Shown here in pieces: positions 1-64,000 of a stretch of 64,000 nucleotides of DNA. The stretch spans positions 7,550 through 71,549 of the forward strand of contig JBBPIL010000007.1 in the NCBI GenBank assembly GCA_038040365.1. Reading direction: 5' to 3'. The position numbers were made by a program, and so were the translations under genes. Position 1 is the first letter of the stretch; each line of letters begins with the position of its first letter. Origin of the DNA: Actinomycetota bacterium. GTDB lineage: Bacteria > Actinomycetota > Thermoleophilia > Solirubrobacterales > 70-9. Under the pieces are notes generated by a model. The model made no database searches and had not been told where the DNA came from. It saw only the letters and a list, made by a program, of their open reading frames with translations.

Positions 1-41
1 ATTCGGGGCGACGATCCTGACGATTTCCGGGTGGCCCGTAT

Positions 42-2114
42 CTACTTGCCGCTCACGGCTTCGAGCACGGCCTTCCGAGCGTCGGCCGGCTCGAGCACGA
101 CCAAGTCGCCGACGCCCTTGAGGATCTCCCGCACGAGCCAGTCGGCGGAGCCGTAGGGCAGCTCGACCACCACGGCCTCGTCGGCGAGCTCCTCGACCAC
201 GGTGCGCTCCTCGCGCAGCCAGCGCGCCCGCTCCGGCGAGACCCAGACGCGGGCCACCCCGGCGCTTCCGACCTCGCCGTGGACGAGCCACTCCTGCTCC
301 GCGAGGCGCTCATCCGTGCCCTGGCGCGACTCGAAGGAGCGCCTGGTGAGCCGCGCCTCCTTCATCCGGTCGAGGCGGAAGTGCCGCGTGTCGGACTTGC
401 CGAGGTCGTAGCAGCCGAGGTACCAGCCCTCCGGGCCGCTGACCAGTTGGTACGGCTCGACCTCGCGCGTGACGAACTCGTCCTCGTTCTCCTTGTAGTA
501 GTGGAGCTCCAGGACCCGGCGCCGCTCGATCGCGTCGTTGACGGTGCGCACGACCTCGGAGTCGTCGCGACCGGGGGCGATCTCGAGGCCCTCCTGCGAG
601 GGGTCGTGGCCGAGCGCTTCGACGATCTTCTGACGCGCGGTGGACAGGCCGGCCTGCGGCAGGTGATCGCCGAACAGGTCGATCGCGGCGACCAGTGCCT
701 TCGCCTCCAGCGGCAGCAGGCGGGCGGGGCGGGCGAAGTTGTCGCCGTAGGTGTCGGCGTCGACCTCGATCTCGTCTCCGTCGATCTCGGCGTAGAGCAC
801 GTAGGTGCCGCCGCCGAAGTTGACGACGTTGAGGACGTCGATGTCCTCGCGCAGCTCACCCAGGCTGACGTTCAGCTCGTCTAGAACCGAGTCCACGGAC
901 AGCCGCGCCTGCCGGCGAGCGGCGCCGATCAGCAGGCCGGCAAGCGTCACCAGCCGGGCGAATCGCTCCGGACGGATCACCGACTCCGAGCGCCCATTCG
1001 CCGAGCGTGGCCTGCCGTTGGCCTGGGCCATCGGCCGCGGTCTCCCGGCCACGGGCCGGGAGACCATCTTCGCGAGCGTGAACTTGCCGCTGTGCCGCTT
1101 CCGAAGCAGCTCCAGCCTCTCGGTTGCCTCCCGGGCCAGGTCCTCAGGCTCGAGCAGCTTCGCGTTCTCCCGCCAGCCGAGCACCCAGGAGATCAGCTGA
1201 CGGGATGAGGCATACTCGGTCTCGTAGATCGCGCCTCGGCCGCGTACGCCATCCTGCTTCGTCGCCTTGCTCAGCTTGCCGTAGCCGCCGAAGTCGCGCT
1301 CCACGAGCCAGGCGATCCGCTCGCGCAGGAACACCCGCCCGGTGCCGTCGATCTCGCCCATCTGCCAGTCGGCGCGCGACGCGTAGTCCCGCCGATCGAA
1401 GTCCTGGGGCGGGGCGAAGTCGTGCTCCGCCTTGGTCGCGTAGGAGACCTTGGCACGGATCCGCGAGAGGCGGAAAACCCGCACCTGATCGCGCTCGTGC
1501 GAATGGCCGATCAAGTAGAACTGGCCGTTGCGAAAGACGAGGTGGTAGGGGTCCACCTTGCGATCGGATACCTCGTCGCGCTGCAGCGAGTAGTAGCTGA
1601 ACTCGATCGTCTTGCGCCGAGAGATCGCGGTTTCGATCTTCGCCAGGCGCTGCGAGAGCTCGCGGCCCCCTCCCGACGGGGCGAGCTTGACGTCTATGGA
1701 GGTCGAGTCGCTCTCCTCGAGGGGGCTGGGACGCCCCCAGGAGACCTGCTGGAGGGCCAGGCGCAGCGGCTCGGCATAGGCGAACTCGCCATCGAGCAGT
1801 ACGAGCGCCGTGCGCAGGGCCGCCAACTCGCCGTCGGTGAACTCGACTGGCGGCAGGTAGTAGTTCTCGGGTGGCAGCGCGTAGAGCTCCGCCTCGAAAA
1901 AGCCCTCGGCCGGCTTCTCGACCTGGAGCGAGATGCCGAGGCTGTCGAGCTCGGCGCGATCCGCGTAGAAGCGGCGCGCGAAGGCATCGTCGTTCATGGA
2001 GCTGTAGCCCTCCACCTCGCGTTTGATCTCGAGTGCCGAAACGGGCCGCCCGTTGGCCATCAGGAACGAGATCAGGGAGAGTTGGCGGATCAGCTTCTCG
2101 GTGTCCTTGGCCAC
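42..2114 (-). CDS. WYL-domain transcriptional regulator, fused two-module PafB/PafC-like (HTH-WYL x2)
   Basis: 690-aa ORF with GTG start. It has an HTH-like LIRQLSLISFLMANGRPVSALEI and a WYL core VDPYHLVFRNGQFYLIGH..VRVFRLSRI. A second HTH-like segment and WYL core VEPYQLVSGPEGWYLGCYD..RHFRLDRM follow. Confidence 0.8.
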   Translation of the reverse strand: MAKDTEKLIRQLSLISFLMANGRPVSALEIKREVEGYSSMNDDAFARRFYADRAELDSLGISLQVEKPAEGFFEAELYALPPENYYLPPVEFTDGELAALRTALVLLDGEFAYAEPLRLALQQVSWGRPSPLEESDSTSIDVKLAPSGGGRELSQRLAKIETAISRRKTIEFSYYSLQRDEVSDRKVDPYHLVFRNGQFYLIGHSHERDQVRVFRLSRIRAKVSYATKAEHDFAPPQDFDRRDYASRADWQMGEIDGTGRVFLRERIAWLVERDFGGYGKLSKATKQDGVRGRGAIYETEYASSRQLISWVLGWRENAKLLEPEDLAREATERLELLRKRHSGKFTLAKMVSRPVAGRPRPMAQANGRPRSANGRSESVIRPERFARLVTLAGLLIGAARRQARLSVDSVLDELNVSLGELREDIDVLNVVNFGGGTYVLYAEIDGDEIEVDADTYGDNFARPARLLPLEAKALVAAIDLFGDHLPQAGLSTARQKIVEALGHDPSQEGLEIAPGRDDSEVVRTVNDAIERRRVLELHYYKENEDEFVTREVEPYQLVSGPEGWYLGCYDLGKSDTRHFRLDRMKEARLTRRSFESRQGTDERLAEQEWLVHGEVGSAGVARVWVSPERARWLREERTVVEELADEAVVVELPYGSADWLVREILKGVGDLVVLEPADARKAVLEAVSGK

Positions 2115-2121
2115 GACGGGG

Positions 2122-2127
2122 AGAATA
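2122..2127 (-). promoter_or_regulatory. candidate -10 hexamer TATTCT, 7 nt upstream of the GTG start (leaderless-type arrangement)
   Basis: The minus strand reads TATTCT-CCCCGTC-GTG and no Shine-Dalgarno sequence is present. This is a pattern match only. Confidence 0.25.
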
Positions 2128-2210
2128 GAGGCGCGCTCCTAGTGGCCACGCAAGCCGCGGACGCGCTTTGTACGCAATTTGCGGGGCTAGTGCCGCACGG
2201 GGCCGCTCGG

Positions 2211-3074
2211 CTAGACGATCACCTGGCGCTTGAGCCGTTCCCGGACGTCCTTGGGGAAGCCGGGGACGTCGTCGAGCTGCTGGATCGACTCGTAGCCACC
2301 AACCCGCTTGCGGTAGGCCAGCAGGCGGTGACTCTGGGTAATCGAGAGGTTCAGCGAGCGCAGCTCGGCGAAGCTCGCCTGGTTGAGATCGAGCCGGCCA
2401 TCCCTTGCGCCCCGGCGCCCGTCGCGCCCGGGCGCGACGGGCCTCGGTGCGGCGCGTCCGGAGGCGACACGCGGGGCGGCGCCTCGGCGGAACGCAGGGC
2501 GGGGCTCGGCACGCCTCGGCGCGCGCCGAGGCGCCGGATCTCGGGACAGTTGCCTGCCGCAGGCCCAGCTCGGCAGCGCGAACTCTGCGGCCTTGAGCTT
2601 GCTCGCCATCCCCGCCGTGATCGAAGCGAAGCGCTCCGACGCCCGAGCCTCCGCTTTTCTTTGGGTGGCGGCGGACAGCCATCTGCGCGAGGCCTTCAGC
2701 TTCAGATCGAAGCCGTCGAGATCCGCTTGGAATCGGAGCAGGAAGGTCGAGCCCCACGGCCTCGCCCAATCGGCGATTCCGTACTCGACGTCCGTGCCAC
2801 CTAGCGAGGGCTTGGCTCCGGGGGTCGGCTGGCTGAGGTAATCGCGCTGGAGGCGGGTCACCATCTTGACCAGGCAAAGGTCCTCGTAGCGCCTGCGCAC
2901 GCGGACTCGGCGCGGCGGCCGGGCAGCGAGCGTCTCGCGGTGCGCTTCGAGGACGAGAAAGGCTCGCCTCCTGGCGACGACCCGAGCGTCCTCGGGCACC
3001 AGGAGTCCCTTGGCATCACCGTGCTTCTCTTGTTGCCCGTCCCTGCGCTTGTTGGGCTGCGCAACGGGGTTCAC
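2211..3074 (-). CDS. hypothetical protein with C-terminal ComEA-like helix-hairpin-helix DNA-binding domain
   Basis: 287-aa ORF. The C-terminus LDLNQASFAELRSLNLSITQSHRLLAYRKRVGGYESIQQLDDVPGFPKDVRERL matches the ComEA HhH pattern. An Arg/Pro-rich linker precedes it and I do not recognise the N-terminal domain. Confidence 0.6.
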   Translation of the reverse strand: MNPVAQPNKRRDGQQEKHGDAKGLLVPEDARVVARRRAFLVLEAHRETLAARPPRRVRVRRRYEDLCLVKMVTRLQRDYLSQPTPGAKPSLGGTDVEYGIADWARPWGSTFLLRFQADLDGFDLKLKASRRWLSAATQRKAEARASERFASITAGMASKLKAAEFALPSWACGRQLSRDPAPRRAPRRAEPRPAFRRGAAPRVASGRAAPRPVAPGRDGRRGARDGRLDLNQASFAELRSLNLSITQSHRLLAYRKRVGGYESIQQLDDVPGFPKDVRERLKRQVIV

Positions 3075-3216
3075 GATCAGCTAAGGCCTCCTCCGATCCA
3101 TCCGCTGGACCGCCAACACGGTCTCAGAAGCCGACTGTGACCAGTCTAGGAACCGGGGTCCCGCAAATCAAGACACAACCCGCAGCCCTCCTGGAGCTGG
3201 GTAGTCAGGCCCGCGA

Positions 3217-4257
3217 CTAGGCTGCCCGGGAGCGGAAGTAGGCGGCCGAGTCGATTCCGCGGTCGAACCGCGACCAGGCCTCGCCGTCGGGCAGCGCGCG
3301 CTCGATCCGATCGAAGCTGCCGAGCTTGCCGCCGAGGTTGTCGATCGCGTGGACGAGGGTGGCCTCGCGGGTGGCGGGGATCACCGGCGAGCCGTTCTCC
3401 AACGTCCCGTGGTGAGAGAGGACGATGTGGAAGATCGCCTGAGCCAGCTCGGGATCGAAGCCGTCGATCCGCTCGATCTCGCGGCGGACCAGGTAGTAGC
3501 CGAGCGGGATCTCGCCCTGGAGGCGGCCGGCGTCGGTGAGGTCGATGCCCAGCGGATCGTCGTTATAGGCCATCGTCTTGCCGATGTCGTGAAGCAACGC
3601 ACCGGTGACCGCGATGTCCCGATCGACTCCGGAGAAGGCGGAGGCGGAGGCGCTCACCGCCTGGGCCACCGACACCGTGTGGTCGAGGAGGCCGTGGCGG
3701 TAGGCCTGGTGGTAGTACTTGGCGGCCGGGGCCTCCTGGAACCTGACCCAGACGGGGGAGCCCCGGTCGAAGAAGCGGTCGAGCAACTCTCGAAGCTGGG
3801 GATTCTGGACCGTCTCAAGCAGTTCGCGCAGATCGGCCTCCAGCCGCTCCACCGGGACGCTCGGGCCATCGGCCAGGTCGGAGCCCTCGAACTCTTCGGG
3901 ACGCGCGGGGCGGATCGTCTCCACGGTGATCTTCCGGCCGTATTGCGGATGAACTCCGAAGCGGCCGTTGATGTGGACCGCGGAGCCCGGGGCGGCGACC
4001 TCGAGCGCCTCCTCGACACCCTCCCAGACCACCGCCTCGACGGTCCCGGAGCGATCGCAGATGACCAGCCGGAGCCATTGTCCGCCGTTGCGCCGCTGGC
4101 GAAGCTCGCGCTCCCGGACCCCGAACACGGCCTCGACGACCTGCCCGTCGGCCAGGTCGCGCACCCAGGCGCGCTCAGCGCTGCCGGTGGGGGCCCCACC
4201 GTTGGTGGAGCCCTCGCTCAGCGCCGGCTGTTGGCTCAATGATGCCTGCTTAGTCAT
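3217..4257 (-). CDS. OB-fold + HD-domain 3'-5' exonuclease, YhaM-like
   Basis: ATG at 4257 (MTKQASL) lies inside a longer shadow ORF. The N-terminus is OB-fold-like (LRLVICDRSGTVEAVVWEG). HD motifs are HQAYRHGLLDHTVSVA and LLHDIGK. Confidence 0.8.
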   Translation of the reverse strand: MTKQASLSQQPALSEGSTNGGAPTGSAERAWVRDLADGQVVEAVFGVRERELRQRRNGGQWLRLVICDRSGTVEAVVWEGVEEALEVAAPGSAVHINGRFGVHPQYGRKITVETIRPARPEEFEGSDLADGPSVPVERLEADLRELLETVQNPQLRELLDRFFDRGSPVWVRFQEAPAAKYYHQAYRHGLLDHTVSVAQAVSASASAFSGVDRDIAVTGALLHDIGKTMAYNDDPLGIDLTDAGRLQGEIPLGYYLVRREIERIDGFDPELAQAIFHIVLSHHGTLENGSPVIPATREATLVHAIDNLGGKLGSFDRIERALPDGEAWSRFDRGIDSAAYFRSRAA

Positions 4258-4266
4258 CGCTCGCTC

Positions 4267-4294
4267 ACAGTAGACAGGGGTGCGGACGGGCCAA
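4267..4294 (-). promoter_or_regulatory. candidate promoter TTGGCC-N16-TACTGT ending 9 nt upstream of the YhaM-like ATG
   Basis: The minus strand reads TTGGCC cgtccgcacccctgtc TACTGT gagcgagcg ATG. This is a pattern match only. Confidence 0.25.
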
Positions 4295-4376
4295 CTCTCC
4301 CCCTGTTGAAGGTCGTCGCGTCGATCCTCGACCTGACGCGAAACGGGTCGCGTCGGCGCTGCGCTGGCTTCCCCTC

Positions 4377-5306
4377 CTAGGCCTGCTTGGGCTCGTTGCG
4401 AGGCTCGATCGCCATCGTGCGCTCCTCCGGAACGCCGCTCTCCAGCTCCCGCGTGCGCTCCAGCTCGGCGTTGAGCTCGGCGCCCAGCAGCACGGCGAGG
4501 TTCGAGATCCACAGCCAGACGAGAAACACGATCACTCCCGCGAGGCTGCCGTAGGTCTTGTTGTAGGAGCCGAAGCTGGCGACGTACAGGGCAAACCCCG
4601 CCGACGCGAGGATCCAGAGCGAGACCCCCACCAGGCTGCCGGGCGTGATCCAGCGGAACCCGGGCTGGCGGACGTTGGGGGCTCCGTAGTAGAGCACGCC
4701 CAGCATCGTGATCACGATCAGGACGATCACCGGCCACTTGGCGAGGTCCCAGACCGTCACTGCCGTACCCCCGAGGCCGAACAGCTCTCCGACCTGCTCG
4801 GCCAGCGGCCCGGTGACCACGACGGCGATCGCGCTCACGGCGACCAGCAGGATCAGCAACAGCGACATCGCCAGCTGCAAGGGCCGAAGCTTCCAGAACG
4901 GCCGGGCCTCCTCGACCTCGTAGATGACGTTGGAGGCGCGCGAGAAGGCGCCCATGTAGCCCGAGGCCGACCACAGGGCGGCTGCGAGGCCGATTATCAG
5001 CGCGACTCCGGCCGTCCCCTGACTCGACCCGATCTCCCTTATGGCCCCGCTCACGATGTCGGTCGCCGGACCCGGGCCCAGCTGATTCAGGTTGTCGAGC
5101 ACGGACTGCGTCGCCGAATCGCCCGCCAGGCCGAGAATCGAGACCAGGACGACCAACGCTGGGAAGATCGACAGCACGGCGTAGTAGGTCAGAGCCGCGG
5201 CCCAATCGGTGAGGTTGTCCTCACGGAACGCGCGCACGGTGCGCTTGAGTACGCCTCCCCACGCCCGCAGGCGTATGTCGGTCGGCTTGCGTGGCGTCTC
5301 CACCAT
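4377..5306 (-). CDS. YihY/BrkB family membrane protein
   Basis: Family-typical N-terminus: RAFREDNLTDWAAALTYYAVLSIFPAL followed by multiple TM helices. I chose ATG at 5306 because the longer ORF would run into tRNA-Phe. Confidence 0.85.
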   Translation of the reverse strand: MVETPRKPTDIRLRAWGGVLKRTVRAFREDNLTDWAAALTYYAVLSIFPALVVLVSILGLAGDSATQSVLDNLNQLGPGPATDIVSGAIREIGSSQGTAGVALIIGLAAALWSASGYMGAFSRASNVIYEVEEARPFWKLRPLQLAMSLLLILLVAVSAIAVVVTGPLAEQVGELFGLGGTAVTVWDLAKWPVIVLIVITMLGVLYYGAPNVRQPGFRWITPGSLVGVSLWILASAGFALYVASFGSYNKTYGSLAGVIVFLVWLWISNLAVLLGAELNAELERTRELESGVPEERTMAIEPRNEPKQA

Positions 5307-5363
5307 GGCCAAGAGATCCGCTTCCCGATCGGTCCGCAGCCAAACCGTGCCGAGTCGGGCGGA

Positions 5364-5436
5364 TGGCGAGGGGCAGAATCGAACTGCCGACACCACGATT
5401 TTCAGTCGTGTGCTCTACCAACTGAGCTACCTCGCC
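5364..5436 (-). tRNA. tRNA-Phe (anticodon GAA)
   Basis: The minus strand reads GGCGAGGTAGCTCAGTTGGTAGAGCACACGACTGAAAATCGTGGTGTCGGCAGTTCGATTCTGCCCCTCGCCA. It folds as a cloverleaf with anticodon loop CTGAAAA. CCA is not encoded. Confidence 0.9.
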
Positions 5437-5552
5437 CGCGCGGCTAAGGCTAGCGACGAAGTCGCGGTAGCCGCGTGTCCGGCCTCCGTCCCGTCAGCGC
5501 CCGAACCCGGCGACTGCGCAGCCGAAGGCGAGCCGTCGCCGGTTGATTCTGG

Positions 5553-6044
5553 CTAGCGAGCGTGGGGCCGCGCTAGGGCGAGCTCCACCGCCTCGGCGGG
5601 GCTATCGGCGCTCTCGATCCCGGGACCACCCTCCATCGTCCCGCCTGCACTCACCTTCCAGCTCGACAGCGCAACCACCCTGCGGCCGAGCTCGCGGGCG
5701 AAGGCGATCTCGGAGAGCGTTCCCCACTCGCCGCCGATCGCGATCACCGCATCGCCGGAGGAGACGACGGCGAGATTCCGCGCCTGGCCGACGCCGGTGG
5801 CGACCACGTGGGTGCAGTACTCATTCGCCTGCTCCGGCGAGCTGCCCGGGACGATGCCGATCACCGTGCCACCGGCGACGGAGGCGCCACGGGCGACGCC
5901 CTCCATCACGCCGGTGAGACCACCACACACCACCACGGCCCCGGCCTCGGCAAGCCGGCGCCCGACCTCCTCGGCCACGGCCGTCAGCTCGTCGTCGGGA
6001 GTCCCCTTCCCGATCACGGCCACCTGACGCCTACGAGCCACCAT
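5553..6044 (-). CDS. TIGR00725/SLOG (LOG-like Rossmann) family protein
   Basis: 163 aa. Motifs VVCGGLTGVMEGV and AIGGEWGTLSEIA (GGxxGTLxE). Its start overlaps the helicase stop by 14 nt. Confidence 0.7.
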   Translation of the reverse strand: MVARRRQVAVIGKGTPDDELTAVAEEVGRRLAEAGAVVVCGGLTGVMEGVARGASVAGGTVIGIVPGSSPEQANEYCTHVVATGVGQARNLAVVSSGDAVIAIGGEWGTLSEIAFARELGRRVVALSSWKVSAGGTMEGGPGIESADSPAEAVELALARPHAR

Positions 6045-8379
6045 CCCCCGTCCCCCGTCCCCCGGAGCTCGTCCTCCTCGTCAGCATCGCCGTCATCAAC
6101 TCCAACGCCCCCTGCTTGTGCAGCGGCTCGTTGAGGTTGCCGCACTTGGGGCTCTGGACGCACGATGGGCAGCCGTCGGCGCAGGGGCACTCGCCGATCA
6201 GCTTCGCGGCGTCGGCGACCAGACGCTCGAACCGCTCGAAGCCTCGCCGCGCGATCCCCACCCCTCCCGGGTAGCCGTCGTAGATGAAGATCGTCGGACG
6301 GCCGGTCTGGAAGTGCACGTTGGTCGACAGGCCACCGATGTCCCAGCGGTCGCACATCGCGAGCAGCGGCAGCACCGCGATCTGGCCGTGCTCGGCGGCG
6401 TGGAGCGCGCCCAGCAGAACCTCGGGGGGAAGCGCCGCAGAGCCGGCGAGCTCCTCCCCGAGCACGTACCACAGCCCCTGGGTGGGGAAGTTGGTCTCCG
6501 GCAGCTCGAGCCCGACCATGTCGATCACCTGATGATCGGAGAGCCGCTTGCGTTGGAAGGCCATCACCTGCTCGGTGACGGAGACCTCTCCGAAGAACAA
6601 CTCAATGCCCGCCCCACCACCGACCGGATCGTCGCTCTTGGCGACGATCCGCTCTATGAACACTTCCGTCTCCTTCTTCGGCTGCGTGTACCAGTCGCCG
6701 TCGAAGCGATCGACCACCGCGCGCCGCCCCTCGATGTCGAGCTCCCGCACCTCGTATGAGCGCCCCAGGTGGAGGTAGACGGCGCCGGGATGGACGGTGG
6801 TGAAAGCGCGCTCGGCCTCGACCGCGCCCAAGAGCTCGCCGGAGCCCCGCTCGACGATCGCCACCGAGTCCGGCGACGCCGAGCGCAGCGAGATGTCGCC
6901 GGCCGGAAAGCGCGGACCACGTGGCAGGTAGCGGCCCTCGCCACCGCGCCGCAGCTCGCCGATCCCAACCAGGGCGTCGGCTCGCTCCCGCCACCGCTCG
7001 CCGAATACCTCGGCGTCCGCATCCGACAGCGGCGCCTCGTAGGCCGCGGCCAGCAGGTGAGCGAGCTGGATCCGCTCGTTCTCGTGATCGAGGATCGCGG
7101 CCTCCACCGGCCGCTCCAGGAACTCCTCCGGATGGCGGCAGAAGAACTGGTCCAGCGCGTCCTCGCCGGCGATATACAGCGCGAGTCCCTCGCTGCGCCT
7201 CCCCGCCCGCCCCCACATCTGCCGCAGGCTCGCGGTCGTGCCGGGGAAGGTGACGCAGATCGCCGCGTCCAGCTCGCCGATATCGATGCCCAGCTCGAGC
7301 GCGTCGGTGGCGACGACCGCTAGCAGCTCGCCGGCGGCCAGCCGAGCCTCGATCTCGCGGCGCTGTTGGGGCGTGTAGCCGGCCCGGTAGGGGGCGATCC
7401 GCTCGGCGAGCTGGGGGCGACCCAGCTCCTCGAGCCTGGTGCGCGCAAACCGCTGGATCAGCTCGATCCCGCGCCGGCTGCGCAAGAAGCAGATCGTCCG
7501 CACCCCCTCGCCGACCAGGTCAGCGAGCAGCTCGGCGGCCTCGGAGAGGACCGAGCGCCGGGTCATCGACCTCGGGTCGATGACCGGCGGGTTCCAGATC
7601 CCGATCCGCCGGCGGGCGCGCGGAGCGCCGTCGGAATCGACCAGGCGGAAGGGCTCGCCGACCAGGCGCTCGGCGAGCTCGACCGGATTGGCGATCGTGG
7701 CCGAGGCGAGGATGAACCGGGGGCTGGCCCCGTAGAGGCGCGCGACCCTGCGCAGCCGGCGCAGGACGTTGGCGACGTGCGACCCGAACACGCCCCGGTA
7801 GGTGTGGGCCTCGTCCACCACCACCCAGCCCAGGCTGGCGAAGAAGTTCCCCCAGTTCTTGTGGTGGGGCAGGATGCCGACGTGAAGCATGTCGGGGTTG
7901 GTGAGGATCAGATTCGAGCGACGCCGGATCTGCGGCCGGTCGTCGCGCGGCGTGTCGCCGTCGTAGATCGCGTGCCGAAGCTGCGGCAGGCCGAGCGCGG
8001 ACAGCTTCCGGGCCTGGTCCTGGGCGAGGGCCTTGGCCGGGTAGAGGTAGAGGGCGCGGTGGCTCTCGTCCCGGGCGATCTGGTCGAGGACGGGGAGGTT
8101 GAAGGACAGCGACTTGCCCGACGCCGTGCCGCTGGTGACGATCGCATTGCCGCCGGCGACCGCCTCGAGGGCCTCGAGCTGGTGTGAGTAGAGCGCCTCG
8201 ATCCCGCTCGCGGGCAGGGCGGCCGCCAGCTCGGGCGCGAGGGCGGTGGGGAGCACAACCGTGTTGGCGGTTCGCGCCGCCTCGACGCTCTCGGCGACCA
8301 GGCGGCCGTCTGCCCGCCCGGGCTCGATCGCACGCTCCCACCCGGTGGCGGCGGCGAGGCTGGCGGCAGGGTTAGCCAT
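6031..8379 (-). CDS. DEAD/DEAH-box helicase with C-terminal DUF1998/MZB domain (SftH/MrfA/YprA-like)
   Basis: Walker A TSGTASGKS and DEAH box VVVDEAHTYRG. C-terminal Cys cluster CPCADGCPSCVQSPKCGN. I chose ATG at 8379 (MANPAAS) because the upstream part of the 899-aa ORF is a shadow of folP. Confidence 0.85.
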   Translation of the reverse strand: MANPAASLAAATGWERAIEPGRADGRLVAESVEAARTANTVVLPTALAPELAAALPASGIEALYSHQLEALEAVAGGNAIVTSGTASGKSLSFNLPVLDQIARDESHRALYLYPAKALAQDQARKLSALGLPQLRHAIYDGDTPRDDRPQIRRRSNLILTNPDMLHVGILPHHKNWGNFFASLGWVVVDEAHTYRGVFGSHVANVLRRLRRVARLYGASPRFILASATIANPVELAERLVGEPFRLVDSDGAPRARRRIGIWNPPVIDPRSMTRRSVLSEAAELLADLVGEGVRTICFLRSRRGIELIQRFARTRLEELGRPQLAERIAPYRAGYTPQQRREIEARLAAGELLAVVATDALELGIDIGELDAAICVTFPGTTASLRQMWGRAGRRSEGLALYIAGEDALDQFFCRHPEEFLERPVEAAILDHENERIQLAHLLAAAYEAPLSDADAEVFGERWRERADALVGIGELRRGGEGRYLPRGPRFPAGDISLRSASPDSVAIVERGSGELLGAVEAERAFTTVHPGAVYLHLGRSYEVRELDIEGRRAVVDRFDGDWYTQPKKETEVFIERIVAKSDDPVGGGAGIELFFGEVSVTEQVMAFQRKRLSDHQVIDMVGLELPETNFPTQGLWYVLGEELAGSAALPPEVLLGALHAAEHGQIAVLPLLAMCDRWDIGGLSTNVHFQTGRPTIFIYDGYPGGVGIARRGFERFERLVADAAKLIGECPCADGCPSCVQSPKCGNLNEPLHKQGALELMTAMLTRRTSSGGRGTGDGGS

Positions 8380-9253
8380 TCGCGGTCGGCGAGGGTCGCC
8401 CGGTCGTAGCGCGGTGGCCTCTGATCGCGGCGGCCGTGCGCAGCGCGTCGAGCGCGCTTCGGTCGTGGAGCCGCACCATCTCGGCCCCGCCGGCGACGGC
8501 AAGCGCCGCGGCGGCGGCGGTCGCCCACTCGCGCTCGGCGGCCGCGGCCCGGCCCTCCCAGGAGCCCGCCAGCACCGCCCCGAGGAAGTCCTTGCGCGAC
8601 AGGGCCACGAACAGGGGACGGCCGAGGTCGCGTAGCTCACCGAGGCGCCGCAGGATCTCGAGGTCGTCGTCGACCGAGAGGTCGAAGTCGAGGCCGGGAT
8701 CGAGCGCGATCTGCTCCTCGGCCACGCCATGCTCGAGCGCCGTCTGGATCCGCTCGCCGAACCAGCGCTTCAGGTGGGCGACCGGATTCCGGTGACGGGA
8801 CGGCTCGCGATCGGCGCGCGGCGGGCCCTCGATGTGCATGAGCACGTAGCCGCAGCCCCTTTCGGCTACCAGGTCGAGCATCTCGGGGTCGGCGCCGCCG
8901 GAGATGTCGTTGACCGCCACGGCGCCGGCCTCGAGCGCCAGGCTCGCGACCTCGGGCTGATAGGTGTCGGCGGTCACCGGCACGCCGGCGCGCCGGGCCA
9001 GCTCCTCGACCGCAGGGACCAGGCGCGCGGCCTCCTCGTCCGCCGAGACCGCCGCCCCGCTGCGGGCCGTCACCGCACCCACGTCGAGAAGGTCGAATCC
9101 CTCCTCGGCCAGCGCCAAGCCGTCGATGACCGCGCGCTCCGGCGTCTCGCTGCGCGCTCCCTCGAAGAACGAGTCGGCGGTGACGTTGACGATCCCGGCC
9201 GCCAGGGGAGGCGGGAACTCGAGCAGGCGATCGACCAGGCGCCAGCGGGTCAT
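8372..9253 (-). CDS. folP: dihydropteroate synthase-like pterin-binding protein (divergent, FolP2-like)
   Basis: DHPS pattern GIVNVTADSF, VTADTYQPEV, AVNDISGG, VLMHIEG, LDPGLDF, LSRKDF, VRLHD. ATG at 9253 (MTRWRL). Several catalytic motifs are degenerate (see findings). Confidence 0.75.
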   Translation of the reverse strand: MTRWRLVDRLLEFPPPLAAGIVNVTADSFFEGARSETPERAVIDGLALAEEGFDLLDVGAVTARSGAAVSADEEAARLVPAVEELARRAGVPVTADTYQPEVASLALEAGAVAVNDISGGADPEMLDLVAERGCGYVLMHIEGPPRADREPSRHRNPVAHLKRWFGERIQTALEHGVAEEQIALDPGLDFDLSVDDDLEILRRLGELRDLGRPLFVALSRKDFLGAVLAGSWEGRAAAAEREWATAAAAALAVAGGAEMVRLHDRSALDALRTAAAIRGHRATTGRPSPTANG

Positions 9254-9284
9254 CTCCGGTCTAACGTAGCGCGGCCGGTGCCTT

Positions 9285-9446
9285 GTGGTCCGTCCTGTAA
9301 GTCCGTGCCCGATTGGGCGAGGTCCGGGGATCGCCGGGCGAGGACGCAGGGAGCCCGCATGGCAGCGCCATGTGGGCGACCGAGGACGAAGCACGGCGGT
9401 CATCCGGGGCCGCCCAATGGGGTGCGGAATTTGCAGGACGGACCAC
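9285..9446. repeat. 162-nt imperfect palindrome with perfect 13-bp terminal inverted repeats
   Basis: GTGGTCCGTCCTG (9285-9297) pairs with CAGGACGGACCAC (9434-9446). Inner arm pairs are GATTGGGCG/CGCCCAAT and CATGGC-agc-GCCATG. Confidence 0.85.
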
Positions 9447-9464
9447 TAGTACCGTTGCCCGGCC

Positions 9465-10280
9465 GTGTCCCTGCGCTGCCTCTATACCGACCTCGACGGC
9501 ACCCTGCTCGGGCACCACGGGTCGTTGTTTCGCGACGCCGAAGGCAACTTCTCCCTGAAGCAGGCGCGGGCGCTGGAGGCTTGCCACCGCGCCGACGTCG
9601 AGGTGGTGATCATGTCCGGCCGTCGCGAGGCCCAGGTGATGGCCGACGCCCGTCTGCTCGCCCAAACCTCCTACATCTACGAGGCCGGTTGCGGCGTGGT
9701 GATCGACGGGGAGCGAACCCTGCTGACCGGGGACTGGGTGCCGGACGACGACGGGACGCCGGCCGACAAGATGCTCGCCGCTGGGATTCCGGACCTCCTC
9801 TTCGAGCGCTTTCCCGGCAGGCTCGAGTGGCACGGTCCCTGGCATGTCGACCGGGTGCTGTCGCATCTGTTTCGCGGCCGCATCGAGGTCGCCGAGGCCA
9901 ACGCGCTGCTCGCCGAGCACGGCCACGGCGAACTCCGATTTCTCGACAACGGAGCGATCGTGCGGCGCATGGAGGGGCTCGACGGCCCGGCTCACGCCTA
10001 CCACCTGGTGCCCGGCGGCGCCAGCAAGGCGAAGGCCGTCGCCTTCCACATGCGCGCTCGGGGCTACGCGCCGGGCGACTGCATCGGGGTCGGCGACTCG
10101 CTCGAGGACCTCGACGCCGCGGAAGCGGTGGGGCGGTTCTTCGTCGTCGCCAACGGCCCCGAGCGCGATCCCGGCCTGCGCGAGGCGATCGGCGGGCGCC
10201 CCAACGTCACCGTCACCGAGGGCCACAACGGCGACGGCGTCTACGAGGCCGTGATCTCGACCCTCGCCGGCGAGCGGTAA
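9465..10280 (+). CDS. HAD-IIB (Cof-type) family hydrolase/phosphatase
   Basis: GTG start. HAD motif I is DLDGTLLG at the N-terminus. VIMSGR and GVGDSLEDLD (GDxxxD) are also present. Confidence 0.75.
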   Translation: MSLRCLYTDLDGTLLGHHGSLFRDAEGNFSLKQARALEACHRADVEVVIMSGRREAQVMADARLLAQTSYIYEAGCGVVIDGERTLLTGDWVPDDDGTPADKMLAAGIPDLLFERFPGRLEWHGPWHVDRVLSHLFRGRIEVAEANALLAEHGHGELRFLDNGAIVRRMEGLDGPAHAYHLVPGGASKAKAVAFHMRARGYAPGDCIGVGDSLEDLDAAEAVGRFFVVANGPERDPGLREAIGGRPNVTVTEGHNGDGVYEAVISTLAGER

Positions 10281-10286
10281 CAGCCA

Positions 10287-11900
10287 CTACCGGCAGAGGG
10301 CGTGCCCTGGCGCCGGGCGGTCGCGACCGGCGAGGCCGTGACAGTCGCGCAGTCGATCCAGCCTGGCTGCCAGCCCGGCCCGGATGCGCGCCGCCCTGGA
10401 CCCTGGCCTGGGCGGCAGGAGGTTCCGCAGCTCGGCTGGGTCGGCGTCCAGGTCGTAGAGCTCACGGGCGTTGGGCGGGGCGCACTCGCCGCCGCCGTCC
10501 GGGACGAAGCGGGAGTACTCCGCATAGACGCGGCGGGTGGTCCGCACGGCTTCGAATCGGCAAATCCCGAAATCGCCCTCTCGCGATTCGAGGAGGATGG
10601 CTCGATCGCGAGGCCAGGCATCCGCACGGCTCTTGAGCAGGGGCAGGAAGGAGCGCCCATCCATGACGCGGCACCTGTCTGAATTACGGCAGGGCGTGGC
10701 CGAGGCCATCCGGAGCAGCGTGGGCGCGAGATCAATGTTCGCGGTGGCTTGGCTGACCCATTTGGGCGCTGACTCCCCGCCGAAGACCTTGCGCGGCGCC
10801 CAGACGATCAGGGGTACGCGCACCGCCTCCTCGTAGGGAACCGCCTTGCCGCGCAGGCGGTGCTGGCCCTCCAGCCAGCCATTGTCAGAGGTGAACACCA
10901 GGACCGTGTCGTCGAGCTGGCCGGTCCTCCGCAGCGCATCGTGGATCCGTGCCACCGAACGGTCGACGTCGACCAGCGAGCCCAGGCGACAGGCGCGGGA
11001 GCGCTTGAACCTCGCCGCCCGGCGCGCATCCACGGCCCGCGCAGCCCGAACGAAGAACGGCTTGTCGGAGACGTCGCGCTCGCCGAACGACCGAGGCGTG
11101 GGGACGGCGCCCGCCTTGAAGCGGCGCTCATCACCGGGCGCGGGGATCGCGCTGCCGCGGCACCTCCCTGCATGGGCCTCGGCTCCAGCGGGCACCAGGT
11201 GCGGCGCGTAGAGGTTGAGCCAGGCGAAGAATGGCCGGCGGGCGGACCGGTTGGCGCTGATGAACCGGAGCGCGCGCCGAGTCAGCACATCGTCGACGTA
11301 GTCACGGTCGCGGGCGCCGAAATGCCGGCGCACGTTGTTGATCGAGAGGTCGTAATCGAAGTAGGTGTACGGCGGGAGGAGCGTCTCCCATCGGTCCCAG
11401 CCGGGTCCTCGCAGCGCGCCCATGGCGGTGGCGAAGTTCTCGTAGCCGTTCATGAACTTTCCGAACTCGGCGGTCCGGTATCCAGCGCGCCGGAGCCACG
11501 CCGGCAGCACGTTCTCCTTCTCCAGCAGGTCCGGATAACCGGGGAGGTTGGCGAGGACGCCGTTGTTGTGCCCGTACTCCCCGGTGATGAAGGCGGCGCG
11601 GGACGGACAGCAGGACGGGGTGGTCACCACGAAGTCGGTGAACGTCGTTCCGGTTCGGGCGAGACGCTTGGTGCGCGGCATGGCCTGCCCGAGCGAAGCC
11701 GCGTCCTGGTCGTCGCTCATCACGACGACGATGTTCGGGCCCTTGCTCGTGGGCGCCCGGGCCGCGGGCCCTGGGACCTGCTCCGTCGTCCGATTCTGGG
11801 TGACCGGCGAGTTTGACCCGCAGCTGCTGAGCGCGAGGATGGCAGCCGTCGCGACCAAGAGCTTCCCGGGGATGGCCGGCGCCCGCCTCACCCTGGCCAT
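10287..11900 (-). CDS. sulfatase (Cys-type, lipoprotein signal)
   Basis: ATG at 11900 sits behind GGAGG. Signal peptide with lipobox: ILALSSC. Sulfatase signature VVVMSDDQ and CCPSRAAFITG (CxPxR). Confidence 0.85.
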   Translation of the reverse strand: MARVRRAPAIPGKLLVATAAILALSSCGSNSPVTQNRTTEQVPGPAARAPTSKGPNIVVVMSDDQDAASLGQAMPRTKRLARTGTTFTDFVVTTPSCCPSRAAFITGEYGHNNGVLANLPGYPDLLEKENVLPAWLRRAGYRTAEFGKFMNGYENFATAMGALRGPGWDRWETLLPPYTYFDYDLSINNVRRHFGARDRDYVDDVLTRRALRFISANRSARRPFFAWLNLYAPHLVPAGAEAHAGRCRGSAIPAPGDERRFKAGAVPTPRSFGERDVSDKPFFVRAARAVDARRAARFKRSRACRLGSLVDVDRSVARIHDALRRTGQLDDTVLVFTSDNGWLEGQHRLRGKAVPYEEAVRVPLIVWAPRKVFGGESAPKWVSQATANIDLAPTLLRMASATPCRNSDRCRVMDGRSFLPLLKSRADAWPRDRAILLESREGDFGICRFEAVRTTRRVYAEYSRFVPDGGGECAPPNARELYDLDADPAELRNLLPPRPGSRAARIRAGLAARLDRLRDCHGLAGRDRPAPGHALCR

Positions 11901-11964
11901 CCTCCCACCTGTTTCCACGATCGCTGAGATCGGCCTCGGGGAGCCGACGCAAGCCGCGGCGCGA

Positions 11965-12768
11965 TCAGTCGAGCCGCGGCGCGGCGGTGCGCCCACGAAT
12001 CCTGGCCAGCAACCGGTCGGTGAGCCGCGGGGCGAGCCCGTTGAGGCCGAGCAAGCGCACCAGGCCCGGCAGGTAGACGGCGCGCGAGTCCTCCTCCACG
12101 GCCTCGACGATCGCGTCGGCGACGCGCTTCGGCGGCAGCTCGCGCTCGTTCTCCCGCCAGTCCGGGAGCAGGGCGCGCTCGTGAGCGTGGAGGTTCGTCT
12201 CGACCTCGCCGGGAAAGACGGTGGTCACCGACACCCCCGTGCCCGAGAGCTCATGCCGCAGCGCCTCGGCGAAGCCGCGGTCGGCTGCCTTGGTGGCGCC
12301 GTAGACGGCGGCCCAGGGGAAGGCGCGAATCCCGGCTCCCGAGGACAGGATCACGAGGTGGCCGCGGGCCTGGTCGAGCATATGGGGGAGCGCCGCACCG
12401 GCCGTGTAGATGGCGCCGAGGACGTTGATTCGAACCATCTCCTCGGCGCGCTCGATCTCGGTGTCGACGAACGGCCCGTAGTGGGCGACGCCGGCGTTGG
12501 CCACCGCCAGCTCGAGACCCTCGGCGCGCTTCGCGAAGCGGTCGATGGCGCGCTGCACCTGGCCGCGCTTGGCGACGTCGGCGACCAGCGCGAGGTGCGG
12601 GCCGGCTGGACTCTCGGGGAGCTGTTCGACAACCTCCTCCAAACGCTCCCGGTCGCGAGCCACCAGCCCCAGCCGTGCCCCCCGCGAGGCCAGCGCCAGG
12701 CAGAGGGCGCGGCCGATCCCGCGCGACGCGCCGGTGACGATCGCCCTCGTGCCGGGCTCGATCCGCAC
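11965..12768 (-). CDS. SDR family oxidoreductase
   Basis: TGASRGIG cofactor motif, NAG, and catalytic YGATK (YxxxK). Confidence 0.85.
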   Translation of the reverse strand: MRIEPGTRAIVTGASRGIGRALCLALASRGARLGLVARDRERLEEVVEQLPESPAGPHLALVADVAKRGQVQRAIDRFAKRAEGLELAVANAGVAHYGPFVDTEIERAEEMVRINVLGAIYTAGAALPHMLDQARGHLVILSSGAGIRAFPWAAVYGATKAADRGFAEALRHELSGTGVSVTTVFPGEVETNLHAHERALLPDWRENERELPPKRVADAIVEAVEEDSRAVYLPGLVRLLGLNGLAPRLTDRLLARIRGRTAAPRLD

Positions 12769-12841
12769 CGCCGCATCCTCTCATGTTGCTGCTCGTTGCC
12801 GGCGGCGGTTGGTCACGACAGACGACCACTACTATCGGGGG

Positions 12842-13555
12842 GTGACGCAGGAGCAAGCGACGGTCGCCGAGGAGGAGTACCTCCAGAGCATGTTCTGGCT
12901 CGAGGAGGCCGGCCTGCCGATCACCGGGGCCAACATCGCCCGCGCCATGCGCCTATCCGCCCCGACCGTCCACGAGATGATCGGCCGGTTGGAGCGCGAT
13001 GGCTACGTGGAGCGCCACACAGACAAGTCGCTGGCGTTTACGGCCGATGGTCGCCAGCACGCCCAGGCGATCGTCCGACGCCACCGCCTGATCGAGCGCT
13101 TCCTGACCGACGTCCTCGGCGTCCCCTGGGACGAGGTCCACGAGGAGGCGGAGCGGCTCGAGCACGCGATGTCCCCGGTGCTCGAGGAGCGGATGCTGGC
13201 GGCGATCGGCGACGCCAAGACCTGCCCGCACGGCCATCCTCTGGTCGAGGGCACGCGCGAGCAGGGCGTTCTTCTGGCCGACGTCGAGCCCGGCGCCACC
13301 GTGCACGTGCTCAGGTTCGAGAACGAGGCCGAAGAGCTCTTGCACTACCTGAAGCAGGCGGGGCTGCACCCAGGACTCGACGGCACGCTGGAGAGCTCCG
13401 GCGACGACGAGGTGGTCGTCGCCTCGGACGACGGCCGCCACCTGGTCTCTCGCAGCGTCGCGGAGACGGTCTCGGTCCGCGCCGATCCCTCGCCGCCCCC
13501 GCGCCCGCCTCTGCCCGAGCAGCTGGTGCTGTCGAGCGACCGTTACGGCCGCTGA
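12842..13555 (+). CDS. DtxR/IdeR/MntR family metal-dependent transcriptional regulator with FeoA-like C-terminal domain
   Basis: I chose GTG at 12842 so that EEEYLQSMFWLEE is near the N-terminus. HTH IARAMRLSAPTVHEMIGRLERDGYV. Dimerisation/metal region RHRLIERFLTDVLG. Confidence 0.85.
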   Translation: MTQEQATVAEEEYLQSMFWLEEAGLPITGANIARAMRLSAPTVHEMIGRLERDGYVERHTDKSLAFTADGRQHAQAIVRRHRLIERFLTDVLGVPWDEVHEEAERLEHAMSPVLEERMLAAIGDAKTCPHGHPLVEGTREQGVLLADVEPGATVHVLRFENEAEELLHYLKQAGLHPGLDGTLESSGDDEVVVASDDGRHLVSRSVAETVSVRADPSPPPRPPLPEQLVLSSDRYGR

Positions 13556-13556
13556 T

Positions 13557-13754
13557 TCAGAGCTCGCCGCAGATCTGGCGCAGGCGGCGGTAGAGCGCCT
13601 CGTCCTGGGAACGCATCGCGTACTGGCGGCGCCTCACCGAGGCCTCGTGCTCGCGGACGGCCGACGCCAGGGCGGAGAAGCGCCGCTCGGCGACGTTGCG
13701 CTCGCTGACCGCGTCGAGCTTGCGGGTGCCTTCGACCATCGTGATCGGAGTCAT
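13557..13754 (-). CDS. small hypothetical protein (65 aa, helical/charged)
   Basis: ATG lies 9 nt behind GGAGG. The frame is GC3-rich. I do not recognise a family. Confidence 0.4.
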   Translation of the reverse strand: MTPITMVEGTRKLDAVSERNVAERRFSALASAVREHEASVRRRQYAMRSQDEALYRRLRQICGEL

Positions 13755-13786
13755 CTCGGCCTACCTCCTGAACTTGCGGGACTTCC

Positions 13787-13798
13787 GTGACCGGTCAC
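13787..13798. promoter_or_regulatory. perfect 12-bp palindrome GTGACCGGTCAC upstream of the small ORF
   Basis: Seen directly. It is followed by a second ACCGGT half (CGACCGGTTGG). Confidence 0.3.
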
Positions 13799-13869
13799 CG
13801 ACCGGTTGGCGGCACCGTAGCGTCGCTCTCTTAGCGGCATGTAACGGCGGAGTAAAAGTTGCCGGGCGA

Positions 13870-14976
13870 TCAGGCCGGGCTCGCGGCCCGAAGCCCCTCG
13901 AGCGCCTTGGCGATTCTCCCCACGCCGCCGCCGATCCGCTCGGCCGGCACGCTGGCGAACGAGAGGCGGAGGCTGGAGCGCCCACCCTCGAGCATGAAAT
14001 CGCAGCCGGCGATGAACGCCACCCGCTCCTGGAGCGCCGCGGCCAGCAGCTCCTCGCAGTTGACGTCGTCGTTCAGCGTGAGCCAGAGGAAGTAGCCGCC
14101 TCCGGGCAACACGAACTCGGCCTCGGAGAGGCGCTCGGAGAGCGCCTCCACCAGAGCATCGCGGCGCTCGCGCAGCGCTCCCTTGACGAAGGCGATGTTC
14201 TCGTCGAGCGCGCCCGATCGACAGAGCTCCCAGACCACCGACTCGGCGAGCATGTTCGGCGAGATATAGACCTCGTTGGCGCGCTGGGCGAGCTTCGTGA
14301 TCTCCTCCTCGGGGCCGGCGAGGTAGCCCACCCGCACGCCCGGGCTGACGGTCTTCGAGAACGAGGACGAGTGGATCACCCGATCCGATCCGTCTAGCGA
14401 CAGCATCGTCGGCGGTGGCTGCTCGTCGAACGGCAGCTCGCGGTAGGGGTCGTCCTCGAAGATCCAGAAACCGTGCTCGGCGGCAAGCTCGACCAGGCGC
14501 TCACGCTTGGCGGCCGAGAGCGTGCAACCGGCGGGGTTGTGGAAGTTGGGGATCACGTGGACGAGCTTCACCCGGGGGCCCTCCCCAAGAACGCGCTCGA
14601 GCGCCGCGACGTCGATCCCGTCCTCCTCCAGGGCCACGCCGACGCGCTCGGCGCCGAGTCGCTCCAAGAGGAGCAGCGTGCGGTCATAGGACGGCTGCTC
14701 GACGACCACCCGGTCGCCGGGCTCGATCAGGCGCTGGAACAGCATCGCGCCGGCCTCGAGCGAGCCGTTGGTGATCATCACCTGGGAGGGATCGGCGAGG
14801 CCGTGGCGGTCGGCGACCCACTCGCACAGGCCCGGGTGCCCGATGCCCGTCCCGTAGGACAGCGCCCGCTTCCAGTCGTCGGCGAGCGCCCGCTGCGCAG
14901 CCTCACGCACCGCCTCGACGGGCAGGATGTCGGCGCTCGGCGCGCCGCGGGCGAAGCTGATCAGGTCAGCGGCCAT
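13870..14976 (-). CDS. PLP-dependent aminotransferase, class I/II
   Basis: ATG at 14976 (MAADLISFARG). Motifs IPNFHNPAG and SSSFSKTVSPGVRVGY (SxSK PLP-lysine motif). Confidence 0.8.
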   Translation of the reverse strand: MAADLISFARGAPSADILPVEAVREAAQRALADDWKRALSYGTGIGHPGLCEWVADRHGLADPSQVMITNGSLEAGAMLFQRLIEPGDRVVVEQPSYDRTLLLLERLGAERVGVALEEDGIDVAALERVLGEGPRVKLVHVIPNFHNPAGCTLSAAKRERLVELAAEHGFWIFEDDPYRELPFDEQPPPTMLSLDGSDRVIHSSSFSKTVSPGVRVGYLAGPEEEITKLAQRANEVYISPNMLAESVVWELCRSGALDENIAFVKGALRERRDALVEALSERLSEAEFVLPGGGYFLWLTLNDDVNCEELLAAALQERVAFIAGCDFMLEGGRSSLRLSFASVPAERIGGGVGRIAKALEGLRAASPA

Positions 14977-15080
14977 CGGCGAACGAGTATAGGAACGACA
15001 CCCGATCGGCACACAGCGCGCATCACTCGTCACCCTCGGCCGGCTTCCATGGTCTCGTGAGCCGACGTGGATGAGTTTCA

Positions 15081-15110
15081 GCACGACATGGGTGCACAAG
15101 GTCATCCACG
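15081..15110. repeat. repeat family 1, copy A (GCACGACATGGGTGCACAAGGTCATCCACG)
   Basis: 29 of 30 nt are identical to 58987-59016. It is embedded in the inverted repeat GTGGATGA (15067-15074) / TCATCCAC (15102-15109). Confidence 0.85.
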
Positions 15111-15150
15111 GGGGGCTGAGAGATCGGTAACTGGGACCTTGGACCGCGCC

Positions 15151-16026
15151 ATGGCGACACTCGCGGGTCTTCAGCATGGGGTGGTTGCGCGCCGACAGCT
15201 CACGGCACTCGGGCTTGATCGTGGAGCGATCCGGCACCGTCTCAACGCGGGAAGGCTGCACTTCGTTCACCGCGGCGTCTACGCCGTCGGCCATTCTCGG
15301 CTGAGCCGCCACGGCCGCTGGATCGCGGCGGTGCTTGCGTGCGGCGACGACGCTGTGCTCAGCCATCGGTGCGCCGCAGCGCTTTGGGGACTGGCGGCCT
15401 CCGGAATCTCCCGAGTCGAAGTCACGGCCGGCAGCCGAGGGCGTCGTCGTCGAGCTGGCATCGAGCTTCACCAAGTCCGCCAACTGCACCCCGAGGATCG
15501 CTCAGTGCGGGAAGGCATACCTGTTACGACCGTCGCTCGAACCCTGCTGGATCTCGCCGAGGTCGTCGACATGCGGCGGCTCGAGCGGGCGTTCGAGGAG
15601 GCGGAGCGGTTGCGACTGCTCGACCTCCGAGTGATTGAGCGGACTTGCGAGCGAAACGCCGGACGACGCGGGCTGAAGCCACTTCGCGCACTGCTCTCCG
15701 ACGCCCAGCCTGTAGTGGACACGCGCTCGGAGCTGGAGCGCCGGTTCCTCACCTTCTGTCGCGGTGCCCAACTGCCCCCGCCCGCCGTCAACGTCATCGT
15801 GGCTGGGTTCGAGGTTGATGCACTGTGGCCAGATCGGCGGCTTGTCGTCGAGTTGGATGGCTACGCGTTCCATCGCACGCGTGCCGCCTTCGAGCGCGAC
15901 CGTGCGCGGGACGCGGCGCTCCAGCTCGCCGGCTACCGCGTCCTGAGGCTTACCGCTCGGCGCCTGGGCGAAGAACCCGCAGCGGTCGCCGAGGCCGTGC
16001 GGAGGCTGCTCATCCGCCCGCCATGA
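15151..16026 (+). CDS. DUF559 (Vsr-like endonuclease fold) domain protein
   Basis: N-terminus GVVARRQLTALGLDRGAIRHRLNAGRL. C-terminal DUF559 pattern VDALWPDRRLVVELDGYAFH..RDRARDAALQLAGYRVLR. I preferred ATG at 15151 over the upstream GTG at 15067. Confidence 0.75.
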   Translation: MATLAGLQHGVVARRQLTALGLDRGAIRHRLNAGRLHFVHRGVYAVGHSRLSRHGRWIAAVLACGDDAVLSHRCAAALWGLAASGISRVEVTAGSRGRRRRAGIELHQVRQLHPEDRSVREGIPVTTVARTLLDLAEVVDMRRLERAFEEAERLRLLDLRVIERTCERNAGRRGLKPLRALLSDAQPVVDTRSELERRFLTFCRGAQLPPPAVNVIVAGFEVDALWPDRRLVVELDGYAFHRTRAAFERDRARDAALQLAGYRVLRLTARRLGEEPAAVAEAVRRLLIRPP

Positions 16027-16103
16027 TCACTCACCGTGGGGATCAACCCCAACGCCAAGGACGCCGGTTAGGCCACCGCAGCGCGCTTCGAGTGCCGAGG
16101 GTG

Positions 16104-16982
16104 CTACGCCCGCGCCCCGATCGCCTCGACCGCGAGCTGGGCCGTCTCGGTCGGCGAGCGGCCCACCCGAACCCCCCGGCCCTCCAGGGCCTCCTTCTTC
16201 GCCTCGGCGGTGCCGGAGGAGCCGGAGATGATGGCCCCGGCGTGGCCCATCTGCTTGCCGGGCGGGGCGGTGAAGCCGGCGATGTAGGCGACCACCGGCT
16301 TCGAGACCTGCTCGGCGATGAAGTCGGCGGCGCGCTCCTCGGCGTCGCCGCCGATCTCGCCGACCATCACGATCAGCTCCGTCTCGTCGTCCTCCTCGAA
16401 CAGGGTGAGGACGTCGATGAAGTCCGAGCCGACGATCGGATCGCCACCGATGCCGACGATCGACGAGTTGCCCGCCCCCGCCTGCTTCAGCTCGTTGCCG
16501 ATCTGGTAGGTCAGCGTGCCTGACTTGGAGACGACGCCGATCGAGCCGGGGTCGAAGAATTGCGCCGGGATGATCCCGACGTTCGACTTGCCGGGCGAGA
16601 GCACGCCGGGGCAGTTGGGACCGATCAGGTCCACGCCGGCCTCCTTGGCCTCCCAGTAGACGCGCAGCATGTCGTAGATGGGGATGCCCTCGGTGATCGC
16701 GATCACCGTGTTCACGCCGGCCTCGATCGCCTCCGTGATCGCCGCCGCGGCGAACCGCGCCGGCACGAAGACCATCGAGGTGTTGGCGCCGCGCTCGGAG
16801 ACAGCCTCGGCGATCTTGTCGTAGACGGGGATTCCCTCCACGTCCTGGCCGCCCTTGCCCGGGGTGACGCCGGCGACGACGTCGGTGCCGTAGGCGCGGT
16901 TGCGAAGGCCGTGAAAGCTGCCCTCACGACCCGTCAATCCCGAGATCACGAGCTTGGTGTCGGTGTCGACGATGATGCTCAT
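16104..16982 (-). CDS. sucD: succinyl-CoA synthetase alpha subunit
   Basis: [10 protein letters not shown], and the phosphohistidine loop [14 protein letters not shown] overlap with the sucC stop. Confidence 0.95.
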
Positions 16983-18121
16983 GGGTTCGCCAGCTCCACG
17001 ATCCTCTCGGCGGCGCCCAGCATGGTCTTCTCCACGTGCAGATCGGGGAGGTCGGCTTCGGCGAGCAGCGCCAGCCCCTCCTCCGAGTTGGTGCCATCGA
17101 GGCGGACCACCAGCGGCACCTCTATGTCCATCCGCGCGAACGCCTCGATGATCCCCTTGGCGATCTCGTCGCAGCGGGTGATGCCGCCGAAGATGTTGAA
17201 GAGGATCGCGGTGACGTTGGCGTCGGAAGTGATCACCTCGAGCGCGTCGACGATCGCCTCCGCCTTCGAGCCACCGCCGGCGTCGAGGAAGTTGGCGGGC
17301 TTGCCGCCCGCCTGGGCGACGACGTCGAGCGTCGACATGCAGAGGCCGGCCCCGTTGCCGAGGATGCCGACGTTGCCGCCGAGCTTCACGTAGGTGAGGC
17401 CCTTCTCCTTCGCCATCTGCTCCTGGGGGTCCTCGGCGGAGCGGTCGCGCAGCTCGGACAGCTCCTCGTGCCTGTACAGGGCGCTGTTGTCGATCGTCAT
17501 CTTCGAGTCGAGCGCGACCACCTCGCGGTCGGAGGTGACGATCAGGGGGTTGACCTCGATCAGGGTCGCGTCCTCGGCGAGTGCGACCTGGTGGAGCTTG
17601 ACCAGAAGCTTCGCCACCTGATCGGTGGCGTCCTCGTCGATCCGGGCGTCGATCGACATCTCCCGCCCGGCCTCGTGGGTGAGCTCCTCGCCTGGCTCGA
17701 TGTGGCGTCTGATCAGGGCCGACGGATCCGTCTCCGCGACCTCCTCCACGTCCATGCCGCCCATGCGCGAGAGCATCGCGAGCAGCTTCTTCTCAGAGCG
17801 GTCGAGGATGATCGAGGCGTAGTACTCGGCGTCGATCCTCGAGGCGCGCTCGATCCAGACCTCGTGGACGGTGAAGCCGCGGATGTCCATGCCGAGGATC
17901 GCCTCGGCGTGACCCCGCGCCTCGTCACGATCGTTGGCGATCTTGATCCCGCCGGCCTTGCCGCGCTTGCCGATCCGCACCTGCGCCTTGACCACGCATG
18001 GGTAGCCGACCTTCTCCGCCGCCTCCACAGCGGCGGGAACGCTGTCGGCGTAGCGACCGTCGGGAACCGGGACGCCGTGCTTGGCGAAGAGCTGCTTTCC
18101 CTGGTACTCGAGCAGGTCCAC
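16979..18121 (-). CDS. sucC: succinyl-CoA synthetase beta subunit
   Basis: GTG at 18121 gives VDLLEYQGKQLFAKHGVPVP, the canonical N-terminus. ATP-grasp region, and GGITRCDEIAKGI. Confidence 0.95.
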   Translation of the reverse strand: MDLLEYQGKQLFAKHGVPVPDGRYADSVPAAVEAAEKVGYPCVVKAQVRIGKRGKAGGIKIANDRDEARGHAEAILGMDIRGFTVHEVWIERASRIDAEYYASIILDRSEKKLLAMLSRMGGMDVEEVAETDPSALIRRHIEPGEELTHEAGREMSIDARIDEDATDQVAKLLVKLHQVALAEDATLIEVNPLIVTSDREVVALDSKMTIDNSALYRHEELSELRDRSAEDPQEQMAKEKGLTYVKLGGNVGILGNGAGLCMSTLDVVAQAGGKPANFLDAGGGSKAEAIVDALEVITSDANVTAILFNIFGGITRCDEIAKGIIEAFARMDIEVPLVVRLDGTNSEEGLALLAEADLPDLHVEKTMLGAAERIVELANP

Positions 18122-18318
18122 TGGGTCGCGGCAGCCTATCCGACGCACAAGGGCCGCGCCGCCGGCTCGGACGGGCATCACAGCCACGCCGCAAACCCCG
18201 TCGCAAGTCCGGAAATGTGCCACTTGGCATAATCCCGCGCCGCGAACGCAAGGGTCAGTAGGGGGAGATGTCGATGGAGGAAATGATGGTCATCCGAGCG
18301 GCACGCAGGTAAGAATTC

Positions 18319-19002
18319 ATGGCGCTACCCAAGCTGAAGGAAATCCAGTGGGTGACCACGGACTGCTACGGAACCCTGATCGACTGGGAGAAGGGGATCT
18401 CGGACGCCTTCGCCGCAGAGGCGAAGAGGGACGGCTTCAGCTTCGAAGAGGGCCCGTTCCTCGAGCGCTTCTTCGAGATCCAGGCCGAGATCATCCGGGG
18501 CTCGTATGAGCTCTACGCTGAGGTGCTGCGGCGCGCGACCGTGCGCGCGGCGCACGAAATCGGCTGGGAGCTCGAGCCTTCGCGCGCCCAGTTCCTGCCC
18601 GACAGCGTCGCCAGGTGGCTGCCCTTCCGCGAGGCAAACGCGGCCATGGACCGGCTGGCCAAGCGCTACGAGGTCGGGATCGTCTCGAACGTCGACGACA
18701 AGCTGCTCGGCGTCTCGCGCCGTCACCTGCGAACCGACCTCCACCTGGTGGTGACGGCACAGCAGGTCCGCAGCTACAAGCCCGATCCCGCCCACTTCAA
18801 GGAGTGCGCGCGGCGAATGGGCGGCAAGAAGGGCTGGGTGCACGTCGGCAGCGGCTATGAGACCGACGTCGCGCCGGTGCTGAAGATGAACGTGCCCGTG
18901 ATCTGGGTCAACCGCAAGGGCGAGAAGCTCGACGGACGCAAGCCGCCAACCGCGACGGTCAAGAACTTCCGCGAGGCGGCGAAGAGACTTGGCGCCGGCT
19001 GA
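18319..19002 (+). CDS. HAD superfamily hydrolase (haloacid dehalogenase type II-like)
   Basis: Motif I TDCYGTLIDW. VSNVDD. Distal HVGSGYETD. Confidence 0.75.
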   Translation: MALPKLKEIQWVTTDCYGTLIDWEKGISDAFAAEAKRDGFSFEEGPFLERFFEIQAEIIRGSYELYAEVLRRATVRAAHEIGWELEPSRAQFLPDSVARWLPFREANAAMDRLAKRYEVGIVSNVDDKLLGVSRRHLRTDLHLVVTAQQVRSYKPDPAHFKECARRMGGKKGWVHVGSGYETDVAPVLKMNVPVIWVNRKGEKLDGRKPPTATVKNFREAAKRLGAG

Positions 19003-19018
19003 TGCCGCCGACGAGGCG

Positions 19019-19936
19019 ATGGTGGCGCGAGCGCACGAGCGCTTCGCGGTCGAGAGGCGGCGCGTCCGGCGGCGCGTCCGGCATCGGAGGGGAGCACTTC
19101 CCGACCTGGTCGTGGTCGGAGGGCTCAAGTGCGGTACGACCAGCCTCCATCACTACCTAAACCTGCACCCGGAGGTCGAGATGTCACGACCCAAGGAGCT
19201 CAACTTCTTTGTCGCCGAGCTCAACTGGCCGCTGGGGCCAGAGTGGTACGCGAGCCACTTCAGCGGCCGCGCCTCGGTCCGCGGCGAGAGCTCTCCCCAC
19301 TACACGAACCGACCCCGTTTCGAGGGCGTCGCCGAGCGCATGCGCTCAGTGGTCGCCGACGCCCGCCTCGTCTACATGGTGCGCGACCCGATCGACCGCA
19401 TGCTCTCCCACTACCTCCACAACCTCGGCGGGGGCTACGACAACCGCACCCTCGCCGATGCCTTCGCCGACCCCGAGAGCGCCTACGTGACCCGCAGCCG
19501 CTACTTCTTCCAGCTCGAGCCCTATCTGGAGGAGTTCGGGCCAGAGCGGATCGAGATCGTCGGCCGCGAGGAGCTGAAACGCGACCGCCCGTCCACGATG
19601 CGCCGCGTGTTCGCCTTCCTCGGCGTCGACCCCGGCTTCAGCTCCACGCAGTTCGAGCGCGAGTGGGAGACCGGCACCGCCAAGGGCGGCGGCCGCTTCC
19701 GGCTCATGGATCGAGCGGTGCGGCTCCCCGGCCTGCGCGCTGTCGATCGCAACTTCGACCGCCTCCCCGAGCCGCTGCGCTGGCTCGTCGAGCGAGTCGT
19801 CCACGACCCCGGCGCCGGCGCGGCGCCCAAGCCGGAGGTCCCGCCGCCGCTCAGACAGCAGCTCGCGGACCTCTTCCGCGAAGACGTTGCCCGCCTCGAG
19901 GGGGTCGCGGGTCGCGGATTCGGCTGGCTCGGTTAG
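19019..19936 (+). CDS. sulfotransferase family protein
   Basis: PAPS-binding loop VVVGGLKCGTTSL and RDPIDRMLSHY. The start is uncertain: ATG at 19019 or TTG at 18989. Confidence 0.75.
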   Translation: MVARAHERFAVERRRVRRRVRHRRGALPDLVVVGGLKCGTTSLHHYLNLHPEVEMSRPKELNFFVAELNWPLGPEWYASHFSGRASVRGESSPHYTNRPRFEGVAERMRSVVADARLVYMVRDPIDRMLSHYLHNLGGGYDNRTLADAFADPESAYVTRSRYFFQLEPYLEEFGPERIEIVGREELKRDRPSTMRRVFAFLGVDPGFSSTQFEREWETGTAKGGGRFRLMDRAVRLPGLRAVDRNFDRLPEPLRWLVERVVHDPGAGAAPKPEVPPPLRQQLADLFREDVARLEGVAGRGFGWLG

Positions 19937-20115
19937 TGCCCCGTCCGCCAATGGTGGCCCGCTTCTGGCGAGCGAAAGTCGAGCATGGCGAGGACGCAGC
20001 AACGTTCCGCACTACGTGCGGAACGTGGCGTAGCAGCGCTACGTCGGCGACCGAGGACGAAGCCAGGCGAAGACTTGCAGCCGCCAGAACGGGGCATCCA
20101 TTGGTTGAGGGGGCA

Positions 20116-20298
20116 CTAGCTCGGGTCGGGCCGGACCAGGACCGTATCGGCCACCGGGATGATCTCGTCAATGGGCAGATCCGCGCGCGAGGCGTGGTCA
20201 CGGATTGCCTCGGGGCCGGTCGCCTGGTAGACGCGGACGGTGCCCACCGAGCCGCCGTCCTCCTCGAGGACATAGCTCCGAATCCAGCGGATGTCGTC
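20116..20298 (-). pseudogene. DUF4242-like C-terminal fragment without start codon
   Basis: A 60-codon stop-to-stop frame reads DDIRWIRSYVLEEDGGSVGTVRVYQATGPEAIRDHASRADLPIDEIIPVADTVLVRPDPS. It has no ATG/GTG/TTG near its 5' end and abuts the rpiB start. Confidence 0.4.
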
Positions 20299-20311
20299 CT
20301 AAGCTGTTGGC

Positions 20312-20758
20312 ATGCGCGTGGCCGTAGCGGCGGATGAGCGGGTGGGGATCGCCGAGGCAATCGTCGAGGAGCTACGCAGGCGAGGCCACGAGCCGATCCC
20401 GCACGGGGCGCTCAGCGACACCGAGCGCGACGATTGGGCCTGGGCCAGCGAGGCCGCCGCGCGCGACGTCGCCGAGGGCCGGAGCGAGCAGGCGATCGTC
20501 TGCTGCTGGACCGGCACGGGCGCCTCGATCGCGGCCAACAAGGTGCAGGGAGTGCGCGCCGCGCTCTGCGGCGACGCGCAGACGGCCGCCGGTGCCCGCA
20601 GATGGAACGACGCCAACGTGCTCGCGCTCAGCCTGCGCGCCACCTCCGAGGCCGAGCTCGGGGAAATCCTGGATGCCTGGTTCGAGTCCCGGCCCAGCTC
20701 GGACACGGACGATCGGGCCAACGTCACCCACCTCTCCGAGATCGAGTCCGCCGAGTAA
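20312..20758 (+). CDS. rpiB: ribose-5-phosphate isomerase B (RpiB/LacA/LacB family)
   Basis: MRVAVAADE.. and AIVCCWTGTGASIAANKVQGVRAA. Confidence 0.85.
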   Translation: MRVAVAADERVGIAEAIVEELRRRGHEPIPHGALSDTERDDWAWASEAAARDVAEGRSEQAIVCCWTGTGASIAANKVQGVRAALCGDAQTAAGARRWNDANVLALSLRATSEAELGEILDAWFESRPSSDTDDRANVTHLSEIESAE

Positions 20759-20808
20759 GGGCAGGGATGGACTCACGCCGGCGCAGTAGCTGCGTATAGC
20801 CTCACGCC

Positions 20809-21543
20809 GTGCGCCGCCTGCTTCCCGATCCGGGCCCGACCAGCGTCGGCCGGCAGCTCGACGGGCTCGAGCTGGCCACCGAAGCGCACGATCACCGTCC
20901 CTACGTGATCACCAACTTCGCGATCACGCTCGACGGTCGGGCGACGATCCAGGGCCGCTCCGGCGCGATCGGCAGCGACGCCGACACGCAGATGCTGGTC
21001 GGCCTCCGGGCCAAGGTCGACGCCGTGATGATCGGTGCAGGCACGCTGCGAACCGAGCGTTACGGCCGCATCGTGCCCGATCCCGAGAAGCGCGCTCAGC
21101 GCGAGCGGGACGGGCTTCCGCACGACCCGCTCGCAGTGGTGGTCAGCGGTCGACTCGACATCCCGTGGGACGCGCCGCTGTTCACGGAGGGCGGCGGCCG
21201 GGTGCTGATCTTCACCGTGTCCGAGATGGAGGCGCCCGATACCCGGACCCCCGTAGGCGTCGTCCGCCAGCAGGGCCGCGTCGACCTGGCCGCAGCCCTG
21301 ACCCACCTGCGCACCGAGCACGGCGTCCGCGCCCTGCTCTGCGAGGGCGGGCCCCGGCTGCATGGCCAGCTGATCGAGGCGGGCCTGGTCGACGAGCTCT
21401 TCGTCACCCACGCGCCGAAGCTCGCGGGCGGCGAGGGGCCGGGCCTGGCGACGGGCCTGCCGGAGCTCGAGCGGCCACTCGACCTCGCCTGGCTCCTGGA
21501 GCAGGATGGCGAGCTCTTCGCCCGCTACCGAACCGTCAGCTGA
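20809..21543 (+). CDS. RibD C-terminal domain (pyrimidine/dihydrofolate reductase-like) protein
   Basis: ITNFAITLDGRATIQG.., DAVMIGAGTLRTE, LLCEGGPRLHGQLIEAGLVDELF. Confidence 0.75.
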   Translation: MRRLLPDPGPTSVGRQLDGLELATEAHDHRPYVITNFAITLDGRATIQGRSGAIGSDADTQMLVGLRAKVDAVMIGAGTLRTERYGRIVPDPEKRAQRERDGLPHDPLAVVVSGRLDIPWDAPLFTEGGGRVLIFTVSEMEAPDTRTPVGVVRQQGRVDLAAALTHLRTEHGVRALLCEGGPRLHGQLIEAGLVDELFVTHAPKLAGGEGPGLATGLPELERPLDLAWLLEQDGELFARYRTVS

Positions 21544-21764
21544 GTGCGCCTCGCCTCGCCCTAGGTCCGAACCCCGCCGGCGTCGGGCGCGGCCTTCGGG
21601 AGGCCGGCGTCATCCAGCAGCGCCAGGAGGCCACCCTACGGCCCACGAGCCTCAGGCGCGAAGACCTCGATGCTCGCTTCCCGGGTCTGCTGGAGCGGAT
21701 CCTCGAAGCGGCAGAGGACGAGGCGCCAGTCGCCGTCTGAAGCACGATTCCCGGTGCTCCCGCC

Positions 21765-21801
21765 GAGATGGGAGTTCTGGATCGATGTGATTCACAACCC
21801 C
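21765..21801. repeat. repeat family 2, copy C (..TTCTGGATCGATGTGATTCACAACCCC)
   Basis: 34 of 37 nt are identical to 40601-40637. It contains the palindrome TGTGATTCACA. Confidence 0.85.
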
Positions 21802-21896
21802 CACCTCACCGACGAATGTGGTGATGTCAGGTCATGCCGATACGGAATCGGGTCGCCCCACGAATCGCCTCACGGAAGACCAGGGGGATGGTGCTC

Positions 21897-22589
21897 TCAG
21901 GCCGCGGGGATCAGACCAGCCGCCTCGACCCGCTCCTCCCCGCGGCGGAGCATGCGCAGCGCCAGAATCGCGCCGCCCAGCGTCGCGGCCAGGCCGCAGC
22001 TCACCTGGACGCTGAGCACCCCCTCCCTGGTCCAGTAGACGTCGCGGAGGTCGAGCAGCAGCGCGGCTTCATCGAAGGTGAGGCCGATTCCGGCCCCGAA
22101 CGGAACCGCGAACACCTGCTCGAGCCGTGGGTTGGAGCTGACCAGCGCCACAGCGCCGGAGCCGAAGGCGATCAGGATCCCCGGCACGAAGTGGTGGATG
22201 TGGCGGCCCCCGAGGCGAACGTTCCCGAACGGCCACCAGCCGCCGCGAATTCCAGCCGTCGAGAGCCGGATCAGAGCGAAGGCGAAAACGAACCCGGCCA
22301 GCATGTTGAAGAGCACCGTTTCGTGCCGGGGCGTGGCGTCGTAGCCCTCGATCGCGACCGCGACGGTGTCCTGAGTGGCCCGGCCCGCGGTCTCGAGCGC
22401 CTGCTCGGCCGTCTCGCGCACGCCCGCGGGCGGCTCGCGTCGCTGCAGGCGCCGATGCGCCAACCGCGCTATCTCACCAGCCAGGACACTGCCGGCCGTG
22501 GCGATCGCCAAGCCGGCGAGGCCAACGGTCAGCCGGTCGGCGCGACGGCGATCACCCCCACCGGTGCTCCGCTGGAACAGCCGGCTCAC
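21897..22589 (-). CDS. hypothetical integral membrane protein
   Basis: GTG at 22589 overlaps the dehydrogenase stop (GTGA). Several TM helices (LFNMLAGFVFAFALI, HHFVPGILIAFGSGAVAL). I do not recognise a family. Confidence 0.55.
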   Translation of the reverse strand: MSRLFQRSTGGGDRRRADRLTVGLAGLAIATAGSVLAGEIARLAHRRLQRREPPAGVRETAEQALETAGRATQDTVAVAIEGYDATPRHETVLFNMLAGFVFAFALIRLSTAGIRGGWWPFGNVRLGGRHIHHFVPGILIAFGSGAVALVSSNPRLEQVFAVPFGAGIGLTFDEAALLLDLRDVYWTREGVLSVQVSCGLAATLGGAILALRMLRRGEERVEAAGLIPAA

Positions 22590-23833
22590 AGCTGGACCAG
22601 GTTCTCCGCCCCGATGCCCCGCGTCACCCCGCGGAAGTCGAGCACGAGCGCCGCCTCGCGCACCACCCGCTCGTAGTCCACCTCCGGATGAGCGGTGACG
22701 ATGGCGACGATGTCGGCCCGTCCGAGCTCCGCCCCGAGATCCGCCGAGGCAAGCGAGAACTCCGGCAGCTCCGGAATGTGCGCGTCGTGGTAGGCGATCT
22801 CGGCGCCCAGATCGCGCAGGTCCCTGATGATCTTCACCGCCGGCGACTCGCGCAGGTCGCCGACGCCGGCCTTGTAGGCGACGCCCAGCACCAGTACCCG
22901 CGAGCCGCGCACCGGCTTGCGGACCTGGTTGAGCGTGCGCTCGATCTTCTCCACGCAAAACTTCGGCTGCGCCTGATTGAGCTTCCCGGCCAGCTCGATG
23001 AACTCGGTGTAGAAGTCGTGCTCGCGGGCCTTGAACGCGAGGTAGAACGGGTCCACCGGAAGGCAATGCCCGCCCATCCCCGGGCCGGGCTCGAAGCGCA
23101 TGAAGCCGAACGGCTTGGTGGCCGCCGCGTCGACGACCTCCCAGACGTCGATCCCCATCCGGTCGCAGAGCTGGGCAAGCTCGTTGACCAGCGCGATGTT
23201 GACCGAGCGGAAGATGTTCTCGAGCAGCTTGCTCAGCTCGGCCACCTCCGGAGAGGAGACCTCCACGACCTCGTCGCAGATCAGGCGGTAGAGCGCCGCG
23301 GCGCGGCGGCAGCATTCCTCGGTGACGCCGCCGACGATCTTTGGGGTGGTGCGGATCGTGTGATCGGTGCGGCCGGGGTCGATGCGCTCGGGCGAGTAGG
23401 CGAGGTTGAACTCGCGCCCCGCCGCCAGACCCGACTCCTCGAGGATGGGGAGCAGGCGCTCGCGCGTGGTGCCCGGGTAGGTCGTCGACTCGAGCACCAC
23501 GAGCCGGCCCTCGTGCAGGACCTGCGACAGCTGGGTCGCGGCGTCCACGAGGTAGCCGAGGTCGGGCTCGCGATGGTTGGCGAGCGGCGTCGGCACGCAG
23601 ATCACGATTGCCTCGCAGCCGGCAAGCCCTCTGTATTCGTCGGTCGCGGTGAACCGCTCGACTACTGCCCGAAGACGCTCGGAGGACACGTCTTCCACGT
23701 CCGACTCTGAGCGGCGCAGGCGCTCGACGCGCCGCACGTCGACATCCACCCCGACGACCTCGCATCCGGCCTCGGCGAAGACGACCGCCAGCGGCAGGCC
23801 CACGTAGCCGAGGCCGATGATCCCAACCTTCAT
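22586..23833 (-). CDS. nucleotide-sugar dehydrogenase (UDP-glucose/UDP-ManNAc dehydrogenase family)
   Basis: MKVGIIGLGYVGLP NAD-binding fold. Catalytic Cys region GMGGHCLPVDP. Confidence 0.9.
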   Translation of the reverse strand: MKVGIIGLGYVGLPLAVVFAEAGCEVVGVDVDVRRVERLRRSESDVEDVSSERLRAVVERFTATDEYRGLAGCEAIVICVPTPLANHREPDLGYLVDAATQLSQVLHEGRLVVLESTTYPGTTRERLLPILEESGLAAGREFNLAYSPERIDPGRTDHTIRTTPKIVGGVTEECCRRAAALYRLICDEVVEVSSPEVAELSKLLENIFRSVNIALVNELAQLCDRMGIDVWEVVDAAATKPFGFMRFEPGPGMGGHCLPVDPFYLAFKAREHDFYTEFIELAGKLNQAQPKFCVEKIERTLNQVRKPVRGSRVLVLGVAYKAGVGDLRESPAVKIIRDLRDLGAEIAYHDAHIPELPEFSLASADLGAELGRADIVAIVTAHPEVDYERVVREAALVLDFRGVTRGIGAENLVQL

Positions 23834-23886
23834 GGCGGGTAAGTGTAGGTTGCTCGGTGGACCGGCAGGTGCGGTCTGAGGATGGC

Positions 23887-24288
23887 TCAGGCGGAAATCA
23901 GGGCGCGCAGCGAGGCGGCGATCGTTCCCGCGTCATCGGTGACCGTGCCGTCGGCGAGCTGCTCGATCAGGCGGCAGTTCATCTCCGGCATGCGGCCCTC
24001 GTCCCGCGCCCCTTCCACCAAGGCCGCGACGGGGATCTGGAGCTTGGTAGCAACCAGAACCGCAGCCAGCGCCAGGTTCGAGGTGGACACGAGCAGCACC
24101 GCGTCGGGAGCATCGTCGGCGAACAGCCGCTCGAACGCGATCAGCGCGGCGGCGAGCTCGCCGACCTGGTCGTCGTGCACGGCCGCGAGCGCGCTCTTGG
24201 GAGGACGCTCGACGGCCACCCCCCCGGTCTCGAGCGCCCCCGCGAGAGCGTGGGGACGCCCCTTCTCGCCGACGATCACGATCTTCAT
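23887..24288 (-). CDS. short protein resembling only the N-terminal Rossmann half of UDP-GlcNAc 2-epimerase (possible remnant)
   Basis: MKIVIVGEKGRPHAL.., PDAVLLVSTSNLALAAVLVATKLQIPVAALVEG.., MPEMNCRLIEQLAD. The C-terminal domain is absent. The start is uncertain: 24288, 24294 or 24315. Confidence 0.45.
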   Translation of the reverse strand: MKIVIVGEKGRPHALAGALETGGVAVERPPKSALAAVHDDQVGELAAALIAFERLFADDAPDAVLLVSTSNLALAAVLVATKLQIPVAALVEGARDEGRMPEMNCRLIEQLADGTVTDDAGTIAASLRALISA

Positions 24289-24546
24289 CTCCATCACCCT
24301 TACGAGATTCCTCAAGCCTTACCACTAAGCATTACCAAGCACCGCGCGAGCTGCGTCCCGATTCGGCCGCGGGTAATACATTTCCTGGTCGATGAAGCGG
24401 CTTCTGGCACCGCTGACGGTGGGCGTCGGGGCAACCCGGCACCTGATCTGGTACCTCAGCTACCAAATCACGGGTGAGACCCGCGAAGAGGCCCGCACGC
24501 CGCGCGGGGGGCTCGCCTCGCCGACGGGACGCGCATAGACTCCTCA

Positions 24547-24569
24547 CCTCGGTTCGGTTGCAACCGAGG
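24547..24569 (+). promoter_or_regulatory. 8-bp hairpin whose 3' arm covers part of the Shine-Dalgarno of the acyl-CoA ligase gene
   Basis: CCTCGGTT-cggttgc-AACCGAGG, followed by AGGATGATGCG-ATG at 24581. Confidence 0.35.
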
Positions 24570-24580
24570 AGGATGATGCG

Positions 24581-26158
24581 ATGGACGGGCTGATGATGGA
24601 TCGCCCGCTCCTCGTCAAGCAGATCGCGGAGCGAGCGGAGGCGGTGTTCGGGCATCGCGAGGTGGTCGCCCGGACCCAGGAAGGCGTTGAGCGCTCGACC
24701 TACGGACGGGTCGTCGAGCGGGCGCGGCGCCTGGCCAGCGCGCTCGCCGAGCTCGGAGTGGGGCCCGGCGATCGAGTCGCAAGCTTCGCCTGGAACTCGC
24801 TCCGCCACCTGGAGCTCTACCTCGCGGTGCCGAGCATGGGGGCCGTCCTCCACACGCTCAACATCCGGTTGTTCGAGGAACACCTCCGCTACGTCGTTGA
24901 GCACGCAGATGACCGCGTGATCTTTCTCGACGCCTCGCTGGCGCCCCTGATGCCGCGGTTCGAGGGCACCGACCGCGAGGTTCTGATGCCGGACGGGCCC
25001 GGCGAGCGGCGGGGAGCGCTCGACTACGAGGAGCTGGTGGCAAGCGGCGACCCGGCGTTCGAGCTCCCCGAGCTCGACGAGAACACGGCGGCGGCGATGT
25101 GCTACACGAGCGGTACCACAGGCCGGCCCAAGGGCGTGCTGTACTCGCACCGCTCGATCGTCCTCCACACCCTCGGTGCGGCGCTGCCCGACTCCATGGG
25201 CGTTCGCGAGGCCGACTCGGTGATGCCCGTGGTGCCGATGTTCCACGCGATGGCCTGGGGCATCCCGTACATCGCCACGATGCTGGGCGCGAGGCAGGTC
25301 CTGCCCGGTCCCGACCTCACCCCGGGGGGGCTGGCTGAGCTGATCGCGGCCGAGGGCGTCACCTGGAGCGCCGGCGTGCCGACGATCTGGAACGGCTTCC
25401 TGGAGCTCGATCCGCCGCCCGATCTCTCCAGCCTGCGGGAGCTCAAGGCGGGCGGCTCCGCCGTCCCCGAGCCCCTGATCCGCGCCTTCGACGAGCGCTT
25501 CGGGGTGCGGCTCGTCCAGGGCTGGGGGATGACCGAGACCAGCCCGCTGGCCGCCGCCTCGCGCCTGCCGGCGGGGGTCGAGCTCTCAGACGACGAGGCC
25601 TACGCGCTGCGAGCCAGCCAGGGGCGCGTCCTGCCGCTGGTCGAGTTCCGGATCGATGAGGACGCGGGTGGCGAGCTACAGGTGCGCGGCCCGTGGATCG
25701 CGCGTGCCTATTACCGGGACCCGAGCGGCGATGAGAAGTTCACCGACGACGGGTGGCTCCGTACGGGCGACGTGGCCGAGCTCAAGCGCGATGCGTTCAT
25801 CAGGCTCGTCGACCGCACCAAGGACCTGGTCAAGTCGGGCGGCGAGTGGATCTCCTCGGTCGAGCTCGAGAACGCGGTCATGGCCCACCCCGACGTGGTC
25901 GAGGCCGCCGTCATCGCCGTCCCCGACGAACGCTGGGGGGAGCGGCCATGCGCCTGCGTCGTCCGCCGCGCGGGCCGCGACCTCGATGCCGATGGCCTCC
26001 GGGCGCACCTCGACGGGCGGGTGGCCAGGTGGTGGATCCCGGAGCGCATCGAGTTCATCGACGAGGTGCCCAAGACCTCGGTCGGCAAGTTCGACAAGAA
26101 GCTCCTGCGCGCCCGGTTCGCGAGCAGCGAGGCGGCGGTCGGCTCCGAACCGCGCTGA
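24581..26158 (+). CDS. long-chain acyl-CoA ligase (AMP-dependent synthetase)
   Basis: AMP-binding motif YTSGTTGRPKGV, GWGMTET, C-terminal PKTSVGKFDKK. Confidence 0.9.
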   Translation: MDGLMMDRPLLVKQIAERAEAVFGHREVVARTQEGVERSTYGRVVERARRLASALAELGVGPGDRVASFAWNSLRHLELYLAVPSMGAVLHTLNIRLFEEHLRYVVEHADDRVIFLDASLAPLMPRFEGTDREVLMPDGPGERRGALDYEELVASGDPAFELPELDENTAAAMCYTSGTTGRPKGVLYSHRSIVLHTLGAALPDSMGVREADSVMPVVPMFHAMAWGIPYIATMLGARQVLPGPDLTPGGLAELIAAEGVTWSAGVPTIWNGFLELDPPPDLSSLRELKAGGSAVPEPLIRAFDERFGVRLVQGWGMTETSPLAAASRLPAGVELSDDEAYALRASQGRVLPLVEFRIDEDAGGELQVRGPWIARAYYRDPSGDEKFTDDGWLRTGDVAELKRDAFIRLVDRTKDLVKSGGEWISSVELENAVMAHPDVVEAAVIAVPDERWGERPCACVVRRAGRDLDADGLRAHLDGRVARWWIPERIEFIDEVPKTSVGKFDKKLLRARFASSEAAVGSEPR

Positions 26159-26192
26159 TCCTGGGCGCCTCGCGATTCCCGCAGGGCGTCGG

Positions 26193-28400
26193 TCAGCGAA
26201 TGGGAATCGCCAGGTCGACCCCGGTCAGCGTGAGGCTCGAGGGGACGCTGGAAGCCTTCAGGAACGGGTCGTCGTCCTGAGCGAGTTCGATCCGGATCCG
26301 GTGACCTGCCAAGAAGCGCCAGCCGTTGCCGTGCAACTCGAAGCTGACCGAGCCGGACTGCGCCTCGGCGTCGCTCACGCGACGTGGTCCGCGATCGACC
26401 AAGACGGCCTCCGCGTTGGGGAAGACATCGTAGAGGCGGGCATTCAATTCGACGCCCGAGGCGCTCGGCGAGGCGCTGAAGTGGGCCGTCACCTCGGTGG
26501 CCCCGATCATCGTCGCGCCAGTCGCGATCGGGTTGCTCGTGTACACGGCGACACCCGACCCTGCCGGCTGGGTCTCAACGGGGCACTTGCCGCCGTTGGC
26601 GGCGAGGTTGGCGACCGGGTCCGAGTTCGCCGCGTGAGGATTGGGCTGCACGTTCGACGTGGTCACCTGGGTCCCGGCGAGGTTCAAATTGAGGGTGTTG
26701 GGGGCAAGCTGCTCGAAGGTGGGGGCGGCGAAGGCTGGCCCCGGCTCGCCCGGGGGCCGGGCGCCGGCATTCTGCGGACAGATCTGAAGCTCGGCCGTGA
26801 CGTCGAAGGTGGGCGTGGGCTGGTTGGGGTCCCCGGGAGGCCTCGCGTAGTGATCGATGAAGCGGTTGAGGCGGGTGGTCACCCCCGTGCGAACGTGGTT
26901 CGGCGAAATGGCGTTGTAGTTGCCGTTCGGATAGTCGGCGGGGCCCGCGCAAGGGTGGCGGGGGCCCGCACCGGACTGGCAGATGTCCGCCCACTCGCTG
27001 TCCTTGTTCTGGGTGAAGTGCTGGTAGTCGCCGTGGACGACCCGGATCGGATAGTTGGGAACCACGCTTCGCAGCCGGTTCAGCATCGTGCGGTCCTCGG
27101 ATCCGGGGAACAGCGGGTCGGTGAACGTGGCGGCGTTGAAGACCGGGATCCGGTAGCTCGGGTGGGAGGCGATGGTGTGGAAGAAGAAGTTTTGGTAATA
27201 CGCCGAGCGCTCGCGCAGAAACTCGGGCAGCAGTGTCTGAAGCGTCGTCGCGCAGGCGGGATTGGACTCGGGCGGATAGGGGCCCTGTAGACAGGCAATC
27301 GCATCGTCGATCTTGGACGGGAAGGTCGTGTGGGGAGTTCCGGGGGGAACGCCGGTCTTGCCGCTGGCGTAGAGCGCGGCGACGATCGACTTCTTGGGGA
27401 TGCCAACCGGGGTCACAGGACTCGGACAAGGGCTGCCGTCGAGCTTGCGCGGGCCCGAGTCACACCCGTTGAACGCCGGTAGCGACCCCGGTTCCTGGGA
27501 GTGGGTTCCGGTCGGGACCAGGGAGTAGACGAGGTCGGTCCACCCGTACTTGGGAGCGGTCGCTGCCAGCGACATGGGGGTCTGCCCCGCACCGGTGTCG
27601 CCGGTGCAAGTCCACTTCGGATCGGTCAGGGCCAGCCAGGAGAAGCCGCCGCCGTAGGACCCCCCCGTCGTGACGAGCTTCTGTGGGTTGATGGCGACCT
27701 TTCGGCCGGTGACCGGGTTGAACTTGCCGACTGCGCCGAGCACCTGGCAGGCCAGGTGCTGGTAGTCGTTGATCTCGTAGCTGCGCGAGTCGAGCTCCGT
27801 CTGGCCGGTGGAGCCGTGCCCGCTGCCGTCCACGAACCCGCGCGCCGTATAGCTCACCACCACGTAACCTCGCGCCGCGAACCAGGCGTTGTTGTAGTGC
27901 CACTTCTCGCCTTCCGCGTCGGCACCGCCGAAGCTGGTCGCCTCCCAGCTCGTCTTGCTGCCGCTACAGCAGCCATGCATGAAAACCAGCATCGGGTAGC
28001 CACCCTTCGGCGGGGCGCCGGTCGGCAGGGTGACGTCGACGTCGAGCGCGACGTTCCCATTTGAGTCCGCTCCTGGGACGGTGCTTGCAGCCGACGCCTT
28101 CCCGGGGAGGCGGACGTAGCCATTGCCGGCGTACTTCGCCGGCACCGTGACCGCCTTGGCGCCTGTGGGGTTCGAGGTCGTTCCACCGAAAGCCGGGACG
28201 CCGTCGTCACACTTAAAGACCGCGTATCCCGTGGCCGGGGTGATCCTGTTGCAGCTGCTCGGGTTGTAGAGGGAGGCCGGGATCTTGGCGCCGGCCGGCG
28301 CAGCGAGCAGCATCCATGCCCCCATGCAGGCGACCGTCAGTTTGATCGTTCGGCTCACCACGCTGATCACGAGCCAGACTAGCCCCTTGACTGGAGCCAC
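26193..28400 (-). CDS. secreted CocE/NonD (X-Pro dipeptidyl-peptidase S15) family hydrolase
   Basis: N-terminal signal peptide. Nucleophile elbow GGSYGG. C-terminal PepX_C-like beta-sandwich (ARLYDVFPNAEAVLVDRG..GHRIRIELAQDD). Confidence 0.75.
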   Translation of the reverse strand: MAPVKGLVWLVISVVSRTIKLTVACMGAWMLLAAPAGAKIPASLYNPSSCNRITPATGYAVFKCDDGVPAFGGTTSNPTGAKAVTVPAKYAGNGYVRLPGKASAASTVPGADSNGNVALDVDVTLPTGAPPKGGYPMLVFMHGCCSGSKTSWEATSFGGADAEGEKWHYNNAWFAARGYVVVSYTARGFVDGSGHGSTGQTELDSRSYEINDYQHLACQVLGAVGKFNPVTGRKVAINPQKLVTTGGSYGGGFSWLALTDPKWTCTGDTGAGQTPMSLAATAPKYGWTDLVYSLVPTGTHSQEPGSLPAFNGCDSGPRKLDGSPCPSPVTPVGIPKKSIVAALYASGKTGVPPGTPHTTFPSKIDDAIACLQGPYPPESNPACATTLQTLLPEFLRERSAYYQNFFFHTIASHPSYRIPVFNAATFTDPLFPGSEDRTMLNRLRSVVPNYPIRVVHGDYQHFTQNKDSEWADICQSGAGPRHPCAGPADYPNGNYNAISPNHVRTGVTTRLNRFIDHYARPPGDPNQPTPTFDVTAELQICPQNAGARPPGEPGPAFAAPTFEQLAPNTLNLNLAGTQVTTSNVQPNPHAANSDPVANLAANGGKCPVETQPAGSGVAVYTSNPIATGATMIGATEVTAHFSASPSASGVELNARLYDVFPNAEAVLVDRGPRRVSDAEAQSGSVSFELHGNGWRFLAGHRIRIELAQDDDPFLKASSVPSSLTLTGVDLAIPIR

Positions 28401-28430
28401 GCGTTGCTCCGTTTGGGCCGGACGGCATGC

Positions 28431-29189
28431 TCAGACGACGCACTCCCGGCGGCGCTCCGCGAAGAGCGCGAGGGCGTAGCGCCCAGCGGGGTGGTCGCGT
28501 ACGCGCTCGACGAGCGCTGCCGTTTGGGGCGGCAGGAGGTCCGGCTGCGGGAGCGGGACGCCGTATACGGGTGGGACGACGACCGCGGCAGACAGCGCCG
28601 CGAAGGTCAAGTCAGCTGCGCCGAAGCGCTCGCCACACAGGTGCGGACGGCCGTCGGCGAGCAGCTCCGCCACGAAGTCGAGCTCGCGCCAGACCGCCGC
28701 CTCGTCTTCGGCCTCGATCCCGGGACGGATGCCGAGCTCACGCCGGACGAAGCGCAGGGCCAGCGGCCATCCGTAGCGGATCGCGCGGTCCTCCCAGCGC
28801 GGCACGCCCTGGTTGTTGAAGGGGAGCATGAGTTTGCGCTGGGCGAGCATGTGGATGTACATGAGCCGCCGCCCCTTCGGCCCGAGCTCGTCGTCGAGAC
28901 GCCGGCAGAGGCGCTCCACCTCGGAGCGCGCGCCGGGCTCCGCGGGAAACAGCCGGTGCTCCGGTGGTGTGCGCGCATCGACCCAGGCCAGGATCTCCTC
29001 CGACTCCCCGAGCACGCCGTCTGGAGTCACAAGCACGGGAACCGTGCCCACGCCACCCGCGCGCCGCGCGGCGAACCGGTGGATGCCCTGTACGTGGCGC
29101 TCCTCGCGATAGGGCATTCCCACCCGCTCGAGAGCCCACCGCGCCTTCTCGCAGTAGTGGCTGATCGGGATCGTGATGAGCCGCAGCAC
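28431..29189 (-). CDS. glutathione S-transferase family protein
   Basis: Thioredoxin-like N-terminus (ISHYCEKARWALE.., VPVLVTPDG) and a helical C-terminal domain. GTG start. Confidence 0.7.
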   Translation of the reverse strand: MLRLITIPISHYCEKARWALERVGMPYREERHVQGIHRFAARRAGGVGTVPVLVTPDGVLGESEEILAWVDARTPPEHRLFPAEPGARSEVERLCRRLDDELGPKGRRLMYIHMLAQRKLMLPFNNQGVPRWEDRAIRYGWPLALRFVRRELGIRPGIEAEDEAAVWRELDFVAELLADGRPHLCGERFGAADLTFAALSAAVVVPPVYGVPLPQPDLLPPQTAALVERVRDHPAGRYALALFAERRRECVV

Positions 29190-29207
29190 CTGATCGCCTG
29201 CCGCCCG

Positions 29208-29741
29208 CTATCCCTCTCTTGGCTCGATTAGGAGCGCATGCGCGACCGCGAGGGCCTCACCGTCGGGCGCCAGCACGGCCGATCCGGCGTGACGTTTCCG
29301 GCCGTCGGTCTCGATCGGCCACGCGATCACGACGTGCTCCTCGCCGGCGATGACTGGCGCGTCGATCCGCCCGGTGAGCCGGGCGAGCATGCTCATGGTC
29401 AATTCCCCGTTCATGTACAGCGCGAAGTAGGTAGGGCAATCGAGCACAGCCCATACGAACTCCTGGAGCACACGTCCGGCCGCGTCCGCCGTCCACGAAG
29501 GCGGCGTCCACGGCGAGGCGACGAGCTGGCGGTCATCGACCGCGCCCGCGAACACCCCGAACGCGTCCTCGCGTGCTCGCCCGCAGACGAAGCAGCGACT
29601 GAAGGGGCCGTCGGAGCGTCCCCGGTAGCGCGCCGCCGCCAGGTGGGCCTCGTGGGAACTCACCGGCGCCGGCACCTCGACCTCGAGTTCGGGCGCCGAA
29701 CGCGCCTCGACGACCAGCGCCTCGCCGTCGAGCACCCGCAC
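29208..29741 (-). CDS. hotdog-fold (thioesterase-like) protein; true N-terminus probably further upstream
   Basis: FSRCFVCG motif. The first canonical start is GTG at 29741, but a coding-like frame continues to 29927 (see finding). Confidence 0.6.
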   Translation of the reverse strand: MRVLDGEALVVEARSAPELEVEVPAPVSSHEAHLAAARYRGRSDGPFSRCFVCGRAREDAFGVFAGAVDDRQLVASPWTPPSWTADAAGRVLQEFVWAVLDCPTYFALYMNGELTMSMLARLTGRIDAPVIAGEEHVVIAWPIETDGRKRHAGSAVLAPDGEALAVAHALLIEPREG

Positions 29742-29936
29742 CGTGCCGTCGTTCTCGCGGACGACGTCGAGCGGCGCGTCGAGCGGTACGGGACGCCTCA
29801 GGCTGACCTCCGCGGCTCCCTCCAGGAAGCCGGCGACGACGCCCGAGCAGTATCCGCCGTTACCGTTCTCGAGCGGCCCGTTGAAGCGCCTTGGTATGGA
29901 CAGGGACTCGGAAACGGGCTGACTATCTCAGGTTGG

Positions 29937-30389
29937 CTATGCCTGCGCGGAGATGAGCCGCTCAAGCTTGTCGAAGCCGTCCATCCAACCGTCCCGGTGA
30001 AGCGCATGACGCGCCTCGGTCTTGAACGGGCCCTGCGTAAAGGCAACCTCCGTCGACTCACCGAGATCCCGAAATGACAGGGCGACCAGTGACTCGACGT
30101 CGTCGGGATCGGGGTCTTCCCAGACGAACGTGTAGGCGAGGCGGGCAGGCGAGTCGACTTCGCGGAACTCCCCCGTCAGATAGAAGGGGTCGCCCTCCGG
30201 CGGCTGCATCTCGATCCGGTAGCTCTCTCCGACGCGAGGTTGAAACTCCAGGCTCGGGGTGGTGAAGCCCTCCGGCCCCCACCACTTCGCTAACTCGCTC
30301 GAATCGCTGAAGGTCCTGAACACGACCGAAGGAACCGCTGCAAGAACGCGCTTCATCTCGAGCGTGAGCTCGTCCGATCCCGCCGCCAT
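29937..30389 (-). CDS. SRPBCC/AHSA1 (START-like) domain protein
   Basis: FSDSSELAKWWGPEGFT.., YRIEMQPPEGDPFYLTGEFREV. Confidence 0.8.
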   Translation of the reverse strand: MAAGSDELTLEMKRVLAAVPSVVFRTFSDSSELAKWWGPEGFTTPSLEFQPRVGESYRIEMQPPEGDPFYLTGEFREVDSPARLAYTFVWEDPDPDDVESLVALSFRDLGESTEVAFTQGPFKTEARHALHRDGWMDGFDKLERLISAQA

Positions 30390-30450
30390 TCGTTGATCCT
30401 ATCCAGCGGCCTGTTTGGATCCGCGCCTGCTCCGCGAAGGCCATATGCGA

Positions 30451-30523
30451 TGGGCCGTGAAGGGCTCGAACCTTCAACCTTGAGCTTAAGAGGCTCCTGC
30501 TCTACCAGTTGAGCTAACGGCCC
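30451..30523 (-). tRNA. tRNA-Lys (anticodon CTT)
   Basis: The minus strand reads GGGCCGTTAGCTCAACTGGTAGAGCAGGAGCCTCTTAAGCTCAAGGTTGAAGGTTCGAGCCCTTCACGGCCCA. Anticodon loop CTCTTAA. CCA is not encoded. Confidence 0.9.
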
Positions 30524-30558
30524 GGCGATCGGGATGGTAGCGGCGGCTGGCGGGCGGT

Positions 30559-31326
30559 CTAGGGCGCAGAGCCGACGTCGCCGAACGGGCTCTGGAGCGG
30601 GCTGGCGCCGGGAGTGGTCGGCGACGGCGCGTTCTTCTGCGCCTTCGCCAGCTGCTTCTTCGCCTTCACGGCCTGCTTGCGGATCTGCTCCAGCTGCTGC
30701 TTGACCTGGCTCCGCTGCGACTTCGGCGCCTCCGCCTCGGCCTTGCTCGCCGCCTGATCGCCCCCCGAGATGTCGCCCGCGAAGTACAGGTAGTAGGCGA
30801 GCTGGCCGTAGGAGCCCGAGCTGGGCTGGCTCGAGGCCACGATCCGCTGTGCCCCGGCAGCCCCCTGGGCGTCGCTGAGGAAGTAGTACGCCTGCACGAT
30901 CTGAGCGGCGATCGCGGGGTTCGGCTTCCCCTTGTTGACCTTCAGGTACTTCTCCCAGGCGTCGACCGACTTGCCGAGCTCCGTGTGGGCGTCCTCGCTG
31001 ACGCTGATCGCCCCCGTGGTCTGGTCCTGCGTCACGCCCTGCTTCGCCTTGTAGTACTCGTACTTGGAGAGCTTCAGCAGCGCAGCGGTGTCCTTGGGGT
31101 CCGTGGCCAGCTGCTGGTTGGCGTTGTCGATCTGATCGTCGTACTGACCGCTTAGCGAGCCGCCACTGCCGTCTCCGCCCAGCCCGATCGCGTCGAAGAT
31201 GCCTCCCGCCGAGTTGCCGCCACCGCCGATGCCGAGGCCGACGAAGCCGACCAGGAAGATCGCCGCCAGCAGCGCGTAGGACACCTGGACGACCCGCTTG
31301 CGCTTGCCACTGAGGTCGAAGAGCAC
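30559..31326 (-). CDS. hypothetical membrane-anchored protein (N-terminal TM, Gly-rich linker, helical domain, Lys/Gln-rich tail)
   Basis: GTG start 10 nt downstream of the tatC stop. TM helix VSYALLAAIFLVGFVGLGI. I do not recognise a family. Confidence 0.6.
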   Translation of the reverse strand: MLFDLSGKRKRVVQVSYALLAAIFLVGFVGLGIGGGGNSAGGIFDAIGLGGDGSGGSLSGQYDDQIDNANQQLATDPKDTAALLKLSKYEYYKAKQGVTQDQTTGAISVSEDAHTELGKSVDAWEKYLKVNKGKPNPAIAAQIVQAYYFLSDAQGAAGAQRIVASSQPSSGSYGQLAYYLYFAGDISGGDQAASKAEAEAPKSQRSQVKQQLEQIRKQAVKAKKQLAKAQKNAPSPTTPGASPLQSPFGDVGSAP

Positions 31327-31336
31327 GTCCGGCAGC

Positions 31337-32122
31337 CTAGCTCGCCGGACTTGCGGGCGGCTCGGGCTCCCGCGCGGGCGTGGCCGGTTCGGCCGGCGTG
31401 CCCACCAGGCGCGCCAGGATCAGGGAGAGCTCGAACAGCGCCAGCAGGGGTACCAGCTCGATCAGCATCGTCACCGGGTCGGTGCCGGGCAGAAGCATCG
31501 CGACCACGGCCAGGATCAGGTAGGCGTAGCGGCGATTGTGCGAGAGCTGCTGCGGGGTAACGATGCCGAGCCGGGTGAGCGCGACGATCCCCATCGGCAC
31601 CTGGAACACCAAGCCGAGCGCGATCAGGGTGAGCATGAAGAAGCTGTAGTACTCGCTGGCCCGCACCTGAATGTTGAACTGGTCGTCGTTGAAGTTCAGT
31701 AGGAACTGCGTCGCCGCCGGGACGACGACGAAGTAGGAGAACGCCACGCCGGTGATGAACAGCAGCGGGACCAGGATCAGGAACGGGAGCACGACGCGCT
31801 TCTCGGTCGGCTTCAGCGCCGGCAGCAGGAAGGCGTAGGCCTGGTAGAGCAGGACCGGCAGAGCGATCAGGATCCCGGCGTAGATCGAGACCTTGAGGGT
31901 GGTCATGAACGGCTCCGTGACGCCGAAGGTGATTGGCACCCGGTCGCCGGGCAGCGGCTGGTTGGCGATCTCGAGCAGCAGGTGGTTCTGCCAGAAGCAC
32001 AGTCCGCAGGCGACCAGCAGCACCGCCGCCGAGGCGATGATCCGGTTGCGCAACTCATCGAGGTGCTCGACGAGCGTCATCTGCTCGTCGAACTTTGCGG
32101 CCCGCAGACGGGTCGTGGCCAC
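31337..32122 (-). CDS. tatC: twin-arginine translocase subunit TatC
   Basis: MTLVEHLDELRNRII.., six TM helices, and the typical PFLILVPLLFITG. Confidence 0.9.
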   Translation of the reverse strand: MATTRLRAAKFDEQMTLVEHLDELRNRIIASAAVLLVACGLCFWQNHLLLEIANQPLPGDRVPITFGVTEPFMTTLKVSIYAGILIALPVLLYQAYAFLLPALKPTEKRVVLPFLILVPLLFITGVAFSYFVVVPAATQFLLNFNDDQFNIQVRASEYYSFFMLTLIALGLVFQVPMGIVALTRLGIVTPQQLSHNRRYAYLILAVVAMLLPGTDPVTMLIELVPLLALFELSLILARLVGTPAEPATPAREPEPPASPAS

Positions 32123-32362
32123 TTAGGAGCGGTGGTCGGTTACGACCTCACTCTCGACGGGCTCGCCGGGCTTCTCCGCGCCCTCGATCTGAGGGGGCTG
32201 TGACGACTCTTCGTCTTCGTCGCCCTTGCCCGAGATCGAGGACCTGAACTCGCGGATCCCGCGGCCCATCGAGCGTCCCAGCTCCGGCAGACGCTTCGGC
32301 CCGAAGATCACCAGGGCAATGATGAGGACGATTGCCAGCTCGAGGGGTCCCACGTTTGGCAT
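32123..32362 (-). CDS. tatA: twin-arginine translocase subunit TatA/E
   Basis: GPLELAIVLIIALVIFGPKRLPELGRSMG. Confidence 0.9.
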   Translation of the reverse strand: MPNVGPLELAIVLIIALVIFGPKRLPELGRSMGRGIREFRSSISGKGDEDEESSQPPQIEGAEKPGEPVESEVVTDHRS

Positions 32363-32389
32363 CAGGACAGATGGTATCGGCGCCCGCCG

Positions 32390-32956
32390 CTAGCGCTTGA
32401 AGTTGAGGTAGAAGCGGCTCGGCGTGGGCTCCGCCTGATCCTGGTACTTGCTGCCCGCCTCGCCCGAGCCGTAGGGGCGCTCGACGGCCGAGTCCATGCG
32501 CATGAACGAGATCTGTCCGATCGGCATCCCGTAGTAGATGGTCACGGGCAGGTTGGCGACGTTGGAGAGCTCCAGGGTCAGGTTCCCCACAAAGCCCGGG
32601 TCGACGAAACCGGCGGTGCTATGAATGAGAAGGCCCAGGCGGCCCAATGAGCTCTTCCCTTCGAGCCTCGCAACGACGTCATCGGGGAGCTGTACGCGCT
32701 CCAGCGTCTGGCCGAGCACGAACTCGCCCGGGTGGAGGATGAAGGGATCGGTGTCAGAGATCTCGACTGCCTCGGTGAGCTCCTCCATCGGCTGACGCAC
32801 GTCGATGAACGGGTAGCGCGCGTTGTGGAAGACCCGGAAGCGGCGGTCGACGCGCACGTCCACGCTCGACGGCTGCACCATCGCCTCGTCGAACGGATCG
32901 ATGACGATCCGCCCGGCCTCGATCTCCGCCTTGATGGTGCGATCGCTGAGGACCAT
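32390..32956 (-). CDS. dcd: dCTP deaminase
   Basis: ATG at 32956 (MVLSDRTIK). [17 protein letters not shown]. Confidence 0.9.
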
Positions 32957-33084
32957 CGTGAGCCAGTCTATTCCCGCCCGCCACCGTCCCCGGCTCGGCT
33001 GGCGAGGCTCCGGAACGCTCCCGCTCGCGCCCTGGGGTCCGCTCCCTAAAGCTCCTGGAGTCCTCCGCCGATAGAGCACCCGAA

Positions 33085-33483
33085 GTGGCAGAGAAGCAGA
33101 CAGCGAATCAGCGCAACCGGACCTCCCTGGAGGGCGGACTCGAGCCGAGCATCTTCGAGACGCGGCTGGCGACCACCACCCGCCGGCGTCGTGATGACCT
33201 CCACGTCTGCCCCGCCTGCAACTCGGAGCTGGTCTATCCGACCGACTGGGCGCCGGCCAGCAATCGGCGCTGGCAGGTGGCGCTCCGCTGCCCCGAGTGC
33301 GAGTGGAACGGCGGCGGCAGCTACAGCCAGGAGGTCGTCGACCGCCTCGACGAGGCGCTCGAGCGCGGCACCGAGTCCGTGCTCGACGACCTGAACACCC
33401 TCGTACGGGCGAACATGGAGGATCAGATCGATCGCTTCGTTTCCGCCCTGAGCGCGGACCACATCCTCCCCGAAGACTTCTAG
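33085..33483 (+). CDS. hypothetical zinc-ribbon protein
   Basis: CPAC..(18 aa)..CPEC four-Cys pattern. GTG start. Confidence 0.55.
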
Positions 33484-33499
33484 GTCAGGGACCTCCAGG

Positions 33500-34501
33500 T
33501 CAGGAGTACCGCTCGACGACGCCGTCGGCGACCAGCTCGAGGAGCTGTCGCTGGTCGGCATCGAGCGGTGAGCGCTCCAGGGCACGCTTGGCAAGCTCCA
33601 CGCGCCTGCGGGCGCCGGCCCTGACCTCGTCGAGGACGCCGGTCGCGGCGATCCGGTCGCAGACCCCCTCCGCGCGCTCGGCGTTCAGTTCTCGCAGCCT
33701 CAGCTCCACCAGGCCCTGATCGCGATCGCGAGCGAGGATCCACGGCAGGGTCACGGTTCCGTCCAGCAGGTCGGTCCCGCGGGCCTTGCCCGTCCGCTCC
33801 GGCGGGCCGGTGACGTCGAGCACGTCGTCGAGGAGCTGGAAGGCGAGGCCGATCTCGCGACCGAAGATCTGAAGCGCCGCCAGGGAGTCGGCGCGGCCAG
33901 CCGCGACGGCCCCGGAGTCGCCCGCCCACCCGATCAGGCAGGCGCACTCGAACAGGCGTCCCGTCTTCAGCTCGCAGCGCTCCAGGTAGCGCTCGGCGGA
34001 GATCGAACCGTCGAAGGCGTCGCGCCGCTGGGCCAGCTCGCCAAGCGCCAAGGCCACCGAGGCCCTGGAGAGGAGCTCCACCTGCTTTCGGGTGCCGTCT
34101 CTGCCGAGCTCGGCGAAGGCCCGCGAGAACAGGAGATCGCCGACCGCCAGCGCGCGGTCGCGGCCGGAGCGGGCCACCACGGTCGGGCGGCCGCGGCGAA
34201 GCGGCGCCGCGTCGAGCACGTCGTCGTGGACGAGGGTCGCCATGTGGACGAGCTCGATCGCGGTCGCGGCTCGAATCGCGGCCTCACCTCCCCGCGGCCC
34301 GGCGCTGAGCAGGACCAGCATCGGGCGCAGGCGCTTTCCTCCGGCGGCGAGCGTCGCGGATGCGTCAGCGGCCAGGGCCTCGCCATGGCCCTCGACCAAT
34401 CGCCCCAGGCGCTCCTCGACAGCCTCCATGCGAGCGGGCAGCCACGCGTCGGCGGCCTCCAGCACCAGCGTCACCGGGGGCGGGACGGCGGTTCGGTTCA
34501 C
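33500..34501 (-). CDS. polyprenyl diphosphate synthase (HepT/GGPPS-type)
   Basis: First Asp-rich motif LVHDDVLD and second FQLLDDVLD. Confidence 0.9.
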   Translation of the reverse strand: MNRTAVPPPVTLVLEAADAWLPARMEAVEERLGRLVEGHGEALAADASATLAAGGKRLRPMLVLLSAGPRGGEAAIRAATAIELVHMATLVHDDVLDAAPLRRGRPTVVARSGRDRALAVGDLLFSRAFAELGRDGTRKQVELLSRASVALALGELAQRRDAFDGSISAERYLERCELKTGRLFECACLIGWAGDSGAVAAGRADSLAALQIFGREIGLAFQLLDDVLDVTGPPERTGKARGTDLLDGTVTLPWILARDRDQGLVELRLRELNAERAEGVCDRIAATGVLDEVRAGARRRVELAKRALERSPLDADQRQLLELVADGVVERYS

Positions 34502-34551
34502 CTCGGTGCTCCCATCTCAATCACGGCGACGGCCCTTCCCAGGCGGCCGGC

Positions 34552-35310
34552 TCAACCGCCTTTGGCCCCGGAATGGATCGCGATGATCCCGCCGGCCAGC
34601 AACAGGTAGCGAATCCGCTCCAGCCTGGCGCCGGCCATCATCGCCGCCAGGCCCTCGGGCGGCGGGAACCGCTTCACCGACTCGGGCAGGTATGCGTAGG
34701 CATCGCGGTCCCCCGCAACAGCCCCGAGCAGCGGCACGATCCGGTCGAACCACAGCGAGTAGAAGGTCGACAGCGGAGGCCGGCGTGGCTGGGTGATCTC
34801 GAGGATCACGGCGCGGCCTCCGGGCCTCAGCACCCGGACCATCTCGGCCAGCCCACGCTCGAGGTCGACCAGGTTCCGCACCCCGAAGCCCACCGTAACG
34901 GCGTCGAACGAATCCTCCTCATATGGGAGCTCCAGCGCGTCGGCCCACTCGAACCGGGCCTGCGACGCGCCGCGCTCGCCGGCCTTGCGCCTGGCCAGCT
35001 CCAGCATCGGCTCCGAGAAGTCGCAGCCCACCACGGCGCCATCGGGCCCGACGCGCCGCGTCAGCTCGAGCGCCAGGTCGCCGGTGCCGCAGCACACATC
35101 GAGAGCGATGCCGCCCGGCGGCAGCTCGGCGCGGTCGGCGGCCCGCCGACGCCAGCGGTGATGCATGCCGGCGGTCATCGCCGTGTTCATGAGGTCGTAG
35201 ACGCCCGCGATGCGGTCGAACATCGTCCGCACCTGGGCCGCGAACTCGGGCGAGGAGCGTGACGGTCGGTCGACCGTGCCCGCTCGGGTGGACTCAATCT
35301 CGGCCTTCAT
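34552..35310 (-). CDS. menG: demethylmenaquinone/ubiquinone methyltransferase
   Basis: FDRIAGVYDLMN. SAM motif I LDVCCGTGD. Confidence 0.9.
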   Translation of the reverse strand: MKAEIESTRAGTVDRPSRSSPEFAAQVRTMFDRIAGVYDLMNTAMTAGMHHRWRRRAADRAELPPGGIALDVCCGTGDLALELTRRVGPDGAVVGCDFSEPMLELARRKAGERGASQARFEWADALELPYEEDSFDAVTVGFGVRNLVDLERGLAEMVRVLRPGGRAVILEITQPRRPPLSTFYSLWFDRIVPLLGAVAGDRDAYAYLPESVKRFPPPEGLAAMMAGARLERIRYLLLAGGIIAIHSGAKGG

Positions 35311-35317
35311 CCCGGCG

Positions 35318-36046
35318 CTACTTCAGCGACGCCAGGAAGTCCGAGACCTGGTTCAGCTCTTTCTGCGACAAGCAGCCCACGTTGGAGCCCGGAGCGCAGC
35401 TCGTGAACGCGGGCATGATCCCCGGGCCCGCCTCGAGCGAGCGCAGGATCGCGCTGCGGGGGATCTGGGCCCCGATCTCGGTCAGCTCCGGCCCCAGGGT
35501 CCCGTTGCCGTTGTCGCCGATCGTGTGGCAGGCGAGGCAGCCGTTCTGGGCGACCAGCTCCTTGCCCGCCTCGTATTGCGGCGCCACCTCCATGTCGATC
35601 TTCGTCGGCGGCCCCGCGATGGCGCCCGTGTAGGTGAGGTAGGCCATCGAGACCAGGGTCAGGACCAGCACCGTCATCGCGATCGGCCGGCGCTCGGGGC
35701 GGCGCTCCGGACCGCGGTCGAAGAAGGGCAGAAGCAGCAGCACGACCATGCCGATCGTCGGCACCCCGATCGTCGCCAGCGGCACCAGCTCGTAGGGCTT
35801 GATCACCCGCAGGACCTCGAACAGGAAGAAGAAGTACCACTCGGGTCGCGGCGTGTACGTGGTGGTCGTGGGGTCGGCCTTGGGGCCCAGCTCGGCGCCG
35901 AGCACGACGGCCAGCAGAGCGATCATCAAAACGACGATCAGGGCCATCGTCGAGTCCTTCATCACCGCGTAGGGGAAGAAGGGCTTGCCCTCCTTCTTCA
36001 GCAGCTCGTAGTCGCGGAGGTAGGCCTCCTTCTCGGCCCGGTTCAA
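35318..36046 (-). CDS. qcrC: menaquinol-cytochrome c reductase cytochrome b/c subunit (subunit IV-like + monohaem c)
   Basis: TTG at 36046 sits behind AAGGAGGAG and overlaps the qcrB stop (TTGA). PEWYFFFLFEVLR. A single CLACH haem-c motif. Confidence 0.8.
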   Translation of the reverse strand: MNRAEKEAYLRDYELLKKEGKPFFPYAVMKDSTMALIVVLMIALLAVVLGAELGPKADPTTTTYTPRPEWYFFFLFEVLRVIKPYELVPLATIGVPTIGMVVLLLLPFFDRGPERRPERRPIAMTVLVLTLVSMAYLTYTGAIAGPPTKIDMEVAPQYEAGKELVAQNGCLACHTIGDNGNGTLGPELTEIGAQIPRSAILRSLEAGPGIMPAFTSCAPGSNVGCLSQKELNQVSDFLASLK

Positions 36047-36837
36047 ACCCTCTCCTCCTTGACCGTCGCCTTGGTGCGCTTCGGCTCCAGCCAGGGCGGC
36101 GCCGTGGTGCCGAGCTTCACCACCAGGTACAGGTGGGCCCCGATCAGGGCGATGATCAGCCCCGGCACCAGCAGCATGTGGATCGAGTAGAAGCGGGCCA
36201 GCGTCGTCTGCTCGAACTCGGCGCCGCCTCTCAGGAAGTCGGCCAGGTAGGGGCCCACCACCGGCCCGGTGCCGGTGATGTTGAAGGCGACCTCGGTGGC
36301 CCAGAAGGAGCGCTGGTCGAAGGGCAACAGGTAGCCGGTGAAGCCCATCACCATGGTCAGGATCAGCAGCACGACGCCGATCACCCAGTTGAGCTCGCGC
36401 GGGTACTTGTAGGCGCCGAAGACGAAGGTGCGCGCCATGTGGAGCCAGATCAGAATGATCATCACGCTGGCGCCCCACTTGTGCATGCCGCGCACGAACT
36501 CGCCCAGGAAGACGTCGTTGGTGAGGTGGACGACCGAGCCGTAGGCCTGGGTCGTGGACGGCGTGTAGAACATCGCCAGGAAGACGCCGGTCACCGCCTG
36601 CACCGCGAACGCGAACAGGGTCGCCGAGCCGAGGGTGTAGAACCAGTTGGTGCCCTTCGGCACCTTCCGGTAGAGCATCCCGGTGAGGAAGCTGGCGCCG
36701 CCGGTGCGCTCGTCGACCCAGCCGACGAGGTCGGCGGGCGTCTCCTTGAGACGGTCCACCGGGCCGGCGCCGTCGCCGTCGCCGGGCTTCTGCGGCTTCT
36801 TCAGCGGGCCGGGGATGAGCATGTCGGGGAGCTTCAT
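36043..36837 (-). CDS. qcrB: cytochrome b6-like subunit (split cytochrome b, N-terminal part)
   Basis: ATG at 36837 (MKLPDM). FYTLGSATLFAFAVQAVTGVFLAMFY. RGMHKWGASVMI. Confidence 0.9.
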   Translation of the reverse strand: MKLPDMLIPGPLKKPQKPGDGDGAGPVDRLKETPADLVGWVDERTGGASFLTGMLYRKVPKGTNWFYTLGSATLFAFAVQAVTGVFLAMFYTPSTTQAYGSVVHLTNDVFLGEFVRGMHKWGASVMIILIWLHMARTFVFGAYKYPRELNWVIGVVLLILTMVMGFTGYLLPFDQRSFWATEVAFNITGTGPVVGPYLADFLRGGAEFEQTTLARFYSIHMLLVPGLIIALIGAHLYLVVKLGTTAPPWLEPKRTKATVKEERV

Positions 36838-36850
36838 CGCGCGCTCTCGA

Positions 36851-37435
36851 TCACGGCGCCGGAGGGGTGGAGGGCCGGGGCGGATAGAGGATGTTCCAGA
36901 TCCCGCCCGTGAACTCGCCCGGGTCGCGGGTGCGAACGGGGTCGAGCTGGGAGGTGACGCTGTAGCGGGGGCCGAGCTGCACCTGACCGTTTCGAACCCG
37001 GGTTTGGAAGCGGTCGAGCGGGCGCACCGGCGGGCCGCCGAGCACCTTGCCCTCGAAGTCGTAGACGCCGCCGTGACAGGGGCAGATGAAGTTGCCGGCC
37101 GCAGAGACGAAGCGCACCGGGCAGCCGAGGTGCGCACAGCGGGTCGAGAGCGCGATGTAGGTGTCGGCGCTCTCGCTCGAGAACGTGCCAGGGTCGCCGC
37201 GGCGCACGTAGGCGGTGGTCTTGCCAGCCTCACCGATCCCTTCGACCAGCGTGAAGACGACCGGCTTGTAGGTATCGGCGGTGAAGCGGCTGACGGGGCC
37301 GACGCTCTCCCAGCGCTCCTCGGGGGCCTCGAAGATCGGCGCCACCGCGAACCCGACCGCGGGCAGGACGATCACCGCCCCGGCGATACCGCCGACCGCC
37401 TGGCCCGCGACCGTGAGCGCCTTGCGCCGGTTCAT
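36851..37435 (-). CDS. qcrA: Rieske 2Fe-2S subunit
   Basis: CAHLGC and CPCHGG. Tat-like MNRRKALTVAG. I preferred ATG at 37435 (GAGG upstream); GTG at 37525 is possible. Confidence 0.85.
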   Translation of the reverse strand: MNRRKALTVAGQAVGGIAGAVIVLPAVGFAVAPIFEAPEERWESVGPVSRFTADTYKPVVFTLVEGIGEAGKTTAYVRRGDPGTFSSESADTYIALSTRCAHLGCPVRFVSAAGNFICPCHGGVYDFEGKVLGGPPVRPLDRFQTRVRNGQVQLGPRYSVTSQLDPVRTRDPGEFTGGIWNILYPPRPSTPPAP

Positions 37436-37527
37436 CGACTCGCCCTCGAAGTAGCCGGGCGGATCCGGCGAGGGAAGACCGTCGGCGCCAGCGGGACCGT
37501 TGCTCTTGTCGGCGGGGTCGGCCACGT

Positions 37528-38145
37528 TCAGGCGGGCAGATCCTGGTACTGCTCGAAGCCTATCGCCTCCGCCGCACGCTCCAACCGATCGCACAGGCCG
37601 ACCTTCTCGGCCGCCCGCAGGGCAGCCTGCCAGAGCGCCGCGGGGGCGCCGGGGCGCCCCTCGCGAAGGGCCGCCTTTCCCTGCTCATGGTCGGGTGTGG
37701 TGCCTGAGGCGACCACCGTCACCGAGGCGAGCCAGAGGGCGTTGGCCGCCCGCCCGCCCGCCGCGGCCTCGTCCCCCCCCACGTCGTGAAGCTGCGCCGA
37801 GAGCGAGATCAAGTCGGACAGCTCGCGAATCGCTTCGAGGTCACCGAGCGCGGCCAGCCGCTCGAGGCCGAGCGCGTAGAGGTAATCGCCGGCCAGCAGG
37901 GCCAGATCGGCGTCGGCGCCGACCACGACGCGCGGCTCCCCGTAATGCAGCAGGTAGCCCTCTCGAACCGACTCGACCAGCAGCGAATACTCGCCCTGCG
38001 CATCCGCCGCGCGCGGGCCGGCCGCGGCCAGCAGGCCGAGCCCCGGTTCGGCCTGCCCGGGGTCGGAGACCTGCGGCGAAATCACCGACTCGTCGGCTCG
38101 GAGCTGCGCTGCAAGCGCAGTCAGCGCGGCTTCGGGCGAGCTCAT
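37528..38145 (-). CDS. hypothetical protein, possibly heptaprenyl diphosphate synthase component I (HepS)-like
   Basis: LALLAGDYLYALGLERLAALGDLEAIRELSDLI recalls the HepS LAGDLYSGLYY..GD..IR region. This is from memory and not verified. Confidence 0.45.
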   Translation of the reverse strand: MSSPEAALTALAAQLRADESVISPQVSDPGQAEPGLGLLAAAGPRAADAQGEYSLLVESVREGYLLHYGEPRVVVGADADLALLAGDYLYALGLERLAALGDLEAIRELSDLISLSAQLHDVGGDEAAAGGRAANALWLASVTVVASGTTPDHEQGKAALREGRPGAPAALWQAALRAAEKVGLCDRLERAAEAIGFEQYQDLPA

Positions 38146-38234
38146 AGACCGGCGAGATTACCCCCCGAGCGTCGAGTCGCTGGTCAAATGGCGCTTTCAT
38201 CGCGCGTGCCGCGAGTAAGGCGCCACGCCTCAGA

Positions 38235-38876
38235 TCAAGTCGGCTCGGCGGGCGGCGGCGGGAGCGGGGAGCTGCCGGGGGCGCGAAGGCCGGCGATGAT
38301 GATCGCCAAGTAGCGCTCCCAGGACATCGCGTGGTCGAAGGAACCGGGCCCCGTGGCCCGCCCCAGGCCGCACATCAGCATGGCGATGTCCTGGGCGCCG
38401 ATCTCGGGGCGCAGCTCGCCCGTCGCCTGTGCTCGCTCGACCAGCGCGGCCGTGGCCTCCATCAGCTCCTCCTTCTCGCCCTGAGCGCCCTGGAACGCGT
38501 CCCGCTCGGCCATCGCCTCGGAGAGCAGGCGATCGTTCGCCCCCAGCTCCGCCGAGCGGCGGAGGAAGTCGCAAAGACCCTCCCAGCCATCGGGGGCCTC
38601 GAGCGCCTCGCGTGCCCACTCGGCGAGCCGGATGAAGCGGTCCGCCGCCAGCGCCTCGAGCAGCGCCTCCTTGGTCGGGAAGTGACGGTAGACCGTGCCG
38701 ACGCCCACGTCGGCCGCGCGGGCGATGTCGTCGATCTGCGCGTCCAGGCCGTTGGCGGCGAACTGCCCACGGGCCGCGGCGAGAACCCGCTCGCGGTTGC
38801 GCCGCGCGTCGGCGCGCTGCGTTCGCTCCACCTCCGGTGCGGGGGGTGCCTGGGTCTTGGTGGGGGAGGCGGCCAT
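38235..38876 (-). CDS. TetR family transcriptional regulator
   Basis: HTH IDDIARAADVGVGTVYRHFPTKEAL. Confidence 0.9.
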   Translation of the reverse strand: MAASPTKTQAPPAPEVERTQRADARRNRERVLAAARGQFAANGLDAQIDDIARAADVGVGTVYRHFPTKEALLEALAADRFIRLAEWAREALEAPDGWEGLCDFLRRSAELGANDRLLSEAMAERDAFQGAQGEKEELMEATAALVERAQATGELRPEIGAQDIAMLMCGLGRATGPGSFDHAMSWERYLAIIIAGLRAPGSSPLPPPPAEPT

Positions 38877-38921
38877 TCGTTCCTTTCTCGTGGTCCGGCT
38901 GTGTGACGACGAGCACGCAAT

Positions 38922-38973
38922 CGGAACCTGAGTTCCGTATAGTGCCCATACCGAAACCGGAACTCAGCTTCCG
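38922..38973. promoter_or_regulatory. two 16-bp palindromic operator-like sites in the TetR/MFS divergent region
   Basis: CGGAACCTGAGTTCCG (38922-37) and CGGAACTCAGCTTCCG (38958-73). The second is the reverse complement of the first with 1 mismatch. Confidence 0.45.
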
Positions 38974-39014
38974 ATTATCGCACAAGTGTAGGCCACGGAA
39001 CACAGGAGACGCCG

Positions 39015-40499
39015 ATGATGACCACCGCCCAGGAGTTCGAGCGCCGACGTTGGATCGCCCTCGCGCTGCTCTGCTTCGCCCAGTTCATCGTCGTCCTCGA
39101 CGCGTCGATCGTCAACGTCGCCCTGCCCTCGATCGGCGAGGGGCTCGACTTCTCGCAGGAGAACCTCGCCTGGGTGGTGAACGCGTACGTGCTCACCTTC
39201 GGCGGCTTCCTGCTGCTCGGCGGGCGAATGGCCGACCTGCTCGGACGCCGACGCGTCTTCATCTCCGGACTCCTGCTCGTCGCCGCGGCCTCGCTCGCGG
39301 CCGGCTTCGCCGCCACGGAGGGGCAGCTGATCGCCGCCCGCGCCGCCCAAGGCCTCGGCGCGGCGATCATCTCGCCGGCGGCGCTCTCGATCGTCACCAC
39401 CACCTTCCGCGACGGCGCCGAGCGCAACAAGGCGCTGGGCGCGTGGGGCGCGGTCGCCGGAGCGGGGGGCGCCGCCGGGGTGCTCTTCGGGGGGATACTC
39501 ACGGACAGCCTCGGCTGGGAGTGGGTGCTATGGGTGAACGTGCCGGTGGCGCTCGTGGTCGCCGCGCTCTCCCCGCGGCTGATCGCCGAGAGCCGATCCG
39601 AGTCCGCCACGCGCCACTTCGACGCCGCCGGCGCGGTGAGCGTCACCGCCGGCCTCTCGGTCCTCGTCTACGCGATCGTCGACGCGACCGACGCGGGTTG
39701 GGGCTCGCTTCAGACGCTCGGCCTGCTCGGGGTCTCCGCGGCGCTGCTCGCGGCCTTCATCGCAATCGAGCGCCAGTCGCAAGCGCCGTTGATGCCGTTC
39801 CGGATCTTCCGCATCCGGACCCTGACCGGCGCCAACGTCGTCGGGCTTCTCGTCGGCGCGTCGCTGTTCTCGATGTTCTTCTTCATCACGCTCTACATGC
39901 AGCAGGTGCTGGGCTACAGCGCGATCGAGGCGGGACTCGCCTACCTGCCGCTGGCGGTGTCCATCAGCATCGCCGCCGCGATCGCCTCACTACTCGTGAC
40001 GCGGATCGGCTTCAAGCCCGTGCTCGCGACCGGGATGGCTTTGATCGCCGCCGCGCTGCTCTGGTTCTCGCAGGTCTCGGTCGGCGGTGGCTACCTCTCC
40101 GACATCCTGGGCCCGTCGCTGCTGGCCGCCTTTGGCCTCGGGTTCGCCTTCGTGACGACGACGATCGCCGCGGTCTCCGGGGTCCGCGAGCAGGAGTCCG
40201 GCCTCGCAAGCGGGCTGATCAACACCTCGCAGCAGATCGGCGGCGCATTGGGACTGGCTGTGCTGGCGACGATCGCCAATTCGCGGACCGACGACGTCAT
40301 GGCGTCCGCGGGGAGCGACCCCTCCGCGCTCACCAACGCCCTCACCGAGGGGTTCCAGTCGGCGTTCCTCGCCGGGGCGGTGATCGCCGCACTCGGCTTG
40401 GTGCTGACGCTGGTGCTGATTCGCGGTCGCGACAGCCGGGCACACGTAGAGCTCGGGTCGACGCCCGCCGGCGAGCGCCTCGTGGAGGAAGCCGCCTGA
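39015..40499 (+). CDS. MFS transporter, DHA2/EmrB-like (about 14 TM)
   Basis: FIVVLDASIVNVALP. GGRMADLLGRRRVF. Confidence 0.9.
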   Translation: MMTTAQEFERRRWIALALLCFAQFIVVLDASIVNVALPSIGEGLDFSQENLAWVVNAYVLTFGGFLLLGGRMADLLGRRRVFISGLLLVAAASLAAGFAATEGQLIAARAAQGLGAAIISPAALSIVTTTFRDGAERNKALGAWGAVAGAGGAAGVLFGGILTDSLGWEWVLWVNVPVALVVAALSPRLIAESRSESATRHFDAAGAVSVTAGLSVLVYAIVDATDAGWGSLQTLGLLGVSAALLAAFIAIERQSQAPLMPFRIFRIRTLTGANVVGLLVGASLFSMFFFITLYMQQVLGYSAIEAGLAYLPLAVSISIAAAIASLLVTRIGFKPVLATGMALIAAALLWFSQVSVGGGYLSDILGPSLLAAFGLGFAFVTTTIAAVSGVREQESGLASGLINTSQQIGGALGLAVLATIANSRTDDVMASAGSDPSALTNALTEGFQSAFLAGAVIAALGLVLTLVLIRGRDSRAHVELGSTPAGERLVEEAA

Positions 40500-40600
40500 G
40501 TTGCGTGGTGGCGCTAGCCCCCAAACACAGGGGCGGCCAGGTCGAGCGAGTGATTGGGTACGCATACGGTCCCGAAACCCGCACTCGATCCAAATAGGAC

Positions 40601-40637
40601 GAGTTGGGACTTCTGGATCCATGTGATTCACAACCCC
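40601..40637. repeat. repeat family 2, copy D
   Basis: GAGTTGGGACTTCTGGATCCATGTGATTCACAACCCC. 34 of 37 nt are identical to 21765-21801. Confidence 0.85.
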
Positions 40638-40681
40638 GAACTCGCTGGAACGGAGCCAACCGGATACACGCAAGGCGCTCC

Positions 40682-41950
40682 CTAACTCAACGCCTCGCCA
40701 AAGGCCTCCGAGGCCGCTTCCGCGGTCTTCGCGATCGCCGCCTCGTCGTGGGCGAGGGAGACGAACCAGGCCTCGAATTGGGAGGCGGGCGGGTAGACCC
40801 CACGCTCGAGGAGCGCCCGGCAGAAGTGACCGTAGGCGTCCAGGTCACAGGCGGCGGCGTCCGCGAAGTTGCGCACGGGCTCGGCGCGGAAAAACGGCGT
40901 CACCAGCCCGCAGACCGAGACGACCCGGACGGGGCGGTCGCCGGCCGCCACGCGGAGAGCGGCTGCGAGGCTCTGGGTAAGCGCCCCGAGCCGCTCGTAG
41001 GCGTCGGCATCGAGCTCGCGCAGGGTCGTCAACCCGGCGGCCACGGCAAGCGGATTGCCGGCCAGCGTCCCCGCCTGGTAGACGTCGCCGACCGGCGCCA
41101 CTTGCTCCATCAGCTCCCGGCGTCCGCCGTAGGCGGCGGCCGGCAAGCCGCCGCCGAGCACCTTGCCCATGATCGTCAGATCGGCAGTCACCCCGTAGAG
41201 CTCCTGGGCGCCCCCCCGCGCCACCCGGAAGCCCGAGATCACCTCGTCGAGCACCAGCAGCGCCCCCCCTGCGTCGGCCTGTTCGCGCAGGAAGCCCAGG
41301 AAGCCGTCGGCCGCGGGCACCACTCCCATGTTCGCGGGCACCGGCTCGGCCAGGATCGCCGCCACTCGGTGCTCGGCGATCGCCGCGGCCACGGCCTCGC
41401 GGTCGTTCCACGGAACGACGATCGTGTCGGCCGCCTGTGCCTCCGTCACCCCCGGGCTCGCCGGGATCCCCTGCGTCGCCAGCCCCGAGCCGGCCCCGGC
41501 CAGCAGCCCGTCGACGTGCCCGTGGTAGGCACCGGCGAACTTCACCACCTTGTCGCGCCCGGTGGCCGCCCGCGCCAGGCGCACGGCGCTCATCGTGGCC
41601 TCGGTTCCAGAGTTGACCATCCGCACCATCTCCACCGACCCGAACCGCTCGCAGACCTCCGCCGCCAGCTCCACCTCGCCCTCGGTCGGCGCCCCGTAGC
41701 TCGTCCCCCGCTCGGCTGCGCGCCGCACCGCCTCCACCACCCCGGGGTGCGCATGCCCGAGGATCAGCGGCCCCCAGGAGCAGACCCAGTCGACGTAGCG
41801 GTTGCCGTCGGCGTCGACCAGCTCGCAGCCTTCGCCGCGCTCGGCGAAGACCGGGTGGTCGCGACCGATGGCGCGCATCGCCCGCACCGGCGAGTTGACC
41901 CCGCCCGGCATCAACCCGAGGGCGCGGCGATACAGCTCCTCAGACCTGAT
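40682..41950 (-). CDS. hemL: glutamate-1-semialdehyde 2,1-aminomutase
   Basis: LMPGGVNSPVRAM.., NSGTEATMSAVRLAR. The start is uncertain: the conserved RSEELYRRALGL precedes the first ATG (41911) and has no canonical start. The candidate is ATC at 41950. Confidence 0.9.
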   Translation of the reverse strand: MRSEELYRRALGLMPGGVNSPVRAMRAIGRDHPVFAERGEGCELVDADGNRYVDWVCSWGPLILGHAHPGVVEAVRRAAERGTSYGAPTEGEVELAAEVCERFGSVEMVRMVNSGTEATMSAVRLARAATGRDKVVKFAGAYHGHVDGLLAGAGSGLATQGIPASPGVTEAQAADTIVVPWNDREAVAAAIAEHRVAAILAEPVPANMGVVPAADGFLGFLREQADAGGALLVLDEVISGFRVARGGAQELYGVTADLTIMGKVLGGGLPAAAYGGRRELMEQVAPVGDVYQAGTLAGNPLAVAAGLTTLRELDADAYERLGALTQSLAAALRVAAGDRPVRVVSVCGLVTPFFRAEPVRNFADAAACDLDAYGHFCRALLERGVYPPASQFEAWFVSLAHDEAAIAKTAEAASEAFGEALS

Positions 41951-41985
41951 GCCTCGTACCTCGGGCCGCGGGGAGCCTGTGGCGC

Positions 41986-43014
41986 TCAGGAGTGCTGAGC
42001 CTCCCAGTTCGCGTGGTCCTCGGTGAAATAGAGGAGCCTCACCTTCTTGAACTCGGTCGAGGAGTAGAGGACCGCGCGGTCGTCGCCATGCAGGCCGTGC
42101 TCGTCGGCGATCCGGTCGAGGACCGCGTCGCACTCCGGCTTCGAGCGCCCGTGGGCCATCGTGAACACCGAGTACGGCCAATCGGCATAGGTGGGCCGCT
42201 GGTAGCAGTGGGAGATCCCGCGCACCGCAGCCATCCTCCCGCCGACCTCGTGCACCTGATCCTCGGGCACCCGCCACACGCCCATCCCGTTGGCCGAGAA
42301 CCCGGCGCGCCGGTGGTAGAGGATGGCCGCCACCCGCCGCAGCAGCTTTCGCCCCACCATCTCCTTCAGGTGCTCCAGGAACCGGTCGGCGGGCATGCCA
42401 ACCTGCTCGGCCGCCCCGTCGTAGGGGCGGTCCGTGACCGCCATCGGCCCCTGGAGGGCGCGGATCACGGCGACGTCGGTGTCGTCGTAGGGCTGTGCCT
42501 CGAGCTCGCGCGGCGGCGCCGCGTCGACCGTCGCCGCCAGCGCCTCGGTCCCCTGCTCCATCTCGAGGTTCATGTTGATCTTGAACAGGGTCAGGGTGGG
42601 GAGCTGGCGGATCGACTCGGCGCCCGTCTCGGCTCTCAGCACCTCCAGGGTGCCGTCGAGGCCCAGCCCGGAATCTGGGGGCGTGGCGATCGTGAACCAG
42701 AGGTTGAACTCGTGGCTGCGCAGGTAGTTGTGGGAGACGCCGGGGTGGGAGTTGATGATCCGGGCGGCGCGCTGGGGGTTCTCCGCGTCGACCTTGGCGG
42801 CGACCAGCATCGACGCATAGCCGAGCGCCCGGGTGTCGAAGATCGGCGTTATCTCGCGGATGATCCGCTCGTCGAGCAGCCGCTGGGTGCGGGTCTCGAC
42901 CTCGTCCACCGGCAGCTCGGCCTGGCGGGCGATGGCCCTAAACGGCTCGCGCTCCAGCGGGAACCTCGACTGAAGCAGGTTCAAGAGGAGCTTGTCGGCC
43001 GCGTCGAGCGGCAC
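41986..43014 (-). CDS. fused AhbA/AhbB (NirDL-type) siroheme decarboxylase-like protein
   Basis: GTG at 43014 sits behind AAGGAGGG. There are two tandem Lrp/AsnC-like modules. Module 1 has GVSHNYLRSHEFNLWFTI. Module 2 has GISHCYQRPTYADWPYSVFTM. Confidence 0.75.
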   Translation of the reverse strand: MPLDAADKLLLNLLQSRFPLEREPFRAIARQAELPVDEVETRTQRLLDERIIREITPIFDTRALGYASMLVAAKVDAENPQRAARIINSHPGVSHNYLRSHEFNLWFTIATPPDSGLGLDGTLEVLRAETGAESIRQLPTLTLFKINMNLEMEQGTEALAATVDAAPPRELEAQPYDDTDVAVIRALQGPMAVTDRPYDGAAEQVGMPADRFLEHLKEMVGRKLLRRVAAILYHRRAGFSANGMGVWRVPEDQVHEVGGRMAAVRGISHCYQRPTYADWPYSVFTMAHGRSKPECDAVLDRIADEHGLHGDDRAVLYSSTEFKKVRLLYFTEDHANWEAQHS

Positions 43015-43079
43015 CGCCGCGCCCTCCTTGCGGGAGCGAACCTTGGGCCGCGGTCTGCGGAGTGGCGCGCTGGCGCCGC

Positions 43080-44048
43080 TCAAAGCCAAGCCGCGGCTTC
43101 CTTCGCGTAATAGGTGAACACCAAGTCGGCGCCCGCGCGCCGGATTGCGGTCAGCGTCTCGAGCACCGCCGACCGCTCGTCGAGCCAACCGTTTTGGGCC
43201 GCGGCCTTGAGCATCGAATACTCGCCGGAGACGTGGAACGCGGCCACGGGGGCGCCGGTCTCCTCCTTGACGACGCGGATCACGTCGAGGTAGGGAGTGG
43301 CGGGCTTCACCATCACCACGTCGGCGCCCTCGGTGAGGTCGAGCTTCGCCTCGCGGACGCCCTCGAGCACGTTCGCCGGGTCCATCTGGTAGCCGCGGCG
43401 ATCGCCGAACTCCGGGGTGGACTCGGCGGCGTCGCGGAACGGCGCGTAGAAGGCCGAGGCGTACTTGGCGCTGTAGGCGACGATCGCGACGTTCGGGTGA
43501 CCCTCGTCGTCGAGCTGCAAGCGGATGGCCCCCACGCGGCCGTCCATCATGTCGCTGGGCGCCACCACGTCCGCTCCCGCGTCGGCGTGCGAGATCGCCG
43601 TCTTGGCGAGCAGCTCGACGGTCAGGTCGTTGTCGACCTCGCCGTCGCGGACCACCCCGCAATGGCCGTGCGAGGTGTACTCGCAAAGACAGACGTCGGT
43701 GATCACGACCAGGTCGGGGTGGGTGTCCTTGAGCGCCCGGACAGCCATCTGCACGACGCCCTCCGGATCGTAGGCGCCGGAGCCCGCCTCATCCTTGGAG
43801 GCCGGGACGCCGAACAGGATCACGGCGCCGATCCCCGCCGCCCGGAGCTCGGTCGCCTCGGCGACCAGCTCGGAGATCGAGAAGCGCTCGATTCCGGGCA
43901 TCGAGGGCACCTCCTCGCGCACCCCTTCGCCGGCGACCACGAACAGGGGCTGTACGAGATGCCGCGGCGAAAGCTCGGTCTCCCGGACGAGCTCGCGCAG
44001 GGCCCTGGTGCGCCGCAGCCTCCGCATGCGGGTAGCGGGAAAGCTCAC
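43080..44048 (-). CDS. hemB: porphobilinogen synthase
   Basis: RRLRRT.. and the Cys-rich metal site DVCLCEYTSHGHCG. Confidence 0.95.
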   Translation of the reverse strand: MSFPATRMRRLRRTRALRELVRETELSPRHLVQPLFVVAGEGVREEVPSMPGIERFSISELVAEATELRAAGIGAVILFGVPASKDEAGSGAYDPEGVVQMAVRALKDTHPDLVVITDVCLCEYTSHGHCGVVRDGEVDNDLTVELLAKTAISHADAGADVVAPSDMMDGRVGAIRLQLDDEGHPNVAIVAYSAKYASAFYAPFRDAAESTPEFGDRRGYQMDPANVLEGVREAKLDLTEGADVVMVKPATPYLDVIRVVKEETGAPVAAFHVSGEYSMLKAAAQNGWLDERSAVLETLTAIRRAGADLVFTYYAKEAAAWL

Positions 44049-44149
44049 GATGGTGATTCTAGGGCGGGGGCACAGGACCTGGGCTCGACCACGACCGGTA
44101 GCGCCGCGGTTGGCGTCGAAGCGGGTGCCAATCTCGCAGCGCTCGTGCT

Positions 44150-45502
44150 TCAGGAGGCGAAGCGGCGCAACGCCAGCCTCGCGAGCACCCCGTAGGCGGC
44201 GGCGAGGATCGCCAAGTGGAGGATCGGCCGGCCCAACCCGGGCCCGGCCGCGTCCAGGCCGCCCGAGATCGCGTCGAGCGCCGGGTCGAACGGGAACAGC
44301 GCCCGGATCACCTTGATCACGTCGAACAGGGCGGGGCTGACCGTGCCGGACCCGACCAGGGAGACGAAGGCGATCGGCAGCGAGATCATGAAGGCGAGCA
44401 GGGAGCTGGCGCGGACCTCGCGGGCGGCGCCTCCAATCGCCGCCCCGAAAGCGGCGAAGGCGGCGCCGCCCGCCACGATCGCCGCTCCGAACACGGGGAA
44501 GCGGCCCCAGTCGATGTCGACGAACAGCGACAGCCCGGCCAACATCAAAAGCGTGACCACGATCGACAGCGCCACCCCGAGCCCCACCTTCTCGACCAGC
44601 AGCGCCGTCCGCCCCACCAAGCCCCGGGTCAGCCGCGGGAAGGCGTTCTCCTCGCGCTCCAGCGCCAGCGAGCCGGCCACCAGCAGCACTGTGACGAACA
44701 TCAGGGTCACCGTCGCGGCAACGGAGATCGCGAACGAGTCCAGGCTGGGCGGGGAGCCCAAGACGACCTCCTTCTGAATCTCGATCGGGTGGGCGATCGA
44801 GCTCAGCAGCGGAGTGGCGAGGTTCAGGTTCTGGCGCGCCAGTCTCGAGAACTGGATCACCCGGTCGAGGGCGCCGGCGAACGGGCTACCCGCGGGCAGC
44901 TCCGGCCGCAGCGCCTCGAGGATGCGCTGGGTGTTCTTGAGGCCGAGGACGTTGAAGGTCTGGCCCAGCAGTGTGAACCTGCCTCCCCTGAGCAGCAGGC
45001 TCAGGTAGTTCGCGGAGATCTGCGTGACCTGTTTCGAGATCCTGAGGTTGGCCTCCGTGACCAGTGAGCCGATCCGGTCGTCCACCAGCCGCGCCTTGAC
45101 CGGGTCCTCCTCGTTGACCAGGACTCGCACGGTCGGCTGTGAGGGCGTCAGCGAGCCGAGCGACTCGAGCTCCTGAAGCAGGTTCGGCGGCAGGATCAGC
45201 GCCGCCAGCGCATCGCCCGACTCGACCATGTCGCGTGCCTGCTCCTCGCTGGACACCGGGATGCACTGGATTCGCGCGCAGAGCTCGCTGCGGGCACTCG
45301 CGACGTCGAACTTCGCGCCGGCGAGCACGAACGGCTGCCCTTGGGGAACCTGGTTGAGGAAGGCAACCCGGGGTGTCTCGGGCCCGCGCGAGAGCGCGAA
45401 GCCGATCAGCACGGCAATCGCCACCGGATAGACGATCAGCAGCGCCGTCACGAGCGGCGAGCGGCGCAGGATCTGGAGGTCCTTGATGAACAGCCAGCGC
45501 AC
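44150..45502 (-). CDS. ABC-2 type transporter permease
   Basis: GTG at 45502 gives VRWLFIKDLQILRRSPLV, a typical ABC-2 N-terminus. Large extracytoplasmic loop and C-terminal TM bundle. Confidence 0.75.
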   Translation of the reverse strand: MRWLFIKDLQILRRSPLVTALLIVYPVAIAVLIGFALSRGPETPRVAFLNQVPQGQPFVLAGAKFDVASARSELCARIQCIPVSSEEQARDMVESGDALAALILPPNLLQELESLGSLTPSQPTVRVLVNEEDPVKARLVDDRIGSLVTEANLRISKQVTQISANYLSLLLRGGRFTLLGQTFNVLGLKNTQRILEALRPELPAGSPFAGALDRVIQFSRLARQNLNLATPLLSSIAHPIEIQKEVVLGSPPSLDSFAISVAATVTLMFVTVLLVAGSLALEREENAFPRLTRGLVGRTALLVEKVGLGVALSIVVTLLMLAGLSLFVDIDWGRFPVFGAAIVAGGAAFAAFGAAIGGAAREVRASSLLAFMISLPIAFVSLVGSGTVSPALFDVIKVIRALFPFDPALDAISGGLDAAGPGLGRPILHLAILAAAYGVLARLALRRFAS

Positions 45503-45521
45503 TAGTGGCGCCCGATTCGCA

Positions 45522-46217
45522 TCAATGACCTCGACCCCGGAGAAAGGCGACGAACGCCTGCTCGAAGTCACGCGCGCCTGATTCGGGAACGGCTGCGTGG
45601 AGCTGGGCTGGGGTGCCGTCGAACAGCGCCACGCCATCGGCGAGCACCAGCAGCCGCTGGCCGTAACGCTCGGCCTCGGCGATGTTGTGGGTGGAGAAGA
45701 TCACCGTGGTGCCACCGCCCGCGAGGCCGAGCACGAACTCCCAAAGGCGCTCCCGCTGACGCGGGTCGAGCCCGGCGCTGGGCTCGTCGAGGAGCAGGAC
45801 CAACGGGCGGGCGAGGAGGCCGATCGCGATGTTGATCCGCTGCTGGTTTCCGCCCGACAGGGTTCCCACCTGGTCGTCGCGGCGGTCGGCGAGGCCGGCC
45901 TGGTCGAGCATCTCCTCCACCGCGGCATCCGTGTCGGGGAGCTTCTCGAGGTGGGCGAAGAGGCGCAGGTTCTCGGTCACGGTGAGACGCCGGTAGACCG
46001 CCGCCTGCTGCGGGATCCAGCCGATCTCGCCCGGAGGCCGGCTGACGGTGCCACCGTCCTGACGCCTGATCCCCGCGAGGATCGTCAGCAGGGTCGTCTT
46101 GCCGGCGCCGTTGGGACCGATCACCGCGAGCAGCTCGCCGCGGTGGGCGTCGAAGTTGACGCCCTTGAGCGCCTCGCGCTCGCCGAAGCGCTTGACGAGC
46201 TGGCGTGTCTCGATCAC
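45522..46217 (-). CDS. ABC transporter ATP-binding protein
   Basis: Walker A GPNGAGKTT, signature LSGGNQQR, Walker B LLLLDEPS. I preferred GTG at 46217 (VIETRQLVKRFGE). Confidence 0.85.
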   Translation of the reverse strand: MIETRQLVKRFGEREALKGVNFDAHRGELLAVIGPNGAGKTTLLTILAGIRRQDGGTVSRPPGEIGWIPQQAAVYRRLTVTENLRLFAHLEKLPDTDAAVEEMLDQAGLADRRDDQVGTLSGGNQQRINIAIGLLARPLVLLLDEPSAGLDPRQRERLWEFVLGLAGGGTTVIFSTHNIAEAERYGQRLLVLADGVALFDGTPAQLHAAVPESGARDFEQAFVAFLRGRGH

Positions 46218-46344
46218 GACTTCGCCGTCCGTCGACCGACCGGTGGTGGCGGATTCGCCGAACACGCCGAGGAAAGCTAGTGGGTCGTGCGGTGCGCAAC
46301 TTCCGCTGGCGCCGCTTGTTAGTTGGGCGAGGCACGGAGGGCTG

Positions 46345-46983
46345 ATGAGCACGACAGCATCACGACGGGTGGAGCAGCCGAGCGGGGTGCGGCGGCCGAG
46401 CGGGGTAAAGCGGCCGCGATTGATCCGGCAGGCGAGCGCCTGGCTGCCCCAACGCGCTCCCGAGCCGCTGCCGCTGCAAGACCTGGAGGAGTCGGATGCC
46501 CTCCGCTGGGTCGACATCTACGGCGGCGACCTGAGCAACGGCGAGGTGCTGGCGCTGCTCGCCCCTATCTGCCGCGGCGGGCTCACCGAGAAGATGGTCC
46601 GCGACCTGATCACTCCTCAGCGGTTCGCAGCCGGGGGGAGCTACCGCGACAGCGACGTGGTGATCACGTCCGGCTTCCGCATTCGCCACTTGTGCTCAGG
46701 CACCAACGGAACCGAAGCCACGAACGGCAACGGCAGCCCCTCGGTCTTCGAGCCGGTCCAGATGCTGGTGGGCGATGACTGGCTGCTCAGCTGCTGGCAT
46801 CCGGCGCGGGTGTTTCGCGGCATGGGCGACCCGGTCCCTGTCGCCGACGATTCATCCAGCGGGCTCTACCTGGCTGTGGCCAAGAGTTGGCCGACCAGCA
46901 ACGCGAGCACCGCCGAGGGCCTCGCCAAGCTCATGCGGCGCGAACTTTCCGGCGGCGCCGTCTACCGGCCGCCGATCAACTGA
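46345..46983 (+). CDS. CorA-like N-terminal cytoplasmic domain only (truncated, no TM/GMN region)
   Basis: ATG at 46345 sits behind GGAGGG. RWVDIYGGDLSNGEVLALL.., FEPVQMLVGDDWLLSCWH fit the CorA N-domain pattern. The ORF ends after 212 aa. Confidence 0.45.
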   Translation: MSTTASRRVEQPSGVRRPSGVKRPRLIRQASAWLPQRAPEPLPLQDLEESDALRWVDIYGGDLSNGEVLALLAPICRGGLTEKMVRDLITPQRFAAGGSYRDSDVVITSGFRIRHLCSGTNGTEATNGNGSPSVFEPVQMLVGDDWLLSCWHPARVFRGMGDPVPVADDSSSGLYLAVAKSWPTSNASTAEGLAKLMRRELSGGAVYRPPIN

Positions 46984-46997
46984 CGCCGAAGCGAGCC

Positions 46998-47031
46998 GAC
47001 CCGTGCGGTCCGCAGGGGGACCGCACGGGTC
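46998..47031 (+). terminator. perfect 14-bp stem hairpin 15 nt after the CorA-like stop
   Basis: GACCCGTGCGGTCC-gcaggg-GGACCGCACGGGTC. There is no U-tract. Confidence 0.5.
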
Positions 47032-47099
47032 GTCACGTTCGCGATGCCCGGCATGCGGGCGGCCGTCAGCAGCCACTGGATGACTAGGCTCTCTCGCCC

Positions 47100-47879
47100 G
47101 TGCGCGTCCTATTCATCGGAGACATCGTCGGCCGTCCCGGCCGAGTGGGGCTCGCCGCGGCCATGCCCGAGCTTCGCCAGCGCCACTCACCCGACCTCGT
47201 GATCGCCAATGGCGAGAACTCGGCCGGCGGCCTCGGGATCACCGAGAAGACCGCCAACGAGATGTTCGAGACCGGCATCGACGTGATCACCACCGGCAAC
47301 CACGTCTACCGTCACCGCGCGGTCTACGAGTTCCTGGATCGCAGCGACGGGGTGGTGCGCCCGGCCAACTATCCGGTCGGAAACCCGGGGCGTGGCGCGA
47401 CGACCGTCGAGGCCGCCGGAAGGCGCGTCGCCGTGCTCAACCTGAGCGGCGCGGTGCAGCTTCGGGTCGCCCGCTCCCCGTTCGCCGAGGCCGACGCCCA
47501 GCTGGCCAAGCTCGAGAGCGAGGCGGACGCCGTGATCGTCGACTTCCACGCCGAGGTGACGAGCGAAAAGGTGGCGATGGGCTGGCACCTCGACGGGCGG
47601 GTTGCCGCCTGCCTCGGCACCCACACCCACGTCCCCACCGCCGACGCCCGCGTCCTGCCCGGTGGCACGGCGTTCATCAGCGACGTCGGCATGACCGGCT
47701 CGCGCGGTGGGGTGATCGGGGTGCGGCGCGAGCAGGCGCTCGAGGCTTTTCGCACGCAGATGCCGATCAAGTTCGACACCGCCGACGAGGACGTCTGGAT
47801 CAACGCCGTGGTCGTCGAGGTCCGCGACGACGGCCTAGCGGCGTCGATCGAGCAGGTGGTGGTTCCGGCGCCACAGTAG
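47100..47879 (+). CDS. YmdB-family (TIGR00282) metallophosphoesterase
   Basis: GTG start. LFIGDIVGRPGR, NGENSAGGLGIT, TTGNH, DFHAEVTSEK. Confidence 0.85.
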   Translation: MRVLFIGDIVGRPGRVGLAAAMPELRQRHSPDLVIANGENSAGGLGITEKTANEMFETGIDVITTGNHVYRHRAVYEFLDRSDGVVRPANYPVGNPGRGATTVEAAGRRVAVLNLSGAVQLRVARSPFAEADAQLAKLESEADAVIVDFHAEVTSEKVAMGWHLDGRVAACLGTHTHVPTADARVLPGGTAFISDVGMTGSRGGVIGVRREQALEAFRTQMPIKFDTADEDVWINAVVVEVRDDGLAASIEQVVVPAPQ

Positions 47880-49590
47880 GCAGAGCGACAAGTCCCGCCA
47901 TCGCCAAGCCGAAGAACCACGGGATGTAGAGATAGAACCAGTGCTCCGCCGTCAGCTGGACTGCGATCAGGACCGCCGCAGCGAGGGCGGCGGCCTGAGG
48001 CAGGGAGCGGCGGCGGGGGACGATGGCGACGAGCAGGGCGAGGCCGACGGCGAACCCCTTGAGCACGGTCTGGAGCCACTCGAGCGAGTGCTCCTGGCCC
48101 CAGATGCTGAACGGGGAGCTGCGGTCGAGCTGGCTCTCGACGGTGCGGTCGTAGAAGGTGGCGAGGCCCGGTTCGATCGTGGGGAGGGCGAGCATCAGGG
48201 CGAGACCGCCGATGAAGGCGATCGAGAAGAAAGCGAGCGCGCGGCCCCTCGGCTGCGCGAGCGCTTGGCGCTGGAGGCCGTCGCTTCGGTCGAGAAGGCC
48301 CCGCTCGCCGACGGCGAAGAGCGGGGCGAGCGCCAGCGGCGCGAACTTGGCGAGGGTCGCAAGGGCGAGCAGAGTGCCGCGCTTGATAGGAGAGCTGAAG
48401 ACGACGAGCGCCCAGACGAGCAGCGCCGCGATCAGAGTGTCGTTGGAGTTCGACTGCAGGGCGTAATCGGTGAACGGGTAGGCCGCCCAGGCGAAGCCGA
48501 GGATGACGCCGAGGCGGGTCCCGCCGAGCTGGCGCCCGAGCACGAAGAGCCCGGCGACGGTCGCCAGGTCGAAGAAGATCGCGGCGGCATGGGCGGCGGG
48601 GAGGTTGTCCCAGGCGCCGTGCCAAGGCAGGACGAGCTCGAACGGGATGTAGGCGTAGTAGTTGAAGGGGCCGTAGGTGTCGCCGAAGGGATTGTCGGAG
48701 GGGAACGCGTTCAGGCCCCAGACGGTCAGCCCGTGAGTGATGTGGTCGGCGCCGATCACGCCGGCGTAGCCGACGTCGATGACGCCGGAATCGGCGATGT
48801 TGAGAGCGATTCGAAAGCCGAGCAGGAAGGCGCCGCCAATCGCCAGCCAGGCGGTCGGCGCCGACGGCCGAAGCCCCTCCCCGGCGCCGCGGAACCCCAC
48901 CCAGAGCATCCGCGCGAGCAGGTAGACGAGCGGCGGGTAGGCGAGCGGCACGCTGACGCCGATGTTGGCGGCGTTGAAGAAGATCGCCGAGATGCCGAAC
49001 GAGAGCAGGACGAGCAGGTCGAGATGGACGATCCGCCACTTGCGGCGCCAGTCGAAGAGGCCAAGCAGGAAGATCGCCGCGAGCGGCAGCCAGACATAGG
49101 GAGCGTTCAGCTTGTGGCCGAACTGGTCGGGGTAGCCGCGGGCCATCTGCCAGGCGATCTGGTAGCCGGTCCAAGACTCGCGCACCGTCGCCGTGGCGTC
49201 GTCGACGATCACCTGCACCCGCTCCGTCCCATTTGCGTAGAAGTCCACCTGCCAGGTGCCTGGCTTGGCCTGCGCCGAGGCGCTGAGCCGCCCATAGCGC
49301 TGGCGCTGCTCGGCGACCTTGGGGTCGGCGCGGGCGACGCGGATCGCCCGGGCCTTGGTCAGATTCGGCGCCACCTCGTCGGCTCGCGACGGCGTGGCTG
49401 TGGCCGTGGACGATCCCGCCTTCGCCGCGGGTGCCGAGCCGGGTGCCGGGGTTCCCTGCCCGAGCGCCGAGGCGGGCAGCGCGAAGGCGATCAGGACGGA
49501 GGCGACGAGCGCGGCGCGACTCAGAGCAACTCTACGCGTGGGGAGGCGATGGAGGGCGCGTCTCAGCGCCCTTCTGCGCCGAAGGTCCAC
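47800..49590 (-). CDS. polytopic membrane glycosyltransferase-like protein (GT-C / DUF2029-GT87-like)
   Basis: More than 10 TM helices follow a signal-anchor and a PepSY-like segment (WQVDFYANGTERVQVIVDD). The start is uncertain: GTG at 49590 overlaps gtrA by 28 nt. The family call is tentative. Confidence 0.6.
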   Translation of the reverse strand: MDLRRRRALRRALHRLPTRRVALSRAALVASVLIAFALPASALGQGTPAPGSAPAAKAGSSTATATPSRADEVAPNLTKARAIRVARADPKVAEQRQRYGRLSASAQAKPGTWQVDFYANGTERVQVIVDDATATVRESWTGYQIAWQMARGYPDQFGHKLNAPYVWLPLAAIFLLGLFDWRRKWRIVHLDLLVLLSFGISAIFFNAANIGVSVPLAYPPLVYLLARMLWVGFRGAGEGLRPSAPTAWLAIGGAFLLGFRIALNIADSGVIDVGYAGVIGADHITHGLTVWGLNAFPSDNPFGDTYGPFNYYAYIPFELVLPWHGAWDNLPAAHAAAIFFDLATVAGLFVLGRQLGGTRLGVILGFAWAAYPFTDYALQSNSNDTLIAALLVWALVVFSSPIKRGTLLALATLAKFAPLALAPLFAVGERGLLDRSDGLQRQALAQPRGRALAFFSIAFIGGLALMLALPTIEPGLATFYDRTVESQLDRSSPFSIWGQEHSLEWLQTVLKGFAVGLALLVAIVPRRRSLPQAAALAAAVLIAVQLTAEHWFYLYIPWFFGLAMAGLVALPTVAPEPPPARSTPLGRRRGPRRPRR

Positions 49591-50054
49591 AGCTTGTTGC
49601 CGATGAAGTTGAACGGCATCGCGGCGGCCACCGAGAGGGCCTGCGAGGGAAGCTCGGGGGCGCCGGCAACGTCGACCAAGAGGTAGAGCAGGATCAGGTT
49701 GACGCCCAGCGCCAGGACGCTGACGGTCAAGAAGCGCGCCGCCTGGAAGCCGGGGTGACCCTCGGTCGCGCTGAAGGTCCAGCGGCGGTTCCAGAGGAAG
49801 TTGTTGGTCACGGCGACGCAGAAGGCGCCCACGGCGGAGAGGATGTGGTGGACGCCGAGCGCCTCGTACAAGACCGCGAAGACGGCGAGATTGATCACGT
49901 AGCCGGTCCCGCCAACGACGCCGAACTTGAATAGCTGAATCCAGTTCTCGGGCTTCCGGGTGCCGAGGTGGATGCGAAGGGCCAGCTGCCAGGTCCAGTC
50001 GGCGGCGCCTGCGGGAACGTCGACCGGGGGTTGGGTCTCCTCGACTCGGCTCAC
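49563..50054 (-). CDS. GtrA family membrane protein
   Basis: FKFGVVGGTGYVINLAVF. 4 TM. FLWNRRWTF. GTGA overlap with the upstream gene. Confidence 0.85.
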   Translation of the reverse strand: MSRVEETQPPVDVPAGAADWTWQLALRIHLGTRKPENWIQLFKFGVVGGTGYVINLAVFAVLYEALGVHHILSAVGAFCVAVTNNFLWNRRWTFSATEGHPGFQAARFLTVSVLALGVNLILLYLLVDVAGAPELPSQALSVAAAMPFNFIGNKLWTFGAEGR

Positions 50055-51622
50055 CAGGCGACCTCCGCCTCGGCCTCGGTCGGGGCCTGTGCCTCGGGCG
50101 CGCGGATGTCCTCATCGGTGGTGACACCGAAGTGGCCCAGCACCAGCGCCGCGACGTCGCGGAGCGCCCACTGCTCGCGCACTTCTTCGACTCCCGGCTC
50201 GAGGCCGCAGAGGACCAGCGGGCCGAGCGAGTCGCCGGCCAGGAGGGCGCCGTGGCTGCCGCCGCCGATGTGCGTGGCCCCGCCCCAGTCCACGCACTCG
50301 TAGCCCTGCTTCAGCGAGACCAGCAGATCGCCCGCATTCGGCGCCGTGAGCGCCGACCACAGCCGCGTCAGGCCGTCCGGGTAGACGAGGTCGTCAAGCC
50401 CGTCGTCGCGCGGCTCCATTGCGAGCGCGGCGAGCTCGCCCTCGGCGTCCCAGCTCGCGCCACGCCGGTCGGACAGTTGCGAGCCGGGCCGAAAGCGCAG
50501 CTCGCCGCCCGCGCTCTCGACCACCGCCTCGGGCCCGGGGCCGTTGTCGGCCGACAGCCAGGCGACCAGGTCGACGCCGTCGAGGCTCCGCAGGCGGCCT
50601 CGGACGCCGGCGTGGGTGGCCGCCCGGCGTCGGTCCTCCGCCAGCAGGTAGACCCCCGCCGCCCGTGCGGTCGGGCTCACGGCAAGCTCCGCCGACTCGG
50701 GGTGCTCGGCGTTCGCCGCCAGCACCTGCCACTCCTCCCCCAGAGCCTCCGCCAGCGGCACCGCCGTCTCGACGTCGGTCTGCGCGTGGTCGGCCATCAG
50801 GATCACCGCATGGGCGTCGAGGAAGGTGTCGATCCCGCCCGCCTCGTCGACGATCTCGCCGAAGCTGCGGTCGGCGTGGGAGATCGAGTCGAGCATCGCG
50901 TCGACCCCGTAGGTGTGAGTGTGGTGGTCGTTGTCGGGGAGAGAGAAGAGCAGGAAGTCGTAGAGATCCTCCCGAACCAGCTCGCGGCCGACGCAGGCCG
51001 AGTAGGTGTCGCGGGTTCCCGGCCGCGCCAGGGTCGGCTTGCAGGGCACCCTGCGGCTCGCGTACAACTCGCCATAGAAGAGCTCGTCGGGCCCCCAGAC
51101 CGCGTGGCGGAATTTGGCGGCCACCGCGACCCTGCGCATCAGTCCCTCGAGGCTGAGCTGGTGGCGCCGGCGCCCGCGGAAGATCAGGAACGGCGTCACC
51201 GCCGTTCGAACCCCGGCGTCGCCGAGGCGCTCGAACACGGTCTCCACGTTGTGCGAGAGATGGGCCATGTTCATGTTGTAGACGGTGTCGTAGAGGGTCC
51301 TGAAGAGGCCGAAGGCGCGGGTCGCCTCCAGCGAGGAGCCGTACTCGACGTAGCGTTGCTCGGCGCGGTGGTACCAGTTCATGCCGCTGATGCCGTGCCG
51401 GTCCGGGCCCACCCCGGTGGCGATCTCCGAGCAGGCGACGGGCGTCACCGACGGAAAGGCCGAGACGCAGTCGCCGATCAGCGAGCCGCGCTCGAGCAGG
51501 GCGGCGAAGTTGGGCGCCAGGTCGTCGGCCACCGCCCGCATCAGCATGTCGGTGCGAAGCGAGTCGACCACGATGAGGCAGAGCTTGCGCGAGCCGGGCG
51601 GCAACGGAGGCGGGGAGCTCAC
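50051..51622 (-). CDS. alkaline-phosphatase superfamily nucleotide pyrophosphatase/phosphodiesterase-like protein
   Basis: LIVVDSLRTD. FPSVTPVACSEIATGVGPDRHGI (NPP Thr nucleophile context). MADHAQTD. GTG at 51622 overlaps the upstream stop (GTGA). Confidence 0.8.
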   Translation of the reverse strand: MSSPPPLPPGSRKLCLIVVDSLRTDMLMRAVADDLAPNFAALLERGSLIGDCVSAFPSVTPVACSEIATGVGPDRHGISGMNWYHRAEQRYVEYGSSLEATRAFGLFRTLYDTVYNMNMAHLSHNVETVFERLGDAGVRTAVTPFLIFRGRRRHQLSLEGLMRRVAVAAKFRHAVWGPDELFYGELYASRRVPCKPTLARPGTRDTYSACVGRELVREDLYDFLLFSLPDNDHHTHTYGVDAMLDSISHADRSFGEIVDEAGGIDTFLDAHAVILMADHAQTDVETAVPLAEALGEEWQVLAANAEHPESAELAVSPTARAAGVYLLAEDRRRAATHAGVRGRLRSLDGVDLVAWLSADNGPGPEAVVESAGGELRFRPGSQLSDRRGASWDAEGELAALAMEPRDDGLDDLVYPDGLTRLWSALTAPNAGDLLVSLKQGYECVDWGGATHIGGGSHGALLAGDSLGPLVLCGLEPGVEEVREQWALRDVAALVLGHFGVTTDEDIRAPEAQAPTEAEAEVAW

Positions 51623-52050
51623 CGGAGCACCCGCAGCCCCTCGTACTTGCGCTGGGCGCGGCGGCGGCGGGCGGAGCCCAGCCAAACGATGGCCACCAGC
51701 GCGACCAGGGCAACCGGCTCGACGAACAGCGACGCGGCAGCGAGGACCAGGGCTCCCAGGGCAACGAACAGCCCGATCGATGAGGCGCCCTCGTGACGCG
51801 CCAAGGCGCCGGCGACGACGCCGTTGACGATCCCGAACGTGAACACGGCGATCACCGCCCCCACCAGCCAACCCGGCCAGGCGGGGTGGTCGGTCGTGGC
51901 CAGCGAGGCCCCGAACAGGACCCCGCCGCCGATCGCGGCCGCGGCGGCAAGCAGGAACCCGACCACCCCGCGGCGACCGGAGGCGCCACCGAAGGTGCCG
52001 GCGGCGAGCGCTAGCCCGATCCCCTGGCAGGTGGCTAGGAAGAGGTCCAT
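51619..52050 (-). CDS. small Gly/Ala-rich integral membrane protein
   Basis: 143 aa with about 4 TM helices. It is the first gene of the co-directional overlapping operon. Confidence 0.55.
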   Translation of the reverse strand: MDLFLATCQGIGLALAAGTFGGASGRRGVVGFLLAAAAAIGGGVLFGASLATTDHPAWPGWLVGAVIAVFTFGIVNGVVAGALARHEGASSIGLFVALGALVLAAASLFVEPVALVALVAIVWLGSARRRRAQRKYEGLRVLR

Positions 52051-52119
52051 CGGCGAGCGGCCAAGGCTAGCGAGTACGACGGCTCGTCCCTGGCCCTCCG
52101 CCCCGCCGGCTAGGAGTCG

Positions 52120-52422
52120 CTACGCGCCGCCGAAGCCGAGCGTGCGGCCGCAGCCGGCGAGCTTCAGGGTCAATGGCCCGTCGGTGGTGACGTCGAGCTG
52201 CGGGTGGCAGCTGAGGCGGGCGCGGCCGGGGTGAACGACTACCTGGGCCAGGTTCTCGGCATCCAGATGAAGGACATTGCGGGCGGTCGTCTGGGTCGCG
52301 GAGCTCCAGCTCTTCGACTGCTCTATGTAGGGCAGGGGGCCGACGTTGCCTCCCTGGAGCGTCCCGGGCTGAGTTTGGGTCGGGTTCTCCCCAGCCGAGC
52401 AGAGGCCGAGCGGCTTCGGCAC
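52120..52422 (-). CDS. hypothetical protein (100 aa)
   Basis: By hand count this frame is clearly more GC3-rich than the antisense ORF. The only start is GTG at 52422, 2 nt from the divergent neighbour. I do not recognise a family. Confidence 0.35.
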   Translation of the reverse strand: MPKPLGLCSAGENPTQTQPGTLQGGNVGPLPYIEQSKSWSSATQTTARNVLHLDAENLAQVVVHPGRARLSCHPQLDVTTDGPLTLKLAGCGRTLGFGGA

Positions 52423-52433
52423 ACTTGACCGCG

Positions 52434-53855
52434 ATGCCCGAGCAGCCGGACTCCCCGACCCCGCCCGAGCAGCGCCCCCTCCCCGCCCACCGCCGCGCCC
52501 ACCAGACGGCGCACGACCTGGAGCGCTACGCGGACCTGTTCGCCCAGCGCACCCGGGTCATGCGTTCCTCGGCGATGCGCGACCTGATGGCGATCACAGC
52601 GCGGCCCGAGGTGATCTCGCTCGCTGGCGGCCAGGCCGACACCTCGACCTTCCCGCCCGAGACCTTCGCCGCGCAGATGACCCGGATCGCCCAGGAGTCG
52701 TCGGCGGAGGCGCTCCAGTACGGGCCCACCGAGGGCTTCGCGGCGATGAAGGTGGCGATCCGCGGCGTGATGGCCGCCGAGGGGATGGCGCCGGATCCGG
52801 AGGACGTGATTGTCACCACCGGCGGCCAGCAGGCGATCGACCTGATCACCAAGACCCTCGTCGACCCCGGTGACCCAGTGATCTGCGAGGCGCCCACCTA
52901 CCCCGGCGCCGTCCCCGTGTTCAGCTCCTACCAGGCCGAGACTCACCAGATCGAGATCGACAACGAGGGGATGAAGGTCGACCAGCTCGAGGCCCTGCTC
53001 GACCGCCTCGCGAGCGATGGGCGCCGGCCGAAGTTCATCTACTCGGTGCCGACCTTCCAGAACCCGGCCGGGGTCAGCCTCTCCGTGGAGCGCCGCCACC
53101 GCTTGGTCGCGCTGGCGCGCGAGCGCGAGGTCCTGGTGGTCGAGGACAACCCCTACGGCCTGCTGCGCTACGAGGGCGAGCCCCAGCCGGCGCTGTACCT
53201 CCTCGACGGCGGCGACTACGTGATCTACATCGGCACGCTGTCGAAGATCCTCTCGCCCGGGATCCGCCTCGGCTGGGCGGTGGCGCCGCCACCCGTGATG
53301 GAGAAGATGGCGCTCGGGAAGCAGGCGACCGACCTCTGCACCTCGACCCTCGCCCAGTACTTCGCGCTCGAGTATTTCGCCGAGGGCCGCTGGCGCGACT
53401 ACGTCGACGACCTCTGCGACATCTACCGCTCGCGGCGCGACGCGATGCTCGAGGCACTCGAGCGACACTTCCCCGAGCAGGCGACCTGGACCCGGCCGGA
53501 GGGCGGGATGTTCGTCTGGGCCACCCTGCCCTCCTACATCGACACCTCCGACCTGCTCGCCAAGGCGCTGCGCGAGAACGTCGCCTTCGTCCCCGGAGCC
53601 GCTGCCTACGTCGACGGGCAGCGGGGGACGAGCTCGATGCGGCTCAACTTCTCCGGCTTCGACGAGGGACAGATTCGCGAGGGGATCCGCCGGATCGGCA
53701 AGGTGGTGAGCGAGCAGGTGGCGCTGTACGAGACGATCACCGGCGAGCACCAGTTGCCGGCCGGGTCCGCTGAACGGCCGGAGCCCGACACCGAGGAGCT
53801 CGCGCAGGAGCGAGGGCACGTGGTCCCGTTGCGCCGGCGCCGCGAGGAGACCTAG
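52434..53855 (+). CDS. PLP-dependent aminotransferase, class I/II (2-aminoadipate/MocR-type catalytic domain)
   Basis: TFQNPAGVSLS. GTLSKILSPGIRLGW. The start is ATG at 52434 or TTG at 52425. Confidence 0.85.
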   Translation: MPEQPDSPTPPEQRPLPAHRRAHQTAHDLERYADLFAQRTRVMRSSAMRDLMAITARPEVISLAGGQADTSTFPPETFAAQMTRIAQESSAEALQYGPTEGFAAMKVAIRGVMAAEGMAPDPEDVIVTTGGQQAIDLITKTLVDPGDPVICEAPTYPGAVPVFSSYQAETHQIEIDNEGMKVDQLEALLDRLASDGRRPKFIYSVPTFQNPAGVSLSVERRHRLVALAREREVLVVEDNPYGLLRYEGEPQPALYLLDGGDYVIYIGTLSKILSPGIRLGWAVAPPPVMEKMALGKQATDLCTSTLAQYFALEYFAEGRWRDYVDDLCDIYRSRRDAMLEALERHFPEQATWTRPEGGMFVWATLPSYIDTSDLLAKALRENVAFVPGAAAYVDGQRGTSSMRLNFSGFDEGQIREGIRRIGKVVSEQVALYETITGEHQLPAGSAERPEPDTEELAQERGHVVPLRRRREET

Positions 53856-53863
53856 CTCGGTCG

Positions 53864-54814
53864 ATGAAGGTCGCGGTGCTGAAGGGAGGCAGGTCGCTGG
53901 AGCGCCAGGTCTCGCTGCGCTCCGCGGCGCGGGTCGAGGACGCGCTCGCGTCACTGGGCCACCAGGTGGTGCCGCTCGACGCCGGTGCCGACCTGGTGCG
54001 GCGGCTGAAGGAGGAGGAGCCCGAGGTCGCCTTCATCGCCCTGCACGGCCCCGGCGGCGAGGACGGCACCCCGCAGGAGCTGCTCGAGATCCTCGGCATC
54101 CCCTACACGGGCCCGGGGGTGGCCGCCTGCATCCGCTGCATGGACAAGGTGCTGACCAAGCACCTGCTGCGTGCGGCCGGGATCCCGACGCCCGACTGGG
54201 TCGCCTTCAACTCCACCGCATTCCGAGAGCTGGGCGCCGCGGATGCGCTGGAAGAGATCGAGGCGAGGCTCGGCTTCCCCCTGGTGATCAAGCCGGGGGC
54301 GCAGGGGTCGGCGCTCGGGGTCCGGTTCGCGGCCTCGCGCGGCGACGTCCCCGAGGCGCTGGTGGCCGCGTTCAGCTACGACGACCGGGTGCTGCTCGAG
54401 GCCCACGTCTCCGGACGAGAGCTGGCGGTCTCGCTGCTGGACGGTGAGCCGCTGCCCGTAGTCGAGGTGCGCCCCAAGGAAGAGGACCAGTTCAACTACG
54501 AGGCGCGCTATGAGATCGGCCGCACCGAGTACGTCTGCCCAGCCGAGCTTGCCGCCGCGGAGACCGCCGAGGTGCAAGAAGTGGCGACGCGCGCCTACGA
54601 GGCGCTCGGCTGCACGGGCTTCGCCCGCGTCGACCTGATGCTCGACGCTGACTCCACCCCCCAGGTGCTGGAGGCGAACGCCATTCCCGGCCTCACCGAC
54701 ACCTCGCTGCTCCCCATGGCGGCCGACGCCGCCGCGATCCGCTTCGAGGACCTCGTGGCGCGGATCGTGGACCTGGCCGTGGCCCGGTCGGCGCTAGCGA
54801 CGAAGTCGCGGTAG
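53864..54814 (+). CDS. ddl: D-alanine--D-alanine ligase
   Basis: MKVAVLKGGRSLERQVSL.., ALHGPGGEDGTPQELLE. ATP-grasp fold. Confidence 0.95.
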   Translation: MKVAVLKGGRSLERQVSLRSAARVEDALASLGHQVVPLDAGADLVRRLKEEEPEVAFIALHGPGGEDGTPQELLEILGIPYTGPGVAACIRCMDKVLTKHLLRAAGIPTPDWVAFNSTAFRELGAADALEEIEARLGFPLVIKPGAQGSALGVRFAASRGDVPEALVAAFSYDDRVLLEAHVSGRELAVSLLDGEPLPVVEVRPKEEDQFNYEARYEIGRTEYVCPAELAAAETAEVQEVATRAYEALGCTGFARVDLMLDADSTPQVLEANAIPGLTDTSLLPMAADAAAIRFEDLVARIVDLAVARSALATKSR

Positions 54815-54846
54815 CTGCTGCTGAGCCTGCCGCCCCGCCGCCCTGC

Positions 54847-55338
54847 TCACTCCTCGCCCTTGGCGAAGTCCTCGGGCGTCACCTGGTCGAGGAAATCCTT
54901 GAACTTCTCGACCACCTCCTCGGTGTCCTCGACCTCGTGCTCGAACTCGATCGAGGATTCGTCGATCACGTCGTCGGCGGCGAAGATCGGCGCCTGGGTC
55001 CGCACTGCCAGCGCGATCGCGTCCGAGGGGCGGGAGTCGATCTCGAGCTCGGAGCCGTTCATGGAGATCGTGATCGAGGCGTAGAAGGTGTTGTCACGAA
55101 GCTCGGTCACCGCGACCCGCTCGCACTTTGCGTCCACCTGCTCCAGCAAGTCCGAAAGCAGGTCGTGGGTCATCGGTCGCGGGGTCGAGGCGCCCTGAAG
55201 CTTCATCAGGATCGCCGCCGCCTCGGGGTGGCCGATCCAGATCGGCAGGAACCGATTCCCGTCCACGGTCTTCAAGAGAACAATCGGCTGCTTGCCGACC
55301 ATGTCGAAGCTGACGCCGTAAATCTGCATCTGCTGCAA
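54847..55338 (-). CDS. bifunctional nuclease (BFN/DUF151) family protein
   Basis: PIWIGHPEAAAI, RPMTHDLL, DSRPSDAIALA. The start is TTG at 55338 (GGGAG 7 nt upstream) or ATG at 55329. Confidence 0.8.
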   Translation of the reverse strand: MQQMQIYGVSFDMVGKQPIVLLKTVDGNRFLPIWIGHPEAAAILMKLQGASTPRPMTHDLLSDLLEQVDAKCERVAVTELRDNTFYASITISMNGSELEIDSRPSDAIALAVRTQAPIFAADDVIDESSIEFEHEVEDTEEVVEKFKDFLDQVTPEDFAKGEE

Positions 55339-55471
55339 GGTGATCTCCCGGCCGCGCGTGGCCTGCGAGCCATTATACGAGCGGGTCGGCGCCCTGACCG
55401 GGGCGCTGGCGCCACACTCAGGGGGCCGGTCTGGGACACCAGCGTCGGAATGAAACGGCCATAATCGGCCC

Positions 55472-55909
55472 GTGTCCGAGGCTCGCCAGCAGGCCTTCAT
55501 CGAGGCCCCAATCGACGTGGTCTGGGAGCTGCTCGAGGATGTCGACCGGCATCCTGAGTGGTGGCCGCGGGTCGTCGAGGTGAAGTGCGAGGGCCTCGAG
55601 GCCGGTTGCACCTACCGCGAGGTGGTCCGGGGTCCGGTGGGTAAGGAAGACATGCTGCTCCGAGTGGATCGGATGGAGGACTGCAAGGAGCTCCTGATCC
55701 GCTGCGTGAACACCGGCACCTTCGTCCACTGGCTGCTCACGGAGGCGCAGGAGGGGACCTTCGTCGACGCCAGGTTCGGCATGGACCCGGGCAAGATCCA
55801 GTACCGGATCTTCGACCTGGTCGCGGGCAAGCGCTACTTCCGCAGCTGGCTCCTGCAGTCGCTCGACGCCATGCAAGAGGCCGCGCGCGAGCGAGCCGCC
55901 CACGTGTAG
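55472..55909 (+). CDS. SRPBCC (polyketide cyclase/START-like) family protein
   Basis: FIEAPIDVVWELLEDVDRHPEWWP. The GTG start lies 6 nt after CATAAT. Confidence 0.75.
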   Translation: MSEARQQAFIEAPIDVVWELLEDVDRHPEWWPRVVEVKCEGLEAGCTYREVVRGPVGKEDMLLRVDRMEDCKELLIRCVNTGTFVHWLLTEAQEGTFVDARFGMDPGKIQYRIFDLVAGKRYFRSWLLQSLDAMQEAARERAAHV

Positions 55910-56159
55910 CGGTGCCCGGCTCGAAGGACAAGCGCGGCGCCGACCTCTTCGTCCCGCGCGAAGTCGTCACGCAGCCCTTCTGGCTCACTCAGCCCGAGTT
56001 TCACCTAAGCTGGCGGTTGCGGTGCCTACCGATCAGGTATGGGCAGGATGGCCAGAGGTTTCGGGGAGCTCGAGGGATGACGAATTCAGCGGGGGCTGCT
56101 CCAGCCCGTCGGCGTGAGAACCGACGTATGCGAAGCGGCCCTGCGCAGGGGACTCCGCA

Positions 56160-56567
56160 GTGATTGCGAACCGCGCATCACCTCGGCTAGTGCTCGCAGT
56201 GGCCGTACTTCTGGCTCAATGCGTCGTTGCCTTCTGGCAGCATCTGGGTGACACCCGCTATTTCACGTGGGCACCGAACGATTATCTGGTCAGCTACGGC
56301 TTGCAGGTCACGGTGGATGGCCGGCGACTGACCCGGGAGGAGATCAGTCACCGCTACCACCTCCCTTTCAGGGAGACGCTCGACCGCGATGATAAGGAGG
56401 AGCTGGGCCTCAACATGCGGGAGCGTCACGTCCATGAGGACCCTCCCCAGAGTCTCCTAGACCGCATTACCCGGTATGAGACGGGCGGCTTCGGGAGCCC
56501 TGCTAGGGTCAGGCTGATCTACCAGCTCAATGGCGGTGAGGAACACCGTTGGCGGTGGCCTAAATGA
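56160..56567 (+). CDS. small single-pass membrane protein (possible SdpA/DUF5819-like partner of the next gene)
   Basis: GTG start. TM helix LVLAVAVLLAQCVVAFW followed by a soluble domain of about 105 aa. ATGA overlap with the next gene. Lower-GC codon usage. Confidence 0.5.
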   Translation: MIANRASPRLVLAVAVLLAQCVVAFWQHLGDTRYFTWAPNDYLVSYGLQVTVDGRRLTREEISHRYHLPFRETLDRDDKEELGLNMRERHVHEDPPQSLLDRITRYETGGFGSPARVRLIYQLNGGEEHRWRWPK

Positions 56568-57655
56568 GGGGGGCCGAGCCGACACACCATTCCTTGAATC
56601 CGCTGGCCACCCGAGGAACGCCCCTTCCGCCGAATGTCCTCCTGGCCGCGAAGCTAATCACGTTGGTGTTCTTGCTCCTTGGTAGCTGGCGGCTCACTGC
56701 TCCCTATCTACCGTTCATTGGATTCCTAGATGACCTGTTTTCACCACAGGTCTTCCAGCACACGCTTCAGGCTGTATGGCTGCTTGCTGCGCTGTCGCTA
56801 TTCATGAACCGCTTCGTCCGGCCCTCATGCGCAGTACTCGGAATAGTGATCCTGATCGCAATGCTGTCGTCGCACGCGTACCGTTCGAATAACACAATGT
56901 TTACCGGGCTCCTGCTGTTTCTCATCGGGATGTCGGATCGAGAAACGGCGTCGATGATCATACGATGGCAGCTCGTCGTGCTCTACTTCTGGGCCGGTCT
57001 CAACAAGCTGCTTGACCCGGATTGGAGATCGGGTGCCTTCTTCGAGGTCTGGAACTCGACCCAGGGTTGGGGTGAGCTCTATAGTGGGCTGGCCTCTCTA
57101 TTGCCATCGATGGTGTTTTCCGCGATCCTCAGCTGGGGTGCAATCGTGACAGAGCTGTTCCTGGCAGTGGCATTCGCTATCCGTAGGCTGGTCATCGCCG
57201 GGATACTTCTAGCGGTCGTGTACCACAGCTCGATTCTGTTCCTTACGGGGGACACGTTCACCATGTTCTGGTATGCAGTTCTAGCTGCCTGCATTGCGCT
57301 CCTCGAATGGCCCGCGAACCCGCCGGCGGTCCATTACCGAAGGGACGGCCCGCTTGGCGGAATCACGGTGCTGCTCCACAAACTGGATCTCGCCGGTGCG
57401 TTCACGTGGGAACGGAACGAACGGTCCGGACTACGGATTGTCATCGGAGAACGGGTCTACAACGGTGGTGAGGCTTTGAAGAGGGTCTTGCTCTACAACC
57501 CGATGGTCTACTTCACGTTCTTCACTCTGGTGGCGCTTTCCCCGGCCCCGGGCGGCGGCCGGTGGGCGGCTCTCATCGTATTCGCGACTGTCGGTTACGC
57601 CGTGATCGACCTGGTTAAAGGGAAGTTCTTTGCGCGCTTGGAGGTCGGGACATAA
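56564..57655 (+). CDS. polytopic membrane protein, HTTM/SdpB/LMF-like, with C-terminal cysteine-less DCC(DUF393)-like domain
   Basis: 363 aa with about 8-10 TM helices. VVLYFWAGLNKLLDPDWRSGAFF motif. The C-terminal VHYRRDGPLGGITVLLHKLDLAGAFTW parallels the DCC fold start. This is the lowest-GC part of the window. Confidence 0.55.
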   Translation: MRGAEPTHHSLNPLATRGTPLPPNVLLAAKLITLVFLLLGSWRLTAPYLPFIGFLDDLFSPQVFQHTLQAVWLLAALSLFMNRFVRPSCAVLGIVILIAMLSSHAYRSNNTMFTGLLLFLIGMSDRETASMIIRWQLVVLYFWAGLNKLLDPDWRSGAFFEVWNSTQGWGELYSGLASLLPSMVFSAILSWGAIVTELFLAVAFAIRRLVIAGILLAVVYHSSILFLTGDTFTMFWYAVLAACIALLEWPANPPAVHYRRDGPLGGITVLLHKLDLAGAFTWERNERSGLRIVIGERVYNGGEALKRVLLYNPMVYFTFFTLVALSPAPGGGRWAALIVFATVGYAVIDLVKGKFFARLEVGT

Positions 57656-57684
57656 GAACGTCACAAGCCCGTCTGGCATCTAGA

Positions 57685-58092
57685 GTGCGGCCCCAGACTG
57701 GGTCCCCCCCGGGAGAACGGCACGTGCTGCTCTTCGACCGCCACTGCGGGTTCTGCAAGTGGTCGCTCGACAAGATCCTCGCCTGGGATCGACGCGGCCG
57801 GCTGAGGGCGGAGCCAATCCAAGGCGCCGAGGGTGAGCGCTTGCTTACCCACATGGCTCCCAGTGAGCGGCTCCAGTCTTGGCATCTCGTCACCCCCGCG
57901 GGGGAGGTTATCTCCGGCGGAGCCGCCGCCGAGCCGCTCGCCCGGCTGCTTCCTGGCGGACTGCCGCTCGCCTTTCTGTTCCGCTCCTTTCCGGGGCTCA
58001 CGGATCGCGCCTACCGATGGGTTGCCGGGAACCGCGACCGCCTGGCCGGCCTGCTGCGGATCGACCCCAACTGCGAGCTCCGGAGTCGCTAA
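57685..58092 (+). CDS. DCC1-like thiol-disulfide oxidoreductase (DUF393)
   Basis: VLLFDRHCGFCKWSLDKILAWDRRGRLR matches the DCC pattern (DGxCxxC .. D..g.l.f). Confidence 0.75.
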   Translation: MRPQTGSPPGERHVLLFDRHCGFCKWSLDKILAWDRRGRLRAEPIQGAEGERLLTHMAPSERLQSWHLVTPAGEVISGGAAAEPLARLLPGGLPLAFLFRSFPGLTDRAYRWVAGNRDRLAGLLRIDPNCELRSR

Positions 58093-58113
58093 TGGACCAA
58101 GCCCAGCCCTATG

Positions 58114-58139
58114 GGATGGGCGATCCTGGACTCGAACCA
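58114..58139. repeat. 26-nt perfect direct repeat of the tRNA-Ile 3' end (att-like remnant)
   Basis: GGATGGGCGATCCTGGACTCGAACCA at 58114-58139 is identical to 58191-58216, which is the 3' 23 nt of tRNA-Ile plus 3 flanking nt. Confidence 0.9.
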
Positions 58140-58193
58140 CAGCGAGCCCGGATGGCGAGCGATGGCCCTGGTTCGCGGCCAGGGCGACCTGGA

Positions 58194-58267
58194 TGGGCGA
58201 TCCTGGACTCGAACCAGGGACCTCCTCCTTATCAGAGAGGCGCTCTGACCGACTGAGCTAATCGCCC
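58194..58267 (-). tRNA. tRNA-Ile (anticodon GAT)
   Basis: The minus strand reads GGGCGATTAGCTCAGTCGGTCAGAGCGCCTCTCTGATAAGGAGGAGGTCCCTGGTTCGAGTCCAGGATCGCCCA. Anticodon loop CTGATAA. CCA is not encoded. Confidence 0.9.
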
Positions 58268-58355
58268 CGCGGCGGCTCATTGTAGAAAGCCCGGCTCTCC
58301 TCCCTTGGGCTGGGCGGCCCGACTAGGCTGGCGCGCAGTGCCTCGCCGGCCTGAC

Positions 58356-58955
58356 ATGCCGCCGCTCCAGCGCTCGGCGCTCGTCGACGACCCAATCGAG
58401 CAGTTCCGCAACTGGTACGAGCGCGCCGAGCGGGAGGTGGCGCTCGCCCACGCGATGACCCTGGCGACCGTGGACGCGCATGGGGCACCGGACGCGCGCA
58501 TGGTGCTGCTCAAGGGCTTCGGGCCGGAGGCGTTTCGCTTCTTCACCAACCTGACGTCGGCGAAGGCGAGGCAGCTCGAGACCACGCCGCGGGCGGCGCT
58601 GGTGCTGTATTGGCGCGAGCTCGACCGCCAGGTGCGGGTTCGGGGCCCCGTGGAACGGCTCCCAGAGGCGGCCTCGGACGACTACTTCGCGACCCGCCCC
58701 GGCGACACTCAGATCGGCGCCTGGGCGTCACCCCAGAGCGAGCCGCTGCCCGACCGCGCAACGCTCGACGCCCGGGTGGGCGAGGTGGAGCAACGGTTCT
58801 CGGGCAGCGACATCCCGCGGCCGCCCTTCTGGGGCGGCTACGCGCTCCGCCCTGACCAGATCGAGTTCTGGCAGGGCCAGGCCGCTCGCCTCCACGACCG
58901 CTTCCTCTACACGCGCGAGGCCGACGGCTGGCGGGTCGAGCGGCTGGCCCCGTAG
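58356..58955 (+). CDS. pdxH: pyridoxamine 5'-phosphate oxidase
   Basis: ATG at 58356. MTLATVDAHGAPDARMVLLKG. IEFWQGQAARLHDRF. Confidence 0.9.
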   Translation: MPPLQRSALVDDPIEQFRNWYERAEREVALAHAMTLATVDAHGAPDARMVLLKGFGPEAFRFFTNLTSAKARQLETTPRAALVLYWRELDRQVRVRGPVERLPEAASDDYFATRPGDTQIGAWASPQSEPLPDRATLDARVGEVEQRFSGSDIPRPPFWGGYALRPDQIEFWQGQAARLHDRFLYTREADGWRVERLAP

Positions 58956-58986
58956 CGGCCGCTCGGGGGGACCTGGGTGAGGTTAT

Positions 58987-59016
58987 GCACGACATGGGTG
59001 CATAAGGTCATCCACG
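58987..59016. repeat. repeat family 1, copy B
   Basis: GCACGACATGGGTGCATAAGGTCATCCACG. It contains the hairpin TTATGCAC-gacatgg-GTGCATAA (58983-59005). Confidence 0.85.
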
Positions 59017-59047
59017 TCCGGTCTGGGGGGTCAGCCAAGGCGCTCGG

Positions 59048-59888
59048 TCAGCCGGCGGAGCCGCGCTCGCGGGCGAAGGCCAAGAGCTCGTCCAGGTCGT
59101 CGAATTGGAGCTCGGCGCGGATGCCGCGGCGGGCGGGGCGGACCCGGACGCCGGTGCCGAGCGCCGACTCGAGCGCCTCCTCGGCGCGGACCAGCGCGGC
59201 CTCCTGATCGGGGTGGGGGACGACCTTGAAGCCCTTCGGAGCGTTGGCCTCTTTCGCCCTACGCTCCGTCTCGCGAACCGACCAATCGCGCCTCGCGGCC
59301 TCGCGGGCGAGCGCGCGGCGGGTTTCGTTGTCCGGCGCCTGGAGGATCGCCCGACCGTGACCCTCGCTGAGCTCGCCCGAGACGAGCAGGTCGAGCGCCT
59401 CGTCGGGAAGTTCGAGGAGGCGGATCAGGTTGGAGATCGAGGGCCGGCTTCGGCCGAGCCTCCGCGCCAGCTCCTTCTTCCTGAGCCCCAGGTCCTCGAT
59501 CAGCGCCGCGCAGGCGCGCGCCTCGTCCACGGGGTTGAGGTCCTCGCGCGCCATGTTCTCGATCAGCGCCGTCTGAAGGCGCTCGGCCTCGGCCTCGTCG
59601 CGGACGATCGCGGGCACCGTCTGAAGGCCGGCCTCTCGCGCTGCCCGCCAGCGGCGCTCGCCGGCGATCAGCTCGTAGCGACCGTCGCGAAGAGGGCGCA
59701 CGATCAGCGGCTGAACGACGCCGGCGTCGGCGAGCGACGCCGCCAAGGTCTTGATCGAGTCGGAACCGAACTGCGTCCGCGGCTGACGCGGGTTCCGGCG
59801 GATCAGCTCCACCGGCAGCTCCCGAAGCTCCGGCTCCTCCACGGCCGTCTCGGGCAGGATCGCCGCCAGGCCGCGGCCCATCCCCGGC

Positions 59889-59896
<8 letters not shown>
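59048..59896 (-). CDS. parB: chromosome partitioning protein ParB
   Basis: ATG at 59896 (MTKPGMGRGLAAIL). LIAGERRWRAA. The HTH region is present. 8-nt overlap with the parA stop. Confidence 0.9.
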
Positions 59897-60716
<820 letters not shown>

Positions 60717-60753
60717 TCGGTGCGACCTTACCCACGGCCTCCGACGGGAGCCG

Positions 60754-61461
60754 TCAGCGACCACCCACGGGCCGTTTCTTGGCCATCCCGGGGCGGCGGG
60801 GAAGGTCGTCGGGGGTCGGCCCGGTCTTGTGCATCACATGCAGGTGGCGATGTCGGGAGCCCGCGTATGGACCCACCCATCTGATCTCCGCCGGCTCCAT
60901 CGCCAGGCGCGCCGAAGCCCGTTGCAGCTCCCCCTCCTCGTCCGCGTCCCGGCGGCCCTTCCAGGCGATGAGAGCGCCTCCCTCGACCAAGAGCGGCGAC
61001 GCCAACTCGGCCAGCGTCGAGAGGCGTCCGACCGCACGGGCGGTGACGGCGTCGTAGCCCTCGCGCCCGCCGTCGGGCGGGGGGTCGGCGGCCCAGCTCT
61101 CGGAGCGCTCGCAGACGACCCGGGCGTTGCCGATCCCCGCTCGCTCGATCGCCTGGCGGATGAACTCGCACTTGCGTCCGGTCGACTCGATCAGGTCGAC
61201 GTGGCCATCGGGCAGCGCGACCGCGAGCGGCAGACCTGGAAAGCCGGCGCCCGCCCCCAGGTCGGCGATCCGCCGCGCGACCCGCAGCGCCTCGACCTCG
61301 AGGCCGGTCAGCGAGTCGGCGACGTGGACGCGCCATGCCTGCGCCGGGTCGCGTACGGCGCTCGGCGCCGCCCGCTCTTCGGCGAGCAGGTCGAGGATGG
61401 TGCGCATCGCCTCGCGCGCCTGGTCGGACAGCTGGACCGCGTCGTCGGACTCGGCGCTCAA
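60754..61461 (-). CDS. rsmG: 16S rRNA (guanine527-N7)-methyltransferase
   Basis: SAM motif IADLGAGAGFPGLPLAV. The TTG start overlaps the jag stop (TTGA). Confidence 0.9.
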   Translation of the reverse strand: MSAESDDAVQLSDQAREAMRTILDLLAEERAAPSAVRDPAQAWRVHVADSLTGLEVEALRVARRIADLGAGAGFPGLPLAVALPDGHVDLIESTGRKCEFIRQAIERAGIGNARVVCERSESWAADPPPDGGREGYDAVTARAVGRLSTLAELASPLLVEGGALIAWKGRRDADEEGELQRASARLAMEPAEIRWVGPYAGSRHRHLHVMHKTGPTPDDLPRRPGMAKKRPVGGR

Positions 61462-61943
61462 TCGCTGAGCAGGGGAGCCACGATCACAGAGCGCTCGGGC
61501 TCGTCACCTTCGCTGAAGGTCTCGACGCCCGCACGGTCCTTGAGGTGCTGATGGACGACGCGACGCTCGCTCGGGGTCATCGCCTCGAGCTCGATCTCCT
61601 TGCCCGTCGTCAGCGCCCGCTCGGCGCCACGATCGGCCTGCCGCTCGATCGCTTCCTGGCGGCGCTCCCGGTAGCCGGCGGCGTCCACGACCACCCGTTT
61701 TCGCTCCTGAAGCCCGCGGAACGCGGCTCGGTAGCAGAGCAGCTGCACCGCGTCGATCGTCTGGCCGCGGCGCCCGATCAGCAGGCCCACGTCCTCTCCG
61801 TCGACGCGGCCCACGATCTGCTCGGCGTCCTCGTCGACTTCGACCTCAGCCTCGACCTCGAGTGCGTCGACGACCCGCTCGAGAATCGCCCTCACGCGCT
61901 CGGCCGGCTCAGCCGGCAGATCGCTGGCCCCATCGCTCGCCAC
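61458..61943 (-). CDS. jag: KH + R3H domain RNA-binding protein Jag/KhpB (lacks Jag_N)
   Basis: KH GxxG LLIGRRGQTIDAVQ. R3H SERRVVHQHL. GTG start. Confidence 0.8.
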   Translation of the reverse strand: MASDGASDLPAEPAERVRAILERVVDALEVEAEVEVDEDAEQIVGRVDGEDVGLLIGRRGQTIDAVQLLCYRAAFRGLQERKRVVVDAAGYRERRQEAIERQADRGAERALTTGKEIELEAMTPSERRVVHQHLKDRAGVETFSEGDEPERSVIVAPLLSD

Positions 61944-62124
61944 CGGGCGAGTCTATTGAGCAGGAGAAGGGGGCAGCTTGTCGAAGTAGACGGGTTCGGC
62001 TGCGCCGGTATCCAGCAGCGGTGGCGCCAGCCGGGGGCGGTGGGTGCACCACATGCGGAACAAAACCGACCACGGCCCCGGGACGGCTATGGCCCGCGGC
62101 GGGCCACCCTGGGCGTGATGGGGC

Positions 62125-62865
62125 TCAGCGCCGCCGCTTCCTCTTGCGCGGCGGTGGCGGGGGCGGCTTCGCCGCTTGTTTTTGGTCCTCGACCTCCTTG
62201 GGTGGCGGCGGGATCAGCTTCTTGACGACCCATTGCTGGCCCATCGTCCACACGTTGGTGGTGATCCAGTAGATGACCAGGCCCGCGGGAAAGCTGATGA
62301 TGAACGGCGTGAAGACGACCGGCAGCGCGTACATCAGCAGGCGCTGGTTGCCCTCGGCCGAGGCGGCCATGATCGAGGTCGAGCCGACCATGGTCACGAA
62401 GTAGAGGACCACGAGGATGATCAGCGCCGCGCCGGTGGCGGCCTCGTCCAGCGGGATGCTGAAGAAGTCCGGGTTGCTCCCGGGAGCGTTGATCTCCTCC
62501 TTGAACTCATCGCTGCGCAGGAGATAGAACAGCGCCAAGAACACCGGAAGCTGGAGCAGCAGCGGGACGCAGGACGCGAACGGGTTGATCTTGTTCTCCT
62601 GGTAGAAGGCCATCATCTCGCGCTGCATGCGCTGGCGGTCGTCCTTGTACCTCTCCTGGATCTTCTTGATCTCCGGCTGGTGAGCCTGGAGCGAGCGCAT
62701 CGAGCGGATCTGCTTCAGGGACAGCGGCAGGATCGCGATCCGGGTGACGATCGTGAGCAGGATGATCGCCACGCCCCAGCCGACGCCGACGTCGTCGTGA
62801 AAGAACGTCAGCACGGAGTTGGCGACGTCGATCAGCGGTTGGAGGGGGTTGGCCGCGAGCAGCAT
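62125..62865 (-). CDS. yidC: membrane protein insertase YidC (short form)
   Basis: AIILLTIVTRIAILPLSLKQ.., NPFASCVPLLLQLPVF, and a basic C-terminal tail. Confidence 0.9.
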   Translation of the reverse strand: MLLAANPLQPLIDVANSVLTFFHDDVGVGWGVAIILLTIVTRIAILPLSLKQIRSMRSLQAHQPEIKKIQERYKDDRQRMQREMMAFYQENKINPFASCVPLLLQLPVFLALFYLLRSDEFKEEINAPGSNPDFFSIPLDEAATGAALIILVVLYFVTMVGSTSIMAASAEGNQRLLMYALPVVFTPFIISFPAGLVIYWITTNVWTMGQQWVVKKLIPPPPKEVEDQKQAAKPPPPPPRKRKRRR

Positions 62866-63125
62866 CAGGCGGGCACACCGGGCTTCGACTTGAAGAAGGG
62901 GCGCGCCTCGACCGGGTCGTAGCCCCCGTGGCTGAGCGGGTTGCAGCGGGCGAGGCGCCAGGCGGCGAGGATCGAGCCGCGCAAGACGCCGAGCTCGCGG
63001 ATCGCCAGCACGGCGTAGGCGGAGCAGGTCGGCTCGTACTTGCAGCGACGGGGGAGCGCCGGCGAGATCAAGCGCTGGTAGAGGCGGATCGGGGCGAGGA
63101 CGATTGCAAGCAGCGCGCGTTTCAC
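62865..63125 (-). CDS. yidD: membrane protein insertion efficiency factor YidD
   Basis: [23 protein letters not shown]. Confidence 0.9.
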
Positions 63126-63141
63126 GTTTTACGCTTCCAAC

Positions 63142-63525
63142 CTAGACGGTTCCGCCCGTCGGCCCGGCCTGCGAGATCAGCTCCTCGAGCGCGGTCGCGA
63201 CTGCGCCGGGGCCCTCGCGCTCCACCAAGCCGGCCGCGTCGGGGCGGGCCACGAGAACGAAGTCGTGACCGCGGGGGAGCCTGTCGTCGAAGGACCAGAA
63301 TGCCTCTCTGAGCCCGCGCTTCACCGCATTCCTCTCTACGGCGCCTCCGACCTTGCGGCTCACCGAGATCCCGAGGCGAACCTCGTCGTGATCATCCGAG
63401 TCGCGGCGCGGGAAGGCGTAGAAGACCAGGAAGCGGTTGGCGTGGGAGCGGCCCTCGCGATAGACGCGCTCGAAGTCGCCGCTGCGCGACAGGCGGCCAC
63501 GCCTACGCCGCTCGCCGGGCGTCAC
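63142..63525 (-). CDS. rnpA: ribonuclease P protein component
   Basis: GTG at 63525 overlaps the rpmH stop (GTGA). [15 protein letters not shown].., [16 protein letters not shown]. Confidence 0.85.
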
Positions 63526-63656
63526 GGCGTCAGCCGCTTGCGACCCTTGCGGCGACGACGCTTGATGATCTGGCGGCCGCTGCGAGTGCGCATGCGGGCG
63601 CGGAACCCGTGTGTCCGGGCGCGCTTGCGCTTCTTGGGCTGGTAGGTCCGCTTCAC
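63522..63656 (-). CDS. rpmH: 50S ribosomal protein L34
   Basis: It is not in the ORF track because it is only 44 aa. I translated it by hand: (V/M)[43 protein letters not shown]. Confidence 0.9.
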
Positions 63657-63798
63657 GACCGGCGAGGCAGTATACGAGCCGGTGGTTGCTCGTCTTCGGC
63701 CTTCGCTGAAACGACAAGATTTGTTTTTCGCGCGTAATGCGGGCTCCGTCCGCCACCCCCCGTGGCACGGCCAGCTACCCGATCTATCATCGCGCGCC

Positions 63799-64000
63799 GT
63801 GCCCCCGGAAGCCCTCCCCGACGATCTCGCCTCGATCTGGGAACGCGTCCGGGGGGAGCTTCGCGCTCATCTCCCGGCCTCCACCTTTCAACTCTGGATC
63901 GAGCCTCTCCGGCCCGTCTCCACGCAGGGGAACACCCTCCACCTCGCCGCCCCGGACACCACCCGCACCTGGGTGGAACGTCGCTACTCGGCGTCAGTTC
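63799..64000 (+). CDS. dnaA: chromosomal replication initiator DnaA, 5' partial
   Basis: The GTG-started open frame [63 protein letters not shown] fits DnaA domain I. It sits divergent from rpmH and runs off the window. Confidence 0.8.

Follow-up and report, generated by a model that had tools for sequence, protein, structure and literature searches.

A variable three-gene islet beside a tRNA-Ile gene and the split, GGCX-like membrane system that it may encode

The window (the whole 64-kb stretch of DNA analysed here, from a soil actinobacterium) contains a small islet of low GC content next to a tRNA-Ile gene, in which three genes, referred to as ORF1, ORF2 and ORF3, lie on the same strand. 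Together with the adjoining tRNA-Ile region, its features are:

55924..58116, no strand assigned: acquired or variable islet of 2193 bp, its bounds being the break and resumption of homology to the islet-free relative L028
55924..56159, plus strand: non-coding leader of the islet, with a probably spurious 83-aa ORF (55912-56163)
56160..56567, plus strand: ORF1, 135 aa, one N-terminal transmembrane (TM) helix (residues 8-29), then a small alpha/beta domain predicted to be extracellular
56564..57313, plus strand: ORF2 residues 1-250, HTTM (GGCX-like) polytopic membrane core of about 8 TM helices, its start overlapping the ORF1 stop (ATGA)
57005..57007, plus strand: codon for ORF2 K148 in the motif AGLNKLLDPDW, from the HMM alignment to GGCX (AGLNK-LLDPDW vs AGVKK-LDADW)
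57314..57655, plus strand: ORF2 residues 251-363, DCC-like (thioredoxin-fold) domain without cysteines, then two hydrophobic C-terminal helices, predicted cytoplasmic
57685..58092, plus strand: ORF3, stand-alone DCC1-like thiol-disulfide oxidoreductase, 135 aa from GTG 57685 or 122 aa from the annotated GTG 57724
58114..58139, minus strand: 26-nt exact copy of the tRNA-Ile 3' end (T-loop and 3' acceptor strand), the original lying at 58191-58216
58194..58267, minus strand: tRNA-Ile (GAT), called by ARAGORN and by the Rfam tRNA model (72.8 bits), its 3' end facing the islet

The extent of the islet follows from comparison with close relatives that lack it. Homology to L028 stops at window position 55923 and restarts at 58117, with 28 nt between these points in L028 (blastn), and in this relative, as in L029 and L034, the empty site consists of an SRPBCC gene followed by the tRNA repeat, tRNA-Ile and PNPOx, all three islet genes being absent. 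The islet occupies the identical site in L107-L111 at approximately 90% identity, and a GNAT gene is found there instead in L036. Its GC content is 0.617, compared with 0.699 ± 0.015 in sliding windows of equal size outside it, where the minimum is not below 0.66; across 56000-57650 the value drops to 0.56-0.62 against about 0.70 elsewhere, and the region is the lowest-GC 2-kb bin of the window. Codon computation gives a GC content at third positions (GC3) of 0.71 for ORF1, 0.72 for ORF2 and 0.82 for ORF3, compared with 0.85-0.96 in eight flanking genes. Since the islet is absent from close relatives with the same flanks and its codon composition deviates, horizontal acquisition or variability of 55924-58116 is supported, and both the composition drop and the acquisition proposed in the initial annotation are borne out.

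The same annotation had described three same-strand genes without a substrate, immunity or integrase gene among them, which agrees with what is found. The ORFs lie at 56160-56567, 56564-57655 and 57685-58092, with the ATGA overlap, VVLYFWAGLNKLLDPDWRSGAFF and DRHCGFC all present, and ORF lists and Pfam scans of the islet reveal no integrase, mobility, substrate or immunity gene. In the leader neither an Rfam family above threshold nor a promoter consensus is present, and the 83-aa ORF within it (GC3 0.71, GC2 0.60) has no Pfam or NCBIfam match; across 20 loci no small ORF upstream of ORF1, precursor-like or otherwise, is conserved. None of the three proteins matches a PADLOC anti-phage defence model at E <= 0.01. 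The insertion and the reality of all three genes are shown here, as are the HTTM/GGCX fold, the conserved catalytic residues, the degenerate DCC domain and the recurring association of the three components described in what follows, unlike the readings of complex and mechanism given further below.

A duplicated tRNA-Ile 3' end had been reported to terminate the islet. The 26-nt repeat is indeed present beside the islet end, but it does not mark the islet's integration. No copy is expected by chance, and only two exist in the window, 77 nt apart and both to the right of the islet; the copy at 58114-58139, adjoined by a 51-nt spacer (58140-58190), is not recognised as a tRNA by ARAGORN or Rfam. 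Both repeat and spacer are kept in the islet-free L028, L029 and L034, as well as in L036 with its GNAT gene, and the repeat is therefore not a scar of islet insertion but older than the islet. Of the features of a tRNA-integrated island, absence from relatives and deviant composition are found here, while an integrase and flanking tRNA-end repeats are not.

ORF2, a protein of 363 aa (56564-57655) whose N terminus is cut off in public annotation, is an HTTM protein with a GGCX fold, as its initial assignment to the HTTM family had anticipated. Pfam HTTM (PF05090) matches residues 131-243 with 30.2 bits against a cutoff of 27.7, a margin of 2.5 bits, with a weaker MauE match over the same segment; many homologues carry a precomputed PF05090 assignment, and one homologue is named DoxX/SURF4 family by one source. 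Its AF2 model (pLDDT 88.5, pTM 0.89) yields 14 matches at E <= 0.001 in a Foldseek search of the PDB, all of them human GGCX (best E 2e-5, probability 1.0, TMq ~0.5), and in this search VKOR and DoxX-type folds are not significant. A profile of ORF2 retrieves GGCX from PDB sequences at E 1e-3, and the top fold matches in a viral library, weak at E 0.02-0.03, are giant-virus HTTM/epoxidase proteins.

Residues equivalent to those of the GGCX active site are retained. In the HMM alignment K148, E197, H221, W154 and F235 of ORF2 correspond to K218, D263, H287, W223 and F299 of GGCX, and all five are invariant in a 25-sequence alignment of the ORF2 family. GGCX K218 and D263 are the epoxidation residues, with the D263E exchange remaining active, and residues 374-418 are required for carboxylation (PMC13486548). 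The alignment stops at approximately GGCX residue 320 and ORF2 ends at 363, leaving no counterpart of 374-418; judged on this lumenal region, ORF2 would not be a GGCX orthologue, that is, a true gamma-carboxylase.

The C terminus of ORF2 is a degenerate DCC-like domain, which was overlooked in the initial annotation. Its last ~110 residues align column for column with the DCC domain of fused homologues, DGDCGFC being replaced by RRD-GPLG, and ORF2 has no CxxC anywhere. A DCC HMM built for this analysis recognises the region (24 bits, E 7e-6), although Pfam itself calls no DCC domain there; the model has the order beta-alpha-beta-beta-beta-alpha with weak glutaredoxin-fold matches over ~75 columns, and the loop charge of the domain is 9 K+R. 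ORF3, by comparison, was rightly identified from the outset as a DCC/DUF393 protein. It scores 67.8 bits with Pfam DCC1-like (PF04134) against a cutoff of 27.8, is named DUF393 domain-containing protein by NCBI (MEK6271851.1) and harbours CGFC, encoded at 57745-57756, within DRHCGFC (residues 18-24 of the 135-aa form). Neither a signal peptide nor a TM peak is seen. Islet-free relatives lack ORF3; at L112, an unrelated locus, the pair is adjoined on the opposite strand by an orthologue that has 68% identity and retains CGFC.

ORF1 is missing from public annotation, in which the antisense strand is called in its place; in relatives the antisense ORF is broken by a stop codon. An ORF1 homologue lies directly upstream of an ORF2 homologue in 19 of 21 genome loci across four phyla (Thermoleophilia, Acidobacteriota, Elusimicrobia, Polyangium), the two genes overlapping or abutting wherever both are called, and this recurrence upholds the pairing of a small TM protein with an HTTM protein that was first proposed from the window. 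Shared motifs of the family are RYFxWAPxD immediately behind the helix, RY, and a C-terminal W.WP; its members fall into 969 clusters at 90% and 316 clusters at 50% identity, and no Pfam domain is assigned to any of them. The AF2 model of ORF1 (pLDDT 80) has no fold match in the PDB, the GGCX lumenal domain included (best E 0.14). SdpA and DUF5819 were sought at HMM level in ORF1 and 22 relatives, made up of 15 family members including ORF1 and 8 further proteins (four of which carry an extra fused domain). ORF1 has no NCBIfam match at E <= 10, and Pfam gives no match to either family, the limit being E <= 1 for the 15 family members and E <= 0.01 for the other 8. From these sequence comparisons, ORF1 is supported as a true, conserved partner of ORF2 and a member of an unnamed family, which appears to fill the place held by DUF5819 or SdpA in other HTTM systems.

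The three components recur in five architectures. The first pairs ORF1 with a fused HTTM-DCC protein that retains CxxC. In the second, seen in the window and in L107-L111, ORF1 and an HTTM protein with a degenerate DCC are accompanied by a stand-alone DCC, which is inverted in L112. In the third a DCC-TM-ORF1 fusion lies beside HTTM (P0221/L114), the fourth brings together DCC, an ATP-grasp-TM-ORF1 fusion and HTTM (L115), and the fifth is the ORF1-HTTM pair alone. The link of DCC to the HTTM protein envisaged in the initial annotation is thus upheld by HTTM-DCC and DCC-TM-ORF1 fusions and by recurrent adjacency, and a functional connection between HTTM, ORF1 and DCC is supported, as far as gene fusions and neighbourhoods can indicate it. 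Two kinds of fusion involve ORF1, which points to the three working together and constrains membrane topology: the DCC-TM-ORF1 fusion places the DCC and ORF1 domains on opposite sides of the membrane, in agreement with the positive-inside rule and GGCX orientation, and DCC is predicted on the face opposite K148. In the majority of Thermoleophilia loci the DCC domain lacks cysteines and a stand-alone DCC is not found within 6 kb, so that DCC redox chemistry may be dispensable to the pair; throughout the Thermoleophilia branch the fused DCC cysteines are lost while the HTTM core and ORF1 stay conserved. Genes beyond the trio vary between loci, with AMP-binding, ACP and N-oxygenase neighbours in some and none of these in the window.

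The reading that we favour, at about an even chance, is a self-contained, menaquinol-dependent, GGCX-like membrane enzyme whose substrate is encoded elsewhere; we give the same odds to 55924-58116 being a compact accessory islet, self-contained and encoding a single three-component membrane system. What follows on the complex, its quinol chemistry, its membrane topology, the part played by DCC and the kind of substrate is inference. ORF1 and ORF2, being translationally coupled, would form a split bacterial GGCX-like complex, in which the HTTM quinone-binding core comes from ORF2, its catalytic lysine K148 and the acidic partner E197 lying at the outer membrane face, and ORF1 contributes one TM helix and a small extracytoplasmic domain where GGCX has its lumenal domain. 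The complex would bind menaquinol and O2, with K148 deprotonating the quinol, and an oxygenated quinone intermediate (epoxide-forming, a strong base) would then act on a substrate at the outer face, removing a proton from it or modifying it in another way. That substrate would be encoded outside the islet, and a generic molecule (envelope, lipid or secreted) is probable. On the cytoplasmic side, the cysteine-less fused DCC of this lineage probably serves only for docking or structure, and the CxxC chemistry would fall to ORF3, which would most plausibly use thiols to re-reduce spent quinone or exert redox control over the enzyme.

A bolder version of this proposal, speculative and on balance unlikely, regards the trio as a complete, portable bacterial 'vitamin K cycle'. 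ORF1 would be the new-fold outer subunit of the split GGCX-like enzyme, menaquinol epoxidation would generate a strong base at the outer face, and the cytoplasmic DCC would be a non-VKOR partner re-reducing the epoxide or quinone. Because the 2.2-kb cassette moves bare, without a dedicated substrate gene, its target in this version would be some universal component of the envelope, whether lipid, quinone pool or secreted proteins. If true, it would represent a new, widespread class of quinol-driven envelope modification in soil Acidobacteriota and Actinomycetota.

Several alternatives to the menaquinol-dependent enzyme reading have to be weighed. One, which we hold to be rather improbable, is a true vitamin K-dependent carboxylase like GGCX or MloH, in which ORF1 and ORF2 together carboxylate Glu or Asp of a protein, peptide or amino-acid-derived metabolite with CO2 or bicarbonate. 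The catalytic residues for quinol deprotonation are conserved in ORF2 and ORF1 could provide the missing outer domain in trans; at some loci amino-acid or peptide chemistry is hinted at by ATP-grasp-ORF1 fusions and by the neighbouring AMP-binding, ACP and N-oxygenase genes. MloH, a bacterial relative of GGCX, acts on an aspartyl intermediate, which it carboxylates, and conservation of GGCX-like enzymes in bacteria has been reported. However, truncated viral homologues that, like ORF2, lack the 374-418 region are read as epoxidases only (PMC13486548), the ORF1 model does not resemble the GGCX lumenal domain, and the islet offers no candidate substrate, the biosynthetic neighbours being neither conserved nor present in the window.

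Also rather doubtful is a DoxX/MauE-like membrane thiol-quinone oxidoreductase, whose HTTM core would simply relay electrons between the menaquinone pool and thiols of the DCC type, serving disulfide handling or defence against oxidative stress, without oxygenation or a strong base. DoxX-type proteins have a role in mycobacterial membrane thiol homeostasis, and the weak MauE match on the HTTM segment, the DoxX/SURF4 name of one homologue and the tight link to a CxxC thiol-disulfide oxidoreductase are consistent with such a function. Against it, the best fold matches are to GGCX only and the residues that never vary coincide with the GGCX epoxidation site. The loss of the fused DCC cysteines across the Thermoleophilia branch, with the HTTM core and ORF1 kept, is a further objection, and the conserved extracytoplasmic ORF1 domain would be left unexplained.

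It is very unlikely that the islet is functionless passenger DNA, a decaying remnant of a larger element. Integrase and mobility genes are missing, islet presence varies among close relatives, and dN/dS of the three genes against the closest islet-bearing relatives (L107 and L109) is 0.36-0.91, with 0.6-0.9 in five of the six comparisons, compared with ~0.2 for the flanking SRPBCC gene. These recent ratios are, however, drawn from only 4-28 synonymous differences, whereas over the longer range, against L112, dN/dS is 0.23-0.28 for the islet genes (0.28 for ORF1). Moreover, all three ORFs are intact, every family-invariant residue and the ATGA coupling are kept, and the trio is retained in two lineages ~10% diverged.

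Least credible, and rejected as an identity, is the SdpA/SdpB-type module of the initial annotation, maturing and exporting a secreted peptide toxin with its substrate gene lost or elsewhere: the gene order of a small single-pass protein before an HTTM protein is the same, the SdpB model (TIGR04033) gives a weak local match to the ORF2 HTTM core (E 1e-5) and HTTM proteins are known in RiPP clusters such as linaridins (PMC9927463), but that match, at 25.3 bits, falls far short of the 178.4-bit cutoff and is confined to the C-terminal part of the model, the shared HTTM core, ORF1 and its 22 relatives give no SdpA or DUF5819 signal, no conserved precursor gene precedes ORF1 in the 20 loci, SdpC-, SdpI- and SdpR-like genes are absent from the islet, the conserved third partner is a DCC protein missing from the Sdp system, and neighbours beyond the trio vary by locus.

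To our knowledge, bacterial HTTM proteins are common and almost none has a known reaction, with the exceptions of MloH and the poorly understood SdpB. Against this background ORF1 represents a new partner family, spread over hundreds of clusters and with neither name nor Pfam model, and public annotation is corrected by restoring ORF1 in place of the antisense ORF and extending the ORF2 N terminus. The islet is a natural minimal cassette, in which the trio has been transferred and retained without a substrate gene, which argues for a generic cellular substrate. Should the quinol-epoxidase reading be true, the module would help explain the role of vitamin K-type chemistry in bacteria.

Comparison with known systems places the trio among several partial counterparts. 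Like Bacillus subtilis SdpA/SdpB, which mature the SDP toxin, it places the gene of a small membrane-anchored protein ahead of that of a polytopic HTTM-type protein in an operon, but it lacks an SdpA match, an SdpC precursor and SdpRI genes and has DCC as a third component. With human GGCX, ORF2 shares the membrane-core fold and the catalytic base, K148 equating to K218. It differs in length (363 aa vs 758 aa, at 16-21% identity) and in having neither the lumenal clamp domain nor the 374-418 carboxylation motif, in whose place it has a DCC-like cytoplasmic domain; a second protein would contribute the additional TM helix and the outer domain, and the islet system has no known propeptide-bearing substrate. 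MloH of malonomycin biosynthesis is likewise a bacterial HTTM enzyme, for which quinol-dependent carboxylation is reported; it is a single protein with a fused outer domain in a PKS-NRPS cluster, unlike the islet module, which is split, has a DCC partner and has no biosynthetic genes.

Giant-virus vitamin K epoxidase and VKOR modules (PMC13486548) resemble the islet in a truncated HTTM protein that keeps K218, has Glu at the D263 position and lacks the carboxylation region, and in the genetic pairing of this protein with a thiol-type redox protein. The viral partner, however, is VKOR and a fused desaturase rather than DCC and an ORF1-type subunit, and the setting is the eukaryotic ER. The remaining counterpart is the DUF5819 and HTTM-DCC1-like pair of Melghirimyces thermohalophilus, for which AlphaFold 3 predicts a GGCX-like complex with menaquinol in the pocket (bioRxiv 10.64898/2026.08.19.745780). 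By HMM, ORF1 is not DUF5819 (0 of 23 family members) and its domain spans ~100 aa vs ~158 aa; the fused DCC of the islet has no CxxC and a separate DCC gene follows, and ORF1 and ORF2 were modelled singly. In both systems the genes are adjacent. The first encodes a small protein in which a soluble domain follows an N-terminal TM helix; in the product of the second, a DCC1-like domain and additional C-terminal helices follow the HTTM core, and the Lys, Trp and Phe of the quinone pocket are conserved. This type of system is known from computational prediction only, and on the favoured reading the trio described here would be a variant of it with a new partner family.

The islet is an insertion. 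Close relatives, identified in metagenome contigs by using PNPOx, the product of a neighbouring gene, as the query, include three contigs (L028, L029 and L034) in which the order Ddl, BFN-domain gene, SRPBCC, tRNA-Ile, PNPOx and ParB is retained, ORF1-3 are missing, and the gap from SRPBCC to the tRNA region is only 30–100 nt. Identity of L028 to the flanks of the window is 96% for Ddl, 95% for the BFN protein, 92% for ParB and 84% for PNPOx, and its nucleotide homology with the window stops at 55923 and restarts at 58117, which defines an insertion of 2193 bp. ORF3 is missing from the islet-free relatives along with its neighbours and is therefore part of the insertion. The proposal in the initial annotation that the islet had been acquired is thus supported by an empty site with the same flanks, and its placement of the three ORFs, their quoted motifs and the ATGA overlap is correct throughout. 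The features concerned are as follows.

56160–56567, + strand, ORF1, small transmembrane (TM) protein of 135 aa
56564–57655, + strand, ORF2, HTTM protein of 363 aa
57685–58092, + strand, ORF3, stand-alone DCC1-like protein
58114–58139, perfect 26-nt copy of the tRNA-Ile 3' end
58194–58267, − strand, tRNA-Ile(GAT), called by ARAGORN and Rfam

The drop in G+C claimed for this stretch is borne out as the strongest in the window. In 300-nt windows the GC content is 0.56–0.62 over 56000–57650 against about 0.70–0.75 on either side, and the bin 56001–58000 (0.612) is the lowest among all 63 2-kb bins. The islet as a whole (55924–58116) has a GC content of 0.617, compared with 0.699 ± 0.015 in equal-size windows elsewhere, where the minimum is not below 0.66; third-position values (GC3) are 0.71, 0.72 and 0.82 for ORF1, ORF2 and ORF3 versus 0.85–0.96 in eight flanking genes. 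The islet harbors no integrase gene and no Rfam RNA family, promoter or terminator signal above background. Interpretation as a defence system was rejected, PADLOC giving no match. No small ORF upstream of ORF1 is conserved across the 20 loci compared, and the 83-aa ORF at 55912–56163, like other small upstream ORFs, was rejected on this ground as a precursor peptide. To the left, the maximal BFN-domain ORF (254 aa, 54847–55611, − strand) overlaps the start of SRPBCC (55472–55909, + strand) by 140 nt; since its Pfam domain does not start until residue 111, translation of the BFN protein probably begins further downstream. On the right, the islet is closely followed by parB, parA and rsmG-like genes (59048–61461), neighbours which set the insertion in a conserved region near the chromosomal replication origin.

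The duplicated tRNA-Ile 3' end beside the islet, described in the initial annotation, is present but is not a mark of its integration. The 26-nt repeat and a conserved 51-nt spacer (together 58114–58190) are common to relatives with and without the islet, occurring in L028 at 1825–1898, in L029 at 713–787 and also in L034, with apparently one extra copy (three in all) in the related locus L036. Reading the repeat as a scar of islet integration was rejected accordingly: the duplication predates the islet, which lies just outside it, and is perhaps the scar of an earlier, old integration. No third copy of the tRNA 3' end was found at the left edge of the islet with up to 3 mismatches allowed, and the islet is no integrase-borne tRNA island of the classical type. 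The 77-nt unit of repeat and spacer was also considered as a pseudo-tRNA and rejected, only its last 26–28 nt being tRNA-like and neither ARAGORN nor Rfam calling it; its fold z-score of only −2.1 is no better than expected. In L036 the same SRPBCC/tRNA-Ile junction is occupied by a GNAT acetyltransferase (507–1109, − strand) with no HTTM trio, which marks the junction as a hot spot for variable cargo.

In L107–L111, a lineage diverged by about 10%, the same site holds all three genes and the right end is longer by 213 nt; in L107 this additional stretch (2596–2808) is non-coding, falls after the ORF3 stop and before the copy of the tRNA end, and does not occur in the window. Between the window and L107/L109, synonymous divergence is 0.04–0.12 for the islet genes versus 0.24–0.34 for the flanking SRPBCC gene, a two- to five-fold reduction based on small counts, while dN/dS is 0.36–0.91 in the islet, where few substitutions underlie the ratios, against about 0.2 in the flank. 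The low synonymous divergence points to the islet having been exchanged later among related lineages or, taken with the raised dN/dS, to relaxed selection. Over longer range the dN/dS of the islet genes is 0.23–0.28, indicating that they are maintained.

ORF2 matches the Pfam family HTTM at 30.2 bits (cutoff 27.7), with a weaker match to MauE in the same segment. Its AlphaFold2 model, built with 25 homologues (pLDDT 88.5, pTM 0.89), significantly matches a single kind of protein in the PDB, all 14 hits at E <= 0.001 being cryo-EM structures (2025–26) of the human vitamin K-dependent gamma-carboxylase GGCX, the best with E 2e-5, probability 1.0 and TMq of about 0.5. The ORF2 family profile also reaches GGCX among PDB sequences at E 1e-3. 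In the profile alignment AGLNK-LLDPDW of ORF2 falls on AGVKK-LDADW of GGCX, so that K148 corresponds to K218, and E197, H221, W154 and F235 correspond to D263, H287, W223 and F299, respectively; all five ORF2 residues are invariant in the family alignment. Unlike GGCX, ORF2 has neither the lumenal domain nor the equivalent of residues 374–418, which are needed for carboxylation (PMC13486548). Against a viral fold library the top matches are giant-virus HTTM epoxidases, with weak glutaredoxin-fold matches too. The C-terminal part (residues about 251–363) aligns with the DCC domain of fused Acidobacteriota homologues, DGDCGFC being replaced by RRD-GPLG; a DCC HMM built in this analysis scores 24 bits on it (E 7e-6), and the model has a thioredoxin-like order of strands and helices there, followed by two hydrophobic helices. 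Together, these features describe an HTTM core fused to a cysteine-less DCC-like domain. The NCBI start of this protein (MEK6271850.1) is V35, giving 329 aa and cutting off the conserved P13, L21 and K30, which makes the ATG at 56564, overlapping the ORF1 stop, the likelier start.

The SdpA/SdpB-type reading of ORF1 and ORF2 suggested in the initial annotation fails: ORF2 scores 25 bits with the SdpB model, against a cutoff of 178, and ORF1 has no SdpA or DUF5819 match in NCBIfam or Pfam. In Pfam, 22 relatives likewise lack a match to SdpA, DUF5819 or any other family, as does ORF1. Grouped at 90% identity the ORF1 family contains 969 clusters, reduced to 316 representatives at 50%, all labelled hypothetical and none with a Pfam domain. 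The ORF1 model (pLDDT 80) starts with a TM helix (8–29), continues through a low-confidence linker in which the RYFxWAPxD motif is invariant, and ends in a small alpha/beta domain; compared with PDB folds it yields nothing meaningful, kinesin motor domains ranking first at E > 0.1. The NCBI record, a MAG labelled Actinomycetota bacterium whose nearest named relatives are Solirubrobacterales, omits ORF1 and annotates instead an antisense 82-aa ORF (AABM42_04290, MEK6271849.1; 56187–56435, − strand), as do the Logan gene calls; the antisense ORF was rejected as a real gene, since relatives have a stop codon in it, whereas conservation of ORF1 extends down to about 30% identity.

In 19 of 21 genome loci an ORF1 homologue directly precedes the ORF2 homologue; the contigs of L007 and L017 begin inside the ORF2 homologue, and L019 also has no detected ORF1 homologue. 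The two genes overlap or abut in every locus with gene calls. These loci span Gaiellales, Solirubrobacterales, MAGs of other Actinomycetes, Bryobacteraceae, other Acidobacteriota, Elusimicrobia and Polyangium sp. 6x1, a cultured carrier of the pair (L023). Outside the pair or trio, gene neighbourhoods differ between loci. A Pfam survey of 80 flanking ORFs at 22 loci found only Peptidase_S8 to recur (6 loci, plus L024), followed by methyltransferases and sugar-nucleotide enzymes; a conserved fourth gene was rejected, Peptidase_S8 being absent from the window and the Acidobacteria loci. The large subtilases, upstream of the ORF1 homologue in L003, L004, L009, L013, L015, L018 and L024, are the commonest neighbours of the pair in actinobacterial loci, which may reflect function or inherited gene order. 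In Gaiellaceae-type loci, which sit in polysaccharide-biosynthesis surroundings (Wzy, GT4, Polysacc_synt), the next gene after the pair is of FAD amine-oxidase type (L025 9174–10598, L026 5757–7118, and the P0009 locus).

ORF3 (DCC1-like, 67.8 bits) has an intact DRHCGFC motif, and several independent lines, drawn from fusions and gene adjacency, indicate that it is not a chance neighbour. In Acidobacteriota a CxxC-bearing DCC domain is fused to the HTTM protein. In L112, where the genomic context is otherwise different and the identity of ORF2 is 67%, an orthologue of ORF3 (68%, CGFC) sits just downstream in inverted orientation. A DCC-TM-ORF1 fusion is followed by an HTTM gene in L114, and L115 groups a stand-alone DCC gene, an ATP-grasp-TM-ORF1 fusion and an HTTM gene. 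As a caveat, in most Thermoleophilia loci the fused domain is the one lacking cysteines and there is no DCC gene within 6 kb. The L114 fusion (P0221, 2036–2941) has AMP-binding and Lys/Orn N-oxygenase genes among its neighbours; that of L115 (P0269, 6001–7461) is one of three distant representatives, with P0206 and P0234, in which the TM helix connects the ORF1 domain to an ATP-grasp ligase domain on the cytoplasmic side. The DCC-TM-ORF1 fusion sets the DCC and ORF1 domains on opposite sides of the membrane and, together with the orientation of GGCX and the positive-inside rule, predicts that K148 and the ORF1 domain face the exterior, with ORF3 and the DCC-like domain in the cytoplasm.

The reading with most support is that this minimal accessory islet encodes a quinol-dependent, GGCX-like membrane system of three components, with a mechanism inferred as follows. 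ORF1 and ORF2 would together make up a split enzyme, the quinone site with K148 and E197 coming from ORF2, and ORF1 contributing a helix plus an outer domain in the position of the GGCX lumenal domain. The complex would carry out quinol oxygenation and strong-base chemistry on a substrate encoded elsewhere, while ORF3 would most plausibly provide cytoplasmic thiol chemistry, either re-reducing the spent quinone or regulating the enzyme. Quinol oxygenation is favoured over true gamma-carboxylation because ORF2 lacks the region for carboxylation and truncated homologues from viruses have been read as epoxidases (PMC13486548). As the cassette travels alone, the molecule it acts on is probably a generic one, belonging to the envelope, the lipids or the secreted fraction.

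By the defining tests of each family, the islet proteins belong to the HTTM and DCC1-like families and fall outside SdpB, SdpA/DUF5819 and the GGCX orthologues. Literature found on DUF393, YuxK and bacterial HTTM proteins amounts to little beyond a 2026 preprint and a 2026 PNAS paper, and systems of a small single-pass partner with an HTTM-DCC protein are of a kind predicted computationally and never characterised. The preprint, of August 2026, describes in Melghirimyces thermohalophilus a DUF5819 protein composed of a TM helix and a domain, and an HTTM-DCC1-like protein as its partner; AlphaFold 3 predicts the two to assemble in the manner of GGCX, placing menaquinol close to conserved Lys, Trp and Phe residues (bioRxiv 10.64898/2026.08.19.745780). 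The trio conflicts with no current expectation and its function is testable. ORF1 and ORF2 closely parallel the preprint's pair, from which the present system differs in its unnamed partner family in place of DUF5819; also new are the lack of cysteines in the fused DCC domain, which a stand-alone DCC protein complements, and the behaviour of the trio as a mobile 2.2-kb unit.
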